Shown here: one piece after another, positions 1-64,000 of the stretch
How the letters are laid out: each line of letters starts with the position of its first letter
How positions within the stretch are numbered: the first letter of the stretch is position 1
Assembly: GCA_044353585.1 (NCBI GenBank)
Contig: JBILBR010000010.1
Span: forward strand, 15,353-79,352
Length of the DNA: 64,000 bases
Reading direction: 5' to 3'
Origin: Crocinitomicaceae bacterium
Lineage (GTDB): Bacteria; Bacteroidota; Bacteroidia; Flavobacteriales_D; Crocinitomicaceae
Made by a program: the position numbers and the translations under genes
Notes under the pieces: generated by a model
What the model was told of the DNA's origin: nothing
The model's input: the letters and a program-made list of their open reading frames with translations, nothing else
Database searches by the model: none

Positions 1-193
1 TAAAACCCGCATGAATAAGATAGGGTAAAATACCACCAAAAACATAGGGAATTTCATAAAAATCAACCACCAATAACATGATCGAAATAATTCCGTTTGA
101 AACACCTCCAATCAGGAAGTTGTCAAAGATTTTTTTGGCACGTCCATGTTCATAGGCAGCCTGTGCAAATTGTATTACATTATTGTTTTCCAT
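1..193 (-). CDS. hypothetical membrane protein, N-terminal part only (gene continues past window start)
   Basis: Own translation from the ATG (CAT at 191-193) reads MENNNVIQFAQAAYEHGRAKKIFDNFLIGGVSNGIISIMLLVVDFYEIPYVFGGILPYLIHAGF and stays open to position 1. It has a hydrophobic segment. It is missing from the ORF track because it is truncated. Confidence 0.4.
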   Translation of the reverse strand, partial: MENNNVIQFAQAAYEHGRAKKIFDNFLIGGVSNGIISIMLLVVDFYEIPYVFGGILPYLIHAGF

Positions 194-264
194 GCAGGTT
201 TTACGAACGGAAACGAAAAAAATAACGAACTCTTAAAGAATTTATACCCTGTATCTTTAGGTTG

Positions 265-1368
265 TCAAACAAACCCTTCCGTTTTTAAAAACTGGACTCC
301 CCTGCCCTTTTTGTAAGCTTTGAGATAGTCGTCCACCCGATTTAAGATGTTCTGCTTATCGTTCAATGCATTGGCCAACTCCTTTAGTTTAAGTCGCTCC
401 CTCCTACTGATATTACCATCCAAAATAATTCCTGTGGTAAAAATCAAGGTAATCAAATCGACAGATGCTTTATCTAAGGATGATAATTCATCCAAAATAT
501 CCGTACTTAACCTATCAGCAACTTGCTCTTGATGATTGACATACTCAAGTAAGCGCGTAGAATAAAAGTAGTTTATCTCAGAAAAATCTCGTTTGAGCAC
601 AACGATGTAGTTCAGTAAGCCTTTCAATTCTTTGGCAACAAGGGGGTTATCTGATGCTTCTGCAGCCTGCGCCACCAATTCCGTTAACTCCGTTGATAAC
701 ATGTAGTATCTTGCCCGATTAAATAATTTTGCAGCTGCAAAGCCGTTCCAAAACGCATAGATTGGCATAGCGGCCAAATCAATGAACACTTTCAATAAAA
801 ACCTACTTCCAAACCGTTGGAGAACCACCTTGAGTATGACATTGCTTAGCATGGCCTTAAAACGTACAATTAACAAATAAGCGTATAAACCAAATTTCGA
901 CATTCCCATAAAGGGATTCAAACCAAGCTCAAGTTCCTTCTTTTGCTTTTTTTCTAAACTTATGAGCAGTAGATTCTCACTGTGCAGTTTAAATCCAGCA
1001 GCGTTTTTATTTGGAAAACCTAATAACCAAGCCAATTTATTAATCACATAAATATTTACGACTCCCAAGACATACAATTCTAAAAGTGTCAGCAAAATAT
1101 TATCAAGTTCCTTGACCCAAAAAACCTTAATTTCAGTTCCAAAGAAATTTAAATTAAGCACATACGCATCGAAAAAGCTATCGAATAAATACAAGGGTAA
1201 ATAATATGATAAAATAATAAAGGCCCCAATAAAACCTGAAATGCAAATTGAAAACCAATACAAGCGCTGTACCGCCTTTAAATCGGACTGATCCAAGGAG
1301 GTGGATACAGGTTTTTTTTCTTGAAATCGACGAAATAAACGTTCAGAAATGCGTTGATGATAAAACAA
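265..1368 (-). CDS. hypothetical multi-pass membrane protein with a soluble helical C-terminal domain (tentatively TerB-like)
   Basis: 367-aa ORF with several hydrophobic helices in the N-terminal two thirds. The C-terminal stretch IFTTGIILDGNISRRERLKLKELANAL resembles the aDG..s..E motif of TerB-type domains. No firm family assignment. Confidence 0.6.
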   Translation of the reverse strand: MFYHQRISERLFRRFQEKKPVSTSLDQSDLKAVQRLYWFSICISGFIGAFIILSYYLPLYLFDSFFDAYVLNLNFFGTEIKVFWVKELDNILLTLLELYVLGVVNIYVINKLAWLLGFPNKNAAGFKLHSENLLLISLEKKQKKELELGLNPFMGMSKFGLYAYLLIVRFKAMLSNVILKVVLQRFGSRFLLKVFIDLAAMPIYAFWNGFAAAKLFNRARYYMLSTELTELVAQAAEASDNPLVAKELKGLLNYIVVLKRDFSEINYFYSTRLLEYVNHQEQVADRLSTDILDELSSLDKASVDLITLIFTTGIILDGNISRRERLKLKELANALNDKQNILNRVDDYLKAYKKGRGVQFLKTEGFV

Positions 1369-1378
1369 AGGAATGGTG

Positions 1379-1777
1379 TTATGGTACTAAATTATATTCA
1401 ATCACACTAATGACATCCTTGGCACAAGCCGTTCTTAAGGTTGCCCCCGCAGGTAACCACATAGGTAACATATTACTTACCGCTAAAAAAACACCGGAAT
1501 TACCATGACCTGGCGAACCATTAATTAGATAGTAAGATTGACCATTTACAATCATCGGGTGATGCCGATCACTGAGCGAACATGTACCTCCTGTTTCGAT
1601 CATATCAGGAGCTGCAATTCCAGCTTGCATAAAAGATTCCACCTTCCAAACCTTACCCAACGGCACCGTTTGCAAGGAATTACTAACCAAAAGCACTTGG
1701 TTTAATTGAAGATTAAATTGACCGTAACTTATGAAAGATACAATAAATCCAAATAAAAGAAATAAGCTGCGTAACAC
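1379..1777 (-). CDS. hypothetical secreted protein
   Basis: 132-aa ORF with an N-terminal signal-like segment (MLRSLFLLFGFIVSFISYGQ). Same strand as its neighbours and tightly spaced. Confidence 0.55.
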   Translation of the reverse strand: MLRSLFLLFGFIVSFISYGQFNLQLNQVLLVSNSLQTVPLGKVWKVESFMQAGIAAPDMIETGGTCSLSDRHHPMIVNGQSYYLINGSPGHGNSGVFLAVSNMLPMWLPAGATLRTACAKDVISVIEYNLVP

Positions 1778-1784
1778 CTTAAAT

Positions 1785-2150
1785 CTACTCTTTAACCGGA
1801 ATAAAAGTCATTCCTGCTGTCATTAAATTTCCTTCCGGGGTAATAATTACCTCTAATGAACTTTCTTCTAGACCAAGTCCAACTACTGAAGGAGCCGATT
1901 GATTTAATTGATATGTCAATTGACCGAAAATTTTACGCTTACCGTGATCATTTGACAAAACCAATGCATCTCCTTTATCTAAATGCTCGATTTCTAAGTA
2001 CATATCGAAGTCACCTTCAACCTGGGCTCTAAACTGATGCGTATTTAACCAATTTTGTATAGATTCTTTTGACGTAATATCAAGCGTTTGTTGAGCACCA
2101 ATCCATGTAAGATTTAGAAGAAACAAACTAACTATTACAAGCTTTTTCAT
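1785..2150 (-). CDS. hypothetical secreted protein
   Basis: 121-aa ORF with a signal peptide (MKKLVIVSLFLLNLTWIGAQQ). It lies 7 nt upstream of the next minus-strand ORF. Confidence 0.55.
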   Translation of the reverse strand: MKKLVIVSLFLLNLTWIGAQQTLDITSKESIQNWLNTHQFRAQVEGDFDMYLEIEHLDKGDALVLSNDHGKRKIFGQLTYQLNQSAPSVVGLGLEESSLEVIITPEGNLMTAGMTFIPVKE

Positions 2151-2378
2151 GTGATGTTTTTTTCAAATATAAAAAAAAGCACGTTCAACTTCGTTATCAA
2201 ACAATTAAATTATTTAGTGTACTTCTATTTCAATTTAACACCATCACACAATAACAATTCAATTAAGGTTAAAAAGGAGCGACCAACCAACACGAAAGAG
2301 AACACAGAACTATGGAAATTGAAGGTATCTTTTTACGAGCTCGTTTATATCCAATTTCTAAAACCCCACGATTTTCGA

Positions 2379-3542
2379 CTAGACATTGAACTCAATAAGT
2401 GATGGCTCTATTTCAATTCGATACGGCTCTCCCCTACTTCCTTTGATGTAATAGTTCTCTGCAATCCGCTGACCTAAGGTTTGCTTAATGACACTGCGAA
2501 TACGTGATAAGGTCTCATTTAAATTATTCTCCAACGGGTCTAGTAATAAATTCAACGATTCATCAATTTCCTCTATCGAGCTAAAGGTAGAAAAGCGGTG
2601 ATATAGTTCCCCAATCTCATTTCGGTGGTCCACCAATTCCACGAGTCTTACCCCTTCCGGATGCTTTAAGAAGAAACAAAAGATGGCCCGCTGTTTAGGA
2701 TTCAAATTCAATTCTAAGTTTCCATAATCCGTAAAAAATATCCGATGTGTATATCCCGTGATCCGTATAGAACTTGGTCTATTCAAAAACACGGAACGTT
2801 CGATCGAAAGAAAATACTTCCTTATACCCTCCATGGTTTCAATTAATTGGGCAAAAATCCGCACATCAACTGATGTTTCTTTGAGCAGCGCCATGCAATC
2901 CATGCAAATATCCGCGGTTCTCATTTTAAGGACTATTTGACGTTTATCCTGACAAAAATCAGACATACAACCACGTGGGTCCATATGCCAATAGTTGGAC
3001 AATTGACTGTGATCCTTAACAATTAACATACGGAGGGTCCAGGCAATCACTTCATACGCGATTGGAAAACGTTCATTCAAGCCATCAAAATAGTGATGCC
3101 AATCTGCCGTGTGAATAAATGCATTCTTCATCGAGTTGTCGGCATTACCAAACCAATTTGCCTCATTCGCTGTATCCGTTAGCAAAATAACTAAATCTGA
3201 ATCTGGAAGTTTATGTGACAACCTGTAGTAGGTGCACGCATCAAAAAAATGCTGCCATTTGGCTTTATTTGTTTTGTGAGGGAAAGAAATACGAGGTCTT
3301 TCGGACATCGAATAGGTTTTCTTATCTGCGGATTCTAACATATTGGAAAACACAATTTCGGGCTCCTGCGCTAACTCAAACGCTTCTTTAGATTCGATTT
3401 CTACCGCAATGGCATTTGAAATATGCGCATCCGATTCAGAGGCCATAAATTCAACGGGACCTTGATACTGCCGTAAAATGTGGAGTACAGCCTGATAGGT
3501 ATGGGCAGAAAAATCAGCAGAACGTATTAGATGTACTTTCAT
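2379..3542 (-). CDS. hypothetical cytoplasmic protein: unknown N-terminal domain, Cys4 cluster, C-terminal winged-helix (OmpR/PhoB-type-like) domain
   Basis: 387-aa ORF whose start overlaps the vWA stop (ATGA at 3539-3542). It has a Cys cluster (GCMSDFCQDK...ADICMDCM). The C-terminal LNPKQRAIFCFFLKHPEGVRL...LSRIRSVIKQ...YYIKGSRGEPYRIEI fits a winged-helix DNA-binding pattern. Confidence 0.7.
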   Translation of the reverse strand: MKVHLIRSADFSAHTYQAVLHILRQYQGPVEFMASESDAHISNAIAVEIESKEAFELAQEPEIVFSNMLESADKKTYSMSERPRISFPHKTNKAKWQHFFDACTYYRLSHKLPDSDLVILLTDTANEANWFGNADNSMKNAFIHTADWHHYFDGLNERFPIAYEVIAWTLRMLIVKDHSQLSNYWHMDPRGCMSDFCQDKRQIVLKMRTADICMDCMALLKETSVDVRIFAQLIETMEGIRKYFLSIERSVFLNRPSSIRITGYTHRIFFTDYGNLELNLNPKQRAIFCFFLKHPEGVRLVELVDHRNEIGELYHRFSTFSSIEEIDESLNLLLDPLENNLNETLSRIRSVIKQTLGQRIAENYYIKGSRGEPYRIEIEPSLIEFNV

Positions 3543-4204
3543 TTCTTTTTACGAATGTCTTTGACACTAAAGATACTTAAAAAGTTATTTGATTTAATAT
3601 TGCGCTCTTTTGAACTCGCATAGGATTCAGCGGCCTGTTCGAAATATTGTTTGCTCACCCGAGCATAATCACTCTTATCAAAAGACAAGGTGTTTTCTGG
3701 ATTTATACCAAAAGATTGTGACGCACCAATAGCATCTAAATCAGCTCCCATGAATGTAAAACTCCATTTTTCTGTGGCCTCCAATTCAGTAACCATGCGC
3801 CGAATATCCTCATAGGTATACATTCGAGAGGCATTTTCATATCCATCAGTAATGATTATGACAACTACGGAAGTATCCTCATTCATTATTTGATGGCCGA
3901 AACGCGTTTTGATGTCATAAATAGACTTACCAATTGCGTCTAATAGCGCCGTTGTTCCACCCAATTGATAATCATGCATCGACAAGGGCAATAACTCATC
4001 GACCAACCTAAAATCAGCGATGTTATTCCCAACATGCTCGTCGAAAAACCTAAGCCCCATTATAATTTCCTGGTCTGGATACTTCCTCTGAATCCCTTGT
4101 GCCGCTTGTAATTGTTCATTGTAGCCCGAAACCACTTGTCGCTCCATTCCCGCCATTGAACCACTACGGTCGATAATCAGTTGATAAATTGTTCTTTTTT
4201 TCAT
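3539..4204 (-). CDS. von Willebrand factor type A (vWA) domain protein, cytoplasmic (TerY-like size)
   Basis: 221 aa with MIDAS residues DRSGSM, GGTTAL and ITDGYEN. No signal peptide. Confidence 0.85.
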   Translation of the reverse strand: MKKRTIYQLIIDRSGSMAGMERQVVSGYNEQLQAAQGIQRKYPDQEIIMGLRFFDEHVGNNIADFRLVDELLPLSMHDYQLGGTTALLDAIGKSIYDIKTRFGHQIMNEDTSVVVIIITDGYENASRMYTYEDIRRMVTELEATEKWSFTFMGADLDAIGASQSFGINPENTLSFDKSDYARVSKQYFEQAAESYASSKERNIKSNNFLSIFSVKDIRKKK

Positions 4205-4343
4205 TTCCTTCGTTTTAATTGGTTAAACATTCTGGTGCAAAGTTGGCACACAAGGGACCGACTTAAAATTCCTTGCAACCTTGCAAGGTGGAGATGAAGT
4301 ACTTTCAGAAAATTTCCGTAAATTCGCACCCAAATACGTAATT

Positions 4344-4982
4344 ATGGATAGGTTCAATTGGGAAGACATCAAGCAAAAATTCAAATCAGATAAACGATTC
4401 AAGCTATATACCTACATTGGAGGTGGAGCAATAGTTTTAGTGGCTTTATTCCTTGGATATCGTCAATTAATCTGGACGCCTGCCGATGAAAAAGCAAATG
4501 ATGGGTGGTGGTCCGCGTTGAATTACGTTGAAAAAGATTCTACTGACCAAGCCATTAAAGTATTAATTCCTTTCGTTAAAAAGTTCGATGGTCACGTGGG
4601 CGGAGAGATTGGTCAATACTTGCTTGGAACCCAATACATGAAAAAAGGACAGTTTCAAAAGGCAATGAATGAGTTAGAAGATGTATCTGTTTCTGATACG
4701 TACATGTCGGTAATGACCGTTGGACTTCAAGGAGATTGTCTTTCAGAATTAAAAAACTACGAGCAAGCAACAACGAAATATGCTGAAGCTGCTGATATGC
4801 TTGACAACGAATTTACTGCACCCATGTACTTATTCAAAGCGGGCTTACATGCCGAATTGGCAAAAAACTATGAAGATGCTACAGCATACTTTACACGCAT
4901 TCGCGATGATTATCCAGACTATGGAAACCAAAAAACCATAGACAAATATATCGCTAGAGTATCTTCTGTTAAAGGGAAATAA
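4344..4982 (+). CDS. membrane-anchored tetratricopeptide-repeat-like protein
   Basis: The ORF track starts at a TTG (4281). An ATG at 4344 (MDRFNWEDIKQ) is the more likely start. One TM segment (YIGGGAIVLVALFLGY) is followed by TPR-like helices. It sits directly upstream of ribH. Confidence 0.7.
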   Translation: MDRFNWEDIKQKFKSDKRFKLYTYIGGGAIVLVALFLGYRQLIWTPADEKANDGWWSALNYVEKDSTDQAIKVLIPFVKKFDGHVGGEIGQYLLGTQYMKKGQFQKAMNELEDVSVSDTYMSVMTVGLQGDCLSELKNYEQATTKYAEAADMLDNEFTAPMYLFKAGLHAELAKNYEDATAYFTRIRDDYPDYGNQKTIDKYIARVSSVKGK

Positions 4983-4983
4983 G

Positions 4984-5463
4984 ATGGCAACAGAAGGCCA
5001 TCACCTGTCTTCCTTTAACGCAAAAGAACTTGATGGAGTCTCGGCGTTTCATGTCGGAATCGTTGTTTCAGAGTGGAATTCCGAAATAACTCATGCCTTA
5101 GCTCAAGGGGCTAATGATGTGTTCACACAGGCGGGAATTACTTCCGTTGAACGAATTTCCGTTCCAGGATCTTTCGAACTCCCCCTAGCAGCGCAGCAGT
5201 TGTTTATTAAACATCCAGACCTTGATGGCGTACTGGTTATTGGTAATGTGATTCAAGGAGAAACCAAACATTTTGATTTTGTCTGTCAAGGATTGACTCA
5301 AGGCGTAATGGATGTGATGCTCAAATTCAATAAACCAGTAAGTTTTTGTGTTCTAACAGACCTTAACAAACAACAATCCTTGGATCGTTCCGGAGGAAAG
5401 CATGGAAACAAAGGGGTTGAATGCGCAGTCGCTTTGCTGCAAATGATCAAACTACAAAAATAA
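4984..5463 (+). CDS. ribH: 6,7-dimethyl-8-ribityllumazine synthase
   Basis: 159 aa. The stretch VGIVVSEWNSEIT...VPGSFELP...VIQGETKHFDFV is typical of lumazine synthase. Confidence 0.93.
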   Translation: MATEGHHLSSFNAKELDGVSAFHVGIVVSEWNSEITHALAQGANDVFTQAGITSVERISVPGSFELPLAAQQLFIKHPDLDGVLVIGNVIQGETKHFDFVCQGLTQGVMDVMLKFNKPVSFCVLTDLNKQQSLDRSGGKHGNKGVECAVALLQMIKLQK

Positions 5464-5467
5464 TCCA

Positions 5468-6859
5468 ATGACCTTAATAAAATCAATCTCTGGATTTCGT
5501 GGAACAATCGGAGGCCAGGCCGGTGATAACCTCACCCCTATCGACGCCGTGCTTTTTGCTGCGGCTTATGGCACGTGGTTAAAGAACCAAACTTCTGATC
5601 AAACCATACGGGTAGTAATTGGGCGAGACGCGCGTATTTCTGGTCCGATGGTTTCAAACTTAGTGGCAAATACCTTGATTGGCTTGGGAATTCACGTAAT
5701 CGACTTAGGTCTTTCAACAACCCCCACCGTAGAGATTGCCGTACCGTTAGAAAAAGCCCATGGAGGGATTATTCTGACTGCTTCGCATAATCCGAAGCAA
5801 TGGAATGCCCTAAAGTTATTAAATCATCGCGGCGAGTTTTTATCTGCTCAAGCCGGTGCAGAAGTATTAGCGTTGTCTGAGGCAGGAATATTTGATTTTG
5901 CATCCGTAGATGAGCTCGGAACACATACGCACGATGATACCTACCTAAGCAAACACATTGATTCGATTCTCGCTTTACCCTTAGTTAATCGTTCCGCTAT
6001 TGCCGCAGCAAACTTCAAGGTGGTTGTGGATGCAGTGAATTCGTCTGGTGGGATTTTTGTCCCTGCCTTGCTGGATGCATTGGGTGTAACTCAAATCACT
6101 AAATTATACTGTGAACCCACAGGTCACTTTCCGCACAATCCAGAGCCCTTACCTGAACATCTTGGAGATCTAGCTAATGAAATAAAGTCCACCCAGGCCG
6201 ATCTTGGTATTACCGTTGATCCAGACGTAGATCGCTTAGCGATGGTTTGCGAGGACGGAAGCATGTTCGGAGAAGAATATACGCTCGTGGCTGTTGCCGA
6301 TTATGTGCTCTCTAAAACTCCGGGAGCAACAGTTTCAAATTTGTCTTCTACCCGTGCCTTGCGTGATATAACCGAAGAATGGCATAAGCAATCCTATGCG
6401 GCAGCCGCTGTAGGTGAAGTGAACGTAGTAGAAAAAATGAAAGCCATACACGCCGTTATTGGCGGGGAAGGAAATGGTGGAATCATCTACCCTGAGTCGC
6501 ATTACGGACGGGATGCCTTAGTGGGCATCGCCCTGTTCTTGAGCCACTTGGCAGATAAGAAATGTAAGGTATCCGAATTAAGAGACCATTATCCGGCGTA
6601 TACTATTTCTAAGAATAAAATAGAATTAACCCCGAACGTCAATGTGGATGACATTCTTAACAAAATGGCTCAGGCATACGCTCACGAGGAGGTTGATACC
6701 ACAGACGGTGTAAAAATATACATCGGAAAAGAATGGGTTCATTTGCGAAAAAGTAATACGGAACCGATTATACGTATCTACTCTGAAAGTAAGAATGCCG
6801 AAGCAGCTGACGCATTAGCCAAGCGTATAATAACTGAAATTCAGGCGATTATAAAATAA
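5468..6859 (+). CDS. glmM: phosphoglucosamine mutase (alpha-D-phosphohexomutase family)
   Basis: 463 aa with the active-site loop ILTASHNPKQWNALK and the Mg-binding DPDVDR motif. Confidence 0.88.
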   Translation: MTLIKSISGFRGTIGGQAGDNLTPIDAVLFAAAYGTWLKNQTSDQTIRVVIGRDARISGPMVSNLVANTLIGLGIHVIDLGLSTTPTVEIAVPLEKAHGGIILTASHNPKQWNALKLLNHRGEFLSAQAGAEVLALSEAGIFDFASVDELGTHTHDDTYLSKHIDSILALPLVNRSAIAAANFKVVVDAVNSSGGIFVPALLDALGVTQITKLYCEPTGHFPHNPEPLPEHLGDLANEIKSTQADLGITVDPDVDRLAMVCEDGSMFGEEYTLVAVADYVLSKTPGATVSNLSSTRALRDITEEWHKQSYAAAAVGEVNVVEKMKAIHAVIGGEGNGGIIYPESHYGRDALVGIALFLSHLADKKCKVSELRDHYPAYTISKNKIELTPNVNVDDILNKMAQAYAHEEVDTTDGVKIYIGKEWVHLRKSNTEPIIRIYSESKNAEAADALAKRIITEIQAIIK

Positions 6860-6918
6860 TTTCCATTTATATTGAACCCATTTCATTTACACATGTAAAG
6901 GGTTGAAAATTTTGACTC

Positions 6919-8601
6919 ATGAATAAAATAATGACCTTGGTTTGTTCGCTCGTATTGGGCACATTCCTTCTCGCTAACGAAAAAGAGCTCGTTAAATCCA
7001 GCCTAAATGAAGTAACAGTTTACTCCCAAGGAGCACAATTGCATCACAAGGCTTCCTACACAATTAAAGCAGGAATTACTGAAATAAGTATCGAAGGAAT
7101 CAGTGCCTACATTGATCCTAAATCACTACAAGTTAAAGCCACAGGAAATGTGGTCATCATTGATTCAAAATACACCTTATTCTATCCACAACCGGAAGTT
7201 AAGACCAACGAAGGCATTCCAGCTAAGATTGTCAAAGAAATGGCACAACTAACGGATTCATTGGAATTACTCGGATTCGATTTAAAGGAAATTCAAGATG
7301 AAATTGCCATTTACAAGGCAGCACAGAATATCATTTCCATGAACGGAGCAGTTCGTGGCTCAGGAAAAGTAAATGATTCTATCAACTTATTGAAACAAAC
7401 GGTGGAATACTACACCAATAAAATGAATGAAATCAATAAGAAATTATTGGCACTGGAAAAAAAGAAAAAAGAAAAAGAAAAAGTACAGCAGCGAATCCAA
7501 ATACGCTACGATAATCTTCAGAATTACCAGAACCAAACTTATGATACAAAAAAGTACGCGCCAATTCCGCGTGTAGTAATTACCTTATCTGCATCCGAGG
7601 CAGCAGCAGGAAAAATATCGTTCAGTTATTTAGTATCACAAGCTGGATGGGTTCCTTTATATGACATCCGAAGCGACTCTCAAACGGGAAAAATTTCATT
7701 AACATACAAAGCGCAAGTATTCCAAAATTCTGGCATTGATTGGGATAATGTAAAATTGAATATTTCTACGAATAACCCGTATGCTAACAAAACAAAACCC
7801 GAATTAAATCCGTGGTATATTGACTATTATGCCTACAGACAGAGAATGGAATTAGAAGAAATCAGTATTCGTGGTGCACGAAATATCCCTCAAGCAGCGT
7901 TTAATCAAGGATATTTCCTAGATGGTGCAAAGGTTAAAAATCTAGAAGATAAAGCTGCCTTAGGCGCCGATCAATTCACAACCGTAGTACATCAATTAAT
8001 CGCAGCTGAATTTAAAATTGATTTACCGTATTCCATTAAATCAAACAACGAAAAGAATTTGGTGCTCATTAAAAACAGTGATTTGAATACCACATTTAAA
8101 TATTACTCCGTACCGAAGGTAGATCCAGGGGTATATTTGGTAGCCCAAATGACTAAATTAGATGAATTGCAATTAGTGCCAGCGAGCGCCAACATCTTCT
8201 TCGATGGTTCGTATATTGGGGAAACATATCTTGATCCAACCAGCATGGATGACACCTTAAACTTGTCGCTTGGTAAAGATCCGAACATTGTGGTTAAGCG
8301 GACCTTGTTGAAACAAAAATCAAAAGATAAAGTAGTTCAAGATAAACGTGAGCGAACCTTCTCTTACCAAATCGAGGTACAAAACAATAAATCTTCGGCG
8401 ATTCAATTAATCATCCAAGATCAAGTGCCTATGACAACCAACAATGACATAAACATAGAATTATTGGAGAAAGACTTCGCTCGAGAGCTTCCTGGAAATG
8501 GTATTCTTGAATGGGAGTATAAGTTAAAACCTGGAGAGAATAAGAAACTCGAGTTCTCCTACAAGGTTAAGCACCCAAAAGATCAACAAGTCGATTTATA
8601 A
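6919..8601 (+). CDS. DUF4139/DUF4140-type (mucoidy inhibitor MuiA-like) secreted protein
   Basis: 560 aa with a signal peptide, a central coiled Lys/Glu-rich segment (KKKKEKEK), and architecture recalled from the CHP02231 family. Confidence 0.7.
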   Translation: MNKIMTLVCSLVLGTFLLANEKELVKSSLNEVTVYSQGAQLHHKASYTIKAGITEISIEGISAYIDPKSLQVKATGNVVIIDSKYTLFYPQPEVKTNEGIPAKIVKEMAQLTDSLELLGFDLKEIQDEIAIYKAAQNIISMNGAVRGSGKVNDSINLLKQTVEYYTNKMNEINKKLLALEKKKKEKEKVQQRIQIRYDNLQNYQNQTYDTKKYAPIPRVVITLSASEAAAGKISFSYLVSQAGWVPLYDIRSDSQTGKISLTYKAQVFQNSGIDWDNVKLNISTNNPYANKTKPELNPWYIDYYAYRQRMELEEISIRGARNIPQAAFNQGYFLDGAKVKNLEDKAALGADQFTTVVHQLIAAEFKIDLPYSIKSNNEKNLVLIKNSDLNTTFKYYSVPKVDPGVYLVAQMTKLDELQLVPASANIFFDGSYIGETYLDPTSMDDTLNLSLGKDPNIVVKRTLLKQKSKDKVVQDKRERTFSYQIEVQNNKSSAIQLIIQDQVPMTTNNDINIELLEKDFARELPGNGILEWEYKLKPGENKKLEFSYKVKHPKDQQVDL

Positions 8602-8608
8602 GAAACAA

Positions 8609-8639
8609 GGCTATCGGAAACGGTAGCCTTTTCTTTTTT
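8609..8639 (+). terminator. rho-independent terminator
   Basis: Hairpin GGCTATCG-GAAA-CGGTAGCC followed by TTTTCTTTTTT, 8 nt after the stop at 8601. Confidence 0.6.
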
Positions 8640-8683
8640 ATCTTTGTTTACAACAAATAATCCCTAAATCTTGTTAGGACTCT

Positions 8684-9904
8684 ATGAAGCAATTTGAAAT
8701 CCCTGAATTTTACCGTTCTCCGATCATTTCAAAGGTTAAGGCGAAAAGAAAATTGGACGATCCTCGCAAGCAAGATTTTAGTCCTACTCGCTTACAATTC
8801 ACCAAGGTGGAATTTATTGTTGCGCGGCATTTTGGATTTTGTTATGGGGTAGAAAATGCCATTGAAAAAAGTTACAAAGCCATTCAAGAAAATCCGGAAA
8901 AACGCATTTTCTTATTAAGCCAAATGATTCACAATCCGGATGTTAATGAAGATTTATTAGCTCACGGCATTAAATTCTTACAAACACCTGACGGCGAACA
9001 ACTGATTCCCTTTTCAACCCTTGATGCCAATGATATTGTTATCATACCAGCCTTTGGTACTACCGTGGAGTTAGCAGAAGAAATCAAGGCGACTGGAGCA
9101 AACATTGAATCGTATAATACCACGTGTCCCTTCGTAGAAAAGGTGTGGAATCGTTCTCAAAAACTCGGTGAATCGGACCACACCATTATAATCCATGGAA
9201 AGCATGATCATGAAGAAACGCGCGCTACGTTTTCCCACAGCAATAAAACGGCGGCTTCGTTAGTGATAAAAAACATGAAGGAAGCTGAATTTTTAGGGGA
9301 AGTAATCAAAGGAAATAAATCAGACCAAGAATTCTATTCGTATTTCAAAGGCAAATATTCTGATGGATTTTCACCGAGCGATCACCTAAATAAAATTGGT
9401 GTCGTTAATCAAACTACGATGTTGGCGTCTGAAACACAGGATATTACAGACTACCTAAGGAGTATACTCATTGAAAAACATGGCGAAGCACAGATTAAAA
9501 ATCACATGGCTGACACCAGGGATACCTTATGTTATGCGACTAATGATAATCAATCCAGCACCTACGCGCTAGCAGAAACAGCCCCGGATATCGCAATAGT
9601 GGTTGGGGGGTATAACAGTTCCAACACCACCCATTTAGTGGAAATTTTGGAGAAATCAATTCCGACTTTTTTCATTAAAGGAGCAGACGAACTCCTAAGT
9701 AATAATAAGGTTCTATCATTCAATATTCACAATAAAACGATCGAAGAACGCACATTTTTACCAAACCATTACCCACTGAAAATTGCAATTACTTCTGGTG
9801 CTTCTTGTCCTGACGCGATCGTTGATCGTGTTATGATGAAGATATTGGACCTAATTCAAGAACCTTGTACGATTGAAGAAGCGTTTAGTAACGCACGTAT
9901 TTAA
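8684..9904 (+). CDS. ispH: 4-hydroxy-3-methylbut-2-enyl diphosphate reductase (long form)
   Basis: 406 aa with the conserved Cys contexts FGFCYGVENAI, TTCPFVEKVW and SGASCPD. Confidence 0.9.
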   Translation: MKQFEIPEFYRSPIISKVKAKRKLDDPRKQDFSPTRLQFTKVEFIVARHFGFCYGVENAIEKSYKAIQENPEKRIFLLSQMIHNPDVNEDLLAHGIKFLQTPDGEQLIPFSTLDANDIVIIPAFGTTVELAEEIKATGANIESYNTTCPFVEKVWNRSQKLGESDHTIIIHGKHDHEETRATFSHSNKTAASLVIKNMKEAEFLGEVIKGNKSDQEFYSYFKGKYSDGFSPSDHLNKIGVVNQTTMLASETQDITDYLRSILIEKHGEAQIKNHMADTRDTLCYATNDNQSSTYALAETAPDIAIVVGGYNSSNTTHLVEILEKSIPTFFIKGADELLSNNKVLSFNIHNKTIEERTFLPNHYPLKIAITSGASCPDAIVDRVMMKILDLIQEPCTIEEAFSNARI

Positions 9905-9914
9905 CGATTATACT

Positions 9915-10463
9915 ATGAAAATTTATACAAAGACAGGTGACGATGGCACCACCGGATTATTAGGAGGTGTACGGGTGAAAAAATCAGATATGCAGATTGA
10001 AGCATATGGCACCGTAGATGAACTAAATTCATACCTTGGGTTGCTTCGAGATACATTTGAGAATAAGTCCGCACAAGATCAATTGACTACAATTCAAAAT
10101 CAATTATTTGTTATCGGATCTCACTTAGCGACGGCTGAAAAAGGAACCAAGATGACCTTACCAGAACTTGAAACCAATTCGATCGAACAATTAGAAGTTT
10201 GGATGGATGAAATGGATAATCAATTAGAGGCTTTACAGCATTTTATATTACCCGGTGGACACCCGATTAGCTCCTATGCTCAAATCGCTCGCTGTGTATG
10301 CCGCAGAGCAGAACGGAGAATTGTTGAAATGGATGAAGAAACTCACCGTTTCACTCATGAGATAAAATATATTAATCGCTTAAGTGACTATCTATTTACC
10401 CTCGCCCGATTCATTTTACAAGAATTTGGAAAAGAGGCCATTAAGTGGGAACCGAGCAGATAA
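9915..10463 (+). CDS. ATP:cob(I)alamin adenosyltransferase, PduO type
   Basis: MKIYTKTGDDGTTGLLGG is the family N-terminus. The ORF track start at 9873 overlaps ispH, so the ATG at 9915 is preferred. Confidence 0.88.
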   Translation: MKIYTKTGDDGTTGLLGGVRVKKSDMQIEAYGTVDELNSYLGLLRDTFENKSAQDQLTTIQNQLFVIGSHLATAEKGTKMTLPELETNSIEQLEVWMDEMDNQLEALQHFILPGGHPISSYAQIARCVCRRAERRIVEMDEETHRFTHEIKYINRLSDYLFTLARFILQEFGKEAIKWEPSR

Positions 10464-10506
10464 CAAGCGGTTTAAATTAAATTTTCATCAAAATATTCAT
10501 TTTCAT

Positions 10507-10536
10507 TTGGCAGGTATAAAATAAAATTTACTTTTG
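10507..10536 (+). promoter_or_regulatory. Bacteroidota-type sigma-A promoter candidate
   Basis: TTG (10507-10509), 19-nt spacer, then TACTTTTG (10529-10536), matching TTG-N19-TAnnTTTG. It lies upstream of the ORF at 10570. Confidence 0.45.
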
Positions 10537-10569
10537 CCGAAAATAACATGTAATTAAATTTATAATAAA

Positions 10570-10791
10570 ATGTATTGGACCTTAGAATTAGCCTCCTATC
10601 TTGAAGACGCCCCATGGCCAGCATCAAAAGACGAATTAATTGATTTTGCGATTCGTACCGGTGCTCCCCTTGAGGTTGTAGAAAATCTTCAATTATTAGA
10701 AGATGAAGGTGACGTTTATGAGAATATCGAAGAAATCTGGCCAGATTACCCTTCTAGAGAGGACTTTTTATTCAACGAAGACGAATATTAA
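10570..10791 (+). CDS. DUF2795 domain protein
   Basis: 73 aa. LEDAPWPASKDELIDFAIRTGAPLEVVENL is the typical DUF2795 pattern. Confidence 0.75.
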   Translation: MYWTLELASYLEDAPWPASKDELIDFAIRTGAPLEVVENLQLLEDEGDVYENIEEIWPDYPSREDFLFNEDEY

Positions 10792-10954
10792 GTTTACGTA
10801 CGAAAACCTCACCGCTACACGATTTACTTAAAGCCAGTGGTTTTAATTCAATTAAGTCACGTAAGTACATTCACCATTCTCAAATTTGAGTATTAGATTT
10901 TCCTACAGCAAATAAAAAAAAACCTATTTTTAATGGGTTAAAAACGGAGTATCC

Positions 10955-11413
10955 CTAATGCGCATACAGTGCTCCTGTAGAATTTCCATGACATGAATTA
11001 CATGCTCCGGTTGAAAGCGAATTCCCCATATAATGCGTACCGTTAGCATTCTTGATGGCAGGATAAAGTCCCGTTAAGGTCATCGCTTCGGTCGAATAAA
11101 AATTACCTTTCGCATCAATTTGAATGCTATACTTCAAGGTGCCTGCTCCATTTGCTTCAGTATAAAACTCTACTTGACCACTCGGTGCTGGAGCCGTTAA
11201 TGTTGCATTTTTAACGGAACCTGCAGCAACAAAACATCCCTCACCTTCACCTCCTGCTTGATGACATTGCATGCAGTTATTCCCAAAGTTGTGGCTTTTA
11301 CTCCCATTGCTTTGGCTCACATTATATTCATCACAGGCACCTTCCTTTTCGCAAGAGAAAAACAACAACCCAAATCCTAAGGGTAACAATATAAAAATTA
11401 CAATTCGTTTCAT
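10955..11413 (-). CDS. lipoprotein with two CxxCH motifs (putative di-haem c-type cytochrome-like protein)
   Basis: 152 aa with a lipobox-like signal (LLFFSC) and CMQCH and CNSCH motifs. The start overlaps the stop of the upstream adaptor gene by 4 nt. Confidence 0.65.
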   Translation of the reverse strand: MKRIVIFILLPLGFGLLFFSCEKEGACDEYNVSQSNGSKSHNFGNNCMQCHQAGGEGEGCFVAAGSVKNATLTAPAPSGQVEFYTEANGAGTLKYSIQIDAKGNFYSTEAMTLTGLYPAIKNANGTHYMGNSLSTGACNSCHGNSTGALYAH

Positions 11414-12540
11414 TCTTCTGATTTATTTAATAAAGATAATAATTCAAATGCACCCTTCACTACAAAGAAATCCTTTTTAACCCATCCATTCTTTAATTCA
11501 AAGGCAACTTCTCCATTCTCTTCTCCCAACACCTTTACTTGAATTAATTTGAATTGATTTCGTGAATTTTCTTGAAAAACAAAGTGATCATTCCCTATAG
11601 TAACAAAAGCCGAAGAAGGTAAGGTAAGTGTTTTTCTTGCGGAGGTATGAATTTTGGCTTGAAAATAAGAACCTGGAAGAACATTTTCTTGTTCTGATTT
11701 GAAATGACAATGTACCTTGACACTTCTATCGGCACCGATTTCACCACCAATTAAATATATTTCTGCTGCTATACCTTTAGGCGAATTCATGAAATGAATA
11801 TCAACAAATTGTCCTACTTTAAGGGATGAAATATCTTTTTCGAAAACCGTTAATTCCGCATGAGCGTGAGTTAAGTCAATAATCTCCAACAACTTATCAT
11901 TCGGAGAAACAAAAGACCCCACTCCAGTGGTGATTTTGGTTACCGCCCCAGAAAAAGGAGCACGAATTTTTTGCACCTCTGAAATATCACCTTTATTTAA
12001 TGACTTCATGTCAACCTGAGCCAATTTAAGTCGAGCCTCAATGCCTTTAAATTTTGCTCGGGCAACATTAAGCTCTGAGCGGGCTGCTTGTATGTTCTTT
12101 TGGCTTGTTGCATTTCCTGTTTCCATCTTCAATTGACGGGAATATTCACCCTCCAAGTACTCCAACTTTCCATTTAATTCCAAATATTCTTGTTGTAACA
12201 ATAGTACATCAGGATGTTGAACCTCAAAAAGCACTTCACCCTTGGAAATTCGTTTTCCTTCCAATACATTCATTCGTTTAATGTATCCCCCAAAAGGTAA
12301 GGATATAAAGGATTTATTTCCTGGAGGCACATCGATTATGCCATTCACATTTATTGTACCTGAACGTTCTTTCAGAACAGCTGAATCTAATAAAATTCCG
12401 ATGGCTGCGCGTTGATCAGCTGAGCACGAAACCACCTGAGAGTCCACTTTGTTATTATTTATTGGATCTACTTTTGGTGATCCACAGGCACAAAATAATG
12501 CGACTAACATCGCTGTACCATATCCTTTAATTATATTCAT
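11410..12540 (-). CDS. efflux RND transporter periplasmic adaptor subunit (HlyD/MFP family)
   Basis: 376 aa with a lipoprotein-like N-terminus, a coiled-coil hairpin and beta-barrel segments typical of MFPs. It lies immediately downstream of the RND pump gene. Confidence 0.88.
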   Translation of the reverse strand: MNIIKGYGTAMLVALFCACGSPKVDPINNNKVDSQVVSCSADQRAAIGILLDSAVLKERSGTINVNGIIDVPPGNKSFISLPFGGYIKRMNVLEGKRISKGEVLFEVQHPDVLLLQQEYLELNGKLEYLEGEYSRQLKMETGNATSQKNIQAARSELNVARAKFKGIEARLKLAQVDMKSLNKGDISEVQKIRAPFSGAVTKITTGVGSFVSPNDKLLEIIDLTHAHAELTVFEKDISSLKVGQFVDIHFMNSPKGIAAEIYLIGGEIGADRSVKVHCHFKSEQENVLPGSYFQAKIHTSARKTLTLPSSAFVTIGNDHFVFQENSRNQFKLIQVKVLGEENGEVAFELKNGWVKKDFFVVKGAFELLSLLNKSEE

Positions 12541-12554
12541 AAGATTCCATTTAC

Positions 12555-15500
12555 TTACTTTTGATTCAAATTCAAATACCTTATTTGAACTACTAATTGA
12601 TTTAATTGATGTTTCATATCGAGTTCCGTCAGTTGAATTTTGATAAGATTTCGCTTAAGATTAAGCCAAGTGACTTGGTCTATTTCTCCTTGTTCAACCT
12701 GAGTATTCGAAATTAATTGAACTCCTTTTGAAACCTCCTCTACTCGGCTCTGTAATTGATCATATACCGATTTATATGAATTATATTGTGAAATCAGGGA
12801 GTTAAATTGAGCAGATAATGCTGATTCCAACTTCACTAAATCATAATTAATTCGTTCGCTTTCCAACATAAGCCATTTACTGCGTTGAATCGTTGATCTT
12901 GAAAGCAGAGGAATAGACACCCCAAAGCTTCCGCCTTGAAATCGATCTGCGGAAGTAAAAGGGGCAACTCCGCCGTTCAAAGGAATATTGCCTACTAATG
13001 TTTGGTTAAAGTATCCCAATTGAATATCAGGCATGGACAACGAACGCTGTAAATCATGTTCCTGAGCAATGGTTTTCAAGGATTGATTTGAGACCTTCCA
13101 TTGTGGAGAATTTTGAGGTTTGAAGCCAAGGACTAATGAATCTAGGCCTAATAATTCATAGTTTATATTAAGAGACTCTAGTTCAGCTTCGGACAAAAAT
13201 ACGCGCTTAACTAATTCGGATTGGGCCTCTATCAACAAACGCTGATTTTCTACTACTTGTTGTTGAATCAACAAATGATCAGATGCCAATAACCATGATT
13301 CTAATCCATTGGTCTCACCACTATTCAAACGCATGGAAACCTTGGTTTCGAGAGACATCAAAGTACTATCCTCTGTTGATAAGATTGCTTGCTTTTTGCT
13401 CAAATAAAGCCATTGTTCAATAGCCTTCGCCGCCTCCTCTTCAAATTTCAGTTTGTTAAACTCATAGGATAACATCCGTTCTTTAGCACGTTCTACTCCG
13501 AGAGATTTTGCATGCTTAAATGCTGTAGGGAAAGGAATGACCTGCTGAATTGAAAAATTATTATCTCGCTTATAATTGGAATTATATTGACCGATCATTG
13601 CATTAACCTCAAGTTTATTGACTTGAACCATAGCTAATGCCTCTGGTTTTGCCTGCAATATAAAAATGGAATCAGCTTTCAATGCAGGATCCTTGGAAAC
13701 AGCATGTTTTATTAAATCACTTACGCTCGACTGAGCAAACAACTGATTACCAAAAAAGAGAAAAATTATCGGAATAATTGATTTGATATTGAACTTAATA
13801 CGAGTTTTTTCACTGAACAAAAAATAAAGAATCGGAAGAAAGAAAAGGGTCAAAAATGTTGCCGTAATTAATCCCCCAATGACTACCGTTGCCAGTGGTT
13901 TTTGCACTTCCGCACCACTCCCATGCGATAATGCCATCGGCAAAAATCCAAGTGAAGCTACAGTTGCGGTCAATAAAACTGGTCGTAATCTAGATAAGGT
14001 TCCTTTGATTACAATTCGAAGAGAATCTTGTTGACCATTTCGTTTTAGTGTATTATATTCTGTAATCAGAACGATCCCATTTAATACAGCTACACCGAAA
14101 AGTGCTATAAATCCGATACCTGCTGAAATAGAAAATGGCATATCTCGAATAAACAAGGCCCAAATTCCGCCAATTGAAGCTAACGGAATAGCTGTAAAAA
14201 TCATAAGGGCTTGTTTTAATGAATTAAATGTCATGTACAGTAGGAAAAATATTAATAATAAGGCTGCAGGTACTGCAATGAGTAAACGTGCCGAAGCCTC
14301 CTCTAAATTTTTAAAGGATCCTCCTACTGTGTAATTATATCCAGGAGAAAAAGCGATGTGTTTGTTCATTTTGAGTTTCAATTCATCAACTACACTTTTT
14401 ACATCTCTCCCTCGAACATTAAATCCCACAAGCACCCTACGTTTAGCATTATCACGTTGGATTTGATTTAAACCAGCCTTGTATGAAATCGTTGCTAATT
14501 CCGTGATTGGAATCATAGCATGAACTTTTGAATCAACAAAAATGTCATTTAAATCCATAGATTTCGAGCGATACATACTATCAAGTCTCACCACCAGTGA
14601 AAATCGTTTTTCACCTTCATAAACATAACCTGCACTACTCCCTGCAAATCCTGCATTAATTGCATCATTAACTTCTTCTACACTCACACCGTAATGGGCC
14701 AAGGCTGGACGGTTATAATTGATCATCACTTGTGGCAAGCCCTCAAGTTGTTCAACATACAAATCCTCCACACCCTTAATTTTTAAGGCTTGCTTCCCAA
14801 TCTGTTCTGCATAATTTTCTAACATGGTAAATTCTTCCCCATAAATTTTTACAACAACATCCTGTTTTGCGCCAGTCATTAATTCATTAAATCGCATTTG
14901 TATGGGTTGTTGAAAACCGAAATCAACTCCGGGCACGTTACGTTCTAAGGTTTTCTTCATTAAATCAGCTAAGGCCTCTTTTGATTCTGCATTTTTCCAT
15001 TGACTTTTATCTTTAAGAATAATCATTAAATCGCAAGCCTCCATTGGCATTGGGTCAGTCGGAATCTCCGCAGTACCAATTTTTCCTACTACCTTTTTCA
15101 CTTCAGAAAAATTTTCAATAAGTACATTGGACGCTTCTTCAGTTTTAGCAATAGTATTGGTTAAACTTGCACCAGGCAATAAGCGCATCTCAACTGCAAA
15201 ATCTCCTTCATCAAGATTTGGAATAAACTCTGCCCCCAAACGACTGAATAAAACAATAGATACAATTAGGATGGATATTATTATTGGAATCACTAGACGC
15301 TGACGACGAAAAACCGCGAAGAACATGGGCCTATAAACCCGTGTAATGTTATCCATAATTCTATCACTAATTGACTTTTTATGGGTAATGTGTTTTGACA
15401 ACACTAAGGAAGACATCATCGGCACATAGGTTAAACTTAAAATCAAAGCTCCCACAATGGCGAACATAACGGTAAGTGCCATTGGTTTGAACATTTTACC

Positions 15501-16907
15501 TTCAATCCCAACAAGCGATAAAATAGGAAGATATACCACCAAAATAATTATTTGACCGAATACCGCTGATTTACTAAATTTCGAAGCAGCACTATTTACG
15601 TTATTATTCATCTCTAATTGACTAATCTTTTTTACTTGATGCAATGAAACAACATGCAGTGTTGCCTCTACAATAATTACGGCTCCATCTACTATCAAAC
15701 CAAAATCCAGGGCTCCTAAACTCATTAAATTCCCCGAAACACCAAATAAATTCATGAGAATAACTGCAAATAACATAGCTAAAGGAATAACTGAAGCTAC
15801 CACCAAGCCAGCACGCAGATTACCCAGCAAAATCACCAATACAAAAATCACAATTAAGGCTCCTTCAATCAAATTTGAAGACACAGTATGAATTGCCCGT
15901 TGAACCAAGTCAGACCGATCTAAATACGGCGCAATTTCAACACCTTTAGGCAACATGGTCCTTATCTCTTCAATTCTTGACTTTACAGCATTTATTGTTT
16001 GATCGGAATTAGCTCCTTTTAACATCATTACAATTCCACCTACCGCCTCGCCCTGCTCATTGTAGGTTAATGCACCGTAACGAACGGCTTTTCCAAGTTG
16101 GACCTTAGCAACCTGATCTACGGTTATGGGCATTCCCTGATCATTATGACCAACAGTTATCTGTTTGATTTCATCGAGGTTATGTAACAATCCTTCTGCT
16201 CGAATATATGTTGTCATTCCTTCGCGTTCAATGTAGGCACCACCTGTATTTTGATTATTCACCTCAATCGAATTGAAAACATCCGCGATTGTTAATCCAA
16301 AAGATTTTAAAGCTTGAGGATTGATGCTAACCTCATAGGTTTTCAAGTGACCTCCAAACCCGCTAACGTCCGCAACCCCAGTTACACCGAGTAATTGCCT
16401 ACGAACCAACCAATCTTGTATTGTCCGCAAATCCGTAGGAGTATATGATGACTCAAAACCTGGCTTAATCGTTAGTGTATATTGATAGATTTCACCAAGT
16501 CCCGATGTAAGCGGAGCCATTGTCGGTTCACCCAAGGATGGAGGTATTTCATTTTTCACCTCTCCAAGCCGTTCAGCTACTTGTTGTCTTGCCCAAAAAA
16601 CATCCGTATTTTCTGAAAAAACAACGGTAACTACGCTTAATCCAAAGCGACTAAATGAACGTAATTCTTCTATTCCTGCAATTGACGCAACGGCTTGCTC
16701 CACAGGAAATGTAACTAAACGCTCAATATCCTCCGCACCGGAACTAGGCGACACAGTAATAATTTGAACTTGATTATTAGTAATATCTGGTACGGCATCA
16801 ATGGGTAATTCCCCCAATTCCTTGATACCAATAATTAGTAGAATAAATGTAAAAACGGCAACAATCAACTTATTGTTGATTGACCAAAATATCAATCGAT
16901 TTAACAT
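12555..16907 (-). CDS. CusA/CzcA-family heavy-metal RND efflux pump fused in frame to a TolC-like outer-membrane factor
   Basis: 1450 aa. The first ~1035 aa are a 12-TM RND permease. They are followed by a signal-peptide-like segment (KSIIPIIFLFFGNQLFAQ, nt about 13731-13796). The last 391 aa are an alpha-helical/beta OMF-like domain (12558-13730). Confidence 0.88.
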   Translation of the reverse strand: MLNRLIFWSINNKLIVAVFTFILLIIGIKELGELPIDAVPDITNNQVQIITVSPSSGAEDIERLVTFPVEQAVASIAGIEELRSFSRFGLSVVTVVFSENTDVFWARQQVAERLGEVKNEIPPSLGEPTMAPLTSGLGEIYQYTLTIKPGFESSYTPTDLRTIQDWLVRRQLLGVTGVADVSGFGGHLKTYEVSINPQALKSFGLTIADVFNSIEVNNQNTGGAYIEREGMTTYIRAEGLLHNLDEIKQITVGHNDQGMPITVDQVAKVQLGKAVRYGALTYNEQGEAVGGIVMMLKGANSDQTINAVKSRIEEIRTMLPKGVEIAPYLDRSDLVQRAIHTVSSNLIEGALIVIFVLVILLGNLRAGLVVASVIPLAMLFAVILMNLFGVSGNLMSLGALDFGLIVDGAVIIVEATLHVVSLHQVKKISQLEMNNNVNSAASKFSKSAVFGQIIILVVYLPILSLVGIEGKMFKPMALTVMFAIVGALILSLTYVPMMSSLVLSKHITHKKSISDRIMDNITRVYRPMFFAVFRRQRLVIPIIISILIVSIVLFSRLGAEFIPNLDEGDFAVEMRLLPGASLTNTIAKTEEASNVLIENFSEVKKVVGKIGTAEIPTDPMPMEACDLMIILKDKSQWKNAESKEALADLMKKTLERNVPGVDFGFQQPIQMRFNELMTGAKQDVVVKIYGEEFTMLENYAEQIGKQALKIKGVEDLYVEQLEGLPQVMINYNRPALAHYGVSVEEVNDAINAGFAGSSAGYVYEGEKRFSLVVRLDSMYRSKSMDLNDIFVDSKVHAMIPITELATISYKAGLNQIQRDNAKRRVLVGFNVRGRDVKSVVDELKLKMNKHIAFSPGYNYTVGGSFKNLEEASARLLIAVPAALLLIFFLLYMTFNSLKQALMIFTAIPLASIGGIWALFIRDMPFSISAGIGFIALFGVAVLNGIVLITEYNTLKRNGQQDSLRIVIKGTLSRLRPVLLTATVASLGFLPMALSHGSGAEVQKPLATVVIGGLITATFLTLFFLPILYFLFSEKTRIKFNIKSIIPIIFLFFGNQLFAQSSVSDLIKHAVSKDPALKADSIFILQAKPEALAMVQVNKLEVNAMIGQYNSNYKRDNNFSIQQVIPFPTAFKHAKSLGVERAKERMLSYEFNKLKFEEEAAKAIEQWLYLSKKQAILSTEDSTLMSLETKVSMRLNSGETNGLESWLLASDHLLIQQQVVENQRLLIEAQSELVKRVFLSEAELESLNINYELLGLDSLVLGFKPQNSPQWKVSNQSLKTIAQEHDLQRSLSMPDIQLGYFNQTLVGNIPLNGGVAPFTSADRFQGGSFGVSIPLLSRSTIQRSKWLMLESERINYDLVKLESALSAQFNSLISQYNSYKSVYDQLQSRVEEVSKGVQLISNTQVEQGEIDQVTWLNLKRNLIKIQLTELDMKHQLNQLVVQIRYLNLNQK

Positions 16908-16942
16908 GAAAAAAAAATTAAGTTAGACTTCTATGTAAAAGC

Positions 16943-17329
16943 TCAACTCAATTTTGGGGGATGGAAGATCGTAGAAAAATCCTGCAATCGATACGAATTA
17001 ATGTAACTAAAACAATCTGATGAAGCTGATTTTCCAATAGAATTATTTAAAACGGGTAAGGCTTCCGAATGAGGAAGGAAAATCAAAACCGATACACCGT
17101 ATCCATTGATGGATTTAAATGGTAAGGTTTCGTGCTTTTCGTCATTCGGCAAAGAGGAATCAGCATAATGCTCTATCAGAAATGATATAAAATCTCCATG
17201 GGATTGTTTTGAATCCGAATTATAATGTTCTATCAATGCGGAGAAATTAAGCAATTGCGCACCCTGGAAATTTGGTGCGACTGAGAGCATTGTAAAATAT
17301 GCGGTAAACAAAACAATACAATAACGCAT
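16943..17329 (-). CDS. small hypothetical protein heading the efflux operon
   Basis: 128-aa ORF with an N-terminal hydrophobic segment, 35 nt upstream of the RND gene on the same strand. Confidence 0.5.
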   Translation of the reverse strand: MRYCIVLFTAYFTMLSVAPNFQGAQLLNFSALIEHYNSDSKQSHGDFISFLIEHYADSSLPNDEKHETLPFKSINGYGVSVLIFLPHSEALPVLNNSIGKSASSDCFSYINSYRLQDFSTIFHPPKLS

Positions 17330-17398
17330 GACGTAAAGTTAGTAATTATTACCCATTAGTCGTTCGTGATTTCATATCTTAGTGCAAATTTACCGCGT

Positions 17399-19351
17399 AT
17401 GAGACTGCTTATTCTCCCCCTACTTTTCGTTACCTTGGTTGGCTATTCCCAGAAAGAAAATTCAACCCAATGCGGTAAACGCGATCGATTTAACAATCAC
17501 ACGCTGAAAAGCAATAGCCTCAGTGTTTCTCAAATTGCGCTAACGGAACGCTATGATGTATCTTACTATAAACTTGATTTAAACATGACCAATACCACAA
17601 CGGCACTTTCAGGTTATGCGGAAATGAAGGCTACGGCATTAGTTCCCATGGACACCATTCTCTATGAATTATTCTCAACACTCACCATTTCTTCGGTTAG
17701 TCTAAATGGGGTGAATGTTCCTTTTGTGCGATCTAATTCTGCCGTAAAGATTGGCGTTAATTACCCGGCGGGGACTGTCTTTACTGTTCGAACAAATTAC
17801 AGCGGTACCCCACCAACAGCACAAACGAATCCCTTGGGCGGAAGCGGAATATCTAATGCTACTTCACCTTCATGGGGAAATGAAGTGGTATGGTCTCTAT
17901 CTGAACCTTTTTGCGCCTATGAATGGTGGCCTTGTAAACAAAGTTTAACCGATAAAGCGGATTCTTGCGACGTGAATATCACGGTACCAAACGCTTGTAA
18001 AGCGGGATCAAATGGAAAACTAATGCAAGTTGTTAATTTAGGCAACGGTACTAGCCGTTATGAATGGAAGCATCGGTATTCAATCGATTACTATTTAATT
18101 TCGGTAGCCATAGCAGAATACGTAGAATATAATATCTATGCGAATCCTGTAGGTGCACCGGCCCCAATTCTAATTCAAAACTATATCTATAACAATCCTC
18201 AAACCCTTCCTAATTTTCAGGCTGACATTGATGAAACTGCTGATTTTATGGAATTATTCTATGAATTGTACGGACCATATCCGTTTGAAAATGAAAAATA
18301 CGGCCATTGTATGGCTCCGTTTTCCGGAGGAATGGAACATCAAACCATGACTACCCAAGGGTTTTTCAATCCGGCCCTTACCGCGCACGAACTAGGCCAT
18401 CAATGGTGGGGAGATTACGTAACCTGCGCTTCATGGTGCGACATTTGGGTAAACGAAGGCTTTGCCTCGTATAGCGAACAATTGATGTTGGAAAATCTAT
18501 ACCCCGGACAAGAAGTACAAAACATGGCTGACGTACATACCAACGTGATGTCTCAAGCTGGAGGAAGTGTCTGGGTACTGGATAGTTTAAATGAGAATAG
18601 AATATTTAGCGGAAGATTAACATACGATAAAGGGGCAGCCATTGTTCATAGCATGCGCTACATCATGAACAACGATAGCTTGTTTTTTGAAACACTTCAA
18701 AACTTTTTAATGAGTAAAGCCTATTCAACAGCCTTCGGAATTGATGTGCGAGATGCCTTTGCACAAGCCTCAGGTATTGACTATACCCCATTCTTTGATG
18801 AATGGTATTTCGGAGAAGGTTTCCCAACGTATTCCGTGGAATGGAAACAAGTTGGGGCTGATGCGCTTGTTAAGATTTCTCATACAAGCTCAATGCCTAA
18901 TGTTACCCCTACCTTTACCAATCCGATTGATTTGAAGCTAACCCGTCCTGGAAACTCAGACACCACCATTCGTTTTGATATTACTTCAAACGCAAATACC
19001 TTTCAAATTACAGGAATTGGCACAATCAACAATTCCATTGTAATTGACCCGAGCAATTGGATCGTGAATCAAAATGGAACCATCGTAATGAATGAACTAC
19101 TTGATCTTACTTCATTGACTACTGAACCAGGAATTACCCTCTACCCTAATCCAAGCTCAGATGAAATTCGGATACAGCAATTAGTTAGTACGGCAACATA
19201 CATCATTTATGACATGTTCGGAAAAATCCAACAAAAGGGAATTGTAGCTAACAATCAAGCCATTTCGCTTAAATCACTCATGGATGGAACATATTTAATG
19301 CTCATCGAAACAGACGGTAAACAACTGAAAAAATCGCTTGTCAAACGGTAA
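17399..19351 (+). CDS. M1-family zinc aminopeptidase with T9SS C-terminal sorting domain
   Basis: HELGHQWWG plus WVNEGFASY (HExxH-E18-E gluzincin). The C-terminus ITLYPNPSSDEIRI...DGTYLMLIE resembles a Por/T9SS CTD. The ATG at 17399 (MRLLILPLLF) is preferred over the GTG at 17366. Confidence 0.88.
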   Translation: MRLLILPLLFVTLVGYSQKENSTQCGKRDRFNNHTLKSNSLSVSQIALTERYDVSYYKLDLNMTNTTTALSGYAEMKATALVPMDTILYELFSTLTISSVSLNGVNVPFVRSNSAVKIGVNYPAGTVFTVRTNYSGTPPTAQTNPLGGSGISNATSPSWGNEVVWSLSEPFCAYEWWPCKQSLTDKADSCDVNITVPNACKAGSNGKLMQVVNLGNGTSRYEWKHRYSIDYYLISVAIAEYVEYNIYANPVGAPAPILIQNYIYNNPQTLPNFQADIDETADFMELFYELYGPYPFENEKYGHCMAPFSGGMEHQTMTTQGFFNPALTAHELGHQWWGDYVTCASWCDIWVNEGFASYSEQLMLENLYPGQEVQNMADVHTNVMSQAGGSVWVLDSLNENRIFSGRLTYDKGAAIVHSMRYIMNNDSLFFETLQNFLMSKAYSTAFGIDVRDAFAQASGIDYTPFFDEWYFGEGFPTYSVEWKQVGADALVKISHTSSMPNVTPTFTNPIDLKLTRPGNSDTTIRFDITSNANTFQITGIGTINNSIVIDPSNWIVNQNGTIVMNELLDLTSLTTEPGITLYPNPSSDEIRIQQLVSTATYIIYDMFGKIQQKGIVANNQAISLKSLMDGTYLMLIETDGKQLKKSLVKR

Positions 19352-19357
19352 GAGATT

Positions 19358-20836
19358 CTAGTTCAGACGATTTACAAGCAAGGTTCGAGCGTGGCTGATG
19401 TCCTCATGAAGGTATCGGTCGGTTGCCATAAAAGAAATTTCAGACCGCAATTGCTTATGCAAGGAATCGACCTCATCAGTCAATTCCCAACCTTTCCTGA
19501 ACCCAAAGGCTTGTGCTGCTGTTAACCACTCCATGGCTGCTACAGAAATCACATTATCAAGTACCCGGTATAATTTAGTGGCGGCATTTGCCCCCATACT
19601 TACGTGATCTTCTTGTCCGTTACTGGAATCAATGGTATCCACACTAGCCGGGGTGCATAACTGCTTGTTTTGACTCACAATGGAGGCTGCGGCATATTGA
19701 ACGATCATAAACCCAGAATTCAAGCCGGCGTGCTTCACTAAAAACGGCGGTAAATCGTGCGTTCCTGAAATCAACTTGTAGATTCTACGTTCCGAAATTG
19801 AGCCTAATTCAGCCAATGCGATGGCTAGAAAATCCATAGCCAAGGCCAAGGGTTGTCCATGAAAATTACCTGCCGAAACAATCTGATCCTCCTCAGGAAA
19901 CAAGGTGGGATTGTCTGTTACAGCATTCAATTCACTCTCAAAAGTCGTTTTGACAAAATTCAAGGTATCTAATGATGCGCCATGAACTTGGGGAATACAT
20001 CGAAAAGAATACGGGTCTTGCACATGGTTTTTTATTCGTGCAGTACCATTCAACAAACTACGCATGGTCGCGGCTACTTCAATCTGTCCGCTTTGCTTCC
20101 GTAATTCATTGACATTTGCCTGAAAGGGTTCCTGCCTGCCGTCATAGGCCTCTAAAGACAGGGCTGCAATCTTAAGCCCTTCATTTAACAAATTATATCC
20201 TGTACTAACCGCATATGTTCCATACGCATTCATGAATTGTGTTCCATTCAACAAAGCCAAACCTTCCTTCGCCTGTAGTGTAATCGGTTCTAGACCAAAT
20301 GTAACGCGAAGTTCAGAACCAGGAACACACACACCGTTTACCCGAACCTCCCCTTCTCCAATGAGTGGTAAACAGAGGTGAGCCAAGGGTGCTAAATCAC
20401 CAGAAGCTCCAAGACTTCCTTGCTCATAAACCACAGGAATCAGGTTGTTGTTGTATAGAAACAATAGACGTTCAATCGTTGCAAGTTGCACCCCGGAAAA
20501 TCCTTTTGACAACGCAATTGCTTTGAGTAAAAGCATCCGCTTTACAAGGTGTGTAGGAACCTCAGCACCAACACCGCAGGCATGAGACCGGATTAAATTG
20601 ACTTGAAGTTGATTCAAATCTTCCGTTGAAATTACCGTATTACATAGCGAGCCAAACCCTGTATTAATTCCGTAATAAATTGCTCCTTCTTCCTTCAGCT
20701 TATCCTGTAAAAAAGAAAATCCCGTTTCAATGGCTGACGCAGCTTGAGGACCGAGGACTACTTCTGAGGAATTTTTCAATACACGTTCCAATTCTCCCAG
20801 AGAAACCCATTGATTATTCAATACAAATTGAGTCAT
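19358..20836 (-). CDS. hutH: histidine ammonia-lyase
   Basis: 492 aa with the MIO-forming GSLGASGDLAPLAHL motif and the Ser-His selectivity pair (LIRSHACGVG) typical of HAL rather than TAL/PAL. Confidence 0.85.
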   Translation of the reverse strand: MTQFVLNNQWVSLGELERVLKNSSEVVLGPQAASAIETGFSFLQDKLKEEGAIYYGINTGFGSLCNTVISTEDLNQLQVNLIRSHACGVGAEVPTHLVKRMLLLKAIALSKGFSGVQLATIERLLFLYNNNLIPVVYEQGSLGASGDLAPLAHLCLPLIGEGEVRVNGVCVPGSELRVTFGLEPITLQAKEGLALLNGTQFMNAYGTYAVSTGYNLLNEGLKIAALSLEAYDGRQEPFQANVNELRKQSGQIEVAATMRSLLNGTARIKNHVQDPYSFRCIPQVHGASLDTLNFVKTTFESELNAVTDNPTLFPEEDQIVSAGNFHGQPLALAMDFLAIALAELGSISERRIYKLISGTHDLPPFLVKHAGLNSGFMIVQYAAASIVSQNKQLCTPASVDTIDSSNGQEDHVSMGANAATKLYRVLDNVISVAAMEWLTAAQAFGFRKGWELTDEVDSLHKQLRSEISFMATDRYLHEDISHARTLLVNRLN

Positions 20837-21807
20837 TATTTTTGGATAAAGTTTGCAAAATCTTTAGCGAAATAAGTCAGAATTCCATCTGCTCCTGCCC
20901 TGCGCATACTTAATAAAATTTCAGCCACGATGGCTTCATAATTGATCCATCCTTTTTCTGCCGCAGCATATACCATGGCGCATTCACCGCTCACATTATA
21001 TGCAGTAATTGGAACTGAACTGTGTTCTTTAAGTAAATGAATAACATCCAAATATGATAATGCAGGCTTAACCATTATAAAATCCGCGCCTTCTTCCATA
21101 TCCAAGGATGCTTCTAGTAAAGCTTCTCGTTTATTAGCGGGATTCATTTGGTATGTTTTTTTATCTCCTGATTTAGGTGCAGAATTCAATGCATCTCTGA
21201 ATGGACCATAAAACGCACTCGCATACTTAGCGGAGTATGCCATGATGCTTGTATCGGTATACCCCTCTAAATCTAAGGCTTCACGGATGTACCCAACTCG
21301 TCCATCCATCATATCGCTTGGACCGATAATATCAATTCCTGCTTGCGCTTGAGCGATGCTCATTTTAGCTAAAATAGGCAAGGTTTCGTCGTTCAAAATC
21401 CTCCCGTCCTGCACTAATCCATCGTGGCCATCGGATGAATATGGGTCCATCGCCACATCACTCATTAGGATTACCTCTGGAAATCGTTCTTTAATTGTAC
21501 GAATCGCATGCAGGTAAAAATTCTCTGCTGCATAACTATACGTGGCTGTTTTATCTTTCAAGTCATCCGAAACTGCCGGAAACAACACGAATTTATTTAA
21601 TCCCAAGGATAACGAAGATTCTATTTCCTTTAACATTAAATCCAAGGACCATCGGTAATTTCTTGGTAACGAGGATATTTCCTCTTTGACCCCGATTCCA
21701 TCCGTAAGAAACATCGGATAAATCAGGTGATCAACAGACAGAAAACTCTCTTGCACCATATCGCGTATGGCTGCATGTTTGCGGTTTCTTCTTGGTCTAA
21801 TTACCAT
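20836..21807 (-). CDS. hemB: porphobilinogen synthase (delta-aminolevulinate dehydratase)
   Basis: 323 aa. The N-terminus RPRRNR and the stretches GPSDMMDGRVG and VKPALSYLD are typical of HemB. Confidence 0.93.
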   Translation of the reverse strand: MVIRPRRNRKHAAIRDMVQESFLSVDHLIYPMFLTDGIGVKEEISSLPRNYRWSLDLMLKEIESSLSLGLNKFVLFPAVSDDLKDKTATYSYAAENFYLHAIRTIKERFPEVILMSDVAMDPYSSDGHDGLVQDGRILNDETLPILAKMSIAQAQAGIDIIGPSDMMDGRVGYIREALDLEGYTDTSIMAYSAKYASAFYGPFRDALNSAPKSGDKKTYQMNPANKREALLEASLDMEEGADFIMVKPALSYLDVIHLLKEHSSVPITAYNVSGECAMVYAAAEKGWINYEAIVAEILLSMRRAGADGILTYFAKDFANFIQK

Positions 21808-21811
21808 CGGA

Positions 21812-22555
21812 TTACATTAACATACCCCCGCAAACGTGGAGTGTTTGACCGGTAATATATGCAGACATGTCTGAAGCCAAGAAAACGGTAGCATTTGCAA
21901 CATCTTCTGGTTTTCCACCTCGTTTTAATGGTATAGCATTTCTCCACTGTTCTACAACCGCTGGATCTAGCACTTCGGTCATTTCTGTTTCAATGAAACC
22001 TGGTGCGATGGCATTGCAACGGATATTTCTAGAACCAAGTTCGGCAGCAATGGATTTGGTAAAACCAATTAACCCTGCTTTAGAAGCTGCGTAATTTGCT
22101 TGACCGGCATTTCCTTTTACACCCACCACGGAACTCATATTAATAATTGATCCAGAACGTGCTTTTAGCATGGGTTTAATGACCGCTTTGGTTAAGTTGA
22201 ATGCTGATTTTAAATTGGTATTAATTACTTCATCCCATTGCTCTTCTGTCATACGCATCATAAGGGTATCTCGAGTGATTCCAGCATTATTTACAAGGAC
22301 ATCTACCGTTCCAAATTGCGCAACCACGTTATCTACTAATTCATGGGCCTGGTCAAAATTGGATGCATCGGACTTGAACCCAACGGCAACACCACCTTGT
22401 GCGGTTAATTCTGCTTCAAGTGCCCGAGCCTTTTCATCTGAAGAAAGATAGGTGAATGCCACTTTTGCTCCTTGATTAACGCACGTTTGTGCAATTGACT
22501 TTCCGATACCTCTTGAGGCGCCGGTGATAATAACAACTTTATCTTTTAATAACAT
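21812..22555 (-). CDS. fabG: 3-oxoacyl-[acyl-carrier-protein] reductase
   Basis: SDR motifs TGASRGIGK, NNAG and YAASKAG. The ATG at 22555 (MLLKDKVVIITG) gives the usual 247 aa. A TATCTTTG box lies on the minus strand at 22570-22577. Confidence 0.88.
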   Translation of the reverse strand: MLLKDKVVIITGASRGIGKSIAQTCVNQGAKVAFTYLSSDEKARALEAELTAQGGVAVGFKSDASNFDQAHELVDNVVAQFGTVDVLVNNAGITRDTLMMRMTEEQWDEVINTNLKSAFNLTKAVIKPMLKARSGSIINMSSVVGVKGNAGQANYAASKAGLIGFTKSIAAELGSRNIRCNAIAPGFIETEMTEVLDPAVVEQWRNAIPLKRGGKPEDVANATVFLASDMSAYITGQTLHVCGGMLM

Positions 22556-22630
22556 AGTTAATTTTTTTTCAAAGATAATCAAAGTGTTGCACATGCGTAG
22601 AATTTACAAAAGTTCCTACCTTTGATACCG

Positions 22631-23161
22631 ATGCATGCGGGAAACACTTTTTGGTTTACAGGATTATCAGGCGCTGGAAAAACAACCCTATCCAAGTCCC
22701 TAGCCGAAGCGTTGATAAAAGAGGGAAAGAATATAGTGATTTTGGATGGGGACGAATTGAGAAGTACCATCTCGAAGGACCTTGGTTTCACTACGGAAGA
22801 TCGAATAGAACAAAATCGAAGGGCTGCAAATATAGCTAGGTTACTAAACGAACAAGGAATCCATGTTATGGCTGCCCTTATTTCACCTACCCATGAAATT
22901 CAATCAATGTTACGACACCTCATTGGCATCAATCGATGTTTTTTGATTCATTTGGACTGCTCAATTGAAGGGTGTAAACAACGTGATATCAAGCAGCTTT
23001 ATTCTAATAGCAGTAAACAGAACGAAGGGAATTTCACGGGAATTCATCAGCCGTATGAAGACCCTATTAATCCATGGGTGAAGATAAACACAGAACACCT
23101 AACTTTTGAACAGTGTAAAATTGAATTGCTTGAAGCCATTCGCGCTACATTCAATCAATAA
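22631..23161 (+). CDS. cysC: adenylyl-sulfate (APS) kinase
   Basis: P-loop FWFTGLSGAGKTT. The ATG at 22631 lies 6 nt after a TACCTTTG box (22617-22624). Confidence 0.88.
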   Translation: MHAGNTFWFTGLSGAGKTTLSKSLAEALIKEGKNIVILDGDELRSTISKDLGFTTEDRIEQNRRAANIARLLNEQGIHVMAALISPTHEIQSMLRHLIGINRCFLIHLDCSIEGCKQRDIKQLYSNSSKQNEGNFTGIHQPYEDPINPWVKINTEHLTFEQCKIELLEAIRATFNQ

Positions 23162-23176
23162 TTCTATTTTTGTTGA

Positions 23177-23491
23177 ATGAAATATTGGAATGCTAGTCGA
23201 TGTAAAGAACTCCTTGAACAAGGAACCGTTCTTGCATTGGATATTCGTGAGCCTTATGAATATCACCATGTTAATTGTGGATTCGATAATGTCCCAATGG
23301 CAACATTAATAGAATTCCTTCAAGAAAAAGACCGAACCACTCCGTTGGTATTGTTATGTCAATCAGGAAAAAGAGCCCAAGCTGCAGGGAATTTAATTGA
23401 AACCGAACTCGGTTTCTTAGAAGTAATAATTGTTGAACAGGGCATTCAAGGGTGGGAAATGGAAGTCGATCCTTCATTAAAACTAGATTAA
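23177..23491 (+). CDS. rhodanese-like sulfurtransferase domain protein
   Basis: 104 aa with the active-site loop LLCQSGKRAQ. Confidence 0.82.
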   Translation: MKYWNASRCKELLEQGTVLALDIREPYEYHHVNCGFDNVPMATLIEFLQEKDRTTPLVLLCQSGKRAQAAGNLIETELGFLEVIIVEQGIQGWEMEVDPSLKLD

Positions 23492-23492
23492 T

Positions 23493-24125
23493 ATGCTAGA
23501 AATTTTACAGCATCTATTTGCCTTAGACATAAAATGGTTTGTTCAAGAATTTGGGACAGCGGTGTATATCGTACTTTTCCTTGTAATATTTGTTGAAACG
23601 GGGTTGGTTGCATTTCCATTTTTACCAGGTGACTCCTTGTTGTTTACTGCGGGGTTATTCTGCAAAAGCGGTCAACTCGATTTAATGCTATTATTACCTC
23701 TATTATTTATTGCAGCCATATTAGGAGACAACATTAATTATTGGGTAGGAAAAAAAATCGGATTAAATGTGTTCTCTTTTTCTTTTCGCGGTAAGCCCTT
23801 GGTAAAAAAAGAATACTTGGATAAAACCACCTTGTTTTTTGAAAAACACGGAACAAAGGCGATTATTATGGCTCGTTTCGTTCCTTTTGTACGCACATTT
23901 GCTCCTTTTGCAGCAGGAGTAGCTACCATGAAGTATCGAACCTTCGTTATTTATGATTTGCTTGGAGGCGCCTTGTGGGTTGGGTCTATGACCCTTGCCG
24001 GATATTTACTTGGCGAAGTAACTTGGATTCGTGAGCACGTTGACTTAATGGCGATCGCGATTGTTTTAATCTCAGTTAGTCCAATACTAGTTTCCTATGT
24101 TAAAGGTAAAATGAGTAAATCATAA
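23493..24125 (+). CDS. DedA/VTT-family membrane protein
   Basis: 210 aa. FLPGDSLLFTAG and ARFVPFVRTFAPFAAG are DedA signatures. Confidence 0.88.
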   Translation: MLEILQHLFALDIKWFVQEFGTAVYIVLFLVIFVETGLVAFPFLPGDSLLFTAGLFCKSGQLDLMLLLPLLFIAAILGDNINYWVGKKIGLNVFSFSFRGKPLVKKEYLDKTTLFFEKHGTKAIIMARFVPFVRTFAPFAAGVATMKYRTFVIYDLLGGALWVGSMTLAGYLLGEVTWIREHVDLMAIAIVLISVSPILVSYVKGKMSKS

Positions 24126-24205
24126 AATCATAATTATTTTTTAATCTGATGCAATTTTACCTTAAATTCGTGCGTCAGTAGAACGCAAAACTAAAAAAAA
24201 GCACT

Positions 24206-26599
24206 ATGAACTCGTTCAAATTACTTCTAACATCAATTTTAACTTGTATCTCATTCTTATCATTCGCGCAGCAATCAGCGTGTTTCAATTCGGATTTTGA
24301 AGATAATTCATTTACCAATTGGAATGGCTTCTATGGATCATGTTGCGGAATTAATACTCCGAATCAAGGATTTACCAATCAACATCAAATTATGGTTGGT
24401 CCAGGAATAGACCCGGTGATAGCCGGATGTGGCAACTTATCTATTGTACCCCCAGGAGAGAATTTTTCAGCGATGGTTGGTGATTTTACTGGAACGGGTG
24501 CCCAAGCATCCCGTTTACAATACACGTTCTCGATCACGCCGCAATCAAACATGATCATCGTGAAATACGCGGTTGTACTCCAAGATGTAGGTCATGCCGT
24601 TTCTCAACAACCGCGATTTGAAGCACAGCTGTATGACGCTGCTGGAAACCCATTGCCTTGTACCTTCTATCAAGTTGCTGCAGCGAATGGAGTACCCGGA
24701 TTTCAAAACTGTGGACAATATCGTTGGAAAGATTGGACAACCTTTGGGGTTGATGTAACCCAATACATGGGACAAACTGTTACCTTGGATGTAGCAACAG
24801 GCGATTGTTCTCTTGGCGGTCACTGGGGATATGCTTATGTTAGCGCCTCTTGTTCCTCGTTAAATCTTTCGGCATTTTATTGTCAAAACGGAGCTAATAA
24901 TACAGCTACCCTATCTGCTCCAGACGGTTTTTCTAACTACGTTTGGTCAAATGCAGCCACAGGACAACAACTAGCTACTGGTCAAGTAGCCAATGTAAAT
25001 ATTCAAGGTGTGGATACGGTAGATTGTCAAATTACCTCAGCGAATGGATGTGTTGCAACACTTACAACCGCAGTACTTCCTGCAGAAGTTATTGGTAGTA
25101 TCGTTGACAGTAACGTGTGTAACGGTTACGCCACTGTATTATTAAATAACACCTCTTACACCAACGCAGCACCAGATTCCATTTCTTGGAGTGCTAATGA
25201 TGGGTTTACCTCGAATGACACTATTTTTAATCACGTGTTTCCTGCACCTGGTCTTTACAATGTGCAAATGATCGTATCGAACTCAGCCAACTGTGTAGAT
25301 ACTGTTACGACAGTAGTTGAAGTATTTGAAAATCCTATAGCTAGTTTTGGATTTGATGATGTGTGTTTAGGACAAACTGCTGTTTTTGAAGCCTCAAGTT
25401 CCTTAGTTGGAGGCGACACCATTACTAATTATTGGTATGTAAACAACGATACATTAATTGGCGACACCGTAACTGTTTATTTTAATGGCCCGAACAATTA
25501 CTTGGTAGATCTTGTGGCCATGACAGAGAATGGATGTTCAGATACTGTCTCTCAAAACTTTACTGTGTTCAACAATCCAACGGCCAATTTTGCCGTAACT
25601 GAATCATGTATAGACTTGGCTGTTCAATTTGACAATACAACCACCGGACTTTCAAATTCAACAACGTTTGAATGGTTATATAATAATCAGATATTGGACA
25701 CAACCGTTGATTTATCTTACATCTTTAACACCCCTGGAACGCACAATATTTCATTGGTTGCCACCGACTCATTTTCACCTGCAGTTCAATGTGATGATAC
25801 CATAAGCTACACATTCTTTGTGCATGACTATCCGACATTCGCTTATTTAGCAGATACAATTCAATGTGAGGATGTGCCTTTTGTTGTAAATAGTTTTCCA
25901 GCTATATCTACCAATGAACCTATTTCTTATACATGGGAAATCAATGGTGCACTTGAGGACACTACCATTAATTTGAATACTATGATACCTACACCAGGTG
26001 TTTATCAATTCACGTATAGCGTAGTTTCAGATTTTGGCTGTGAAGTAGATACCACCTTTGACATGTACATCATGGCTACACCTGAGCCACCTGTATTAAG
26101 TTTTAATATCCCGGAATGTCCAGGAGACCCTTTCTTTTTAAGTGCAACAGCAGAAGCGAATTCTACGATTGCATGGACAGGTCCAAATAATTTTAACTCT
26201 ACCTTATTTGACGTCACATTCCCGTTAGACGAAAGTGGAATGGGTATTTACACAGCGTTTGTTACATCAGAGTACGGTTGTATTTCGGATACCTCACAAA
26301 TTGATGCAACCATAACATACACCATGAATTTTAACGATTTTGATTTCCCGAATGTAATCTCTGCAAACGAGGATGGCTCAAATGACTTCTTAGATTTGAA
26401 ATCATATTTTATGACATGCGATGAGTTCACACTCTATATCTTCAACCGTTGGGGTAACCTAGTATTTGAACAAGGTCAAAACACTGCGTTTTTCCGAGGA
26501 CAAGATGCGAACGGTAACGATTTAGAAGATGGTGTTTATAGCTATAAATTAATCTTCGAGAACTACGAGAAACACGGATTTATTCACGTGGTTCGATAG
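24206..26599 (+). CDS. large secreted PKD-repeat protein with gliding-motility-associated (type B T9SS) C-terminal domain
   Basis: 797 aa with a signal peptide and several PKD-like repeats. The C-terminus FPNVISANEDGSNDFL...FNRWGNLVFE...DGVYSYKL matches the CHU_C type. Confidence 0.82.
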   Translation: MNSFKLLLTSILTCISFLSFAQQSACFNSDFEDNSFTNWNGFYGSCCGINTPNQGFTNQHQIMVGPGIDPVIAGCGNLSIVPPGENFSAMVGDFTGTGAQASRLQYTFSITPQSNMIIVKYAVVLQDVGHAVSQQPRFEAQLYDAAGNPLPCTFYQVAAANGVPGFQNCGQYRWKDWTTFGVDVTQYMGQTVTLDVATGDCSLGGHWGYAYVSASCSSLNLSAFYCQNGANNTATLSAPDGFSNYVWSNAATGQQLATGQVANVNIQGVDTVDCQITSANGCVATLTTAVLPAEVIGSIVDSNVCNGYATVLLNNTSYTNAAPDSISWSANDGFTSNDTIFNHVFPAPGLYNVQMIVSNSANCVDTVTTVVEVFENPIASFGFDDVCLGQTAVFEASSSLVGGDTITNYWYVNNDTLIGDTVTVYFNGPNNYLVDLVAMTENGCSDTVSQNFTVFNNPTANFAVTESCIDLAVQFDNTTTGLSNSTTFEWLYNNQILDTTVDLSYIFNTPGTHNISLVATDSFSPAVQCDDTISYTFFVHDYPTFAYLADTIQCEDVPFVVNSFPAISTNEPISYTWEINGALEDTTINLNTMIPTPGVYQFTYSVVSDFGCEVDTTFDMYIMATPEPPVLSFNIPECPGDPFFLSATAEANSTIAWTGPNNFNSTLFDVTFPLDESGMGIYTAFVTSEYGCISDTSQIDATITYTMNFNDFDFPNVISANEDGSNDFLDLKSYFMTCDEFTLYIFNRWGNLVFEQGQNTAFFRGQDANGNDLEDGVYSYKLIFENYEKHGFIHVVR

Positions 26600-26631
26600 A
26601 AAACTAACATAATCCTTAGGGAAATCACATT

Positions 26632-26661
26632 AAAAAAGGCAGAAGTTATTCTGCCTTTTTT
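26632..26661. terminator. bidirectional rho-independent terminator
   Basis: AAAAAAGGCAGAA-GTTA-TTCTGCCTTTTTT sits between convergent genes. Confidence 0.65.
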
Positions 26662-26797
26662 ATGTTCAATCAATTACATAAGCTCAATTAGATCGTCTTT
26701 ATATAACCGACGCCGATACATCGCGAGTAGTTGACCTAAACCAAGCATTTTGTGCAAGCCTGGAAAAAATCTAACATTATAATAAGGATAAGTCCCC

Positions 26798-27322
26798 TTA
26801 CAACAATTGCTGAAATTCCGACTTTAAGGCTTCAATTGCTATTTCTGAAGGTAGTGGATTAATATCTGCAGTTAAGGTAATAATTGCCTTTGCTAGATCA
26901 GAAGAAGAGGCATCCGGAGGTAATTCACTTGCGCCAACATTAATTAACTTAACAGTTTCTTCTTTAGCGTTTTTCAATAGATGCCATGCATTTGGTGAAA
27001 TAAACATCTGTTGAGCGACATTATGATCGTATTCGTCTCTAATTGCTTTTAATAACATACTTTGAAACAAAACTGCATTCACATTTTGTTGATTCATTCG
27101 CATTACAATGGTCACTGGATGGATACGCTCCATGTATAAAATCGCTCGCTGATAGGCCTCCATTCTGTGGGACAAGAAAAATTCTTGACGTTGTTTTCTT
27201 AGCTCCCCTTGAACAGCAAGAGATTCGCTAAAATTTATTTTTTTATTGAAATTCAACACTAAAAATATAATACTTGCTAAGGCAACAATAACAATTGCGA
27301 GGACCACGAGAAGTTCAGTCAT
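26798..27322 (-). CDS. hypothetical membrane-anchored protein
   Basis: 174-aa ORF with a single N-terminal TM (LLVVLAIVIVALASIIFLVL). Confidence 0.55.
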   Translation of the reverse strand: MTELLVVLAIVIVALASIIFLVLNFNKKINFSESLAVQGELRKQRQEFFLSHRMEAYQRAILYMERIHPVTIVMRMNQQNVNAVLFQSMLLKAIRDEYDHNVAQQMFISPNAWHLLKNAKEETVKLINVGASELPPDASSSDLAKAIITLTADINPLPSEIAIEALKSEFQQLL

Positions 27323-27422
27323 ATGTTCTAATTTAGCGCAAAGATAGGATTCTTTAATAACTTTATTATTTGCATAGCAATCAAGGAAATTGGCATAACA
27401 ACGAAAATAGTATTTTTACCAG

Positions 27423-28889
27423 ATGAAAGACATGATTTTAACGAGTATCCTCCTACTCTATTTTGTTGTATTGCTTGTGATATCATGGATTACGGCAAGA
27501 AATGCCACCACGAATAGCTTTTTCTCAGGTGACAAAAAAAGTTCATGGTACCTGGTGGCATTCGGCATGATTGGTACATCACTTTCAGGTGTCACTTTTG
27601 TCTCTGTTCCCGGTAAAGTGCTTTCCAGCGGTTGGCATTACTATCAATTAGTGCTTGGGTTCTTCATCGGTTATTTTGTTGTTGCCTATGTACTACTCCC
27701 AATCTATTACCGATTAAAACTTACGTCGATTTATACATACCTCGAACACCGCCTCGGCCTTAATGCCTACCAATGGGGTGCAGGATATTTTATTTTATCC
27801 AGAACCTTAGGCGCAACAGTCAGACTGTATTTAGTCATCAATGTCCTACAACTTTTCATCTTTGACAAGCTTGGTATACCATTTTGGTTAAGCACCCTCA
27901 TTATTATTTTAATGATTGTAGCCTATACCTTGAAAGGAGGTGTTAAAACGATCGTTTGGACAGATACCCTACAGACAACCTTCATGCTTTTGGCGTTAGT
28001 CGTTTGTATTTTTTCAATTCAAAATAAATTAAACCTAGGTTGGAATGATGTAATTAGTCAAATGAACTCAAACGACTTATTGGGTTTATGGGAAACTAAT
28101 TGGTTAAAAGGTGATCATTTCTTAAAACATATACTAGGAGGTGCTTTTATTACGATTGCAATGACTGGATTAGATCAAGAAATGATGCAAAAAAACATCA
28201 GTGTTAAATCATTGAAAGATGCACAAAAGAATATGGTGGTATTTAGCGTTACACTCTTAGCGGTAAACGCCTTGTTCTTATTATTAGGGGGAGTTCTTTC
28301 GCTCTATATCGGTCAACTTGGAATTAAAGTAGCGCCTGATGATTTGTTTCCATACATCGTCCAAAACTACTTGCCTTTCGGTGTTTTCGTTATTTTTATA
28401 ATTGGTTTAATTTCAGCACTTTTCCCTTCGGTAGACGGAGCAATTACCGCACTAACTTCATCCTTTTGCATTGATGTGCTTGGATTTAACCGTAATAACT
28501 ACGAAGAAGAAAAAAAGAAGCACATTAAGCGATGGATTCATTTAGGTTTTGCAGCACTTTTTATGTTTTTGGTTTTTTTATTCAAGTGGCTGGATAACAA
28601 AAGCATCGTGGATTTAATTTTTGATATTGCAGGATACACCTATGGTCCATTACTGGGATTATTTGCTTTTGGTATACTTACTAAACGGCAATTAATCCAT
28701 CCAAAAATTGCGTTTATTACGCTAATCTCTCCCTTACTATGCTATGTCCTAAAAACATATTCCACCATGTTGCTTGGAACGTATCAAATTGGTAATGAAT
28801 TATTGATTTTAAACGGCGCCCTGACCTTTCTTTTATTAATTATAGTTAGCAAACCCAACAACCATGTCGCTTCATATAAATCTGAATGA
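27423..28889 (+). CDS. sodium:solute symporter (SSF) family transporter
   Basis: 488 aa, about 13 TM segments, SSF-like pattern (GGVKTIVWTDTLQ). Confidence 0.82.
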   Translation: MKDMILTSILLLYFVVLLVISWITARNATTNSFFSGDKKSSWYLVAFGMIGTSLSGVTFVSVPGKVLSSGWHYYQLVLGFFIGYFVVAYVLLPIYYRLKLTSIYTYLEHRLGLNAYQWGAGYFILSRTLGATVRLYLVINVLQLFIFDKLGIPFWLSTLIIILMIVAYTLKGGVKTIVWTDTLQTTFMLLALVVCIFSIQNKLNLGWNDVISQMNSNDLLGLWETNWLKGDHFLKHILGGAFITIAMTGLDQEMMQKNISVKSLKDAQKNMVVFSVTLLAVNALFLLLGGVLSLYIGQLGIKVAPDDLFPYIVQNYLPFGVFVIFIIGLISALFPSVDGAITALTSSFCIDVLGFNRNNYEEEKKKHIKRWIHLGFAALFMFLVFLFKWLDNKSIVDLIFDIAGYTYGPLLGLFAFGILTKRQLIHPKIAFITLISPLLCYVLKTYSTMLLGTYQIGNELLILNGALTFLLLIIVSKPNNHVASYKSE

Positions 28890-30012
28890 CCTTCACTCCA
28901 ATCTTAAGTTTGCACCGCATTCGATTACCAAGCCTTCTCCGTTTATTCGATGTGGCATTCTAACAAATATTGAACGGTATCACCTGCTTTGTCCCGATAT
29001 CCAAATTGGGTTTATTACAGCATCGCATTTACAGGACCATTTTACTGCCTTAAATCAAGCGATCGATGTAGATGCAACAATAATTCCAACCCTTGAATTA
29101 ATGCGCCATTTAAGCTCATTAAATCCGAACGAGTATATCACCTATGAAAATCGGGTAATTGCTACCTTTGGTGAAGCACTAAACGAAGTTACTTATGTTG
29201 GTGGACCGCTGATTCAATTACGTAATCGATGGGATTTGTTTAAATTTAATGGAGAGGTCCTTGCATTGGATTTTTACTTACTGACTTCTACTAAGAAATC
29301 TCAAGCCATCCCATCATCTTGTACGCTTATTGGAAATCCAGAATTTCTTTTTATTGAGGAAGGTGCCATCATAAATGCATCCACGTTGAACGTTACCACA
29401 GGTCCAATTTACGTGGCGGCACATGCTGAAATTATGGAAGGCTCATTAATTCGTGGACCTTTTGCGCTCTGCGAATACGGACAAGTGAAAATGGGAGCCA
29501 AAATTTATGGAGCAACAACCATTGGTCCGCATTGTAAGGTTGGAGGTGAAGTAAATAATGTTGTCTTTGAAGCATATTCCAATAAGTCACACGATGGCTT
29601 TCTAGGTAATGGCTATATTGGATCTTGGTGTAATATCGGTGCAGACACCAATGCTTCAAATCTCATGAATAATTACGGCATCGTGGACGTACATGACTAT
29701 GAAACCGGCAAAACAACCTCTTCTGGAGAACAATTCGTTGGTTTACACATGGGAGATCATTCAAAATGTGGGATTAACACGATGTTTAATACAGGAACCG
29801 CGCTTGGTGTAGGATGTAATGTTTACGGACCAGGATTCTTTAAAAAACACATTCCTTCATTTAGTTTTGGTGAACCAACACGCTTATTTCCATATCGGTT
29901 TGATAAGGCATTAGAAGGAATTGAAAGCATGATGTCTCGCCGAGGTAAAACACTATCAGAAGGAGAACTTAAGATCCTGAAGCATATTTATAGCCTTCGC
30001 GAATCATTTTAA
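28864..30012 (+). CDS. GlmU-related putative sugar nucleotidyltransferase with left-handed beta-helix
   Basis: 382 aa with C-terminal hexapeptide-repeat-like segments (GPHCKVGGEVNNVVFEAYSNKSHDGFLGNGYIGSWCNIGADTNASN). It overlaps the symporter end by 26 nt. Confidence 0.7.
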   Translation: MSLHINLNDLHSNLKFAPHSITKPSPFIRCGILTNIERYHLLCPDIQIGFITASHLQDHFTALNQAIDVDATIIPTLELMRHLSSLNPNEYITYENRVIATFGEALNEVTYVGGPLIQLRNRWDLFKFNGEVLALDFYLLTSTKKSQAIPSSCTLIGNPEFLFIEEGAIINASTLNVTTGPIYVAAHAEIMEGSLIRGPFALCEYGQVKMGAKIYGATTIGPHCKVGGEVNNVVFEAYSNKSHDGFLGNGYIGSWCNIGADTNASNLMNNYGIVDVHDYETGKTTSSGEQFVGLHMGDHSKCGINTMFNTGTALGVGCNVYGPGFFKKHIPSFSFGEPTRLFPYRFDKALEGIESMMSRRGKTLSEGELKILKHIYSLRESF

Positions 30013-31713
30013 TTCAAATACGGGCAACATCATATAACTTGGCTCAAAGTATGGGCTATGCTGATAAATGTAGTAAAGTTGCTGCCATTCTGAACTAGCG
30101 AATTCTTGATCAGTAGCCTTTTTAGCTTCGTACTCTTGTTTCAAATCAGGGTTAGATTGCAAAATGCTTCTTAATTTACTCACGAATACATAATTCGAAA
30201 AATACTCTTTCTCTTGAAGGTATGAATCAAAATAATTCCATGTAAAATATGAATCTTCGCACATCGGCTGCAAGACAGCATGAAGAAAAAACGAGCCATT
30301 TTGATTCGTTGGTACCAGTACATCGCCAGCTCGAAAATTGATATTCATCTTAACTTTTTCTATATCCTTGGTGGAATGCATATAATGCCCTTCATAGGGT
30401 TTAGAAAGCGCGTCAAACGAACGAACAACTTGAGCATTCACCGCGAGTGTTTTCTCTTGCTTCAAGACGTCGAATAAGATATTATTTGCTTTAAGCTGTT
30501 CAATAATTCGTTGTTCTTGTCCACGAATGATATAAAACTGAGGGATTTGAACGGAATCCATTGGGAGGTAACTTCGATAAAAGGGAATTGTTTTTTGATA
30601 CGGCAAGTTTCGGTCGTAAGACAAATGTGCAAGTCCCGTGATATCGCTAGTATCCCTCACCGCTGTAAACCCTTTAAATTGTATTGAATCAGCCACCGTA
30701 CTTCGGGCATAATTAAATTTATAAAAGCGTTGACTCCCCTCCCATTCATGTGCTTTTTCTCGAGCCAATTCAATTTGAGGTGCATGAACCACAGTCCATT
30801 TTACCAGTTCATTCATAAAGTCATGCGTGGCTTTAACCCGATTTGGAAAGGGTTTTAGCATATGTGTTTCTACGGTAAATGAAATTACATTAAAAAGCGA
30901 AGCATATCCCATGGCATACCTTGGGAGATCATTGAATTGATATATTCCCGAATCAGGCGTTTCTTTGACCGTTTCCACGTAGGGAAACAAATCCCACTTT
31001 GATTTTTTTAGTGCTTGCGTTAATTGTGGAAGCATCGAACCATAGATTAGTTTTCTTAATGAAGGTGCGATTCGCTCTCGGAGTGATGAGATATACGTTA
31101 AGGTATATTGATAATCAGCGCCATTCGAAACGTGATTATCCACAAATACATCGGGGTTCAAGGCATGAAATATCTTTGCGAAGGTGAGTGCATTTTCGCT
31201 ATCCATCTTTGTGAAATCACGATTTAGATCCAGGTTTTGGGCATTTCCTCGAAACCCATAGAGTTCCGGTCCGTTCTGATTTGCTCTGCTCGTAGCACTT
31301 CTGGTTAACATACCACCAACATTATAAGCTGGAATAAAAGCCACCACGGGGTCATTCGGATTAATACTATCCAAGCGCATAAAGTTTTCCGTATAAATCA
31401 AGCACGCATTAATACCATCCGGTTCGCCCGGATGAATTGCATTATTAAAGAGTAGTGTTGTCCCTTTTTTTGCTTTTATGAAGGTAGCCGATGAATCTTC
31501 AGCACCATTTAATATACATACATATAGTGGCAAGCCGGGAACATCTGATGGCCCCATATTGTATAAACTTACCAACGGACTTTCTTTATCCATCCGTTTG
31601 AGCTCTTCAATTAACCGATAATAATCAGGAGATGTATTTCCTGTCCATTTCGATTGTGCCCATAAACTTATACCAGTGCTTATGATAAGCAAGGAAAAAA
31701 CAACTCTCATCAT
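30004..31713 (-). CDS. M14-family zinc carboxypeptidase, secreted
   Basis: Zn-binding HPGEPDG. The ATG at 31713 (MMRVVFSLLIISTGISLWAQ) gives a signal peptide. The longer ORF-track start would run across the trmD start. Confidence 0.82.
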   Translation of the reverse strand: MMRVVFSLLIISTGISLWAQSKWTGNTSPDYYRLIEELKRMDKESPLVSLYNMGPSDVPGLPLYVCILNGAEDSSATFIKAKKGTTLLFNNAIHPGEPDGINACLIYTENFMRLDSINPNDPVVAFIPAYNVGGMLTRSATSRANQNGPELYGFRGNAQNLDLNRDFTKMDSENALTFAKIFHALNPDVFVDNHVSNGADYQYTLTYISSLRERIAPSLRKLIYGSMLPQLTQALKKSKWDLFPYVETVKETPDSGIYQFNDLPRYAMGYASLFNVISFTVETHMLKPFPNRVKATHDFMNELVKWTVVHAPQIELAREKAHEWEGSQRFYKFNYARSTVADSIQFKGFTAVRDTSDITGLAHLSYDRNLPYQKTIPFYRSYLPMDSVQIPQFYIIRGQEQRIIEQLKANNILFDVLKQEKTLAVNAQVVRSFDALSKPYEGHYMHSTKDIEKVKMNINFRAGDVLVPTNQNGSFFLHAVLQPMCEDSYFTWNYFDSYLQEKEYFSNYVFVSKLRSILQSNPDLKQEYEAKKATDQEFASSEWQQLYYIYQHSPYFEPSYMMLPVFELK

Positions 31714-31766
31714 AACGTAAAGGTAGTACATGCAAACGAATTGACGGGTATTTCCTACCTTTGAAC

Positions 31767-32441
31767 ATGCGAATTGATATCCTGACGATTTTGCCCAAAC
31801 TTTTTGATGGTCCATTTTCCGATTCCATCTTAAAACGTGCCCAAGAAAAGGGACATGTTTCCATACACTTACACAACATCCGAGATTATTCAACCGATAA
31901 GCATAAAAATGTGGACGATTATCAATACGGAGGCGGTGCTGGAATGGTAATGCGTATTGAACCTATTGCGGCATGTATCGAACAACTCAAACAGGAGCGT
32001 ACCTATGATGAAATCATCTACATGACTCCTGACGGCGAAATCTTAGAACAGGGTACATCAAATCAACTATCTATAAAAGGTAATCTAATGATCTTGTGCG
32101 GACATTACAAAGGCGTAGATGACCGAATAAGACAATACTACATCACCAAAGAAATTTCTATTGGGTCGTATGTGCTATCTGGCGGAGAACTTGCCGCAGC
32201 AGTATTAGTAGATTCTATCATTCGATTGATTCCAGGCGTATTAAACGACGAAACCTCGGCCTTAACCGACAGTTTTCAAGACCAATTACTTTCTCCTCCA
32301 GTATACACTAGACCACCAGTTTATAACGGGTGGAGTGTACCTGATGTATTACTTAGCGGAAATTCGCAGGAAATTGATCGCTGGAGGGAAGAACAAGCGC
32401 TTGAACGCACAAAATCCAGAAGGCCAGATTTATTGGATTAA
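31767..32441 (+). CDS. trmD: tRNA (guanine37-N1)-methyltransferase
   Basis: [13 protein letters not shown]...[10 protein letters not shown]...[14 protein letters not shown]. The ATG lies 3 nt after a TACCTTTG box (31756-31763). Confidence 0.93.
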
Positions 32442-32472
32442 CGGATACAATCATAATTCGTAACTTTGCTGT

Positions 32473-33669
32473 ATGATTGAACTCTCTGAACGATTAAACG
32501 CCATGGAAGAGTCAGCTACGCTGGCTATGGCTCGATTAAGTCGCGAATTAAAAGCGCAAGGAAAAGACATCATTTCATTGTCTTTAGGTGAACCAGATTT
32601 TAACACGCCGCAATTCATTAAGGATGCGGCTATAGTTGGACTAGAACAGAATTTCACCACCTATACTCCGGTATCTGGATATGATGACCTGCGAGAACGT
32701 GTATCACACAAATTCTTGCGTGACAACGGACTCCATTATCCGAAAGACCAAATTGTTGTTTCTACAGGGGCAAAACAGTCTATTGCAAACGTTGTTTTAA
32801 GTTTAATCAATCCAGGCGATGAAGTAATTATACCTGCCCCATATTGGGTTTCCTACATAGAAATCGTAAAAATGGCAGGCGGTATTCCTGTGGTAATTCA
32901 TGCAGGAATTGACCAAGATTTTAAAATAAATGCCGCACAATTCGAAGCGGTGATTACGCCAAAAACTAAGTTGTTTATTTTCTCTTCGCCATGTAATCCA
33001 ACCGGTTCTGTGTATACCAAAGAAGAATTACGTGGTTTGGCGGATGTTTTAGTTAAACACCCTAACATAATTGCCTTATCGGATGAGATTTATGAGCATA
33101 TCCGTTTTGAAGGTGAGCACGCGAGCTTAGCCCAATTTTCAGAAATATTCGATCAAGTTGTTACCGTCAATGGCGTATCCAAGGCATGGGCAATGACGGG
33201 TTGGCGACTAGGGTACATTGGCGCGAGTAAACAAATTGCAGATGCCTGTAATAAAATTCAAGGCCAATTCACATCCGGAACGAGTTCCATAACACAGCGC
33301 GCAGCGATTGCAGCGATGGATGCTGATCCCAGCGTATTAAAGGAAATGGTAGAAACGTTTCACAAACGACGTGATTTAGTTCTTTCCTATTTAAATAAAA
33401 TCCCAGGAGTAAAATGCAACGTACCAACCGGTGCTTTTTATTTATTCCCTGATGTATCCGCTTATTTTGGAACTAAAGACGGTGACCAAGTTATACAAGA
33501 CGGTGATGACTTATGCATGTATTTGTTACGTGAAGGAAACATTGCACTGGTAGACGGCAAAGGATTCGGAGCGCCAAATTGCATTCGCATAAGTTATGCC
33601 GCTTCGGAAGAACAGCTCATCAAAGCAATGGAACGATTAACCGCTGCCTTAGCCAATTTAAGTCGATGA
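32473..33669 (+). CDS. pyridoxal-phosphate-dependent aminotransferase (aspartate aminotransferase class I)
   Basis: 398 aa with the PLP lysine context NGVSKAWAMTGWRLGY. Confidence 0.88.
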   Translation: MIELSERLNAMEESATLAMARLSRELKAQGKDIISLSLGEPDFNTPQFIKDAAIVGLEQNFTTYTPVSGYDDLRERVSHKFLRDNGLHYPKDQIVVSTGAKQSIANVVLSLINPGDEVIIPAPYWVSYIEIVKMAGGIPVVIHAGIDQDFKINAAQFEAVITPKTKLFIFSSPCNPTGSVYTKEELRGLADVLVKHPNIIALSDEIYEHIRFEGEHASLAQFSEIFDQVVTVNGVSKAWAMTGWRLGYIGASKQIADACNKIQGQFTSGTSSITQRAAIAAMDADPSVLKEMVETFHKRRDLVLSYLNKIPGVKCNVPTGAFYLFPDVSAYFGTKDGDQVIQDGDDLCMYLLREGNIALVDGKGFGAPNCIRISYAASEEQLIKAMERLTAALANLSR

Positions 33670-34655
33670 ATTTAGAGGCTATATTCAATTCATTTAATGA
33701 CATGAAGGTTGCCATTGTTGGTGACGTTATGATTGATTCCTATGTCATGGGTAAAGTTCACCGCATGAGCCCAGAGGCTCCGGTTCCTGTATTGCTACTT
33801 GACAAAGAAGAGAATCGCTTGGGTGGCGCAGCAAATGTAGCGTTGAATTTAAAAGCTTTGGGAGCGGAGGTTTACCTTTGTTCCGTCATTGGAAACGACA
33901 TGGCTGCGACGAATTTACAAGGGCTTTTAACTGAAGCGAAAATCCATAATCAAGAAATAATTCAATCAGACGAGCGAAAAACTACAGTAAAAACAAGGGT
34001 GTTATCTGGAACCCAGCATGTATTACGAATTGATCAAGAAGATACAAGTTACATCAGTAATAGCCTAGAAGATGCTTTAATCAATGTCACAAAACATCGA
34101 ATTGATATGGGAATTGATGCCTTAATATTCGAAGATTACAACAAAGGCGTCTTAACCCATCGGGTAATTACAGAACTTATCGCCTATGCAAAGGAAAAGG
34201 GAGTTATAACGACGGTAGACCCAAAAAATGATAATTTTCTAAGCTATCAAGGCGTGAGCTTGTTCAAGCCAAACCTCAAGGAAATCAAAGAAGGGCTTGA
34301 TGTCAACATCGACGTGGTTAACCAACCTGATTCGATCGTTGATGGGGCAAAAAAACTTCGAGAAAAGCTACACCATGAATTAACCCTCATTACACTTTCT
34401 GAGCATGGCATATTTATAGAAAATGGCTCTGCTTCGCATATTATTCCCGCCCACGCAAGAGAAATTACGGATGTAAGTGGTGCCGGTGACACGGTTATTT
34501 CTGTGGCAACCCTCTGTTTAATTGCAGGTATGAGTCCTACTGAAATAGCTGCCATTGCTAATCTTTCAGGAGGATTGGTATGTGAACACTCTGGTGTTGT
34601 AAGTGTTGATAAAGCAACGCTATTGAATGAAGCAAAAAAATTAGTACACCCATGA
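33666..34655 (+). CDS. PfkB-family sugar kinase (RfaE domain I-like, D-glycero-beta-D-manno-heptose-7-phosphate kinase)
   Basis: The ATG at 33666 overlaps the upstream stop (ATGA). Motifs: [29 protein letters not shown]. Confidence 0.78.
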
Positions 34656-35377
34656 GTGAGATTGTAAAACCCTACAACACGGATAAATCAAAAAAAGAAG
34701 AAGTCGCTCAGATGTTTAATAACATTTCGGCGCGCTACGATTTTTTAAATCATTTCTTATCCTTGGGAATTGATCACATTTGGCGTCGAAAAGCCGTAAA
34801 CCAATTGCGTGAGATTCAACCTAAACGGATTTTAGATTTAGCCACAGGAACAGGTGATTTTGCGATTGCCTTATTGAAACTAAATCCAAGTCAAATCATA
34901 GGCATGGACATCTCTTCGGGTATGCTTGAAGTGGGTAAAAACAAAATGAAGGCAAAACATGTAAACCACATCATTGACATGCAATTGGGAGATTCTGAAA
35001 ACATGCCTTTTGAGGATGGTTATTTTGATGCGATAACGGTAGGCTTCGGGGTAAGAAACTATGAGCACTTAGAAAAGGGTCTTTCTGAGATGCTTCGAGT
35101 AACTCGAAGTGGAGGGAAAATTGTAATCTTAGAATTTTCTAAACCAAAACGTTTTCCCATTAAACAAGCATTTGGGTTCTACTCCCGATTCATTATTCCG
35201 TTCTTCGGAAAGCGCATTTCAAAAGATGAAAAGGCATACGCCTATCTTCCTGAAAGTGTAGCTGCATTTCCTGAGGGTAAGGCATTTACAGACATATTAA
35301 GTAAATTAGGCTATAAACATGTAGATTCAACCTTAGTAAGTGGTGGAATAGCCACGATTTATACGGGAATTAAGTAA
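34652..35377 (+). CDS. ubiE: demethylmenaquinone / ubiquinone C-methyltransferase
   Basis: 241 aa. [24 protein letters not shown] and DLATGTGD are UbiE/MenG signatures. Confidence 0.92.
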
Positions 35378-35412
35378 TGCAACTTAACTGATACTTTTGC
35401 GTTTCACAAACC

Positions 35413-36126
35413 ATGCGATCTACATTTCTTTTACTTACATTTTTTATTCCTATGCTTCTCTTTGGACAAAAGTTCAAGCAAGAGCGGTATAAAAACTTTG
35501 ATCGTAGGTTATTTCATTTTGGATTCATGCTCGGATTTAATTCGTCCGATTTCACCTTATATCCGGTTCAAAACGCCTATGAGCAATTCAAGATTTTAAC
35601 TGTGCAAAATGATGCTCAACCGGGAGGACAACTTGGTATTTTGACCACCATGCGTTTAGGTACTCCAATGATTCGGTTGCGATTCATTCCAACGATTTCA
35701 TTTTTGGAACGATCCATTAAATACACCTTTGAAGACACCAGTGCAAAATTCGGTTATCGCATTGAAGATGAACGAGTAAACTCAACAAACTTAGACTTTC
35801 CGTTAATGTTGCAGTTTAGAACCAAACGCCTAAATAATTTCGCTGCTTATTGTTTAATTGGTGGACAATATTCGATTGATTTACAATCCCAAGAAAAAGC
35901 TTCGCAGAACTATATCGATCCATTCATAAAAATAAAACGCTTCGATTGGCAGGGTCAAATTGGGGGTGGATTAGAGTTCTTCGCACCCTATTTTAAATTT
36001 GGTGTAGAGTTGAAATTCAGTCATGGTTTCAGCAACGTATTCATAAAAGACAACACCTATATTGCAGCACCGATACAAACCTTATATAACCGTGGCTGGT
36101 TTGTTTCCTTGATTTTTGAAGGATAA
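35413..36126 (+). CDS. porT: PorT/SprT-like outer-membrane beta-barrel protein (T9SS-associated)
   Basis: 237 aa with a signal peptide, FHFGFMLGFNSSDF and a C-terminal aromatic residue. It has the usual position after ubiE as recalled for Bacteroidota. Confidence 0.65.
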   Translation: MRSTFLLLTFFIPMLLFGQKFKQERYKNFDRRLFHFGFMLGFNSSDFTLYPVQNAYEQFKILTVQNDAQPGGQLGILTTMRLGTPMIRLRFIPTISFLERSIKYTFEDTSAKFGYRIEDERVNSTNLDFPLMLQFRTKRLNNFAAYCLIGGQYSIDLQSQEKASQNYIDPFIKIKRFDWQGQIGGGLEFFAPYFKFGVELKFSHGFSNVFIKDNTYIAAPIQTLYNRGWFVSLIFEG

Positions 36127-37652
36127 TGGAACAGTTTGCGTTTGTTTGTACCCCAGAAGAAGCTAAAGATTGGAGCGCAATCAAGCGAATCATTGAAAAA
36201 CAAACGGGAAAAACGTTTGAATATATGCGTTGGAAAAAGCGAAGTATCGATGCGCGATCTCGGCAAATAAAAATCAATGCTACCGTAGAATGTTCCAATA
36301 GTCCATTACCGGATCGCATTCGAAGCTTCACCTTTAATAAGGTACTTCACGCTCCCGAAGTTCATATCATTGGAGCTGGTCCGGCGGGATTGTTTGCTGC
36401 ATTACAAGCCTTATTGCTTAACCTTAAACCAGTTATTTATGAACGTGGTAAAGATGTTAAGGCGCGACGAAGGGATTTAGCTTTAATAGCACGCGAACAG
36501 CGTATTAATGAGGATTCCAATTATTGTTTTGGTGAAGGCGGTGCCGGAACCTATTCTGATGGAAAATTATATACGAGATCAAAGAAGCGTGGTGAGGTAG
36601 ATTTGGTGCTCGAACTTTTGGTTTATTTTGGGGCTGACGAAGACATCCTTGTTGAGGCGCATCCACACATTGGAACAAATAAACTGCCTAAAATCATTGA
36701 GAATATTCGACATTTTATCATTCAACAAGGCGGCGAAATTCACTTTGAATCTAAATTAACCGGGATAACAAAAACTGAAAACAAAATCAGTCACTTGGAG
36801 ATCAACCAAGGGGAACAGATTCCCGTAAAGCACGTGATATTAGCTACGGGTCATTCTGCGAGAGATATTTTTTATTTGTTGCATCAAACGGGAATTAAAG
36901 TCTTGGCAAAACCCTTTGCCTTGGGGGTGCGCGTTGAACATACACAAGCCTTGATTGACCAAATGCAATATCACGGGCGATTAAACGACGAATATCTAGC
37001 TCCGGCTTCTTACAGTTTGGTAGAGCAAATCGATGGACGCGGTGTTTACTCCTTTTGCATGTGTCCGGGGGGTATCATTGCACCTTGCGCTACATCAAAT
37101 GGCGAAGTCGTAACCAACGGATGGTCACCGTCTAAACGCAACAATCCCTATTCGAATTCAGGAATTGTAGTTTCCATTGACCCAACTGATTTTGAAAACC
37201 CTGAGGATCCGTTTGTGTGCTTAACATTCCAACAAGAAGTTGAGAAGTTATGCCACGACGCTACAGGAAATAATCAAAAAGTTCCTGCACAGCGTTTACT
37301 GGACTTTGTTGAGGGACGAAAATCAAAAGATTTCCCCCGTTCTAGTTATACACCGGGAATAGAAAGCGTTCGACTCGACGAAGTATTACCGCCCCTTGTG
37401 GCCAAACGTCTACAGAAGGCATTTCAGGCCTTTGACAAGAAAATGCCTGGGTTTCTTACCAACGATGCCGTAGTTCATGCGCCGGAATCGAGAACTTCCT
37501 CACCCATTTTAATACCTCGAAACAGAGAAACCTTTCAACATGTAGAAATTGAGAATCTTTATCCCTGTGCAGAGGGCGCAGGATACGCAGGAGGCATTGT
37601 TTCTGCAGCGATTGACGGGATGAAATGTGTAGAGGCTTCCTCTAAACGATAG
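36126..37652 (+). CDS. FAD-dependent oxidoreductase (COG2509-like)
   Basis: 508 aa with the dinucleotide fold IIGAGPAGLFAA. Confidence 0.82.
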   Translation: MEQFAFVCTPEEAKDWSAIKRIIEKQTGKTFEYMRWKKRSIDARSRQIKINATVECSNSPLPDRIRSFTFNKVLHAPEVHIIGAGPAGLFAALQALLLNLKPVIYERGKDVKARRRDLALIAREQRINEDSNYCFGEGGAGTYSDGKLYTRSKKRGEVDLVLELLVYFGADEDILVEAHPHIGTNKLPKIIENIRHFIIQQGGEIHFESKLTGITKTENKISHLEINQGEQIPVKHVILATGHSARDIFYLLHQTGIKVLAKPFALGVRVEHTQALIDQMQYHGRLNDEYLAPASYSLVEQIDGRGVYSFCMCPGGIIAPCATSNGEVVTNGWSPSKRNNPYSNSGIVVSIDPTDFENPEDPFVCLTFQQEVEKLCHDATGNNQKVPAQRLLDFVEGRKSKDFPRSSYTPGIESVRLDEVLPPLVAKRLQKAFQAFDKKMPGFLTNDAVVHAPESRTSSPILIPRNRETFQHVEIENLYPCAEGAGYAGGIVSAAIDGMKCVEASSKR

Positions 37653-37673
37653 AAAATTGAATACAAAATCAAA

Positions 37674-39098
37674 CTATCTATTGGCAATCATTGAAATGGC
37701 CTTATTTCTTCCTTCAATTATCTCGAGTTGTAACTTAGATAACTTATTCAATACTGAAATTAAAGACTCCCCACCGAATTCCTTTTCAACCCAATGGCTA
37801 TTGTAGTCGCCCATATTATATTTTTCAGGCTTATACATACTTGCGTACAAATCAAGCAGTTTAGTTACATCCTTCGGATTTACAATCTGACCTGAATTCG
37901 TAAGCAATTTTTCAAATTCTTGAATTCGTAATACAGAAGAATTGTTTTCTAAACTAATTTTAAAATTGGTAGTGTTGTTTGAATACGTACCACAAATTTC
38001 AACCAATTTATCTCTATAATCATTAAAACCCATCCATATCGTTCTGTAAGCTTTTGATTGTCGGTATGTATTTTCATCAAATGGCCCCAAAACTCGCCAA
38101 CTCACTTCCCTATTTGACTGATACATAATAGCATTAGCATTCAATTTAGCAGGTAATAGCGGATTATTATCATTGTATTTTACCCACAACAAACTATTAA
38201 AATCATTAACTCTTACATTATTGTTAACCGCCTCACCAGCCTCCTTCAAAAGTAACAACTTTAAATCATCGATATTCTTAATTAGATTTTGTGCTAATCC
38301 ATCGACATCATCGATTGCTTTTAATTTTGATTTTACTAATCCATCTCCAGCGCTATCAACAGCACCTTTTGTAAGTTCAATTTGCATCAAATCACCAACA
38401 TAAATCTTATTAACCATTTCATCATGTAAAACAACTTGTTGGGATAACATTGAATCGGTAATTTTTATTTTATTATTATTCGCAATGAGTAACATCGAAA
38501 AAAGGGGAATTAAAACAATCGGAATAGATTTATCTGATATGCCAAACAACCCTCTTCGTTGATCCACATCACTCATAAAATAAGCCACAAATGAAATTAC
38601 GAAAGAGATACTTCCAACGAACATAAGTTCATTTACCCCTGGCCAATGCATTAAAAAGAAAAGAAAATAAATTGCAAGAATTGAAACACCAACATTTAAA
38701 AAAACATGGATGAACCTATGAGTAGAAGTGCGGATTGCCACAGACCTTATAAAAAAGATAATTGATATGAAGGTTATGGAAAAGATCAACATTTCGTTAC
38801 ATCCAGGCCAGTGCATAATTTTGAATAAAAACCCTTGAATCATAATGGATAATAACACATGGAATGTAATGGTGAAAAATTTAGAAAATCCTTTGATTGA
38901 CGGATCTTTTCGAAAACCAATTATTAAACTTGAAATACTTAAACCTAACATTCCTAAAATCAACATCTCATTGCATCCTGGATAATGGGATACTTTCATG
39001 CCGTAACCCGCAACAGTAACAATCATAGAGAGATAAATCAAATAATCTCCAATGTTATTTCGTCTGACTTTTTTTTCATTAACTAAATTTTCATTCAT
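37674..39098 (-). CDS. 7-TM protein with three PorL/GldL-like TM-hairpin repeats and a GldM_N-like periplasmic domain
   Basis: 474 aa. The motif K(V/I)xH(Y/W)PG(C/V)NE(M/L) occurs three times (His38, His96, His151). A 7th TM is followed by a soluble domain ending FGGESLISVLNKLSKLQLEIIEGRNKAIS, which resembles the GldM N-terminal domain. Confidence 0.65.
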   Translation of the reverse strand: MNENLVNEKKVRRNNIGDYLIYLSMIVTVAGYGMKVSHYPGCNEMLILGMLGLSISSLIIGFRKDPSIKGFSKFFTITFHVLLSIMIQGFLFKIMHWPGCNEMLIFSITFISIIFFIRSVAIRTSTHRFIHVFLNVGVSILAIYFLFFLMHWPGVNELMFVGSISFVISFVAYFMSDVDQRRGLFGISDKSIPIVLIPLFSMLLIANNNKIKITDSMLSQQVVLHDEMVNKIYVGDLMQIELTKGAVDSAGDGLVKSKLKAIDDVDGLAQNLIKNIDDLKLLLLKEAGEAVNNNVRVNDFNSLLWVKYNDNNPLLPAKLNANAIMYQSNREVSWRVLGPFDENTYRQSKAYRTIWMGFNDYRDKLVEICGTYSNNTTNFKISLENNSSVLRIQEFEKLLTNSGQIVNPKDVTKLLDLYASMYKPEKYNMGDYNSHWVEKEFGGESLISVLNKLSKLQLEIIEGRNKAISMIANR

Positions 39099-39376
39099 AA
39101 TCTCAAATCTAAATAATTCAACATTTTATAAAAATACAAATTAAATGGAAAAATTGAGAATTCAAAAATGAATTGTTACAGCTACTGACTTTCGTTTATA
39201 CATGCATAGTTTCTTTAAAAAACATCCAAATCAAATCTTTTTTGGTTGAACGTGACCCTATTCAAGAACTGTAAGCAGTCAAGTATTCATATCGAAACAA
39301 ATAATATCAAAAGAAATAAATGGATTAATTGAACTAAATGAAAGTTCTCGGGTACATATTTCTCTACCTTTGTACC

Positions 39377-40555
39377 ATGAAACGCGTGGTTGTTGGTCTT
39401 TCCGGCGGTGTTGATTCCAGTGTAGCTGCTTACCTCTTGATTGAACAAGGGTATGAGGTGATCGGGATGTTTATGCGCAATTGGCATGATGAAACCGTCA
39501 CCCTTTCCAATGAATGTCCGTGGATTGATGATGCGAACGACGCCTTACTTGTTGCGCAACACCTTGGCATTCCATTTCAAGTCGTGGATTTGAGTGCGCA
39601 ATATAAAGACCGTATTGTAGACTACATGTTCCGCGAATACGAGGCCGGAAGAACGCCAAATCCCGATGTACTCTGCAACCGAGAGATTAAATTCGATGTG
39701 TTTTTAAAGGAAGCCCTTGCGCTTGGCGCAGACTATGTAGCCACCGGACATTATTGCCGTAAGCTAATTCATGAAGATGGGACACACGGTTTATTGAGTG
39801 GGCTCGATGGGAACAAAGACCAGAGTTATTTCCTTTGTCAAGTGAGTCAGGAGCAACTTCAACGTGCCCTCTTCCCTATTGGCGACTTAACCAAGGCGCA
39901 AGTGCGAGAAATTGCAAGCGAGCAAGGATTACTTACCGCAGAGAAAAAAGACTCTCAGGGCCTATGTTTTGTGGGGAAAATTAGTCTGCCTACTTTTCTG
40001 CAGCAACAATTAGCCGCTAAACCTGGACCGATTATAGAAATACCTACCACGCTTCCACAATACGCCAGCTACCAAACGATACCGCATGATTTAGCGCATG
40101 TAGTGGAATTAGCAAAGCCATTTACCTACGAAGTTTCTATGGGAGACCAGGTTGCAACACACCAAGGCGCTCACTATTACACCATCGGACAACGCAAAGG
40201 CTTGCATATCGGCGGACGACCTGAACCTAGTTTTGTATTGGCAACAGATACACAAACGAATGTGATTTATTCAGGACAAACCGATGAACATCCAGGATTA
40301 TATCGACGAGCACTTAAACTGAGTTCAAATGAAATCAATTGGATTCAACCCATTGCTAAAGAATCGCTGGAAAATGGGGTGTCTTGTTCCATTCGGATTC
40401 GTTACCGTCAAGCACTGCAAGAAGGAACCTTAATTCAAAAAGAAGGAGTCTTGTATATATTATTTGAAAAACCTCAGCGAGGAATTACTCCCGGACAGTT
40501 TGCCGCTTGGTATCTGAACGATGAGCTGATTGGCTCGGGGATCATTGCGGAGTGA
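39377..40555 (+). CDS. mnmA: tRNA 2-thiouridine(34) synthase
   Basis: PP-loop [18 protein letters not shown] with catalytic Cys contexts. The ATG lies 4 nt after a TACCTTTG box (39365-39372). Confidence 0.93.
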
Positions 40556-40867
40556 TTACCATTTCTAGTCCGATGGAGCGGATGGTCTGTATGGCAAACG
40601 ATACAGTTTGAAATCTTACTTTCAATTCGTTTGCTGTTTGATGATATATAGAAATAAAATGTATATTCGTACAAGCGTAATAAACCTGCACCAATACACC
40701 GGATTTGGATTTATAAGCGAAGTTTTATAGCATCTATAAACAAGTTATAGGGCATTTTAATGGACCACGAAGAAGCAATGCGAGAAATAGGGTCACAATA
40801 TTCAAAAGTGTCGATTGCAGTTGTATTTTTAAAACTAGCCATAAGTCATTTAACAGTAAAATCTAAA

Positions 40868-41194
40868 ATGAAGAACATCCTCATAATATGTATAGTTTTT
40901 ATTGTTAGTATAGCTTTATATTCTCAAACAATAAGTTGTGTAAACAAGTTGGACTCATCTGATGTATTTGTAATTGCAAACAGACATCGTCCCTATTTGA
41001 ATAGATCCCGTGCATTACCAAAAATTTCATACGATGGTCAAAGTTGTACTTGGACATCAATAACTGCATCCAAAATGAAGTTTACCAACAGTCGGTTCCG
41101 AACTTGGAAAACAATTACGCTGGTAATTGATGACAAAACTGGTAAGATTTTATCTAGAAAAAAAGATAAACACAAAGTTCCGAGTTACGAATGA
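40868..41194 (+). CDS. hypothetical small secreted protein (cassette ORF 1)
   Basis: The ATG at 40868 gives MKNILIICIVFIVSIALYSQ (signal peptide), 108 aa. The ORF-track start at 40760 adds an unlikely extension. Confidence 0.5.
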   Translation: MKNILIICIVFIVSIALYSQTISCVNKLDSSDVFVIANRHRPYLNRSRALPKISYDGQSCTWTSITASKMKFTNSRFRTWKTITLVIDDKTGKILSRKKDKHKVPSYE

Positions 41195-41438
41195 AACAAA
41201 CCGTTTATATAACAACAAAAACTGGCTGAATAAAATAATAAATATTATTTCTGATAAATTCCACAAATTTGATGATTTTGAAGTCTACTTTGAAAGGAAA
41301 ATAGCGTTGACTGTATTTCCTGAGCTTGCAAGTAAACTGCATAATAAATATTGTCGACTATAGATTTTAGAAATGAAAAATCAATTCACTTAGAAAGATG
41401 GAGAACAAAATATGAAGCAAACTAGTGAAGAAAAAACG

Positions 41439-41571
41439 CCCTATAACAGGGGTTTTTCGCAACGCGGGGTTTTGTGTTTCAAAAAGTCATCCAGTTGCTT
41501 GGAAGTTAGCGTTACTTTTGATACATTGGATCCCTGAAACGCGCGCTGCGCAAAGCCGCGGACCGTTATGA
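41439..41571 (+). other. attC-like imperfect palindrome 1 (about 133 bp)
   Basis: CCCTATAACAGGGGTTTTTCGCAACGCG ... CGCGCTGCGCAAAGCCGCGGACCGTTATGAG. The outer boxes ATAAC/GTTAT and the inner arms are complementary with bulges. Confidence 0.45.
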
Positions 41572-41714
41572 GCAAGTTAAACAAACATAGCTGTTCAAAG
41601 CAGGCTGACCATCTAATGTGACAAACAAAAAATTGGAGACAAGAAAACCACTATAAAAACAGGGAGTATTCTGAAAATCCATAAGAGTAGGAACAAAATT
41701 AAATCTTAAATAAA

Positions 41715-42062
41715 ATGAAAAAATTATTGATTTTAGCAACGATGTTGCTTACACTTGGTTTTGCAAAGGCGCAAACTTTTGAAAAATCACTAGCTGGAAT
41801 GTACGAATCTACTAGTGGTAGCGATTGGGTATCTCTTAAAGATAATGGAACGGGAAAATTATGTATCACGAGTGATTATATGAACTTGGGTTGTTTGAGT
41901 TTTACTTGGACTTCAGATGAAGATCAAGTATTTATTAAATTCAATGATGAGTATGGTTACGAAACATCTAAATGGAGCTATTGGGCTAAAAAAAGTGGTA
42001 TTCTTAATCTCGATTTCCCGACTGGTTTTGGTCCTAATTTAAATTTTATCAAAACAAGATAG
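41715..42062 (+). CDS. hypothetical small secreted protein (cassette ORF 2)
   Basis: 115 aa with signal peptide MKKLLILATMLLTLGFAKAQ. Confidence 0.6.
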   Translation: MKKLLILATMLLTLGFAKAQTFEKSLAGMYESTSGSDWVSLKDNGTGKLCITSDYMNLGCLSFTWTSDEDQVFIKFNDEYGYETSKWSYWAKKSGILNLDFPTGFGPNLNFIKTR

Positions 42063-42165
42063 ATAGGTAAATTCATCATATTTGTTAAACACAGCAGTTT
42101 TGATACAAAATTATCGAGGAAAAATACGTAAACTAAAAAACCCAAAGAGTATTAATACAACCTCC

Positions 42166-42254
42166 CCATAACAGCGCGCAAGCGCCATATCCATGCCGTC
42201 CCGAAGCTTCGGGACAACACAGGACTACGCTCGCCTACACGCAAACCGTTATGG
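42166..42254 (+). other. attC-like imperfect palindrome 2 (about 89 bp)
   Basis: CCATAAC (42166-42172) is the exact reverse complement of GTTATGG (42248-42254). The central perfect stem is GTCCCGAAG/CTTCGGGAC (42198-42215). Confidence 0.55.
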
Positions 42255-42273
42255 TGTATTCTAATCAAATACT

Positions 42274-43005
42274 ATGAAATTTATATTATACATCGTGGGT
42301 TTTCTTAATACGTCAATTGTTCTAGGACAACAACATCAGAATGGAAACATGTATTTATTATATGATGTTCCTAGTAATAAACATTACAATATAGACCAAG
42401 AAATCATTCCAAAGACAATTGCTCCTGGTACGTTTTGGGCATTAACATTTGGATTCAACGAAATAAACGAAGGCGGTTATATTGGAATCCAAACAGATTA
42501 TAGTAGTGTAAATAAGGGATTATTTATTTTTTCCATTTGGAATGCTGTTGGCGCAGAAAAAGGGGACAAAGAATCTTTCATAGAAGATTTCGGAGGTGAA
42601 GGTGTCGGAAAAAGTTGCAGGATTTCAATCCCTTTGATAGTATCACATATTTACAGGTTAAGAGTTTGGCAGTTAGATTCTGATATTACAGGGACATACT
42701 ATGGTGCTTGGATTCTTGACAAGTCAATCAACAAAGAGTATTATTTAGGTAAAATAAAAACAAATGAACAATCAACTCTGTCTAATCGGGTGTCAAATTT
42801 TGTAGAATACTACGGTGAAAAAAAACCTTGCAATAAGGTTCCATTCTCTCGTGCTCTTTTTTATCCAATAAAATTTGATTGTGATGATAATAGCGGCGTA
42901 TGTAAATATATTTTTATGTCCAATAGGTATACATACGCAGATTGTGTTAATGGCAAATGTATTTTGAACGACAGTTATAGTAATGTTAGTTTTGGAGGAG
43001 AATAA
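42274..43005 (+). CDS. hypothetical secreted protein (cassette ORF 3)
   Basis: 243 aa with signal peptide MKFILYIVGFLNTSIVLGQ. The start is 20 nt after the preceding attC-like site and the stop is 7 nt before the next. Confidence 0.65.
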   Translation: MKFILYIVGFLNTSIVLGQQHQNGNMYLLYDVPSNKHYNIDQEIIPKTIAPGTFWALTFGFNEINEGGYIGIQTDYSSVNKGLFIFSIWNAVGAEKGDKESFIEDFGGEGVGKSCRISIPLIVSHIYRLRVWQLDSDITGTYYGAWILDKSINKEYYLGKIKTNEQSTLSNRVSNFVEYYGEKKPCNKVPFSRALFYPIKFDCDDNSGVCKYIFMSNRYTYADCVNGKCILNDSYSNVSFGGE

Positions 43006-43012
43006 AAACATA

Positions 43013-43098
43013 CCATAACAGCGTGTAAGCAATATTGCCCTGCCCCCGCACATGCGGGACAACACAAGGCAACATCGCCTGCACGCAAACCGTTACCG
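43013..43098 (+). other. attC-like imperfect palindrome 3 (about 86 bp)
   Basis: CCATAACAGCGTGTAAGCAATATTGCC pairs with GGCAACATCGCCTGCACGCAAACCGTTAC. The central stem is CCCGCA/TGCGGG (43045-43058). The 3' box GTTACCG runs into mnmA-derived sequence. Confidence 0.55.
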
Positions 43099-43187
43099 TC
43101 AAGCACTCCAAGAAGGAACCTTAATTAAAAAAGGCGGCCTGGTATCTGCACGATGAGCTGATTGGCTCGGGGATCATTGAGAAGTGA
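43091..43187 (+). pseudogene. mnmA: decayed duplicate of the mnmA 3' end
   Basis: CGTTACCGTCAAGCACTCCAAGAAGGAACCTTAATT...TGGTATCTGCACGATGAGCTGATTGGCTCGGGGATCATTGAGAAGTGA aligns with mnmA 40400-40555. It carries substitutions and an internal deletion of about 59 bp. Confidence 0.8.
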
Positions 43188-43207
43188 TTACCGCTTCTTC
43201 TTAGGTA

Positions 43208-43545
43208 CGACTCCAATGGAGTCGGTTTAGATACGGATAAGTGTTGCCCGTTATTATATTCGACTCCGATGGAGTCGGTTTAGATACGGATAAGAGTTGC
43301 CCGTTATTATATTCGACTCCGATGGAGTCGGTTTAGATACGGATAAGTGTTGCCCGTTATTATATTCGACTCCGATGGAGTCGGTTTAGATACGGATAAG
43401 TGTCGCCCGTTATTATATTCGACTCCGATGGAGTCGGTTTAGATACGGATAAGTGTCGCCCGTTATTATATTCGACTCCGATGGAGTCGGTTTAGATACG
43501 GATAAGCGTTGCCCGTTATTATATTCGACTCCGATGGAGTCGGTT
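43208..43545. repeat. 53-bp tandem repeat, 6 full copies plus a partial seventh
   Basis: The unit CGACTCCGATGGAGTCGGTTTAGATACGGATAAGTGTTGCCCGTTATTATATT starts at 43208, 43261, 43314, 43367, 43420, 43473 and 43526. Each has a perfect 7-bp hairpin CGACTCC-GAT-GGAGTCG. Single-base variants cluster in AAGTGTTGC. Confidence 0.95.
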
Positions 43546-43569
43546 CGAGAATAGAAATCAATTCGGGTG

Positions 43570-43764
43570 TTAATTCAAACTCATTGAAAAGAAAATCGTT
43601 TGCTCCATTTCGGAAGCTTCGTTGTCTTTTTTGATTTGATCCATCAGGTTAGCCACTTCAAAAATCGACATCGTCGACTTGGTTCCTTGCTCACGGTGTA
43701 CGGAAAGTTTCAATTTAGCTTCGCGTACTACTTTACTTCTTAGACTTTGTTGATATTGTGCCAT
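43570..43764 (-). CDS. hypothetical small protein (64 aa)
   Basis: The ATG at 43764 (MAQYQQSLRSKVVREAKL...) is a likelier start than the ORF-track 43800. It lies 81 nt downstream of the nuclease gene on the same strand. Confidence 0.4.
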   Translation of the reverse strand: MAQYQQSLRSKVVREAKLKLSVHREQGTKSTMSIFEVANLMDQIKKDNEASEMEQTIFFSMSLN

Positions 43765-43845
43765 GGTTAAAATTTTGTAACGATGGCATCTTACGGACAA
43801 TATGTAACGAGGTTACAAAAATTATAAATCTTATCGAATCAGACC

Positions 43846-44757
43846 CTACGGTTTATGCTGATAACAAAACCCATCGGCATCCCCCGTCATTCGCTTACAT
43901 CGAGCACCTGCTTTTGTCATTCCTTTACATTGTGTTTGAGGTACACCCGATTGCGGTGAAGTACTTGGATTCGGAGAAGGGGAATTAATTATTGTCCATG
44001 TCCAGCAGGGAATACAAACCTCTTTTTCAAACGCATTTTCTCGTGAATCCGGCAGTTTATTAAAGAAATCAATTCCTGTTTCTTGCTCTACTTGATCTAC
44101 TGACACAGCAAATTTTTCTAGGGGCTCTTTACTTGCTTCATTCGGCATCAGAAATCCAATCGCTTTGGCATCATCTCCTGTATTATCAAGGATTACTTTG
44201 TAATAGTATTTCGGAATCGACACCCCATTTGGACCAAGTTGTACCAAGCCATCCTTCAATACAGGACCTGTAACCACATAAATGCTGTCATACGCTTTCG
44301 CCCAAGTTCTTACCTGTTCCTCTAGATTTTTCCATATCCCGCGATTGAACCCCGGCTCTTGTGGACTCATATTACTGAAATAAAACGATTCAGCCATGGC
44401 TTGTTGCGACCACCCCATATCCGCTGCAGGCGCAAGATGTCCGCGATCGTATCCCGATTTTGCATAATCAGCTACCGTAGCCGTTCCTGTAGAAACAGCA
44501 GGATCAGGGATGAATTCATCGGTTCGTTCAAATGCTTTTTCTGTTTCCTTTTTAGTTAATTCATAACCTACCCAAAACGCTTGTTCATGTTTTTCAGAGT
44601 ATTGAAAGGCATATCCCAAGTGTTTAATTACAGGTATATTTCCTTTCATCAACGGAAGCTCAAGATCATTGGGATGCAACGAATCTGGAGGTAAATTCAA
44701 TGCAAGTGATTGCATAGCAATCATACCTGTCACAATAAAAATCAATATTCTCATCAT
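43846..44757 (-). CDS. secreted DNA/RNA non-specific endonuclease (Serratia NucA-like beta-beta-alpha-Me)
   Basis: 303 aa with a signal peptide and the catalytic GYDRGHLAPAADM and FYFSNMSPQ motifs. Cys/His-rich C-terminal tail: CKGMTKAGARCKRMTGDADGFCYQH. Confidence 0.88.
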   Translation of the reverse strand: MMRILIFIVTGMIAMQSLALNLPPDSLHPNDLELPLMKGNIPVIKHLGYAFQYSEKHEQAFWVGYELTKKETEKAFERTDEFIPDPAVSTGTATVADYAKSGYDRGHLAPAADMGWSQQAMAESFYFSNMSPQEPGFNRGIWKNLEEQVRTWAKAYDSIYVVTGPVLKDGLVQLGPNGVSIPKYYYKVILDNTGDDAKAIGFLMPNEASKEPLEKFAVSVDQVEQETGIDFFNKLPDSRENAFEKEVCIPCWTWTIINSPSPNPSTSPQSGVPQTQCKGMTKAGARCKRMTGDADGFCYQHKP

Positions 44758-44758
44758 A

Positions 44759-45196
44759 TTATCTAATTTTTCCTTTATCTAACAAATGTATAAAATGAAA
44801 CCCTTTAGGCGAAAAGCCTTCGTTATAAAAGAATTTGTGTGCTTTGAAATTTGTGGTATAGGAATCTAAAGCCATCATATTGCACCCGAGCGCTTTAGCT
44901 TTTCCCTCCAGATAGTCGACGATCAACTTACCCACCCCATTACTTCTTATTTTTTCGGAAACCACAATGTTGTCAATTTCAAGGTATTTCCCACACCATA
45001 ATTTATTTCCAATCCAAACACCCGATACTCCCAGACACCTTCCTTCTTCAAAAACTGCCACTTGAGAATAATTGTGTTGAGTCATAAAGGTTAACTCGGT
45101 AGTATATTCTTCTTTGGTTAATGAGGGATACAATTCAGTGAGCACTTCATAGGTCGCCATCATCTCTTCGACGCTTGTTAATTCGATAACTTTCAT
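44759..45196 (-). CDS. GNAT-family N-acetyltransferase
   Basis: 145 aa with an acetyl-CoA-binding pattern (VVSEKIRSNGVGKLIVDYLE). Confidence 0.82.
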   Translation of the reverse strand: MKVIELTSVEEMMATYEVLTELYPSLTKEEYTTELTFMTQHNYSQVAVFEEGRCLGVSGVWIGNKLWCGKYLEIDNIVVSEKIRSNGVGKLIVDYLEGKAKALGCNMMALDSYTTNFKAHKFFYNEGFSPKGFHFIHLLDKGKIR

Positions 45197-45197
45197 C

Positions 45198-47534
45198 TTA
45201 CTTTTTAATCAAATTCTTTTCAAATAATTCATAAATCCTTCGGTACTCATCATACCATGAATAGGACTCAGTAAACCCATGCGCTTCAACCGGATAAGCC
45301 GCCAACTCCCAATTCGTTTTTCCTAATTCAATGAGGCGCTGTTGGAGTCGTACAATGTCCTGAAACTGGACGTTATCATCAACCATTCCATGCAGCATCA
45401 ACAGGGGTTTTTTCAATCCTTCTGCGTAATAAATCGGTGAACTTTTCTGGTAAGCAGTAGGATCCGTTTCAGGGTAATTTAATATGTTGCTGGTGTATTC
45501 GTGGTTATAATGCGCCCAGTCGGTAACTGAACGTAAGGCTGCGCCGCATGCAAAGGCATCCGGATGTTGGAATAAACTCATTAGCGTTACAAACCCACCA
45601 TAGGATCCGCCATAAATACCAACCCTGTTGGTATCGATGGATAACGTAGCAAGGAATTTTTTAGAATCAATAAAATCTTGCACATCCCGTCCCCCCATGT
45701 GTCGGTACACTGCGGTACGATAATCTCGTCCATACCCTGCACTGGCTCGATAATCAACATCTAAGACCGTATATCCTTGATCTACTAACAGGTTATGAAA
45801 CATATACTCTCGGTAATAATGACTCCACCAAGCGTGCGCATTCTGTAAATACCCCGCGCCGTGAACGAATAAGACCGCCGCGCCATTCTTTTTAGCAGCC
45901 GCAGGTTGATATAGGCGCGCATACACATTGATTCCGTCACTCGCTTTAAAGGTGATATACTCAGGTGTTCTCCACGGATAGGCACTGAATTTAGGAGATT
46001 GCGACTTGGTCAGTTGAATTGCGGGCTTATCCATGCTTCCAATAAATAACTCCCACGGAGCATTCGCGGTAGCGTTCAAATAAGCAACTTGTTGTTCGTT
46101 TGGTGAAATGGTCAAGTCTTTAAACCCTCCAGACGCGTTGGATATTACTGGAACTAACTTTCTGTGGATGCGATGCAACCACGCCCCTTGAAGCGCCCTC
46201 GGATTGTTAGCGTTATGAATGATAAAATAACGTTGCCCATCTTTACTCAGCATTACTTCGCTAATTTCAAATCCTTGTCCACCTGGGTATACGAGTTCCT
46301 TTTTCTTGGTAGTCAAATTCAATTCATACAATTGGGAGAACCCGTTCTCTTCGGATTGAAAATAAATCACTTCTTCTTGTTGAACAAACCCAAGGATTCC
46401 GGCTGACATATTCCATTCATTAATGCCAGGTCCTCCAATCCATGCCTCGTCGTGTTGATGTTCTAATTCAGTAATTTCTCCATTCAATAAGTTCACCGAA
46501 ACAATCCATCGGTCTTTGTTATCCGCCGCGCGGACGTCAAGCAATGCGAGGGGTATATTCACCGCAAAAACAGGATCATGCACAAAGAGTGGGCGATCTT
46601 TTTGAAAGAACATCCCTCCTACAGTGTCCATATAACTTGGTTTCTTTCGAATGTCTGAAAGCGAAGAAAAACTAAGGTTCAACACGGTATCCTTGTCCAA
46701 TGCATGAAGATACATCTGTTGGTTTGGCTCATTTTCACTGACCTTTGCGCGCGCCTCCATAGAACGAACATATCCTGAAGCCGTAATGAACTGTGGAACC
46801 AGGGTGTTCTGCCCCTCACCAGCCTCCTCTGTTCGTATAAAAACGACCCGATGTATAGGGTCTAAATAACGTCCTGAGATCGCGCCAAATCCAGCAGGAA
46901 GCTCGGTTTCTTTAACCACCTCAAACGGAGATTCATCCTTCTTTTTATCCGTTGGTTGTTGATCTCGGATGTACTCAAACAAGGCGGTTTGCTGTTTTTG
47001 TAAATGGGTTGAATCCTTCGATGTTGCTTTTTTGGGTTCAACATATCGGGTTAATTGAGTCAACTTTTGCATTCCCGAAGCATTAAAGGACAAGGCATAA
47101 AAATCTCCATTAATGCGCAAAGTAGCTTCCGTAGCGGAATACCGATTTATGTCGGAAATGAATTGATCGGTTTGAAATAAAATAATGGACTTAAGGGTTT
47201 TTCGATCAGTTAGTACCAGGCTATGTTCAAGTAAGGAAAGTTGATTCGTGAAATTAGCTTGGCGCTGGTCATACCCAACAACCGCTGCCATTTCAAGTTC
47301 TGTTATTGGAGAAAGCACACCCGTTTTGACGAGATAACGGTAGGGTTCAGATTCGTCTTTACCGTCCTTATTCCAACGAAAATAAACCGCTGAACCGTCT
47401 AAATTCCATTGGGGGGATTCCGGCCAGTACCCGGTAAAGTCCTGTCCTTTCATAATTTCCTTGAGTTCTAGTGTAGGTTGGGCAAGAACAAGGATATTCA
47501 GAAAACACAAGAAAATAAGGATCGTTGACTTCAT
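45198..47534 (-). CDS. S9-family serine peptidase (prolyl oligopeptidase/dipeptidyl peptidase-like), secreted
   Basis: Nucleophile elbow GGSYGG plus the LHGMVDDNV and EAHGF catalytic contexts. The ATG at 47534 gives signal peptide MKSTILIFLCFLNILVLAQ. Confidence 0.88.
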   Translation of the reverse strand: MKSTILIFLCFLNILVLAQPTLELKEIMKGQDFTGYWPESPQWNLDGSAVYFRWNKDGKDESEPYRYLVKTGVLSPITELEMAAVVGYDQRQANFTNQLSLLEHSLVLTDRKTLKSIILFQTDQFISDINRYSATEATLRINGDFYALSFNASGMQKLTQLTRYVEPKKATSKDSTHLQKQQTALFEYIRDQQPTDKKKDESPFEVVKETELPAGFGAISGRYLDPIHRVVFIRTEEAGEGQNTLVPQFITASGYVRSMEARAKVSENEPNQQMYLHALDKDTVLNLSFSSLSDIRKKPSYMDTVGGMFFQKDRPLFVHDPVFAVNIPLALLDVRAADNKDRWIVSVNLLNGEITELEHQHDEAWIGGPGINEWNMSAGILGFVQQEEVIYFQSEENGFSQLYELNLTTKKKELVYPGGQGFEISEVMLSKDGQRYFIIHNANNPRALQGAWLHRIHRKLVPVISNASGGFKDLTISPNEQQVAYLNATANAPWELFIGSMDKPAIQLTKSQSPKFSAYPWRTPEYITFKASDGINVYARLYQPAAAKKNGAAVLFVHGAGYLQNAHAWWSHYYREYMFHNLLVDQGYTVLDVDYRASAGYGRDYRTAVYRHMGGRDVQDFIDSKKFLATLSIDTNRVGIYGGSYGGFVTLMSLFQHPDAFACGAALRSVTDWAHYNHEYTSNILNYPETDPTAYQKSSPIYYAEGLKKPLLMLHGMVDDNVQFQDIVRLQQRLIELGKTNWELAAYPVEAHGFTESYSWYDEYRRIYELFEKNLIKK

Positions 47535-47582
47535 CGTTAATTTTTGCATAAAAATAGCCACAAATGGCGTAATTTCGCAGGG

Positions 47583-48350
47583 ATGATCGTCAGAATCAAA
47601 AAGATCCTTTACCGAATCCTGCCTACCTCCATGTACTTGGCTTGCATGCAGCGGGGCTTCTTCTTATTATACGATTTGGGATTGCTTAAATCGGATGAAC
47701 GGTTTAAATTCCATTATGCCACACGGAAGCTCATCAAATCTGAAGATATCGTATTAGACATCGGTGCGAACCTTGGGTATTTCTCGAAATTATTTGCTAG
47801 AAAAAACACTAAAGGGACACTTTACTCTATTGAGCCTATACCCATGTTTTTCAAGCGATTAGAAATAATATTATCAAGTCACAAACAGGTTAATCTGATT
47901 CATGCGGCGCTCGGTAATGCGGCCGGGAATTTACACATGGTGATGCCTGTTCAACACGGCGTAATGCGTACCGGATTACCTCATGTAATCTCTGAAGAAG
48001 AAGCAAAATCAACCCCCGACCATTTAATTGTTCCCGTGTTGGCAGCCAATGAATTCTTAGCCTCGCTACCGCGCTTGGATTACATAAAATGCGATATTGA
48101 AGGATACGAATGGACGGTATTTTCAAGCATTGGAATGGAATTGGACCGTTTACGCCCGATCGTTCAAATAGAAATTTCGGAGCGCTTTGTCGATGAATTT
48201 TGTAGCTTATTCGCCGCGTTAAATTACACCCAATTCGGATTATATGACGGTAAATTGGTAGAAGAACATGGGAAACAGCGTGTTACCTCAGACTTCTTGT
48301 TTGTCCCAAACGAAAAGATAGCAGAAATAATTTCTACCTTTAATGCATGA
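47583..48350 (+). CDS. FkbM-family methyltransferase
   Basis: LDIGANLGYFS SAM-binding motif and a C-terminal DIEGYEW pattern. The ATG at 47583 is preferred over 47544, which overlaps the divergent gene. Confidence 0.75.
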   Translation: MIVRIKKILYRILPTSMYLACMQRGFFLLYDLGLLKSDERFKFHYATRKLIKSEDIVLDIGANLGYFSKLFARKNTKGTLYSIEPIPMFFKRLEIILSSHKQVNLIHAALGNAAGNLHMVMPVQHGVMRTGLPHVISEEEAKSTPDHLIVPVLAANEFLASLPRLDYIKCDIEGYEWTVFSSIGMELDRLRPIVQIEISERFVDEFCSLFAALNYTQFGLYDGKLVEEHGKQRVTSDFLFVPNEKIAEIISTFNA

Positions 48351-48976
48351 AGCGATTATTAATCCTGTCACTTAGTTTAGTTTTATTGTTCCTATTTGGA
48401 TGCAACAAAGGGGCGGGGACATTTATCTTAGAAGGCGTAATCACAGATACGTCCTTCAATCAACCCTTAGCTGGCGCAGAAGTATCGTTATATGGAATTG
48501 CGGCAGGAAATAACCAATACGCAATGATTGCGAGCGCTGTAACTGGAGCAGATGGAAAATACAGCTTTACGTTTGACCGTACGCGTACAGAGAAATACAC
48601 CTTATACGTCAAGAAAAACCTATATTTCGAGCAGGAGGAAGAAGTGTACTATTCGCAATTAAAATTAAAAGAAACCAACATCCGAAACGTAAGCACTACC
48701 GCAAAATCTTGGGTAGAAATAAAAATTTTCAACAACAACGCCGCGAACAACGACCACCTACAATTCATACGGCAACAAGGAAAGATCGGATGTAGTGAAT
48801 GTTGTTTTTCAGGAACAAATCACCTGTATGGTTTTCAAGACACTTCCATTTTCTGCATCAATGACGGCAACAGTCTTTACTCAATAGAATATGCTGTATT
48901 TGGCACATCAAACACGGGAATTATTGGTGTAAACACTACCCCATTTGATACTACTGTACTCAACTTAACTTATTGA
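48347..48976 (+). CDS. lipoprotein with carboxypeptidase-regulatory-like domain
   Basis: 209 aa with a lipobox (LLFLFGC). GVITDTSFNQPLAGAEVSLYG is a CarboxypepD_reg-like start. The start overlaps the upstream stop by 4 nt. Confidence 0.6.
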   Translation: MKRLLILSLSLVLLFLFGCNKGAGTFILEGVITDTSFNQPLAGAEVSLYGIAAGNNQYAMIASAVTGADGKYSFTFDRTRTEKYTLYVKKNLYFEQEEEVYYSQLKLKETNIRNVSTTAKSWVEIKIFNNNAANNDHLQFIRQQGKIGCSECCFSGTNHLYGFQDTSIFCINDGNSLYSIEYAVFGTSNTGIIGVNTTPFDTTVLNLTY

Positions 48977-49752
48977 TCAATCGATTCTTCGGTTTCAATG
49001 ACCTGAAACCTTTCTAGTGCTTCTTTTTTGGTGTAGGCATTAAAATGCCACCATTCAGTTGGTATTCCTGTAAAACCTGCATAGCGCATTACCCGACGAA
49101 GTAGCTTTCTGTTTTCCACTTGCTGTATCGTTAAGCTCCCATCAGCTAAAAACTTCGCTTCATGCATCGGATAAGCAATTAAACGCATATCGTCGAATCC
49201 CGCTCCCATATCCAACGGAATTCCCTTGGCATCACAGATGGTTAAATCTACTGCACACCCTAGGTTATGCAAGCTTTTACCGCGTGGGGAGCTCACAAAT
49301 TTGACACGTTCTTTAACGGGAATTGTATCCAAGGCATTCCACATGTGCTGTTGTACCGACAGGGGTCGAGCTGCATCATAAACAAGCAGATGTAGGCCGG
49401 GCTTGAGGAATGTAAGCCGATCTTGGGCTTTATTCAACATCAAGGCAACTGGTTTTTGAAGATAGGCTTCCTTCCATTTAAGGTATAGCACTTCGTGCAT
49501 AAAATTATCCGAACTTGCATAAGCAAGGTTCACAAAAATTTCTGGGTTGGTTTGGTTAATTGACACCAAGTCAATTTCCTTTTTAATCTTCGGCACCCCA
49601 ATGCAATCTCCGCCATTAGAAGGAGGGTTTTCAGAAGGAGGCGGATTCTTAGTATCCGAGTTCCCTTTAGGATGTGAACAATTTACGAAGAGCGCAATCA
49701 GTACAACGATGCACAAGGTTCTACCCAAGGATTGCGATTGTTTCTTTCTCAA
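48970..49752 (-). CDS. M15-family D-alanyl-D-alanine dipeptidase (VanX/DdpX-like) lipoprotein
   Basis: 260 aa with SLHNLGCAVDLT and EWWHF motifs and the lipobox LFVNC. Confidence 0.82.
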   Translation of the reverse strand: MRKKQSQSLGRTLCIVVLIALFVNCSHPKGNSDTKNPPPSENPPSNGGDCIGVPKIKKEIDLVSINQTNPEIFVNLAYASSDNFMHEVLYLKWKEAYLQKPVALMLNKAQDRLTFLKPGLHLLVYDAARPLSVQQHMWNALDTIPVKERVKFVSSPRGKSLHNLGCAVDLTICDAKGIPLDMGAGFDDMRLIAYPMHEAKFLADGSLTIQQVENRKLLRRVMRYAGFTGIPTEWWHFNAYTKKEALERFQVIETEESIDQ

Positions 49753-50591
49753 TTCGTTTTCTTAAATCATCAGACACGGGAAAAAGCGGTAATCGCATGT
49801 ATTCATCCATGAGTTCCATGTGTGCCAAGGCAGCCTTTACCCCACCTGGATTCCCTTGTTCAAAGAACATTTTAGTTACATCGAATAGTTTATAATGCGC
49901 CGCTCGCGCAACATCAAGCTCTCCACGCATAGCGGCATGAACCATGTTAGAAAACAAGGCAGGAAATGCGTTGGCAACAACCGAAATAACGCCATCGGCA
50001 CCTGCAGCAATCAAGGGCATGGTTAAGTTATCATCTCCAGACAGCACACCAAAACCGGAAGGGCGATATTTAATGATTTGCATGATCTGCTCCATGTTGC
50101 CAGATGCTTCTTTAACCGCAACAATATTTCTTACTTCTGCTAATTCCAAGGTAGTTTCTGGGGCTACATTCGAACCTGTTCGTCCGGGAACATTATATAG
50201 GATAATCGGTAAATCGGTTGAATCAGCTACAATTTTATAATGCGCTACGATTCCTTTTTGAATGGGTTTATTGTAATAGGGTGAAACGGACAAAATACCA
50301 TCTACGCCTTTTGGTAAATCAGCCAAGGATTCTGCCACTGCAGCAGTATTATTACCTCCTACTCCATAAACAATTTTACAACGTCCTTCATTGATTTCAA
50401 TGACTTCGTTCAAGACATCCATTTTTTCGGATTTCGACAAGGTTGGTGATTCACCTGTGGTTCCTTGTACCACCAAAAAATCGGTTCCGTTTTCGATTTG
50501 GTATTCAACCAAACTTGCCAAGGCATCGAAATCAATTTGCATGTCTTGGTTAAATGGAGTTACTAGCGCAACTCCCGAGCCTTTGAAAATG

Positions 50592-50599
<8 letters not shown>
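49721..50599 (-). CDS. dapA: 4-hydroxy-tetrahydrodipicolinate synthase
   Basis: 292 aa. VQGTTGESPTL, YNVPGRTG and the KEASG active-site lysine context. Confidence 0.93.
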
Positions 50600-53935
<3,336 letters not shown>

Positions 53936-54421
53936 TTAATCTTTTCGAAGTTTAATAAACTCCTGAATTTTTTCATTCTCAATCACCACACTCAGGTTAT
54001 AATATGCCAATTTCCATCCGTGTTTTGTCTTTTCACACACCCCGCTCCCACGACAATCTAACATCCATGTTTGCAGGTCTTCATCAAACCATGCCGTTTT
54101 TCCGTCTTTTGAAAAATTCCAAACGCGATTGGAAGGCGTAAATCTCCATGTTCGGGTAGAATCGAAATAAGGCTTGCAAAAGGTTTTGAACGCTTCCTTA
54201 TCCCATTTCTCTGCGGGTGCTGTACCATAAAACACAAATTTATCAGAGGTCACTGCGAAATACTCATCGAACTTAGCTAAAGTTGCATTCTTGTGCCAGG
54301 TATCCATTAAGGAATTCAGGCGGATTTCGGATGTGAGGTTAACTAGTCTACCTGATGGATTTTTTTGAGCAAGTACAGCTATACCAATTACACTAAGCAG
54401 CGCCAATAAAGAAAATCGCAT
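53936..54421 (-). CDS. secreted NTF2/SnoaL-like fold protein (tentative)
   Basis: 161 aa with a signal peptide. Size and pattern are compatible with a nuclear transport factor 2-like family. Weak assignment. Confidence 0.5.
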   Translation of the reverse strand: MRFSLLALLSVIGIAVLAQKNPSGRLVNLTSEIRLNSLMDTWHKNATLAKFDEYFAVTSDKFVFYGTAPAEKWDKEAFKTFCKPYFDSTRTWRFTPSNRVWNFSKDGKTAWFDEDLQTWMLDCRGSGVCEKTKHGWKLAYYNLSVVIENEKIQEFIKLRKD

Positions 54422-54422
54422 C

Positions 54423-55802
54423 CTATTTGTATAAGTTCTGCAAATACTTGGCTGCGTTATACACGTTCACTACACCACCCGTAATACTAATGCTAGTAAG
54501 TTGGTCATATTTTGTCACAGTACGTGTAATCGCTTCACTAATTTCCACCATGCTTGCTTGAGGAAAACGAGATTTTAATAAAGCAGCCACTCCGGCTACC
54601 ATGGGCGCAGCCATGGATGTTCCCTGTAAGTTTTTATATGAACTTTGAGGGACCGAATTATAAATTTCATTTCCTGGTGCAAACACATCTACTTCCATGG
54701 CACCAAAGTTTGAAAATGAAGCCACTAAGGCATCACCAGACTCTTTCGTATTTGCTCCAATGTTTAGAAAAAGTTTTCTACTGGTAGAATCGATGTAATC
54801 AAAGACCGGTTTTTTAGGAAAATTATCTGTGTAATCAATATCTGACGCATCATTGCCAGCGGCATGAATCATCAAAACATCTTTAGATACTGCATATTGA
54901 ATGGCTTCTTGTACTTTTTCATGGTATGGAGAAAAGCTCTTACCAAAGGACATGTTGATCACTTTTGCTCCATTATCCACTGCGTATCGAATCGCGTTCG
55001 CTACATCTTTATCATGTTCATCCCCATTTGGAACCGCACGAACCGACATAATCAACACATTATCCGCAACTCCATCGCCCCCTTTATTGTTTCCTCTTAC
55101 TGCACCAATAATTCCAGCAACGTGCGTGCCGTGCAAGGCATCAGGTCCTTCGGCATCACCATTTCCATAAAATTTATCGTCGAAATTATCTGCATTATCT
55201 CCAATTAATGAACGGTCATCAAAGTTAGGATTCAAGTTGAACTCTAACTGATCGCGTAAATAATCTTCTGTTTCTTTATCAAACATCCCTTTACCGATCA
55301 TATCACGATATGGCTCGTATTGAGACACATCCTCATTCAATGAACTTTCAGCATTCACATACATTTCGTGAATTGGATCATAGGCCAACGTTTCAGGATC
55401 TATGTCCTCATATTTTTGACCGTATTTCTTAACTATCCTTGCCTTCTCTAATCGTGCTTTTTCTTGGTTCTTCCCATTGGCATTTCCTAGAAAATTCCAG
55501 CCATGCACATCATCTACGTATCCATTTCCGTCATCATCTTTTTTGTTTCCTGGAATTTCCTTGGTATTTGTCCATATTTTACCTTGCAAGTCTTCATGCT
55601 CTAAATCAACACCAGAATCGATTACCGCAACGATAACAGGACTTGACTTTTTCTTTTTCAAGAGTTTCTTGTATGCCAATTCAGTTGACATTCCCGTGCC
55701 AGTTCCATTATACCAATTCAAGGTTCCCGGAATGGGTTGAGCGAAGGATAGCGCACCTAAAAACAAAAAGGAAAGCGCAAGGTTAGTTTTAAGCAATTTC
55801 AT
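54423..55802 (-). CDS. S8-family (subtilisin-like) serine peptidase, secreted
   Basis: Catalytic triad contexts VAVIDSGVD, HGTHVAG and GTSMAAP, plus a signal peptide. Confidence 0.9.
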   Translation of the reverse strand: MKLLKTNLALSFLFLGALSFAQPIPGTLNWYNGTGTGMSTELAYKKLLKKKKSSPVIVAVIDSGVDLEHEDLQGKIWTNTKEIPGNKKDDDGNGYVDDVHGWNFLGNANGKNQEKARLEKARIVKKYGQKYEDIDPETLAYDPIHEMYVNAESSLNEDVSQYEPYRDMIGKGMFDKETEDYLRDQLEFNLNPNFDDRSLIGDNADNFDDKFYGNGDAEGPDALHGTHVAGIIGAVRGNNKGGDGVADNVLIMSVRAVPNGDEHDKDVANAIRYAVDNGAKVINMSFGKSFSPYHEKVQEAIQYAVSKDVLMIHAAGNDASDIDYTDNFPKKPVFDYIDSTSRKLFLNIGANTKESGDALVASFSNFGAMEVDVFAPGNEIYNSVPQSSYKNLQGTSMAAPMVAGVAALLKSRFPQASMVEISEAITRTVTKYDQLTSISITGGVVNVYNAAKYLQNLYK

Positions 55803-55858
55803 TGATTCAGAATTATTTTTGAAGTTCGAATTCCCAAAAATACGTTATTTTTACTTCC

Positions 55859-58687
55859 ATGGGAATTTCTACGCGCTTCACCGAGTATTTCAATTTGAAA
55901 AAAATGTTAATCTGCTTTATTGTTGGATTAACCTCGTGGTCCACAATGGCACAGCAGCGTGATTTTCACGGATTTTCATTCAATGAATTCGCAAAAGCAA
56001 ATCCCAACCAAGAACTTTGTCTAAGCGCTTCCAACACGATTTATAATCAACAAACCTTAAAATCCCTAGGTATCCTCACAAAACAAAGCACAGCATCTTA
56101 CCTTTACTTCAACGCCAAACCAAGTCAATTGATTGACGCCTCAGGCAATTGCATGGTCGAGGGTTTATATTTTTCTTTTGCTCGTCCACAAGCTTTAGCA
56201 GATAGCGCTTTGGTAAAACATCAAATAAATTTAGTCCATCAAGGATTAAACGGTGTAGATACGGCTTACACAGGCAAAGGAATTATTATGGGTGTAATTG
56301 ATCAAGGAATTGATTTCAATCATCCGGATTTCAAAACCGCCACAGGAAAAACAAGGGTTTTACGGTATTGGGACCATTCGGTAACGGGTGCAAATCCGCC
56401 ACAGCCCTATAATTACGGTATTGTTTGGGATAGTTCGTCCATTAATGCGGGGACCTGTACCAGTTTGGAAACCGTCACAGCACATGGCACCACGGTTGCT
56501 GGAATGGCGGCAGGAAATGCACGAGCAAACCTTAAAAACAAAGGAGCCGCACCCGAAGCAGACCTCATCGTAGTTGAAACTAATTTTAATTTACCCAACT
56601 GGACCTTAACGATAGCGGATGCCTGCGATTACATTTTCAAGGTGGCTGATTCTTTAGGTAAACCGGCAGTCATTAATATTTCATTAGGCGATTATTTAGG
56701 CAGTCATGACGGAAACGATCCCGCTTCCGATTTGATTGAATCCTTGCTTGACTTATCACCTGGACGAATTGTAGTTTCTGCCGCAGGGAATGCCGGAAAT
56801 CAAGGAAAATTCCATGTTAGAAACAACAGCATCGGGAGTGACACTACGTTTTTCTGGAATATTCCAAATACTGGAATGACCGTAGCTGGTCCCAATAAAA
56901 TTGTATTTGACCTATGGTCGGATACGGCAGATGCGCACTACTACTTCGCCTATGGGGCAGACAAGATTTCACCGAATTATTCATTTCGTGGAAACACCAC
57001 CTTTCGTTTTGCTACAAGCAATATGAATCAAGTTCCTGTGACGGACACCTTATTTAATGCAAACGGTCAGCGCATAGCCATCATCGACAGTTATCGTGAA
57101 ATTGTGGGAGGTAATTTTCATATGATGTCGGTTTTTACTACGATTGATTCGTTGGCGTACCGATATCGATTTATGACAACAGGTTCAGGTAAATACGATG
57201 CTTGGGGCGGCAGTTGGATTCAGCTAAGTAACTTCAGCACCTCGATTCCTACATCAATTCAATTCCCAGCGATTCAACATTATATCATGCCGGACTCACT
57301 ACAAACCATTGTGAGCAGCTGGAATTGTTCAGAAAAAGTAATCTCTGTGGCGAACATGCGAAACCGCAAAGGACACATCACAAAAAACAATACGTACTAT
57401 CAACCCGCCTCTACCACTCCGGTTGGAAAATTAAGTGAAAACAGCAGTAAAGGTCCTGCACGGAACGGGACTACCAAGCCAGACATTACTGCAGCAGGCG
57501 ATGTTACCTTGGCGGCAGGACCGGTTTGGTATCTGAATAATACGGCAAACAATACCACCATTGATGTAGGTGGATTCCATGTCCGTAATGGCGGCACCTC
57601 CATGGCTTCCCCGGTGGTAGCAGGAATCGCCGCGCTTTATTTGCAAAAATGTCCACTGAGCACCTACCAACAATTCAAGCTTGATTTAAGTAATACTGCT
57701 GTAGTAGATGGCTTCACAGGCGCAACGCCTAATTTCGGGTATGGTTTTGGGAAGGCGGATGCATTAGGACTGCTTACATCTAAAAACATTAGCTTAAGCA
57801 TTGACCCAATCCTCGGTATATGCGTAGGATCTACCGCTACCCTTCATGCCAATTCTCCTTCTTCCCTTTACAATTCCGTATGGAGTAATGGGACCGTTGG
57901 AACCAACATGACAACCGCCATTGTAGGAAGTTATTATGTTAAGGGGTTGGATAGCGCAGGCTGTTACACCCGATCAAATCCAATTGCCTTGGGCACCTTA
58001 GCCTTACCGTTTGTTGATGCTGGCGCGAGTTACAGCACCTGCCCGGGTGAAGAAATCAGTTTATTGGGAACAGGAACTGCGGTAAGCTATCAATGGGATA
58101 ATGGCGTATTAAATAATGAACCGTTTGTCCCGCTTAGCTCTGGGGTGTACTATGTTACCGGAACGGGTTCTAATGGATGTCAAAACATGGATTCCATCAT
58201 AGTAAATCTATTCGATGTTGACCCGGTAAGTTATAATGAAACAACTACGACAGTGATGGAGGGATCGGGTCCCTTTAATGTTGCACCCGGTTCACCGAGT
58301 GGCGGTGTTTATTCTGGTCCGGGAATCATTGGCACTTCGTTTCACCCAACGCTCACCGGACCGGGTTCATTTTATGTAAGCTATAGCTACACCGATGGAA
58401 ACGGATGTACAACGAGCGATTCTTCATTAATTGAAGTGGTTGACTTAAACTCGATAGCCATGAATACCCTTCAAGCGCTGTGGATTAGTCCGAACCCTGC
58501 TTCGGAATGGCTTACCATTCATGGATTAACGGCACATACAGCCATATCAATCATCGATGTATCAGGGAGAGTTATACTTAATATGGTCAGTGAAACGAGT
58601 GAAGCAACGTTGAATGTGCACGGATTAACAAGTGGAATGTATTTGATAGAAGTGAACAACAACTCCATCCCTTGGATTAAAAACTAA
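55859..58687 (+). CDS. S8-family serine peptidase with T9SS C-terminal sorting domain
   Basis: GVIDQGID, HGTTVAG and GTSMASP. The C-terminus is WISPNPASEWLTIHG...GMYLIEV. An alternative start at 55904 (MLICFIVGL) is possible. Confidence 0.88.
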   Translation: MGISTRFTEYFNLKKMLICFIVGLTSWSTMAQQRDFHGFSFNEFAKANPNQELCLSASNTIYNQQTLKSLGILTKQSTASYLYFNAKPSQLIDASGNCMVEGLYFSFARPQALADSALVKHQINLVHQGLNGVDTAYTGKGIIMGVIDQGIDFNHPDFKTATGKTRVLRYWDHSVTGANPPQPYNYGIVWDSSSINAGTCTSLETVTAHGTTVAGMAAGNARANLKNKGAAPEADLIVVETNFNLPNWTLTIADACDYIFKVADSLGKPAVINISLGDYLGSHDGNDPASDLIESLLDLSPGRIVVSAAGNAGNQGKFHVRNNSIGSDTTFFWNIPNTGMTVAGPNKIVFDLWSDTADAHYYFAYGADKISPNYSFRGNTTFRFATSNMNQVPVTDTLFNANGQRIAIIDSYREIVGGNFHMMSVFTTIDSLAYRYRFMTTGSGKYDAWGGSWIQLSNFSTSIPTSIQFPAIQHYIMPDSLQTIVSSWNCSEKVISVANMRNRKGHITKNNTYYQPASTTPVGKLSENSSKGPARNGTTKPDITAAGDVTLAAGPVWYLNNTANNTTIDVGGFHVRNGGTSMASPVVAGIAALYLQKCPLSTYQQFKLDLSNTAVVDGFTGATPNFGYGFGKADALGLLTSKNISLSIDPILGICVGSTATLHANSPSSLYNSVWSNGTVGTNMTTAIVGSYYVKGLDSAGCYTRSNPIALGTLALPFVDAGASYSTCPGEEISLLGTGTAVSYQWDNGVLNNEPFVPLSSGVYYVTGTGSNGCQNMDSIIVNLFDVDPVSYNETTTTVMEGSGPFNVAPGSPSGGVYSGPGIIGTSFHPTLTGPGSFYVSYSYTDGNGCTTSDSSLIEVVDLNSIAMNTLQALWISPNPASEWLTIHGLTAHTAISIIDVSGRVILNMVSETSEATLNVHGLTSGMYLIEVNNNSIPWIKN

Positions 58688-59052
58688 TTACTCCAAACCG
58701 TACCCACCAAGGAAGCATTAGAAAAATTCTCGCCATTGATGGTCGTATTCCCCGCTATACCGCCTAAAAAACCTAGGGTATCACAATTGGAGGTAAGCAC
58801 ATAGGCAGGAAGATCGGCGCCACAGGTTCCCATATTAAACACGAAAACTTGTTCTTGCTGAAAGGTATACTCTTCTACCGATGCGCCTTGGTCGCAACAT
58901 TCATTTTGAAAGGCATTAATTTTTGAATTGATGCATTGATAACCCGTATGTTTATTGCACTGAAAAGCCATTAAAATCAAGGATATTACAAAAAACAATT
59001 GAATTCCAAGCGGTTTATATTGTATTCTTAACATAGAACCGAAATTAATCAT
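58684..59052 (-). CDS. hypothetical Cys-rich secreted protein
   Basis: 122-aa ORF with a hydrophobic N-terminus and six Cys residues. Confidence 0.5.
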   Translation of the reverse strand: MINFGSMLRIQYKPLGIQLFFVISLILMAFQCNKHTGYQCINSKINAFQNECCDQGASVEEYTFQQEQVFVFNMGTCGADLPAYVLTSNCDTLGFLGGIAGNTTINGENFSNASLVGTVWSN

Positions 59053-59087
59053 TTAATTTTGCAGTCGAAATATTAAACTGAAAAAAA

Positions 59088-60371
59088 ATGAGTACAGCCC
59101 TTGGAAATCACATCTTGGTTGAATTTATGAACTGCGATCCGCACATCATGAATGATGTGGCTGCAATTGAACGCGACATGGTTGATGCTGCGAAGAAAGC
59201 GGAGGCTACGGTTATAAATTCTACCTTTCACCATTTTTCACCCTACGGTGTTTCTGGGGTTGTGGTAATTCAAGAAAGTCACTTAGCGATACATACTTGG
59301 CCTGAATACGGCTATGCAGCCGTTGATGTATTTACTTGCGGAGAAATGAACGCTTGGATAGCCTTTGATTATCTAAAGGAAAGCTTTCAAGCGAAGTCCT
59401 ATTCTGCCATTGAAATGAAGCGTGGTTCGGTGAACTTGCTTACTCGAAATGACTTTGATATTTCTACCATGCGTCAAAAAGCAAATGAATGGGTGAATCC
59501 AGGATTTTACACGCGTAATGTATGGTTTACGGATAAAGACGAAAATCAAGCCTTATCTCTTCGTTTTACGGGAGATGTATTTTACGATCACCAATCGCCA
59601 TTTCAACGGGTAAGAATCTTAGAATCTTACAAATACGGAAAGATGTTGGCCTTAGATGATATGGTGATGACCACAGAGAAAGACGAATTCCATTACCATG
59701 AAATGATATCACATCCTGCCATGTTTATGCATCCAAATCCAAAGAATGTATTGGTAATTGGTGGCGGTGATGGCGGAACGATTCGTGAGGTGTTGCGTCA
59801 CCCAGGCGTAGAAAAAGTAACGATGGTTGAAATTGATGGTGCGGTAATCGAGGCATGCAAAGAACATTTACCGAATATTGCAGCATCGTTTGATGATCCA
59901 AAACTCACCTTATTAGTTGATGACGGTATTGCCTTCGCACAAAACGCTGCACCGGGAACCTATGATGTAATCCTTGTGGATGGTTCAGACCCTGTTGGAC
60001 CGGCAGAAGGGCTTTTCTCAGTATCCTTTTACACAAATTGTTACAATGCACTAAAGGAAAATGGGATTTTAGTGGCGCAAGGGGAATCACCAAAATTCAA
60101 TGAAAAAGCATTTAGAGAATTGAATCATACCTTACAGGATATTTTTGGTACAGACAAGGCGCCGGTATCCTTATTTTTTGTTCCTACCTACCCTACCGGG
60201 ATGTGGAGTTTCCAATATGGGTTGAAAGGGAATATCGAAGGTCCAATTCACCAAAAAGAAGCTGACATTGAAACATTCGTTAGTACCCATGGACTAAGAT
60301 ATTACAATGCAGCACTACACAATGGAAGCTTTGCCTTACCAAATTTTGTAAAACAACTTATAAAGAAATAA
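59088..60371 (+). CDS. fusion protein: S-adenosylmethionine decarboxylase proenzyme (SpeH/SpeD class 1) plus spermidine synthase
   Basis: N-terminal [29 protein letters not shown] (Glu-Ser self-cleavage site). C-terminal [24 protein letters not shown] and [13 protein letters not shown] (aminopropyltransferase). Confidence 0.85.
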
Positions 60372-60406
60372 CCCGCGTAATTTACGCAACTTAAACACAG
60401 ATAACA

Positions 60407-60913
60407 ATGCAAATAGCAGCAAACACCGTGGTTTCGTTAATGTATAAACTTACAAACCATACAACCGGAGAACAAATCGAAATCACCGACGAAACGAATC
60501 CTTTGGTATTTCTTTATGGAGTAGGTTCTTTAATTCCAGATTTCGAAGCAAACCTAAGCGGTAAAACTACAGGAGATGCCTTTGATTTCGCGATTCATGC
60601 AGCTAATGCATATGGCTTGCCATCTGACGACGAAATCGTAATGATACCAAGCAATGTATTTCATGACGAGAATGGTCATTTTGATACTGAGATGTTTAAG
60701 GTTGGGGCGTTAATCCCGATGAGTGACGGTCAAGGTCATCAAATGCGTGGAAGGATTCTTGAAATTACAGATGACGTAGTGAAAATGGATTTCAATCATC
60801 CGTTGGCAGGTACAGATTTACATTTTGAAGGAACTATCCTTGAAGTTCGTGAGGCTACTGCGGATGAGATTTCACACGGACACGTACATGGTCCGCACGG
60901 ACATCAGCACTAA
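60407..60913 (+). CDS. slyD: FKBP-type peptidyl-prolyl isomerase SlyD-like with His-rich tail
   Basis: 168 aa with an FKBP/IF-insert pattern and the C-terminal HGHVHGPHGHQH. Confidence 0.85.
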   Translation: MQIAANTVVSLMYKLTNHTTGEQIEITDETNPLVFLYGVGSLIPDFEANLSGKTTGDAFDFAIHAANAYGLPSDDEIVMIPSNVFHDENGHFDTEMFKVGALIPMSDGQGHQMRGRILEITDDVVKMDFNHPLAGTDLHFEGTILEVREATADEISHGHVHGPHGHQH

Positions 60914-60979
60914 AATTAATTTATTTGACTGACAATTAGTTATTTAGCTAAATTTGTGGTTATTGCTAAATGAATTGCT

Positions 60980-61423
60980 ATGGCTACAGTATTTGAGACT
61001 CGACTAATTGGTAACATTGGTAAAGATGCCATTGTTAAACCTATGGAACGTGGTATCATTGCGATCAACTTTCCGGTGGCACACAATAAAAATTGGCGTG
61101 ATAAAAAAACAGGGGCCTCAAAAACAAAAACCACCTGGGTAAATTGCACCATTTGGAAACGAGAAGGAAGCAATATGCGTATTGTGGACTTTTTAACCCG
61201 TGGCACTATGGTTGAATTGCTAGGCACCCCCTACGCAAAGGGATACATTTCCGAAGACGGAAATGTTCGAACTGAAATTAGGCTAAATGTGGCAGATACG
61301 AATATATTGAGACCCGCGCAGCGTATTGAAGGTGATCTTGATGACCTGATTGATCGTCACGATTTTTCAGGGGATGATGAAGGTGGTTTTGACGATTTCA
61401 ATATATCCGACGAAGATTTTTAA
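60980..61423 (+). CDS. ssb: single-stranded DNA-binding protein (divergent paralog type)
   Basis: 147 aa with an OB-fold pattern (LIGNIGKDAIV...TTWVNCTIWKR) and an acidic C-terminal tip DDFNISDEDF. Confidence 0.8.
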   Translation: MATVFETRLIGNIGKDAIVKPMERGIIAINFPVAHNKNWRDKKTGASKTKTTWVNCTIWKREGSNMRIVDFLTRGTMVELLGTPYAKGYISEDGNVRTEIRLNVADTNILRPAQRIEGDLDDLIDRHDFSGDDEGGFDDFNISDEDF

Positions 61424-61442
61424 AATTTTCTAATCAATTGAA

Positions 61443-61472
61443 TTGCAAAATTTAGAAAAGTTTCTATCTTTG
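61443..61472 (+). promoter_or_regulatory. Bacteroidota-type sigma-A promoter for the tRNA-Asn transcription unit
   Basis: TTG (61443-61445), exactly 19 nt, then TATCTTTG (61465-61472). The first repeat unit starts 13 nt downstream. Confidence 0.6.
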
Positions 61473-61484
61473 CAATCACAAAAT

Positions 61485-61686
61485 TCCTCCTTAGTCATGA
61501 CGAAGCACAGCTTGTCATGATGCCGACCGGAAGCGTCGGCACTCAGTTGGACAACTGATTTTAAGGTAGCAACATAAAAGGACATTCCTCCTTAGTCATG
61601 ACGAAGCGCAGCTTGTCATGATGCCGACCGGAAGCGTCGGCACTCAGTTGGACAACTGAATATAAGGTAGCAACATAGAAGGACAT
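61485..61686 (+). repeat. two tandem 101-bp tRNA-Asn-derived structured units (candidate ncRNA or leader elements)
   Basis: Units at 61485-61585 and 61586-61686 each begin with TCCTCCTTAG (tRNA nt 1-10). Each has a 47-nt two-hairpin insert followed by the D-arm segment CTCAGTTGG. They are in exact 101-bp register with the tRNA at 61687. Confidence 0.85.
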
Positions 61687-61760
61687 TCCTCCTTAGCTCA
61701 GTTGGTTAGAGCATCTGACTGTTAATCAGAGGGTCTCAGGTTCAAGTCCTGAAGGGGGAG
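61687..61760 (+). tRNA. tRNA-Asn (anticodon GTT)
   Basis: Manual cloverleaf. Acceptor TCCTCCT/AGGGGGA (one G-U), D arm GCTC-AGTTGGTTA-GAGC, anticodon arm TCTGA-CTGTTAA-TCAGA, T arm TCAGG-TTCAAGT-CCTGA, discriminator G. No encoded CCA. Confidence 0.93.
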
Positions 61761-61773
61761 CGCTGAAAATCAA

Positions 61774-61801
61774 AGGGTTACAGAAATGTAGCCCTTTTTT
61801 T
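61774..61801 (+). terminator. rho-independent terminator
   Basis: AGGGTTACA-GAAA-TGTAGCCCT followed by a T-run, 14 nt after the tRNA. Confidence 0.7.
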
Positions 61802-62004
61802 ATTTCTCTTTGTAACACAATTGTAACACTTCTCTTGAATAAGATGCACTCAAATTATCTTGTTTCAGATTTATTTCAACAAGCCTATTCAAAATCATTG
61901 GTGTAAAAATATTACTCTATGAACAAATCATTGGTTATAGAAAAATAGGAAATTTAAATAAAAAGCGACTAACAATATTATATTTGATTTATTAGTTTGG
62001 AGAT

Positions 62005-64000
62005 ATGACCATTGAACAATACATAAACACAATTAACCAACGATATAAACAGGGGAACGCAACTGAACATACCTTTCGGGGTGATTTAGTAAATCTTTTA
62101 GAAGCATTAGTTCCCGAAATAAAAGCAACCAATGAGCCTAAACGACAAGCGTGTGGTGCTCCCGATTATATTATATCAAAAGGGGAGATTCCTGTTGGTT
62201 TTATTGAAGCAAAAGATATAGGAGATAAAGACCTTGAAGGGAAAAAGAAAACAGGCAATCAAGAACAGTTCGACCGATATAAAACAGGTCTAAACAATCT
62301 AATATTCACTGATTACATTGATTTCCTTTTTTTTAGGGATGGAGTTTTTACAACTAAAATTTCAATAGGGAAAATCGAGAATGGTTCAATTTTGCCATTA
62401 TCAGAGCATTTTGAGCAATTTACGCAGTTATTCAAGAACTTTACAGAAACCATTTCTCAACCCATTAAATCGCCAACACGCTTGGCTGAAATGATGGCAG
62501 GGAAGGCTCGTTTAATGGCTGATGTTATTGAAAGAGCATTGAATGAAGATGATGAAAATGGAAATTTGTCAAATCTAAAAAGACAAATGTTGTCCTTTCA
62601 GAAAATGTTGATTTCCGATATTGATAATAAATCGTTTTCTGATTTATATGCTCAAACGATTGCTTATGGTATGTTCGCTGCTCGTTATCACGACCCTACC
62701 CTACCGACTTTTTCAAGGGATGAAGCAGTTAAGTTGATTCCAAAAAGTAATCCTTTTTTAAGAAAGTTATTCAAAGATATTGCCGATGAAGATTTAGATT
62801 TTCGATTGGTATGGATTGTTGATGAATTGGTTAGTGTATTCCTTGCCTCGGATGTGGCATCAATAATGAAGAATTTCGGTAAATCAACTAAACAGGAGGA
62901 CCCTGTTGTACATTTCTATGAAACATTTTTAGGAGCATACAACCCATTGTTACGCAAAGCAAGAGGAGTTTGGTACACCCCACAGCCTGTTGTAAATTTT
63001 ATTGTTCGAGCAGTTGATGATGTATTAAAAAGTGAGTTCGGTATTAAAGAAGGTCTTGCAGATTCGAGCAAGAGAAAAATTAAAGTTGATTATCAAGGAA
63101 AGAAAATTGAAAAGGAAGTTCATCAAGTGCAGGTATTAGACCCCGCAACAGGAACAGGAACTTTTCTTGCCGAAACAATCAAGCATATCCATAAAAAATA
63201 TGAAGGTTTAGGTGGTATATGGAGTAAATATGTCGAAGATGACCTAATACCAAGAATAAATGGATTTGAGTTGCTAATGGCTTCTTATGCGATGGCACAC
63301 CTCAAATTGGATATGTTACTTACTGATACAGGTTATGTTCCAACGAAAGACCAACGATTAAAGGTTTTCTTGACAAATTCATTGGAAGAACCACACGCCG
63401 ATTCGGGAACTTTATGGGGAAATCTACTCTCTGATGAGGCAGACCAAGCAAATGAAGTGAAAAGAGAAACACCCGTGATGTGCATAATTGGAAACCCTCC
63501 TTACAGTGGTGAAAGTGCCAACAAAGGAGAGTGGATAATGAAGTTGATGGAAGATTATAAAAAAGAACCCGAAGGGCTTCAAAAACTTCAAGAAAGAAAT
63601 CCAAAATGGATTAATGATGACTATGTGAAATTTCTTCGTTACGGACAACATTATATTGAAAAGAATGGACAAGGTGTTTTAGCATTTATTAATCCACACG
63701 GATTTTTAGATAATCCAACTTTTAGGGGTATGCGTTGGCATCTGTTAAAAACTTACGACAAGATTTATACTATTGACCTTCACGGAAATAGCAAGAAGAA
63801 AGAAACTGCACCCGATGGAAGTGCTGATGTCAATGTTTTCGATATTATGCAAGGTGTTTCAATTAATATTTTCATTAAAACAGGAAAGAAAAAAGCAAAT
63901 GAATTAGGCAAAGTATTTCATTTTGATTTGTACGGGAAAAGAGATTTTAAATATGATTTTTTGAGTAAAAACTCAATAAAAACGGTTGCATTTAAAGAAC
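62005..64000 (+). CDS. type IIG restriction-modification enzyme (N-terminal PD-ExK nuclease fused to gamma-class N6-adenine DNA methyltransferase), 5' part; runs off the window
   Basis: Own translation from the ATG at 62005 has no stop to position 64000 and is not in the ORF track. Motifs: MTIEQYINTINQRYKQGNATEHTFRGDL; PDYIIS...GFIEAKD (PD-ExK); VLDPATGTGTFL (motif I); IIGNPPYSG (motif IV). Confidence 0.82.
   Translation, partial: MTIEQYINTINQRYKQGNATEHTFRGDLVNLLEALVPEIKATNEPKRQACGAPDYIISKGEIPVGFIEAKDIGDKDLEGKKKTGNQEQFDRYKTGLNNLIFTDYIDFLFFRDGVFTTKISIGKIENGSILPLSEHFEQFTQLFKNFTETISQPIKSPTRLAEMMAGKARLMADVIERALNEDDENGNLSNLKRQMLSFQKMLISDIDNKSFSDLYAQTIAYGMFAARYHDPTLPTFSRDEAVKLIPKSNPFLRKLFKDIADEDLDFRLVWIVDELVSVFLASDVASIMKNFGKSTKQEDPVVHFYETFLGAYNPLLRKARGVWYTPQPVVNFIVRAVDDVLKSEFGIKEGLADSSKRKIKVDYQGKKIEKEVHQVQVLDPATGTGTFLAETIKHIHKKYEGLGGIWSKYVEDDLIPRINGFELLMASYAMAHLKLDMLLTDTGYVPTKDQRLKVFLTNSLEEPHADSGTLWGNLLSDEADQANEVKRETPVMCIIGNPPYSGESANKGEWIMKLMEDYKKEPEGLQKLQERNPKWINDDYVKFLRYGQHYIEKNGQGVLAFINPHGFLDNPTFRGMRWHLLKTYDKIYTIDLHGNSKKKETAPDGSADVNVFDIMQGVSINIFIKTGKKKANELGKVFHFDLYGKRDFKYDFLSKNSIKTVAFKE

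Follow-up and report, generated by a model that had tools for sequence, protein, structure and literature searches.

The region 40402-43198 of the window, which is the whole 64 kb stretch of Crocinitomicaceae DNA analysed here, is very probably an integron-type gene-cassette platform seated in the 3' end of mnmA, this being the best joint explanation of the observations. The element is a real integron-type one and represents a variant within a kind of system that is already known. The original interpretation is supported, those of its suggested checks that were carried out all agreeing with it. Following the strand, its inferred parts would be a replacement mnmA 3' end, a recombinase stub, attI, three same-strand cassettes and the displaced original mnmA 3' end (Table 1). 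The three cassettes would be promoter-proximal, each consisting of one ORF for a putative secreted protein and an attC predicted to fold as a hairpin.

Table 1. Features of the cassette platform and its neighbourhood, in window positions
Feature	Position	Strand	Basis
mnmA (tRNA 2-thiouridine synthase), intact	39338-40555	+	Pfam tRNA_Me_trans HUP, M and C domains
Left copy, duplicated mnmA 3' segment	40402-40566	+	Repeat families D4, D5, D2
3' remnant of the 279-aa tyrosine recombinase gene	40607-40651	+	MAFFT alignments to L002 and 37 recombinase loci
attI, ending CTATAAACAAG|TTA	40652-40746	+	Aligns with the conserved region after the recombinase stop, 37 loci
Cassette 1, 821 nt: ORF 40868-41194, attC 41437-41575	40745-41565	+	R1 58.4 bits, E 2e-12
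Cassette 2, 683 nt: leader 41628-41697, ORF 41715-42062 (115 aa), attC 42162-42258	41566-42248	+	R1 32.8 bits, E 8e-6
Cassette 3, 844 nt: ORF 42274-43005, attC 43009-43102	42249-43092	+	R1 63.8 bits, E 1e-13
Right, displaced mnmA 3' copy, decayed	43093-43198	+	D4 89%, D5 95%
Tandem repeat, unit 53 nt, 6.4 copies	43208-43545		TRF

Organisation of the array

The cassette DNA has a GC content of 31-38%, compared to 43-47% in the flanks. The original prediction had described three small ORFs of no known family, which remains true of the ORF of cassette 1, encoding 108 aa with a signal peptide, and is not true of the ORF of cassette 3, whose 243-aa product matches Pfam DUF3472 (E 1e-18). Cassette 2 also carries a DUF805 RNA leader (Rfam RF03081), whose 64 bits exceed the gathering score. 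The 53-nt tandem repeat to the right, each unit of which contains the palindrome CGACTCCGATGGAGTCG, is chromosomal flank lying outside the cassette system. The amount of repeat DNA at this place is apparently strain-dependent.

Neither tblastn with the 279-aa recombinase nor a six-frame search for tyrosine-recombinase motifs found a recombinase in the 64 kb, in agreement with what had been stated before. Having three attC sites and no integrase found in the 64 kb, the window meets the CALIN criterion of at least two attC, and the array fits the CALIN definition of IntegronFinder because no integrase lies nearby. The earlier description as a CALIN-type array is thus right as to the sites and the missing integrase, though not in the sense of a bare attC cluster: since attI and the 3' stub of the recombinase gene are retained, the array is a decayed or satellite platform.

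Detection and orientation of the attC sites

The sites were sought with a covariance model, R1, built from 40 training sites of other genomes, all next to recombinase genes and none taken from the window, with the caveat that one of them (L005_2588) is nearly identical to site 3 of the window. R1 gave exactly three matches in the 64 kb, all on the + strand and each 3' of an ORF, with E-values from 1e-13 to 8e-6, and no match beyond these three on either strand at E<=10. The imperfect palindromes first reported at 41439-41571, 42166-42254 and 43013-43098 are therefore recognised as attC-like sites, with the model boundaries listed in Table 1, and they are not scattered over the sequence. AAC and GTT are invariant in the aligned sites (40/40).

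In other genomes, the same family of sites is observed immediately 3' of a tyrosine recombinase gene and in its orientation. R1 gave 99 matches at E<=0.01 in the 1.03 Mb surrounding 90 such genes, of which 97 are on the recombinase strand; all of these 97 lie downstream of the gene, while no R1 site was found in the upstream flanks. Where at least 3 kb of downstream sequence is available, an R1 match follows the recombinase gene in 18 of 20 loci. A pattern relying on sequence alone gave 195 matches on the + strand compared to 19 on the - strand. A generic scan for AAC...GTT plus a stem, tried as a site finder, was too noisy (284 + vs 240 - strand matches) and was replaced by motif-anchored selection and the covariance model. 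In an Rfam scan of positions 38000-46000 (by E-value), the DUF805 leader within cassette 2 was the only match above the gathering score; no family reached it at the three sites, the attC-like motifs of Rfam, Transposase-resistance and DUF1874, were absent, and COG2908 overlaps site 1 only weakly and below threshold (17.5 bits vs gathering 58.7).

Palindromes of this kind could also be REP- or MITE-like repeats, or terminators, standing by chance after small genes and having no mobility. Their intergenic position after ORFs, their imperfect symmetry and their GC-richness relative to the surroundings agree with this, as does one terminator-like pattern overlapping site 1. However, sites 2 and 3 have no T-tract, and terminator-like sites number 3 vs 2.0 expected. 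REP or MITE copies are hardly compatible with three occurrences in a single orientation in the window, nor with the 97 of 99 copies elsewhere that are tied to one recombinase gene and leave its upstream flanks empty. The circular-cassette complementarity and the identical ORF-plus-site units with G|TT ends in different arrays, both described below, would be unexpected for such elements. This reading is already contradicted by the data and retains next to no likelihood.

Structure and strand asymmetry of the attC sites

The conservation of a structure in this family is observed in the alignment itself, where 79% of the cells are paired, compared to 57% in shuffles, the observed value being reached by none of 500 shuffles. 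The covariation score is 0.484 vs 0.141 in shuffles, with 22 of 27 pairs changed on both sides, and sliding the partner by 1-3 columns, as a control, left 27-36% paired. The first set of sites had been picked partly by stem score, making a circularity of the covariation test possible; this was controlled with the sequence-only pattern and with pairs outside the selection window. Pairs not used for site picking covary strongly, as in columns 31-111 (CG 18, GC 15). The compensating changes noticed earlier in the central stem, on comparison of site 2 with site 3, are present.

Folding as DNA gave -23.3 kcal/mol (z -4.3) for the bottom strand of site 2 and -20.2 kcal/mol (z -3.2) for that of site 3, compared to -16.3 and -13.0 kcal/mol for the respective top strands. 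In this folding of the bottom strands, which had been proposed before, these two sites beat shuffles; site 1 taken alone cannot be told apart from shuffles (z -1.0) and is recognised via the family model. Over the family, the bottom strand is the more stable one in silico in 38 of 43 sites (p 2e-7), and conserved A.C mismatches of the top strand turn into G.T pairs on the bottom strand. The sites also possess a conserved unpaired spacer, asymmetric with 1 nt vs 5 nt, and a position that is never paired in silico (columns 27/115), the equivalence of which to the canonical extrahelical bases is not shown. It is most likely that attC would act as a folded bottom strand, this use of single-stranded DNA being inferred without an experiment.

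attI and the recombinase remnant

Regarding attI, its crossover in the window lies between G40744 and T40745. The palindrome at 40734-50, interpreted before as a minimal site marking the left edge, is real; instead of a minimal attC, it is part of attI, preceded by a remnant of the recombinase gene. This remnant represents the last ~11 codons of the gene and ends in ...FDDI stop, compared to ...FDDL stop in the intact recombinase genes. About 105 nt after the recombinase stop codon are conserved in 37 loci, and the likeness ends exactly after GTT(A). As seen in seven metagenome contigs, the same attI 25-mer is followed by seven different sequences past G|TT, and one attI sequence leads to 10 different first cassettes. 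The layout of attI, ...TATAA-RYW-AG|TTA, is of the simple-site type and resembles that of attI1, ...CCTAAAACAAAG|TTA. In the window, attI and the three attC are intact and score like the sites of recombinase-linked arrays.

Assemblies of these lineages often break right after the recombinase gene, with contig ends clustering near attI.

Cassette boundaries and circular signature

With the crossover G at positions 40744, 41565, 42248 and 43092, the units measured at G|TT are 821, 683 and 844 nt long, in accordance with the cassette-sized units of approximately 820, 680 and 840 bp of the original prediction. The 5' box of each site is complementary to the beginning of the cassette to which it belongs, as is characteristic of circular cassettes. 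Over 53 consecutive site pairs, the 8 nt preceding AAC and the 8 nt that follow the previous GTT match at a mean of 6.4/8, compared to 3.3/8 with the own linear partner and 3.1/8 with random partners, and circular-cassette complementarity between attI and the first attC is found in 25 of 27 loci. The window cassettes 1, 2 and 3 have 7/8, 5/8 and 6/8 box matches, respectively, and the start of cassette 1, TTATAGGGCATTTT, is 93% complementary to 41433-47 (inverted repeat I21).

As in integrons, two sites would recombine at G|TT to release a cassette as a circle, and insertion would occur at attI. The last ~12 nt before G|TT differ among copies of one cassette, and in one locus (L007) the coding region of ORF3 is fused to another attC; both features are unpredicted by a strict single crossover at G|TT.

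Mobility and turnover of the cassettes

Single cassettes of the window are shared with other arrays and keep the same boundaries there, which supports the reading as a cassette array. Cassette 1 matches another array at 98.6% (L115, 3985-4815), and cassette 3 matches a locus at 99.2% beside an intact 279-aa recombinase gene (L002, 3976-4815), being further present in the arrays of L005, L007 and L008.

Turnover is also observed at the mnmA platform itself, which occurs in three sequenced versions: with the three cassettes of the window, with one 538-aa cassette (L020/L021) and with another first cassette (L106). In addition, on a further contig, without DNA sequence, a gene of 193 aa precedes the 76-aa neighbour. 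In the close relatives with other cassettes, the neighbouring 76-aa protein is identical and the mnmA DNA is ~93% identical. The comparison with relatives that had been suggested for the region downstream of mnmA thus gave content differing in cassette-sized blocks bounded at G|TT. Exchange in trans is deduced from the differing cassette content of one platform among close relatives; since the 64 kb contain no recombinase, the enzyme is inferred to act in trans from the main locus of the same system in the genome. Expected at that locus are a gene for a 279-aa Xer/IntI-like recombinase and, after it on the same strand, attI and an array.

Duplication of the mnmA 3' end and inferred origin of the platform

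The duplicated mnmA 3' end at 43093-43198 did not figure in the original prediction. The left copy begins at the TT of the GTT at 40401-40403, the last 154 nt of mnmA (from 40402) belonging to it, and gives the functional mnmA end plus 11 nt, with a weaker likeness to a repeat unit until ~40600. The right copy bears a 59-nt internal deletion and meets the last attC exactly at G|TTACCGTCAAG, a junction found in L020 after another last cassette. This right-hand copy is complete in L001, L003, L004 and L020, where 165-167 nt match 40400/40402-40566, and it is interpreted as the original right-hand part of the junction formed on insertion.

A circular element composed of the mnmA 3' copy, the recombinase gene and attI would have integrated at the mnmA GTT through attI, and the recombinase gene would have been lost after this integration; both steps are inferred, and the route of the platform to mnmA is a model only. 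No empty platform, with attI joined straight to TTACCGTCAAG, and no mnmA-linked platform copy with an intact recombinase were recovered, and at 12 main recombinase loci, with 4 kb covered on the upstream side and up to 10 kb on the downstream side, flanking duplications like the one at mnmA were not found.

The direct repeat of the target-gene 3' end on both sides, as in integrative islands, and the reduction of the recombinase gene to a stub are also what an ordinary small genomic islet would display, one that a 3'-end-targeting integrative element or homologous recombination had introduced and that has since become fixed and inert, its palindromes being relics. The occurrence of the same three cassettes at 95-100% identity in L001, L003, L004, L006, L114 and L116 agrees with such fixation. 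However, other close relatives possess different cassettes at the same platform, and attI and the three attC are intact, with scores as in recombinase-linked arrays, so that an inert islet keeps a very small likelihood. An islet origin as such is compatible with the integron-type platform and is part of that explanation.

The 279-aa recombinase family

In the recombinase associated with these arrays, the residues R, K, H, R, H and Y are invariant where catalytic ones are expected, their putative roles being assigned by homology to other tyrosine recombinases. The close family members all have 278-286 aa, with the exception of one entry of 266 aa that spans 95% of the query, and members of the family are widespread in Bacteroidota. 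In the alignment to VchIntIA (PDB 2a3v), positions 8-182 of the latter are matched by residues 9-183 of the recombinase and positions 247-318 by its residues 206-277, leaving 22 aa in the recombinase where IntI has 64; the IntI-specific additional domain (~42 aa, around patch III) is missing. The integron-integrase models TIGR02249 and NF011946 score below their curated cut-offs (208.2 bits vs 265 and 136.7 vs 435, respectively), the top model being the archaeal XerA of NCBIfam (218.4 bits vs a cut-off of 220), and XerA and XerD align colinearly to the recombinase.

Judging from its sequence, which lacks the IntI-specific domain, the cognate recombinase cannot be classed as a canonical IntI. 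That domain has been reported as necessary for attC recombination (PMC9668308, citing Messier and Roy 2001). Its absence implies a mechanism that departs in some details, or else the need for an additional factor. The role of the 279-aa recombinase as the catalyst is inferred from co-location alone, with nothing experimental behind it. An AlphaFold2 model based on 25 close homologues is of low confidence, with a mean pLDDT of 61.5 and values below ~55 in the catalytic domain. Genes for ORF6N and SSB proteins, seen upstream at the first loci and considered as accessory factors, were discarded, being adjacent in only 21/69 and 2/69 cases, respectively.

The colinearity with XerA and XerD, the archaeal XerA as best model (218 bits) and the lack of the IntI insertion would also suit Xer-type modules, similar to the pdif modules of Acinetobacter plasmids, in which double-stranded modules are swapped at short dif-like cores by classical two-strand exchange instead of hairpin recombination, and the long palindromes are incidental. 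Moreover, 5-6 nt before G|TT vary among copies of one cassette, as an overlap between staggered cuts might, and the exchange point in L007 lies at the 5' box TAACAG|. However, a distance of 50-180 nt separates the two conserved boxes within a site, which meet only upon folding of the strand, the stem between them is kept by covariation and not by sequence, and of the two strands the bottom one is systematically more stable. The direct, not alternating, orientation of the sites and the simple-site layout of attI, with its likeness to attI1, also oppose these modules, which are unlikely as an explanation compared to the integron-type platform.

Comparison with known systems

The integron-type system is similar to sedentary chromosomal integrons and CALINs in its same-strand arrays of mostly single-ORF cassettes, ended by imperfect palindromes with invariant AAC...GTT that keep their structure while the sequence varies. 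The G|TT crossover and circular-cassette logic, the attI adjoining the recombinase gene, the better folding of the bottom strand in silico and the cassettes for secreted proteins and defence systems are likewise shared. It differs from integrons in its cognate recombinase of 279 aa without the IntI domain (208 vs 265 bits), in the asymmetric spacer of its sites (1 nt vs 5 nt) and in some cassettes of 7.6-8.4 kb having several genes each.

The order of recombinase, attI and cassettes on one strand is that of the 'inverted' integrons of Treponema and of archaeal integrons. Treponema integrases carry the additional domain, which distinguishes them, as well as the archaeal ones, from the 279-aa family. 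Archaeal integrases have been described with this domain, and archaeal attI sites immediately downstream of intI (PMC9668308).

The recombinase resembles the Xer proteins in length and colinearity. Compared to dif/pdif, with 28-bp sites, a central region of 6-8 bp and alternating orientation, the sites described here are hairpins of 60-190 nt in direct orientation, and unlike Xer/dif the arrays are bound to one attI-bearing locus with a hypervariable downstream region. As in 3'-end-targeting islands that carry a replacement 3' end, the insert stands between direct repeats of the mnmA 3' end, the displaced one of which decays, mnmA being still intact because of the element-borne 3' copy. Unlike such islands, the insert has only 2.7 kb, its recombinase is deleted, its junction is the attI crossover itself, and it goes on swapping internal cassettes.

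Implications for the distribution of integrons

The wider proposition, on which our opinion is evenly balanced, is that Bacteroidota (Flavobacteriales, Cytophagales, Sphingobacteriales, Bacteroidales and Saprospiraceae), together with Ignavibacteria, carry a widespread and apparently unrecognised class of integrons. This class would have a 279-aa Xer-like integrase without the IntI domain, hypervariable arrays with cassettes of up to ~8 kb, including whole restriction-modification systems, and integrase-less satellite attI platforms that swap cassettes in trans. The host phylum has been reported to have almost no integrons, with a single complete one found in Bacteroidetes by IntegronFinder 2.0, in Salinibacter ruber (PMC9024848). 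A literature search found no description of this system; its coverage was incomplete, making it weak evidence of novelty.

The additional domain of IntI is treated as diagnostic and mechanistically necessary, and here the integron logic of attI, structured attC, G|TT crossover, circular signature and population-level turnover is tied to a very abundant family without that domain. If the proposition is true, hairpin attC recombination would not need the IntI domain or would have evolved twice, and surveys requiring the domain would score such loci as CALINs or overlook them. If confirmed, it would widen the known distribution of integrons, provide a natural test of the purpose of the additional domain and account for many 'orphan' attC clusters, as well as for the assembly breaks just past the recombinase gene, near attI. 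The window provides a concrete case of an integrase-less attI platform in a housekeeping gene, with cassettes still turning over.

Organization of the locus downstream of mnmA

As stated in the original prediction, an imperfect palindrome follows each of the three ORFs downstream of mnmA, at the coordinates it had given; it had recognised none of the ORFs as a known family, but ORF3 has a Pfam match. The three palindromes (sites 1-3) each end one unit, or cassette.

Features of the mnmA locus (window positions; site scores from covariance model R1)
Feature	Position	Strand	Size or score	Basis or remark
474-aa membrane protein gene	37674-39098	-	29-32% GC	adjoins mnmA; AT-rich, as are the cassettes
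mnmA	39338-40555			Pfam
Recombinase-gene stub + attI	40607-40746		last ~11 codons + whole attI	alignment to recombinase loci
ORF1	40868-41194	+	108 aa	downstream of mnmA
Site 1	41437-41575	+	58.4 bits	R1
DUF805 RNA motif	41628-41697		64 bits	Rfam RF03081, above gathering score
ORF2	41715-42062	+	115 aa	downstream of mnmA
Site 2	42162-42258	+	32.8 bits	R1
ORF3	42274-43005	+	243 aa	Pfam DUF3472, E 1e-18
Site 3	43009-43102	+	63.8 bits	R1
Tandem repeat	43208-43545		53-nt unit, 6.4 copies	97% identity

Regarding the surroundings, RF03081 is also present above its gathering score in the contigs L015 (15599-15667, 74.8 bits) and L045 (14095-14163, 72.4 bits), in all three cases within a cassette, between the preceding attC and the cassette ORF, and the motif may be a portable 5' leader carried along by cassettes. 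Every 53-nt repeat unit contains the 17-nt palindrome CGACTCCGATGGAGTCG, and the amount of this DNA appears strain-dependent, L020 having one degenerate unit; another degenerate unit lies after the left mnmA copy (40563-40600). The 474-aa neighbour has a weak GldL_N (gliding motility) match on record in related contigs, which fits a Bacteroidota host.

The same cassettes in other arrays

The exact ORF3 protein was found in 13 metagenome contigs, four of which (L001, L003, L004 and L006) correspond to the mnmA locus of the window, with about 90-98% identity. L002 instead has the gene for a 279-aa tyrosine recombinase with four ORF-plus-palindrome units after it, in the same orientation, and window 42242-43081 matches L002 3976-4815 at 99.2%, the extent being exactly unit 3. 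This unit is preceded in L005 by a 302-aa unit absent from the window, and has other neighbours in L007 and L008. L115 contains unit 1 (40744-41574) at 98.6% identity, flanked by two members of the same attC family, in an array adjoining histidine-kinase and LytTR genes; unit 2 was found in no other context than that of mnmA.

The insertion site attI and the recombinase-gene stub

In 37 loci, the recombinase stop codon is followed by a conserved stretch of about 105 nt, ending in ...TTTRTAGCGnnTATAA-RYW-AG|TT(A/G), and the sequences past AG|TT are unrelated among them. Window 40607-40746 aligns with the gene end and the whole attI of these 37 loci, and therefore the left-edge "minimal palindrome" of the original prediction is the attI core. 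The stub ends in FDDI-stop, compared to FDDL-stop in recombinase genes, the attI ends in CTATAAACAAG|TTA (G at 40744), and window 40624-40757 matches at 86% the ~130 nt of L002 across the recombinase gene end and the following sequence. A metagenome scan with an attI 25-mer gave seven contigs with seven different sequences after G|TT, so that, with the window, L002 and L025, ten first cassettes are seen at one attI sequence. The absence of a tyrosine recombinase from the 64 kb was confirmed by tblastn and by a six-frame motif search, neither of which found any.

A probably folded attC family with a predicted strand preference

Alignment A3 comprises 40 sites from recombinase-adjacent arrays in other genomes, on which a structure was imposed consisting of an outer box helix (AAC with GTT and up to five further pairs), a spacer of 1 nt on one side and 5 nt on the other, and then a 19-pair stem. 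Paired cells reach 79%, compared to 57% in shuffles (0/500 reach the observed value), and the covariation score is 0.484 against 0.141, while sliding the partner by 1-3 columns as a control leaves 27-36% of cells paired. Because the first site set had been selected partly by stem score, with a risk of circularity, two checks were made: pairs outside the selection window covary strongly (e.g., CG 18 / GC 15 at columns 31-111), and a sequence-only pattern gives 195 matches on the plus strand, with a bimodal pairing distribution, against 19 on the minus strand, none of them reaching 7/10 pairs.

R1, the covariance model built from such sites without any window sequence (although one of them, from L005, is nearly identical to site 3), found nothing in the whole window beyond the three sites at E<=10. 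In the 1.03 Mb surrounding 90 recombinase genes, R1 gave 99 matches at E<=0.01, 97 on the recombinase strand and all of these 97 downstream of the gene, and matches occur in 18 of the 20 loci having at least 3 kb downstream of it. Folded in silico as single-stranded DNA, sites 2 and 3 reach -23.3 kcal/mol (z -4.3) and -20.2 kcal/mol (z -3.2) on the bottom strand, compared to only -16.3 and -13.0 on the top strand; site 1 alone folds no better than shuffles. Of 43 sites, 38 are predicted to fold more stably on the bottom strand (mean -19.6 vs -16.3 kcal/mol, p 2e-7), and conserved A.C mismatches on the top strand become G.T pairs on the bottom strand. A3 also includes a long class of ~140 nt (e.g., L014 11384-11524) whose centre holds 2-3 repeats of a ~25-nt unit (...CAGTGCTAAATTGAACATTTGT...), suggesting, from sequence alone, a terminal structure more elaborate than a simple hairpin.

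Circular signature and cassette boundaries

Under circular excision at G|TT, the 5' box of a site is predicted to be complementary to the first bases of its own unit, those after the previous GTT, and not to the bases after its own GTT. Over 53 consecutive site pairs, complementarity between the 5' box and its own cassette start averages 6.4/8 over 8 nt (at least 6 in 47/53), compared to 3.3/8 with its own linear partner and 3.1/8 in random pairs. Of 27 loci, 25 show the same complementarity between the junction at attI and the first attC detected, including units of 7.6-8.4 kb. The window units score 7, 5 and 6 of 8, and the 15 nt of the left edge (40744-40758, GTTATAGGGCATTTT) and the 5' flank of site 1 (41433-41447) are 93% complementary. 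In our judgement, this sequence-based complementarity is the decisive evidence for integron-type cassettes. That the palindromes are REP or MITE elements or terminators is ruled out by their copy number and orientation, the recombinase linkage and the circular-cassette signature.

Copies of the ORF3 cassette, otherwise 99% identical, diverge in the final 12 nt ahead of G|TT, where about half of the positions vary (window 43081-43092, L002 4816-4827, L005 2654-2665 and L008 960-971: CACGCAAACCG, GTGCGCGGCACG, CATGCAAAACG, CACACGGACCG). This variable stretch follows neither of the adjoining cassettes, upstream or downstream, for which there is no explanation; it could be a second exchange point or reflect heteroduplex repair in the spacer. 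In L007 (763-905), the ORF3 coding region is joined at ...CCATAACAG| to a different attC, of the type found after the 578-aa cassette of L002, and therefore exchange or deletion is also possible at the 5' box. Both the hypervariable 12 nt and this hybrid hint at a classical double-strand Xer-type exchange, which cannot be excluded as the chemistry, but stem covariation and the asymmetry between strands favour a folded substrate.

The recombinase family and its neighbourhood

The recombinase scores just below the cut-off of NCBIfam NF040815 (archaeal XerA/"integron integrase"; 218.4 vs 220 bits), and below those of TIGR02249 integron integrase (208.2 vs 265, in two pieces), XerD (196 vs 329.6) and XerC (190 vs 335.15). 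Aligned with VchIntIA (PDB 2a3v), residues 9-183 correspond to 8-182 and 206-277 to 247-318, leaving 22 residues where IntI has 64, so that the protein lacks the IntI-specific domain; it is colinear with XerA and shows no variation at the positions expected to be catalytic. The family is very large, as 8000/8000 scored candidates pass E<=1e-20, the best 120 of them being 80-92% identical and nearly all 279 aa. Among species-representative genomes, identity is mostly 69-99% in Flavobacteriales, including Crocinitomicaceae and Cryomorphaceae, and mostly 54-70% in other Bacteroidota and Ignavibacteria.

Identical recombinase proteins from different samples are followed by different restriction-modification or defence blocks. 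The first "cassettes" of L010 (10934-18692), L012 (10934-18706), L028 (10933-19436) and L011 are such multi-gene blocks of 7.6-8.4 kb (MmeI/Eco57I-like, type III-like or, in L011, type I with SduA_C and AAA_13), bounded by attI and an attC whose 5' box matches the block start at 6/8. Of 80 species-representative contigs (L025-L104), 29 stop at most 300 nt after the recombinase stop codon and 73 end less than 9.9 kb after the gene. The ends cluster at 96-109 nt, approximately the attI crossover distance; assemblies appear to break there, as strain-level variation of the first cassette would cause. In the 1-2 kb upstream of the recombinase, L010-L019 carry 1-3 tandem ORF6N (PF10543) genes, 4 nt apart, directly upstream, and some also two SSB ORFs; these are probably not parts of the system, occurring in 21/69 and 2/69 loci, only in the closest lineages.

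Duplication and turnover at mnmA

A repeat search revealed a duplication of the mnmA 3' end that the original prediction had not reported: 40400-40442 recurs at 43091-43133 (95%) and 40502-40566 at 43134-43198 (89%), the right copy lacking 59 nt between the two stretches. The left copy starts at a GTT within mnmA (40401-40403), and the right one at the exact end of site 3 (...AAACCG|TTACCGTCAAG); in L001, L003, L004 and L006, it is full-length (165 nt), starting at the TT of GTT. Because TTACCGTCAAG is the same behind different last cassettes, the most plausible reading of the right copy is that it represents the original right side of the platform junction. In the simplest model, which is an inference, a circular element (mnmA 3' copy-recombinase-attI) would have integrated via attI at the GTT of mnmA, bringing in a replacement 3' end, and the recombinase gene would have been deleted later. 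Neither an empty platform site nor an mnmA-linked copy with an intact recombinase was found.

Other versions of the locus were traced via contigs encoding an identical 76-aa neighbour protein. Content downstream of mnmA varies in relatives: in L020 and L021, attI and the ...G|TTACCGTCAAG junction are the same and enclose a single cassette (538 aa, trypsin/TPR), whose start GTTAGGTGT is perfectly complementary to the 5' box ACACCTAAC; in a further contig, with no DNA available, a gene of 193 aa lies upstream of the one for the 76-aa protein; and L106 (mnmA 96% identical) has another, different first cassette. The platform is therefore older than these strains, and cassettes have been exchanged since.

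Relation to known integrons

The system works like integrons, and its gene order resembles that of Treponema-type and archaeal same-strand integrons; archaeal attI has been described directly downstream of intI (PMC9668308), the arrangement also seen here. However, the recombinase fails the protein membership test for IntI, lacking the additional domain that PMC9668308, with reference to Messier and Roy 2001, calls defining and necessary, an insertion described as "not fully conserved" in the integron-like subgroup of a tyrosine-recombinase survey (PMC8138268). For Bacteroidetes, a single complete integron was reported with IntegronFinder 2.0 (PMC9024848), and no published description of the present system was found, within incomplete literature coverage. 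The reading as an integron-type cassette array is supported and extended, and, pending experiments and a check against IntegronFinder, it is of high interest for mobile-element specialists.

Follow-up and report, generated by a model that had tools for sequence, protein, structure and literature searches.

A probable integron-type module with a replacement mnmA 3' end, joined at a GTT within mnmA of a freshwater Flavobacteriales bacterium

In the usual view, integron cassettes reside at attI, beside the integrase. The window analysed here, a 64,000-nt stretch of DNA from a freshwater Flavobacteriales bacterium of a Crocinitomicaceae-like lineage, raises the question of how a second, degraded copy of the 3' end of the housekeeping gene mnmA came to lie downstream of the intact gene, and why this copy begins at the very end of the last of three attC-like palindromes. 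The original prediction, made from the letters of the window, saw here the outcome of site-specific recombination between an attC and a secondary GTT site inside mnmA, with the native gene end displaced and left to decay. In this report, we describe the two gene ends, the array between them and the same locus in related strains, and we conclude that the segment 40402-43092 is probably an inserted integron-type module, composed of a replacement mnmA 3' end, a platform of about 190 bp and three attC cassettes, and joined to the chromosome at the GTT of mnmA.

The window was compared with a close set of 30 related loci (L081-L110, each at most ±10 kb and less at contig ends) and with a distant set (L001-L080) comprising about 0.9 Mb around mnmA from 80 more distant species. 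A protein search returned about 30 close relatives with MnmA identities of 91-97%, and the MnmA of the window is 95-97% identical to the proteins P0001-P0028, with an identical C-terminus. The nearest species representatives in GTDB are Flavobacteriales and Crocinitomicaceae MAGs with MnmA identities of at most 81%, which makes them too distant for telling the native copy and useful only for the ancestral gene order.

Table 1. Features of the mnmA locus in the window, and the equivalent joints in related loci
Feature	Position	Strand	Remarks
Intact mnmA	39380-40555	+	tRNA 2-thiouridine synthase, 391 aa; Pfam tRNA_Me_trans HUH, M and C domains
GTT inside mnmA	40401-40403	+	codons CGT TAC of the RYRQ motif; predicted crossover G|TT, 40401/40402
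Copy A, putative replacement mnmA 3' end	40402-40581	+	154 nt of coding sequence, stop codon included, then about 26 nt post-stop ending TCCGATGGAGCGG
Conserved non-coding platform	40556-40747	+	about 190 bp, ends ...CTATAAACAAG|TTA; attI-like array start
Cassette 1	40745-41565	+	ORF from 40760 or 40868 to 41194; long-type attC1 (41439-41571)
Cassette 2	41566-42248	+	DUF805 RNA motif leader (41628-41697); 115-aa ORF (41715-42062); attC2 (42164-42254)
Cassette 3	42249-43092	+	243-aa DUF3472 protein (42274-43005); attC3 (43012-43098)
Copy B, displaced native mnmA 3' end	43093-43187	+	out of frame; remnant stop codon 43185-43187
Native downstream sequence	43188-43545	+	post-stop TTACCGCTTCTTCTTAGGTACG, then 6.4 copies of a 53-bp tandem repeat, TRF score 641
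Convergent small gene	43570-43800	-	64-76 aa; marks the native right flank of mnmA
Joint in L088	13644-13723 of L088 (joint 13716)		...CTCGCAAAACG|TTACCGTC; displaced copy intact; then platform and more cassettes
Joint in L098			...GCCGCAAAACG|TTACCGTC; displaced copy intact; then platform and one cassette
Joint in L099 and L107 (same)			...GGCAAACCG|TTACCGTC; displaced copy intact; then native repeats; single-cassette islet
Joint in L100/101			...TTTGCAAAACG|TTAGTGTC; displaced copy full length, point-mutated; then native repeats
Joint in L110			...GCCGCAAAACA|TTACCGTC; displaced copy intact; then native end

Two 3' ends of mnmA and the boundary between them

Three co-oriented ORFs, each with an attC palindrome on its 3' side, lie between the stop codon of mnmA and copy B (Table 1). 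At base level, 43091-43198 aligns with the mnmA 3' end at 40400-40566 with 99 of 108 aligned bases identical, that is, 41 of 43 between 40400-40442 and 43091-43133 and 58 of 65 between 40502-40566 and 43134-43198; the 59 nt at 40443-40501 are absent from copy B, leaving a gap between 43133 and 43134 that is no multiple of 3 and therefore puts copy B out of frame. A weaker similarity of the two copies continues past the stop codon, to about 40581 and 43225. Thus, the diverged copy of the gene end that had been predicted at 43091-43187, with a deletion of about 59 bp and not a multiple of 3, is confirmed, and the deletion is exactly 59 bp long. The same alignment bore out the claim that copy B begins right at the G|TT where the last attC ends. 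The sites attC2 and attC3 are alike up to ...CACGCAAACCGTTA (95% between 42231-42251 and 43075-43095, the flank 5' of copy B), the intact gene reads GTTAC at 40401-40405, and the attC and mnmA homologies overlap on CGTTA only (43091-43095), just as the original prediction had stated. A continuation of the mnmA homology upstream of 43091, named there as grounds for refutation, was not seen: of the 12 nt 5' of each copy, a single position agrees (TCCATTCGGATT versus CTGCACGCAAAC), and so the mnmA homology does not enter the palindrome.

So exact a boundary could in principle be a chance coincidence, or an artefact of assembly or duplication with no site-specific event behind it. The joint at 43092 is itself seen in this window only, and L081, an independent assembly that is 100% identical to the window over 40300-41700, stops at 41700. 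However, a random boundary would fall within the 5-bp overlap of the 2.7-kb segment with a chance of about 0.2%, the replicates being left out of this count, and equivalent joints come from independent metagenome assemblies at JGI, ENA and Logan; we regard a coincidence or artefact as extremely improbable.

The native order downstream of mnmA can be read from empty sites, which had been suggested as a check and were found, with mnmA followed by the 53-bp repeats, in L083-L085 and L091-L092. In these two lineages, the mnmA stop codon stands directly before the native post-stop sequence, which consists of a 20-nt stretch (TTAACGCTTCTTCTTAGGTA in L083-L085 and TTACCGGAGAAGAAAAGGTG in L091-L092), the hairpin CGACTCC[A/G]ATGGAGTCGG and 1.4 copies of the 53-bp repeat, followed by the small gene. 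The sequence 3' of copy B agrees with the L083 empty site, save for a single mismatch among the 20 nt after the stop codon, and runs through TTACCGCTTCTTCTTAGGTACGACTCCAATGGAGTCGG into the 53-bp repeats, every unit of which holds the hairpin GACTCCGATGGAGTC. The convergent small gene is also present in close relatives, and its homologues start 5 bp past the MnmA match in L001, L002 and L012 and within 8-12 bp of it in L028, L030 and L031. Because mnmA at the empty sites lies directly before what is the downstream sequence of copy B, we take copy B to be the displaced native end. As a separate observation, the homology between the module-borne and the native end stops within the first hairpin, at ...GATGGAG|.

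The question of which copy is native, also posed at the outset, received the same answer from sequence variants. Copy B shares the variant ATTAAAAAAG with the empty-site loci L091/92 and with the gene copy of L110, and the variant GCGGCCTG with several relatives, both empty-site and array-bearing, and three further substitutions of copy B, like its 59-bp deletion, are absent from the 22 other copies compared. The post-stop variant ATTTCTAGTCCGATGGAGCGGATGG of copy A was found only in array-bearing strains and never at empty sites, and the C-terminus encoded by copy A (...GIIAE) is the same in 30/30 full-length close relatives. Since copy B has native-type variants together with an empty-site downstream sequence, it represents the displaced native end, now decaying as predicted, and copy A came with the islet. 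Read from its sequence, the mnmA of the window is a composite of a native 5' part, up to 40401, and a presumably element-borne 3' part, from 40402.

A non-coding platform and three attC cassettes

The array is preceded by a conserved platform, which occurs in related strains with a different first cassette on its 3' side in each strain. Six copies of the type 1 platform have a mean column identity of 84%, and their similarity collapses right after GTTA, the common end being ...A[AC][AG]G|TTA and that of the window ...TATAAACAAG|TTA; a second platform type or hybrids are present in L082, L093, L098, L100 and L110. This end resembles what we take to be the end of attI1 (...TAAAACAAAG|TTAGGC). 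We also considered the platform as an attC site and rejected it, as none of three variants gave a fold signal on either strand (z -1.6 to +1.05); since it lacks an attC-like fold, we call the platform attI-like. It may act as an attI for the array, and perhaps also drive transcription; the sequence at about 40636-40668 offers a Bacteroidetes-like TTTG...TATATTCG pair, as a candidate promoter only.

The cassettes encode three small products. The ORF of cassette 1 specifies a secreted-looking protein of 144 or 109 aa, depending on its start, and neither this product nor the 115-aa product of cassette 2 has a significant Pfam match; the leader of cassette 2 scores 64 bits against the DUF805 RNA motif (Rfam RF03081, gathering score 51.1), and the protein of cassette 3 matches Pfam DUF3472 with an E-value of 1.1e-18. 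The start of cassette 1, GTTATAGGGCATTTT (40744), matches the left end of attC1, AAAACGCCCTATAAC (41433), in reverse complement at 14 of 15 positions. Similarly, the left end of attC3, ACCATAAC, pairs with the start of its own cassette, GTTATGGT, and not with GTTACCG, the right-hand core of attC3, whose G lies at 43092. The cassette start and attC left end of L099 are likewise complementary (GTTAGCGGT/ACCGCTAAC). Such cassette starts, which are reverse complements of the left ends of their own attC sites, are the footprint expected of circular cassettes opened at G|TT.

The three attC sites lie on one strand within 1.7 kb, and their palindromes carry ...TAAC on the left and GTTA... on the right. 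Two attC finders that rely on box complementarity were dropped, as they missed true sites and returned many false matches, and the sites were located by a family-specific pattern and a covariance model instead. Compared with shuffled controls, folding is stronger on the bottom strand than on the top strand for both attC2 (z -4.4 versus -2.4) and attC3 (z -3.2 versus -1.2). The consensus of ten short-type sites, from the window and other strains, has a 5-bp R stem, a 4-nt one-sided bulge and an 11-bp L stem, with compensatory changes in 5 of its 16 pairs. The covariance model, built solely from the attC sites of other strains with those of the window left out, recovered attC3 with 69.5 bits (E 4.2e-18) and attC2 with 60.5 bits (E 2.1e-15), the next best match in the 64 kb having an E-value of 0.36; it had no match in the approximately 0.9 Mb of L001-L080, and Rfam scans returned no attC match. 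The spacers of the sites are asymmetric (1 nt on one side and 4-5 nt on the other), unlike those known from class 1 sites, which is a point against the integron reading.

The searches for an integrase were uniformly negative within their range. With a single IntI1 sequence as the query, tblastn gave no match with E < 0.4 in the window or in L001-L106; a scan for RHRY-type catalytic motifs found nothing in the window and L081-L099; a Pfam scan of ten ORFs of the window showed no recombinase domain; and the Pfam annotations of the called neighbour genes in L081-L110 include no member of the Phage_integrase family, L107-L110 being checked solely in this way. About ten different islets hold neither an integrase nor other element genes, and contain cassettes only. 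The predicted lack of a resident integrase therefore stands for the window and for up to ±10 kb around the 30 related loci, which is the range it covers, and, since none was found in the window or in L081-L110, any recombinase acting here is hypothetical. By the criteria tested, the islet is a cluster of attC sites lacking a nearby integrase (CALIN).

Might an enzyme other than an integron integrase have acted on folded single strands at this locus, such as a recombinase of the Xer kind, known from CTX-phage-like elements, or a single-strand transposase of the HUH class cutting beside TTAC? We consider this highly improbable. The TTAC of the joint is the target tetranucleotide of IS608, the spacer geometry is unusual and no IntI was found locally, all of which would suit such an enzyme. 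Yet the sites carry conserved AAC/GTT triplets and outer boxes that are reverse complements over 7-9 bp, each cassette start completes its own attC, and G-T pairs are found for the bottom strand, all of them hallmarks of integrons; moreover, the Pfam annotations of the neighbouring genes include no HUH or Xer gene.

Recurrence of the joint at mnmA in related strains

Sites filled with other cassettes were found in L082, L086/87, L088/89, L093-95, L096/103/104, L097, L099/107, L100-102 and L110, and the arrays in filled sites begin after a platform of about 190 bp. The joint of the window, CAAACCG|TTACCGTC at the host GTT, has counterparts in five assemblies, in which other attC sites are joined as attC...CG|TTACCGTCAAGC at the same mnmA nucleotide (Table 1), and the homology of copy B and of the five displaced copies in these assemblies begins at the GTT of mnmA. 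Two of the joints depart from the simple picture, in that the joint of L100 reads G|TTAGTG rather than TTACCG and that of L110 reads A|TTACCG. Metagenome contigs were scanned for joints with the pattern 'not-T + CGTTACCG.CAAGC...', supplemented by contig look-ups, and the five further joints came from this. One of the three metagenome matches, L097, was rejected as a joint, being ordinary mnmA with a T-to-C polymorphism before CGTT. Viral contigs, scanned both for the attC family and for the end of the platform, contained neither.

Because the joint recurs with different attC sites in five independent assemblies, it is not due to chance, and the proposal of site-specific recombination between an attC and the GTT of mnmA gains support from these five other sites. 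The variety of attC sites beside the displaced end could, however, also stem from ordinary insertion of cassettes into a single hybrid site of the ancestor, so that the six joints are not proven to be independent events at mnmA. The notion of a secondary site fared less evenly: the crossover does lie at the GTT of mnmA, but this GTT looks recurrently used rather than like an occasional secondary site. It is not a universal feature of the gene, as the RYR residues are conserved in distant MnmA proteins with varying codons and only about a quarter of the 80 distant loci read CGTTA.

Not all filled sites have this boundary. In L082, L096 and L103/104, the displaced remnant starts at ATTGGCTCGG, not at GTT, and the distal joint runs from the truncated left half of an attC through part of a DUF805-type leader to no more than the final 33 bp of mnmA; in view of the truncated attC, we read this different boundary as an old secondary deletion. 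The loci L093-95 lack a displaced copy, and their stop codon is immediately followed by a type 2 platform.

A replacement gene end is also the classic habit of conventional integrative elements: phage 21 and e14 at icd, and many islands at tRNA and tmRNA genes, carry such an end for their target gene. Like these elements, the islet combines a duplicated target 3' end, a functional gene, a displaced native end and empty sites in relatives. The islet could conceivably be the remnant of a prophage, ICE or IME whose attL and attR are the two mnmA ends and whose own tyrosine integrase, directed at the 3' end of mnmA, was later deleted, the attC beside the boundary being incidental. In favour of this, 50 bp of the mnmA end are duplicated in a Flavobacterium MAG (L073) although cassettes are absent there. 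We nevertheless judge this origin very unlikely. In six array contexts whose attC sites differ, the left boundary falls on the exact nucleotide of an attC G|TT, about ten different islets are devoid of an integrase or element genes, and units are stacked within arrays. Gene-end-replacing elements also have their own integrase beside attP and a simple core, whereas the islet lacks an integrase and has an attC hairpin for its right-hand att. With no integrase of its own, the islet is not a conventional integrative element.

The arrays of L088 and L098 contain, in their interior, a unit made of an mnmA 3' end and a platform. Such units are consistent with the trace expected of successive module insertions at the mnmA GTT. 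In L088, the two platform copies are nearly identical, and the mnmA ends, which agree at 145 of 156 positions, are for this reason no fresh duplication in place. The same units also suit a different origin of the locus, with identical recombination chemistry but another mobile unit. Here, a sedentary chromosomal integron, with an integrase located elsewhere or lost, would use the GTT in mnmA as its primary attI, the mnmA end and platform would form a cassette-like unit, and arrays would grow not through the arrival of complete modules but in place, through cassette insertion or exchange and through homologous replacement once DNA has been taken up. The unit does stand between ordinary cassettes in L088 and L098, with G|TT on both sides, and the contrast in L088 between nearly identical platforms and mnmA ends matching at 145/156 can be accommodated in this way. 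In addition, delta-attI-type cassettes, found within arrays of mobile integrons, are functional in class 1 integrons and can serve as cassette boundaries (PMC12901181). The islets of L088 and L098 resemble them in having an attI-like site within the array; however, delta-attI cassettes are attI1 or attI2 fragments in clinical class 1 or class 2 integrons and hold no host gene segment, unlike the unit of the islet. The platform also has neither an attC fold nor a left-end complement of GTTACCG, and a cassette arriving at the mnmA GTT with no replacement end would destroy the gene. Although the sequence by itself fits both, we regard growth in place from a sedentary integron as an unlikely explanation, and we favour the insertion of a module that brings its own mnmA end.

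A proposed mechanism and its relation to known systems

On this reading, a tyrosine recombinase of the integron-integrase kind, encoded outside the window and acting in trans, may have recombined the folded bottom strand of the last attC with the double-stranded GTT of mnmA, joining the G of the attC to TT. The incoming DNA would begin with TTACC... and supply the rest of mnmA, such that the gene would be rebuilt in frame, and the native 3' end would be pushed 2.7 kb downstream, where it would no longer be selected and would decay. The intermediate was presumably a circle, or a replicated copy of a circle, and its predicted joint is attC3 fused to copy A (...CACGCAAACCG|TTACCGTCAAGCACTGC). The platform end AAG|TTA would serve as an attI-like crossover point for cassettes. 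Extending this scheme to the other strains, we propose a family of self-repairing modules that lack an integrase, consist of an mnmA 3' end, an attI-like platform and cassettes, are mobilized by IntI in trans, are specific to the GTT of the RYRQ codons, can be stacked in tandem and pass between strains of this Crocinitomicaceae-like lineage from fresh water; for this wider proposal, we see the chances as evenly balanced.

The islet shares features with several known systems and coincides with none of those considered here. As in CALIN and sedentary integron arrays, co-oriented attC hairpins each close a small promoterless ORF, no integrase is nearby, the sites are homogeneous and clade-specific and the cassettes vary by strain. 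In contrast to those arrays, the islet begins at an attI-like region after a housekeeping gene rather than at intI, and the block as a whole, which is capable of tandem repetition, is flanked by the duplicated 3' end of that gene. As no intI lies beside the attI-like region, the islet is not a complete integron. The chromosomal integrons of Xanthomonas, fixed beside ilvD with an intI that is present and often decayed, offer a further parallel, in that the islet also sits at a fixed position beside a housekeeping gene with arrays that differ by strain; in Xanthomonas, however, intI lies beside the array and the neighbouring gene is neither cut nor duplicated.

Cassette insertions at secondary sites are known from older work, and the islet resembles the products of recombination between attC and genomic sites in that it links a folded attC to a GTT of double-stranded genomic DNA where no att site is recognised. 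The features of such a joint, namely a GWT, a crossover at G|TT and an attC to the left of displaced host sequence, are found in the window, L088, L098, L099/L107 and L100, and L110 has A|TT. IntI has been shown experimentally to insert attC cassettes at non-att genomic sites (attG) with the consensus 5'-GWT-3', and excision by way of nearby genomic sites, which can rearrange the genome, was also shown (bioRxiv 10.1101/2022.09.11.507474). In those experiments, the insertions were scattered, usually of single cassettes, and disrupted the target, whereas the islet uses one recurrent site, within an essential-type gene, and the gene is repaired by the insert.

Integrons have rarely been recorded in Bacteroidota, which tells against the proposed module, and IntegronFinder 2.0 reports one complete integron, in Salinibacter. 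Our literature searches found nothing that links integrons to mnmA except irrelevant co-mentions, and nothing pertinent on integrons in Flavobacteriales or on the DUF805 RNA motif. We have met no description of a locus that combines a recurrent site within a housekeeping gene with a replacement end for this gene, an attI-like platform devoid of intI and copies of that unit within arrays.

The islet should be of interest to specialists in integrons and in genomic islands. Cassette insertion at ordinary genomic sites has only recently been shown in the laboratory, and this locus appears to be a natural example at the population level; the islet also appears to follow the strategy of phages and genomic islands, that of a replacement gene end, through integron sites and with no local integrase. 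With its defined sites, empty and filled alleles and stacked modules, the locus offers a test system for the movement of arrays and the origin of arrays that lack an integrase, and it could help to test whether Bacteroidota host active integron machinery. If the proposed family of modules is real, integron recombination would have been co-opted for a gene-end-replacing islet, in a phylum in which integrons are barely documented.

Sequence identity and core variation at the mnmA junction

Comparison of window positions 39500-40555 with the mnmA loci of close relatives (L082-L103) revealed a DNA identity of 88-90% across the 300 bp leading up to the GTT, the inferred crossover site inside mnmA, and of 94-97% over the 156 bp of the gene end after it. 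This rise is consistent with exchange or homogenisation of the mnmA gene end, and constraint could be an alternative cause. At the joint between the attC G and the mnmA sequence TTACC, two relatives carry departing cores (crossover marked by a slash): G/TTAGTG at L100 5489-5500, which is also the core of one attC in L096, and A/TTACCG at L110 10364-10372; these deviations may be mutations or traces of core exchange. Among the distant relatives, a Flavobacterium sp. MAG (L073 1560-1720) carries the last ~50 bp of mnmA again ~80 bp past the stop codon, with zero cassettes separating the two, and this duplicate may be an independent integration or excision scar that a different genus carries at this gene end.

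Repeats and variable genes around mnmA

Every unit of the 53-bp tandem repeat contains the hairpin GACTCCGATGGAGTC, and the homology between the inserted module and the native mnmA end stops within the first hairpin of this repeat. Its copy number is 6.4 in the window, 1.4 at the islet-free sites L083 and L091, and ~8 in L100. A separate 101-bp tandem repeat lies at window 61483-61696 (2.1 copies, 96% identity).

The gene for the GldL-domain membrane protein is present in the window, L082, L091 and L103 and absent from L083, L086, L088, L093 and L096; therefore, both sides of mnmA are variable among close strains. The extra LigB-family gene, which the window lacks, is flanked by the small convergent gene on one side and an endonuclease gene on the other.

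Features at mnmA loci of the window and its close relatives
Feature	Location	Strand	Remarks
DUF805 RNA motif (RF03081)	window 41628-41697	+	Rfam, 64 bits
DUF805 RNA motif (RF03081)	L082 4765-4831		Rfam, 75.8 bits
DUF805 RNA motif (RF03081)	L088 11353-11416		Rfam, 52.3 bits
DUF805 RNA motif (RF03081)	L098 3320-3388	-	Rfam, 76.1 bits
53-bp tandem repeat	window 43208-43545		between mnmA and small convergent gene
474-aa membrane protein, GldL N-terminal domain	window 37674-39098	-	directly upstream of mnmA
Extra LigB-family gene	L093 14352-15239	-	some strains
Extra LigB-family gene	L096 14979-15866	-	some strains
Extra LigB-family gene	L103 14979-15866	-	some strains

A structured RNA in cassette leaders

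Unrelated cassettes in the window, L082, L088 and L098 carry the Rfam DUF805 RNA motif (gathering score 51.1 bits) in their 5' leaders, within ~60 nt of the preceding attC in the window and L088. In L082 and L096, moreover, a truncated copy of the start of this motif adjoins the mnmA remnant. A structured leader that moves along with integron cassettes seems of interest.

Follow-up and report, generated by a model that had tools for sequence, protein, structure and literature searches.

Tandem 101-nt units ahead of tRNA-Asn in freshwater Flavobacteriales, probably an undescribed leader RNA family

Immediately upstream of the tRNA-Asn gene in the window (the whole 64-kb stretch of Crocinitomicaceae DNA analysed here) lie two tandem units that probably represent an undescribed family of leader RNAs, approximately 100 nt per unit, found in freshwater Flavobacteriales/Crocinitomicaceae. 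The units are defined by their anatomy, by their restriction to a single locus, by the pattern of their conservation and by a polymorphism in copy number, each of which is directly observed. What do they do? Our answer, which we hold tentatively and with somewhat less than even confidence, is that they constitute a structured module in the leader of pre-tRNA-Asn, one that is new, accessory and acts in cis.

The order of features in the window is SSB gene, promoter, two units, tRNA-Asn(GTT) and terminator (Table 1). Tandem Repeats Finder delimits a repeat at 61483-61696 with a period of 101 nt, 2.1 copies and 96% matches, and a second repeat search returned the same pair. Together with ARAGORN, Rfam and the terminator scan, these results reproduce the arrangement of two 101-bp units, promoter, tRNA-Asn and terminator described in a first-pass annotation of the window. 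The promoter was assigned by reference to what we take to be the Bacteroidetes consensus, -33 TTG / -7 TAnnTTTG, a promoter type that lies outside the coverage of our sigma-70 promoter scan. Its annotated positions match the sequence, but the distance from the -7 box to unit 1, previously given as 13 nt, is 12 nt. No further TAnnTTTG box occurs between the units and tRNA-Asn, leaving one recognisable promoter for both; the promoter is kept at every orthologous locus, and in the unit-free alleles it directly precedes the tRNA. Since the sole promoter lies upstream and the unit-free alleles are exact, we infer from the promoter position, in agreement with the first-pass annotation, that the units share a transcription unit with tRNA-Asn and hence would be part of pre-tRNA-Asn. 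The exact register of the units and the tRNA is real in that the tRNA starts one period after unit 2, but it calls for no special account: the tRNA simply begins, over its first 10-19 nt, as a further, partial copy of the repeat. The region 3' of tRNA-Asn differs between relatives, where it holds a methyltransferase, GIY-YIG, DUF433/PIN, KilA-N or integrase gene, or nothing.

Table 1. Features of the tRNA-Asn locus, in coordinates of the window; hp, hairpin.
Feature	Position	Strand	Description and basis
SSB gene	60980..61423	+	ORF list; homologs carry PF00436; upstream neighbour kept in all related loci, with or without units
Bacteroidota-type promoter	61443..61472	+	TTG 61443-61445, 19-nt spacer, TATCTTTG 61465-61472; read from sequence
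Leader unit 1 (101 nt)	61485..61585	+	Tandem Repeats Finder; covariance model R1, 121.8 bits; folding
Leader unit 2 (101 nt)	61586..61686	+	Tandem Repeats Finder; covariance model R1, 118.6 bits
Pseudo-head	unit 1 61485..61494; unit 2 61586-61595	+	TCCTCCTTAG = tRNA nt 1-10, nt 3-9 being the 5' strand of helix P1; invariant in 35/35 distinct units; P1 predicted by RNAalifold
hp1	unit 1 61495..61520; unit 2 61596-61621	+	TCATGAC-G-AAGC / NNN / GCTT-GTCATGA; 11 pairs, bulged G, hypervariable 3-nt loop; folding, unit alignment
hp2	unit 1 61521..61541; unit 2 61622-61642	+	TGCCGAC / CGGAAGC / GTCGGCA; 7-nt loop nearly invariant (2 minimal events in 7 loop sites); site-change count
hp3	unit 1 61543..61558; unit 2 61644-61659	+	TCAGTT / GGAC / AACTGA; 5' arm = tRNA nt 12-17, 3' arm its complement (anti-D); loop variable; alignment, RNAalifold
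3' region	unit 1 61562..61582; unit 2 61663-61683	+	Unit alignment, RNAalifold
Anti-head (unit 1)	61562-61569	+	TAAGGTAG
Invariant single-stranded stretch (unit 1)	61568-61576	+	AGCAACATA
Second anti-head (unit 1)	61579-61582	+	AGGA
tRNA-Asn	61687..61761	+	Anticodon GTT, no encoded CCA; ARAGORN; Rfam RF00005, 69.5 bits
Intrinsic terminator	61772..61804	+	11-pair stem 61772-61797, then T run; terminator scan
N6-adenine DNA methyltransferase / Eco57I- or MmeI-like ORF (start)	62005..64000	+	Runs off the window; Pfam N6_Mtase, Eco57I, MmeI_Mtase

What is the architecture of a unit? Read 5' to 3', it consists of TCCTCCTTAG, a 47-nt insert that forms two hairpins, CTCAGTTGG, and ACAACTGA...TAAGG; the insert occurs twice in the window versus zero occurrences expected. 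The sequence bears out the layout first assigned to the units (a tRNA head, the two-hairpin insert, a D-arm segment and a degenerate anticodon-arm stretch) and their partial derivation from the tRNA, of which they retain nt 1-10, nt 11-19 and a decayed 5' half of the anticodon arm. Units 1 and 2 differ at four positions, all outside the stems as had been noted: in the hp1 loop, at two linker positions and at one position of the 3' tail. Each unit is predicted to be more stable than shuffled sequence (-33.7 kcal/mol, z = -3.4 to -3.5), and the opposite strand of a canonical unit folds about equally well. RNAalifold applied to 35 distinct units returns the four-way junction drawn in the first-pass annotation, composed of P1, hp1, hp2 and hp3; P1 has 7 bp and is followed by three arms ordered like the D, anticodon and T arms. 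The complements of the two tRNA-identical segments, namely AACTGA, TAAGGTAG and AGGA, sit further 3' inside each unit, and through them, according to the folding model, a unit can close on itself into a four-way junction that masks its pseudo-5' part; the tRNA-identical segments are accordingly base-paired in the predicted fold. In folding of the whole precursor a strand-swapped register lies 3.3-4.7 kcal/mol below the native one, these energies being nearest-neighbour predictions that take no account of co-transcriptional order, of tRNA tertiary structure or of proteins. Among the 4227 models of Rfam 15, none matches the units at gathering thresholds across the whole window or at E <= 10 within 61300-61900.

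The units are confined to a single position in the genomes that carry them. A genome scan anchored on hp1 and hp2 found them in 9 species representatives and a scan of metagenomes that used hp3 and the 3' part as anchor found them on 23 contigs, both scans being exact pattern matches; SSB-anchored orthologous loci were compared besides. Every array that is not ended by a contig edge has the SSB gene and the promoter on its 5' side and tRNA-Asn, encoded on the same strand, on its 3' side. The carriers belong to many freshwater Flavobacteriales/Crocinitomicaceae lineages and derive from lake metagenomes of JGI and ENA, among them a genome bin (L001) from Lake Mendota. Covariance model R1 found no further unit in the 64-kb window or at unit-free loci. 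In the distant SSB lineages P0065, P0083, P0097 and P0112 there were no units, no diverged relatives by R1 and no added covariation. The possibility that the insert is a dispersed REP-like element, raised in the first-pass annotation, can be set aside: it has two copies in the window, and in the 9 genome-scan and 23 metagenome-scan loci it occurs in the tRNA-Asn leader alone. The units resemble REP, BIME and MITE sequences in being short, GC-rich, hairpin-forming and intergenic; however, those elements are scattered, with tens to hundreds of copies, whereas the units occupy one locus per genome.

At this one locus the number of units varies. Complete leaders contain 0, 1, 2 or 3 units, and arrays cut by a contig edge contain at least 4. 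Because 24 of the 68 complete leaders are unit-free, any function of the units is dispensable. The variation extends to loci with identical SSB proteins: in one such set (P0028) most loci have no unit and L021 has two, and in another (P0067) L010 and L012 have none and L011 has one. Unit 2 has exactly the sequence of the single unit present in L007 and in L048, though the SSB genes of these loci differ from that of the window at 83-84 of 444 nt, and identical units recur in lineages with very different flanks. Two alleles of the tRNA T-stem are distributed patchily and the terminator alleles are mosaic. The occurrence of identical units in differing flanks, combined with the patchy T-stem alleles, suggests that horizontal exchange contributes to the apparent conservation of the units. 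Short units formed by microhomology deletion arose at least twice.

How well are the units conserved? For pairs of lineages with an SSB third-codon identity of 0.34-0.45, identity is 0.90-0.98 in the units, 0.93-1.0 in the tRNA and 0.57-0.85 in intergenic DNA. By this comparison the SSB third-codon positions are saturated between the lineages, and the units are nearly as conserved as the tRNA. Substitutions within the units are strongly clustered, 17 of 31 minimal events falling in 10 of 92 sites (hp1 loop, hp3 loop and the hp3/P1 linker; binomial p = 2e-9). Elsewhere there are 11 events in the 55 stem sites, 2 in the 7 sites of the hp2 loop, 1 in the 8 conserved single-stranded sites of the 3' part (U83 plus CAACAUA) and 0 in the 10 sites of the head. 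Since the free sites are near saturation the units look old, and recent spread alone would not be expected to give this pattern. The first-pass annotation had looked to random decay at orthologous loci as evidence against its reading; these loci keep the stems. None of 29 pairs covaries among the 35 distinct canonical units, whose stems show no compensatory change and are simply invariant, so this lack of covariation is uninformative on structure. Transitions in the stems yield 4 G·U versus 2 A·C (p = 0.34), or 8 versus 2 when the degenerate copy described below is included (p = 0.055), a strand asymmetry that is too weak by itself, G·T also being tolerated in same-strand ssDNA hairpins. A free centre between invariant palindromic arms, we note, is also a signature of the sites of dimeric DNA-binding proteins.

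One lineage has fixed a degenerate unit, which R1 scores at 48-52 bits. After five stem substitutions, which produced three G·U wobbles and a change of A-U to U-A, its hp1 keeps 11 of 11 pairs (chance probability 0.002-0.014). The hp3 helix is kept as well, with a U·G pair, in this copy and in L044; hp2 has decayed, stem included. The changes are unevenly distributed, affecting 2 of 28 sites in the 3' part (the hp3 stems and the anti-head through AGCAACATA/AGCAACAUA) versus 19 of 54 in the 5' part (p = 0.007). The predicted folding energy is -19.7 kcal/mol on the plus strand versus -11.0 kcal/mol on the minus strand, and in the folded precursor of this lineage the predicted acceptor-stem probability is 0.004. 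Because hp1 pairing has been kept by means of wobbles and one compensatory change, the degenerate copy points to constraint on the tRNA-sense strand.

We propose the following scheme for a cis-acting module. The units most likely originated when the promoter-proximal portion of the gene underwent a partial tandem duplication, which would have taken in tRNA nt 1-19, a 5' half of the anticodon arm that has since decayed and about 20 nt of the old leader, with hp1 and hp2 inserted between nt 10 and 11 of the duplicated tRNA part. Units and tRNA would be transcribed from one promoter, and cleavage by RNase P at tRNA nt +1 would free the units from tRNA-Asn. The anti-head and anti-D complements could alternatively pair, as the folding model allows, with the next head, including the genuine 5' end of the tRNA. 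The module would act in cis on the folding and 5' maturation of pre-tRNA-Asn, in one of two modes: it might form an insulated domain of the leader, or it might slow or tune processing by strand swapping. The units would be maintained by purifying selection acting on the tRNA-sense strand, slippage or unequal recombination between repeats would change their number, and recombination at the tRNA-Asn hotspot would pass alleles between lineages.

The same conservation would be expected of a trans-acting small RNA, and this we consider unlikely. Here the tRNA leader would give rise to a stable, hairpin-rich 5' external transcribed spacer RNA, one unit or several units long, released by RNase P, possibly together with an endonuclease that cuts the A/U-rich single strand; AGCAACAUA and the hp2 loop CGGAAGC would bind an mRNA, another RNA or a protein, and copy number would set the dose. 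Pairing within the unit offers no explanation for the invariance of these two unpaired stretches, and a strong tRNA promoter and stable hairpins would favour accumulation. There is also precedent among regulatory RNAs derived from tRNA spacers: the E. coli 3'ETS-leuZ sponge is a regulatory RNA from the spacer of a tRNA transcript. Like 3'ETS-leuZ, the units are non-tRNA segments that share a tRNA promoter, would be freed by tRNA-processing nucleases and are conserved beyond neutral spacer. Unlike it, they form a 5' leader, are tandem, variable in copy number and often absent, and carry a copy of the tRNA's own 5' end together with its complement. Weighing against action in trans, no target or partner was identified, the 64-kb window offering too little sequence for a search for complementarity to be meaningful; units are often missing from conspecific strains, which argues against a core regulator; and hp2, stem included, has decayed in the degenerate copy.

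Rather unlikely, in our judgement, is a selfish or neutral DNA repeat, that is, a scar left by recombination or double-strand-break repair, the tRNA gene being a hotspot for mobile DNA. Slippage or unequal crossing-over would amplify and remove units, which would pass from strain to strain by homologous recombination or by co-conversion with neighbouring GIY-YIG cassettes, and similarity across species would reflect recent transfer and not function. The polymorphism among strains with identical SSB proteins, the exactness of the unit-free alleles, the identical units in different backgrounds, the mosaic T-stem and terminator alleles and the recurrent microhomology deletions all fit this explanation. 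So do the surroundings of the gene: many relatives have, 3' of the tRNA, tandem [tRNA'-terminator-GIY-YIG] modules and hairpin-interrupted fragments of tRNA-Asn. The GIY-YIG homing endonuclease SegB of T-even phages drives segmental amplification around tRNA genes (PMC13096335), and the loci studied here share with that system a tRNA gene with a neighbouring GIY-YIG gene (in relatives), junctions in or beside the tRNA and a copy number that varies between close strains. However, SegB amplifies whole tRNA genes plus segB in phages, whereas the units are a leader fragment on a bacterial chromosome with selection-like conservation, and their presence is not associated with GIY-YIG: such a gene lies downstream in 10 of 35 loci with units and in 9 of 33 without. 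Beyond the SegB papers, a literature search on tandem repeats in tRNA leaders or on GIY-YIG/tRNA-fragment elements in Bacteroidota returned nothing relevant. Variation would be expected to be uniformly low after recent spread, and decay to be uniform in old neutral DNA; the near-saturated free sites beside invariant stems and an invariant hp2 loop match neither and disfavour a selfish repeat. Its case is further weakened by the hp1 and hp3 pairing that the degenerate copy retains through wobble and compensatory changes. The scars of repeated recombination suggested in the first-pass annotation may well fit the origin of the units, but they do not explain conservation near the level of the tRNA. 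Nor is there a sign of phage or plasmid origin, hp2 having 0 matches in viral contigs and blastn none against phage and plasmid collections. Attachment repeats of an integrative element were also rejected, as the repeated part is the 5' end of the tRNA, the repeats are 101 nt apart and there is no cargo.

A more elaborate version of the leader hypothesis goes beyond the cis-acting module, and we regard it as distinctly unlikely. The units would be a riboregulator composed of a pseudo-5'-half and an anti-5'-half whose strand exchange gates RNase P maturation of tRNA-Asn, with copy number as a heritable, fast dial; a further variant would make them a guide or decoy RNA that works, in homing directed at tRNA genes, with the small GIY-YIG nucleases that have settled at this tRNA gene.

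Could the hairpins be recognised as DNA? Just 3' of the promoter, hp1, hp2 and hp3 might be palindromic operators or recombinase core sites bound as duplex by a protein, with repression or roadblock of tRNA-Asn transcription, or site-specific recombination, as possible outcomes. The arms are invariant without compensatory change around freely varying centres of 3 nt (hp1) and 4 nt (hp3), and the canonical unit is as palindromic on one strand as on the other. Nonetheless, we hold duplex sites to be very unlikely. A conserved extra G in the left arm makes hp1 asymmetric, and long non-palindromic invariant stretches (the head and TAAGGTAGCAACATA) would be left unexplained. Moreover, the degenerate hp1 has changed at five stem positions and kept pairing in the G·U sense only, and retention of pairing despite changed arms fits a folded single strand but does not fit a duplex site recognised by its sequence. 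Nor is there a candidate binding protein with a consistent link to the units, the downstream genes being variable.

Each unit opens with the first 10 nt of the tRNA in the same upstream context, its topology is cloverleaf-like, and hp2 combines a 7-bp stem with a 7-nt loop. The units might thus be true tRNA mimics, or tRNA pseudogenes with an intron-like insert, excised by RNase P or RNase Z into unit-length RNAs. The description of the units as tRNA-like does not stand, however: neither ARAGORN nor Rfam at E <= 10 matches them to a tRNA, the hp3 loop has 4 nt, there is no T-loop and no 3' acceptor strand with a discriminator, and P1 is formed by nt 3-9, not 1-7. A pseudogene with an intron-like insert fares no better, since the 3' half of the tRNA is absent and the insert lies at nt 10/11, outside the anticodon loop, where the bacterial tRNA introns known to us, which are group I introns, are found; the insert is only 47 nt, as against the 200 nt or more expected of such an intron, and has no group I match in Rfam. 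We consider both forms highly improbable. Hairpin RNAs linked to tRNAs do exist, in the tRNA-miRNA-encoded RNAs of murine gammaherpesvirus 68 and the tRNA-snoRNA dicistrons of plants, which are processed by RNase Z or Dicer. The units would likewise combine a tRNA or tRNA-like module and stable hairpins in one transcript with tRNA transcription and processing signals. Those RNAs are eukaryotic or viral with hairpins on the 3' side, whereas the units lie 5' of a real bacterial tRNA, within a split copy of its 5' end.

We give very little credence to an antitoxin-like or guide-like repeat RNA for a partner encoded elsewhere, whether a type III antitoxin array that is cut into its units or a guide or scaffold for a GIY-YIG nuclease. 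A promoter, tandem direct repeats of structured RNA (predicted for the units) and a terminator are indeed arranged as in the ToxI arrays of ToxI/ToxN systems, and the GIY-YIG proteins near the locus in relatives, about 100 aa long (range 93-109 aa), lack a DNA-binding domain and have ORFs that end inside a hairpin-bearing copy of tRNA-Asn. These small proteins matched no NCBIfam family, and in the GIY-YIG/tRNA' region of L019 Rfam gave a sub-threshold tRNA match on the pseudo-copy and nothing else. But ToxI-type units are about 34-45 nt and directly 5' of the cognate endoribonuclease gene, whereas the units are 101 nt and 5' of a tRNA; no type III toxin gene (ToxN/AbiQ/CptN/TenpN-like) is adjacent, the next gene being tRNA-Asn and the later ones variable. 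No toxin or nuclease gene is consistently adjacent, the downstream gene of the window is the methyltransferase, units and GIY-YIG genes are unassociated, and the tRNA-identical segments are predicted to be paired, not exposed.

Barely credible is a leader peptide that couples the supply of tRNA-Asn to transcription or processing: a 13-codon ORF (ATGATGCCG...GACAACTGA, ending Asn-stop) is present in all full units and open in the degenerate copy too (MMRKVSLRTQLDD*), but its start codons sit in the 3' arm of hp1 and at the hp1-hp2 junction, coding does not explain the symmetric conservation of both hairpin arms, loop changes in hp2 and hp3 are non-synonymous, the ORF is destroyed in short units, which persist, and we know of no translated leader ahead of a tRNA gene. 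Two other candidates were rejected. For a hammerhead, CUGAUGA occurs in some degenerate copies, the canonical sequence being CUGAUUA/CUGAAUA, and no self-cleaving ribozyme or other Rfam family matches the units at E <= 10. For a T-box-like element, the invariant single-stranded AACA complements U33-U36 of the anticodon loop, a 4-nt match without statistical weight.

Finally, bacterial tRNA leaders are usually regarded as short and disposable. The leader described here contains approximately 100 nt per unit, can be repeated and is conserved almost like the tRNA between species that have reached saturation at their neutral sites, and yet it is accessory, its copy number varying between close strains. 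If the units act in cis, they would be among the few leaders that control folding or RNase P processing through a duplicate of the tRNA 5' end and the sequence complementary to it, and they would serve as a genetic dial for how much of one tRNA is supplied. If they act in trans, they would be a new family of small RNAs in abundant, uncultured freshwater Flavobacteriales. Either way, the locus offers a natural example of a tRNA gene serving as a platform for repeated DNA rearrangement, with leader repeats upstream and, downstream, genomic islands as well as GIY-YIG cassettes that carry tRNA copies interrupted by hairpins.

What kind of element is the tandem repeat in the leader of tRNA-Asn(GTT)? 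The first-pass annotation had described two tandem 101-nt units, and Tandem Repeats Finder bears this out (period 101 nt, 2.1 copies, 96% matches, 61483-61696); comparison of the two likewise confirms that they differ at four positions, none of them in a stem. Each unit consists of TCCTCCTTAG (tRNA nt 1-10, the head), a 47-nt two-hairpin insert (hp1 and hp2), CTCAGTTGG (tRNA nt 11-19) and ACAACTGA...TAAGGTAGCAACATA...AGGACAT, and the insert occurs twice in the 64-kb window against none expected. Each folds far below its shuffled versions (z of about -3.4), as does the opposite strand. The promoter agrees with the Bacteroidetes -33/-7 consensus. The exact register of the units with the tRNA, to which the first-pass annotation had drawn attention, is present but calls for no separate explanation: it follows automatically from a tandem repeat whose final, incomplete copy forms the beginning of the tRNA. 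We note that AACA within the invariant single-stranded AGCAACAUA complements U33-G34-U35-U36 of the tRNA-Asn anticodon loop, as an Asn codon with a 3' purine (compare the T-box specifier); this 4-nt complementarity is probably due to chance. A 51-codon ORF overlapping the promoter and unit 1 on the opposite strand is regarded as spurious, since it could not be conserved across alleles with differing unit numbers.

Features of the tRNA-Asn locus, with other features of the window and of related loci (L handles)
Feature	Position	Strand	Basis or remark
DUF805 RNA motif (RF03081)	41628-41697	+	Rfam, 64 bits; gathering score 51.1
SSB gene	60980-61423	+	upstream neighbour
51-codon ORF	61430-61585	-	
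Promoter	TTG 61443-61445; TATCTTTG 61465-61472		read from sequence; 19-nt spacer
Unit 1	61485-61585		
Unit 2	61586-61686		
Single-stranded AGCAACAUA	61568-61576; 61669-61677		one per unit
tRNA-Asn(GTT)	61687-61761		ARAGORN and Rfam
tRNA-Asn T-stem	61735-61751		two alleles, compared with L001-L099
Terminator stem, then T run	61772-61797		terminator scan
Methyltransferase ORF	62005-64000	+	N6_Mtase/Eco57I/MmeI domains; 200 nt past tRNA terminator; runs off window
Last unit with 12-nt duplication	L003:3506-3618; L042:376-488		also L043, L047, L062
GIY-YIG cassettes	L010:3081-3560; L019:2580-3420		also L016, L017, L011, L013; downstream of tRNA-Asn

Within each unit, hp1 and hp2 keep tRNA nt 1-10 and nt 11-19 apart, and their complements lie further 3': AACUGA, which forms a third hairpin (hp3), and UAAGG(U)AG and AGGA, which form the closing helix P1. 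A unit can thus fold back on itself and mask its own pseudo-5' part, and the order of transcription favours self-closure. These complements can pair just as well with the head that follows, the genuine 5' end of the tRNA included. Nearest-neighbour folding of the whole precursor predicts that the strand-swapped register lies 3.3-4.7 kcal/mol below the native one and that the first pseudo-head then pairs with the 3' acceptor strand of the tRNA (predicted P ~ 0.98). In a lineage whose old, degenerate unit has lost its own head and kept the anti-head, the complement of the head, the predicted acceptor-stem probability is 0.004; that the anti-head has stayed invariant although its own head was lost deserves emphasis. 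As modelled, these features show a leader built for interaction with the tRNA 5' strand. We propose, giving it a little less than an even chance, that the units are a cis-acting structured leader module of pre-tRNA-Asn. They would be co-transcribed with the tRNA, each would fold independently and be able to exchange strands with the real tRNA 5' end, and RNase P would remove them; the module would be accessory, its copy number altered by slippage or unequal recombination.

With hp1 and hp2 as anchor, an exact-pattern scan over one genome from each species found the unit in nine metagenome-assembled genomes labelled Crocinitomicaceae, Flavobacteriales, Flavobacteriia or Bacteroidota, and a metagenome scan anchored on its other end (hp3 and TAAGGWAGCAACATA) yielded 23 contigs; homologs of the SSB gene upstream additionally led to orthologous loci. 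In all loci not cut short by a contig end, the SSB gene is followed by the promoter, N units and tRNA-Asn on one and the same strand. A covariance model of 35 distinct units (R1) finds no further copy in the window with filters off and none in unit-less loci, and the unit matches nothing in the viral-contig, phage, plasmid or Rfam collections. The family is not private to the window genome and is confined to one locus; the dispersal of a REP-like element, the outcome that the first-pass annotation had set against its own reading, was not seen in these scans.

Copy number varies widely among 68 complete leaders, a sample in which unit-ascertained loci are mixed with unbiased SSB-anchored ones, so that counts are not frequencies: 24 have no unit, 9 a degenerate unit only, 15 one unit, 3 a degenerate unit and one unit, 2 one unit and a short, hp1-only unit, 12 two units, 1 two units and a short unit, and 2 three units. 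Two arrays cut by contig ends hold at least four. Loci with identical SSB proteins differ: one such set (P0028) mostly has no unit, yet two in L021, and another (P0067) has none in L010 and L012 and one in L011. The P0021 lineage is close to that of the window, and each of its 10 sampled loci has one or two units. Alleles without units are exact (...CACAAAA abutting TTCCTCCTTAGCTCAG), and short units arose at least twice, through deletion between TGAT microhomologies. One lineage differs in the unit next to the tRNA: 12 nt of its 3' end are duplicated internally (...AAAAGGACATTTATAAGGACA), which places a second AGGA anti-head immediately 5' of the tRNA. Many assemblies break inside the array, their contigs ending within or just before the array or tRNA (L021-L027, L037-L040, L083-L089), as fits assembly breaks caused by repeats and by strain heterogeneity; public assemblies therefore probably under-report copy number.

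How strongly is the unit conserved? In lineage pairs with SSB third-codon identity of 0.34-0.45, identity is 0.57-0.85 for spacer and promoter DNA, 0.90-0.98 for the best-matching units and 0.93-1.0 for the tRNA, so that conservation of the units nearly equals that of the tRNA. Variation is tightly clustered, with 17 of 31 minimal events at 10 of 92 sites (binomial p = 2e-9). The hp1 loop has 8 events at 3 sites, the hp3 loop 5 at 4, the hp3/P1 linker 4 at 3, the stems 11 at 55, the hp2 loop 2 at 7, the conserved 3' single-stranded sites (U83 and CAACAUA) 1 at 8, and the head none at 10. A trans-acting small RNA released from the leader would use the invariant single-stranded stretch and the hp2 loop; we consider this unlikely, though worth keeping in view.

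Exchange of units between lineages clearly does occur, judging from the alleles: unit 2 of the window is identical to the unit of L007 and L048, despite SSB differences at 83-84 of 444 nt. The T-stem has two alleles, TCAGG/CCTGA and GCTGG/CCAGC, a double compensatory difference, and these alleles and several terminator types are patchy relative to the SSB phylogeny, which indicates recombination breakpoints in or beside the tRNA gene. The hp1 loop differs between the window and L058, though their SSB genes differ at only 6 of 444 positions. That the unit is a DNA repeat, selfish or neutral, which recombination or co-conversion driven by an endonuclease has spread, strikes us as improbable; its free sites are near saturation, and recent horizontal spread of neutral sequence is therefore hard to reconcile with them.

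The region 3' of tRNA-Asn is a variable hotspot across relatives, containing integrases, toxin-antitoxin genes, KilA-N or small GIY-YIG genes. The methyltransferase ORF of the window, with an N-terminal ...GAPDYII... motif of nuclease-like appearance, is probably part of a type IIG-like restriction-modification island at this hotspot; L045 and the window have post-terminator sequence in common. Small GIY-YIG genes (93-109 aa, catalytic domain only), absent from the window, directly follow the terminator in many relatives. Their cassettes are tandem modules of tRNA or tRNA', terminator and GIY-YIG gene, with the junction at tRNA nt 7/8. The last 12-13 codons of the ORF (...LAQLVRVPHMRD, then stop) are encoded by a tRNA-Asn copy beginning at nt 7/8; this copy has a hairpin (TCCCGCACATGCGGGA) in place of the anticodon arm's 5' half, and some tRNA' copies have extra hairpins in the variable or T regions. 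The module looks like a homing-type element with the tRNA gene as its landing site. In this clade the gene thus has hairpin-interrupted tRNA-Asn fragments to either side of it, units upstream and tRNA' copies downstream. Amplification driven by a GIY-YIG endonuclease around tRNA genes in phage is a precedent (PMC13096335); across our loci, leader units show no association with GIY-YIG presence.

Is the constraint exerted on RNA? Among canonical units compensatory change was found in 0 of 29 tested pairs; the stems are invariant, which neither supports nor contradicts the fold. The degenerate promoter-proximal unit is fixed in one lineage (L016-18, L028-34, L051, L059; R1 48-52 bits). In its hp1 the stem has taken five substitutions and the bulged G is gone, yet 11 of 11 pairs are kept, the altered ones being three G·U and one true A-U to U-A swap (chance 0.002-0.014); hp3 is kept with a U·G pair, and hp2 and the head have decayed. 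Folded as RNA, it reaches -19.7 kcal/mol on the tRNA-sense strand versus -11.0 on the antisense. Changes affect 2 of 28 sites in its 3' part (hp3, anti-head, AGCAACAUA) versus 19 of 54 in its 5' part (p = 0.007). Single stem transitions in canonical units lean weakly to G·U (4 versus 2; 8 versus 2 with the degenerate copy, p = 0.055). Taken together, these patterns support, to a moderate degree, selection acting on the tRNA-sense strand in folded, single-stranded form, although the constraint may instead act on single-stranded DNA of that strand. Double-stranded protein-binding palindromes seem a distinctly poor prospect.

The leader units would belong with structured RNAs co-transcribed with a tRNA, and tRNA-spacer-derived or tRNA-linked hairpin RNAs would be closest to them in working. 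A true tRNA mimic or pseudogene we think very improbable. The resemblance to type III antitoxin arrays is superficial, and an antitoxin- or guide-like RNA for an unlinked partner is slightly less probable still; an encoded leader peptide is the least probable of these readings. Class by class, the units fail the defining tests for a tRNA or tRNA-like element, REP/MITE repeats, a type III toxin-antitoxin system, attachment-site repeats, a tRNA intron and all Rfam families, and we found no description of the element in the searchable literature. Unusual are its tandem repetition, its pairing of a pseudo-5'-half with an anti-5'-half, and its presence or absence at the level of strains. The leader element is real and conserved, and it is undescribed; its functional role is a proposal, and its range is a single clade.
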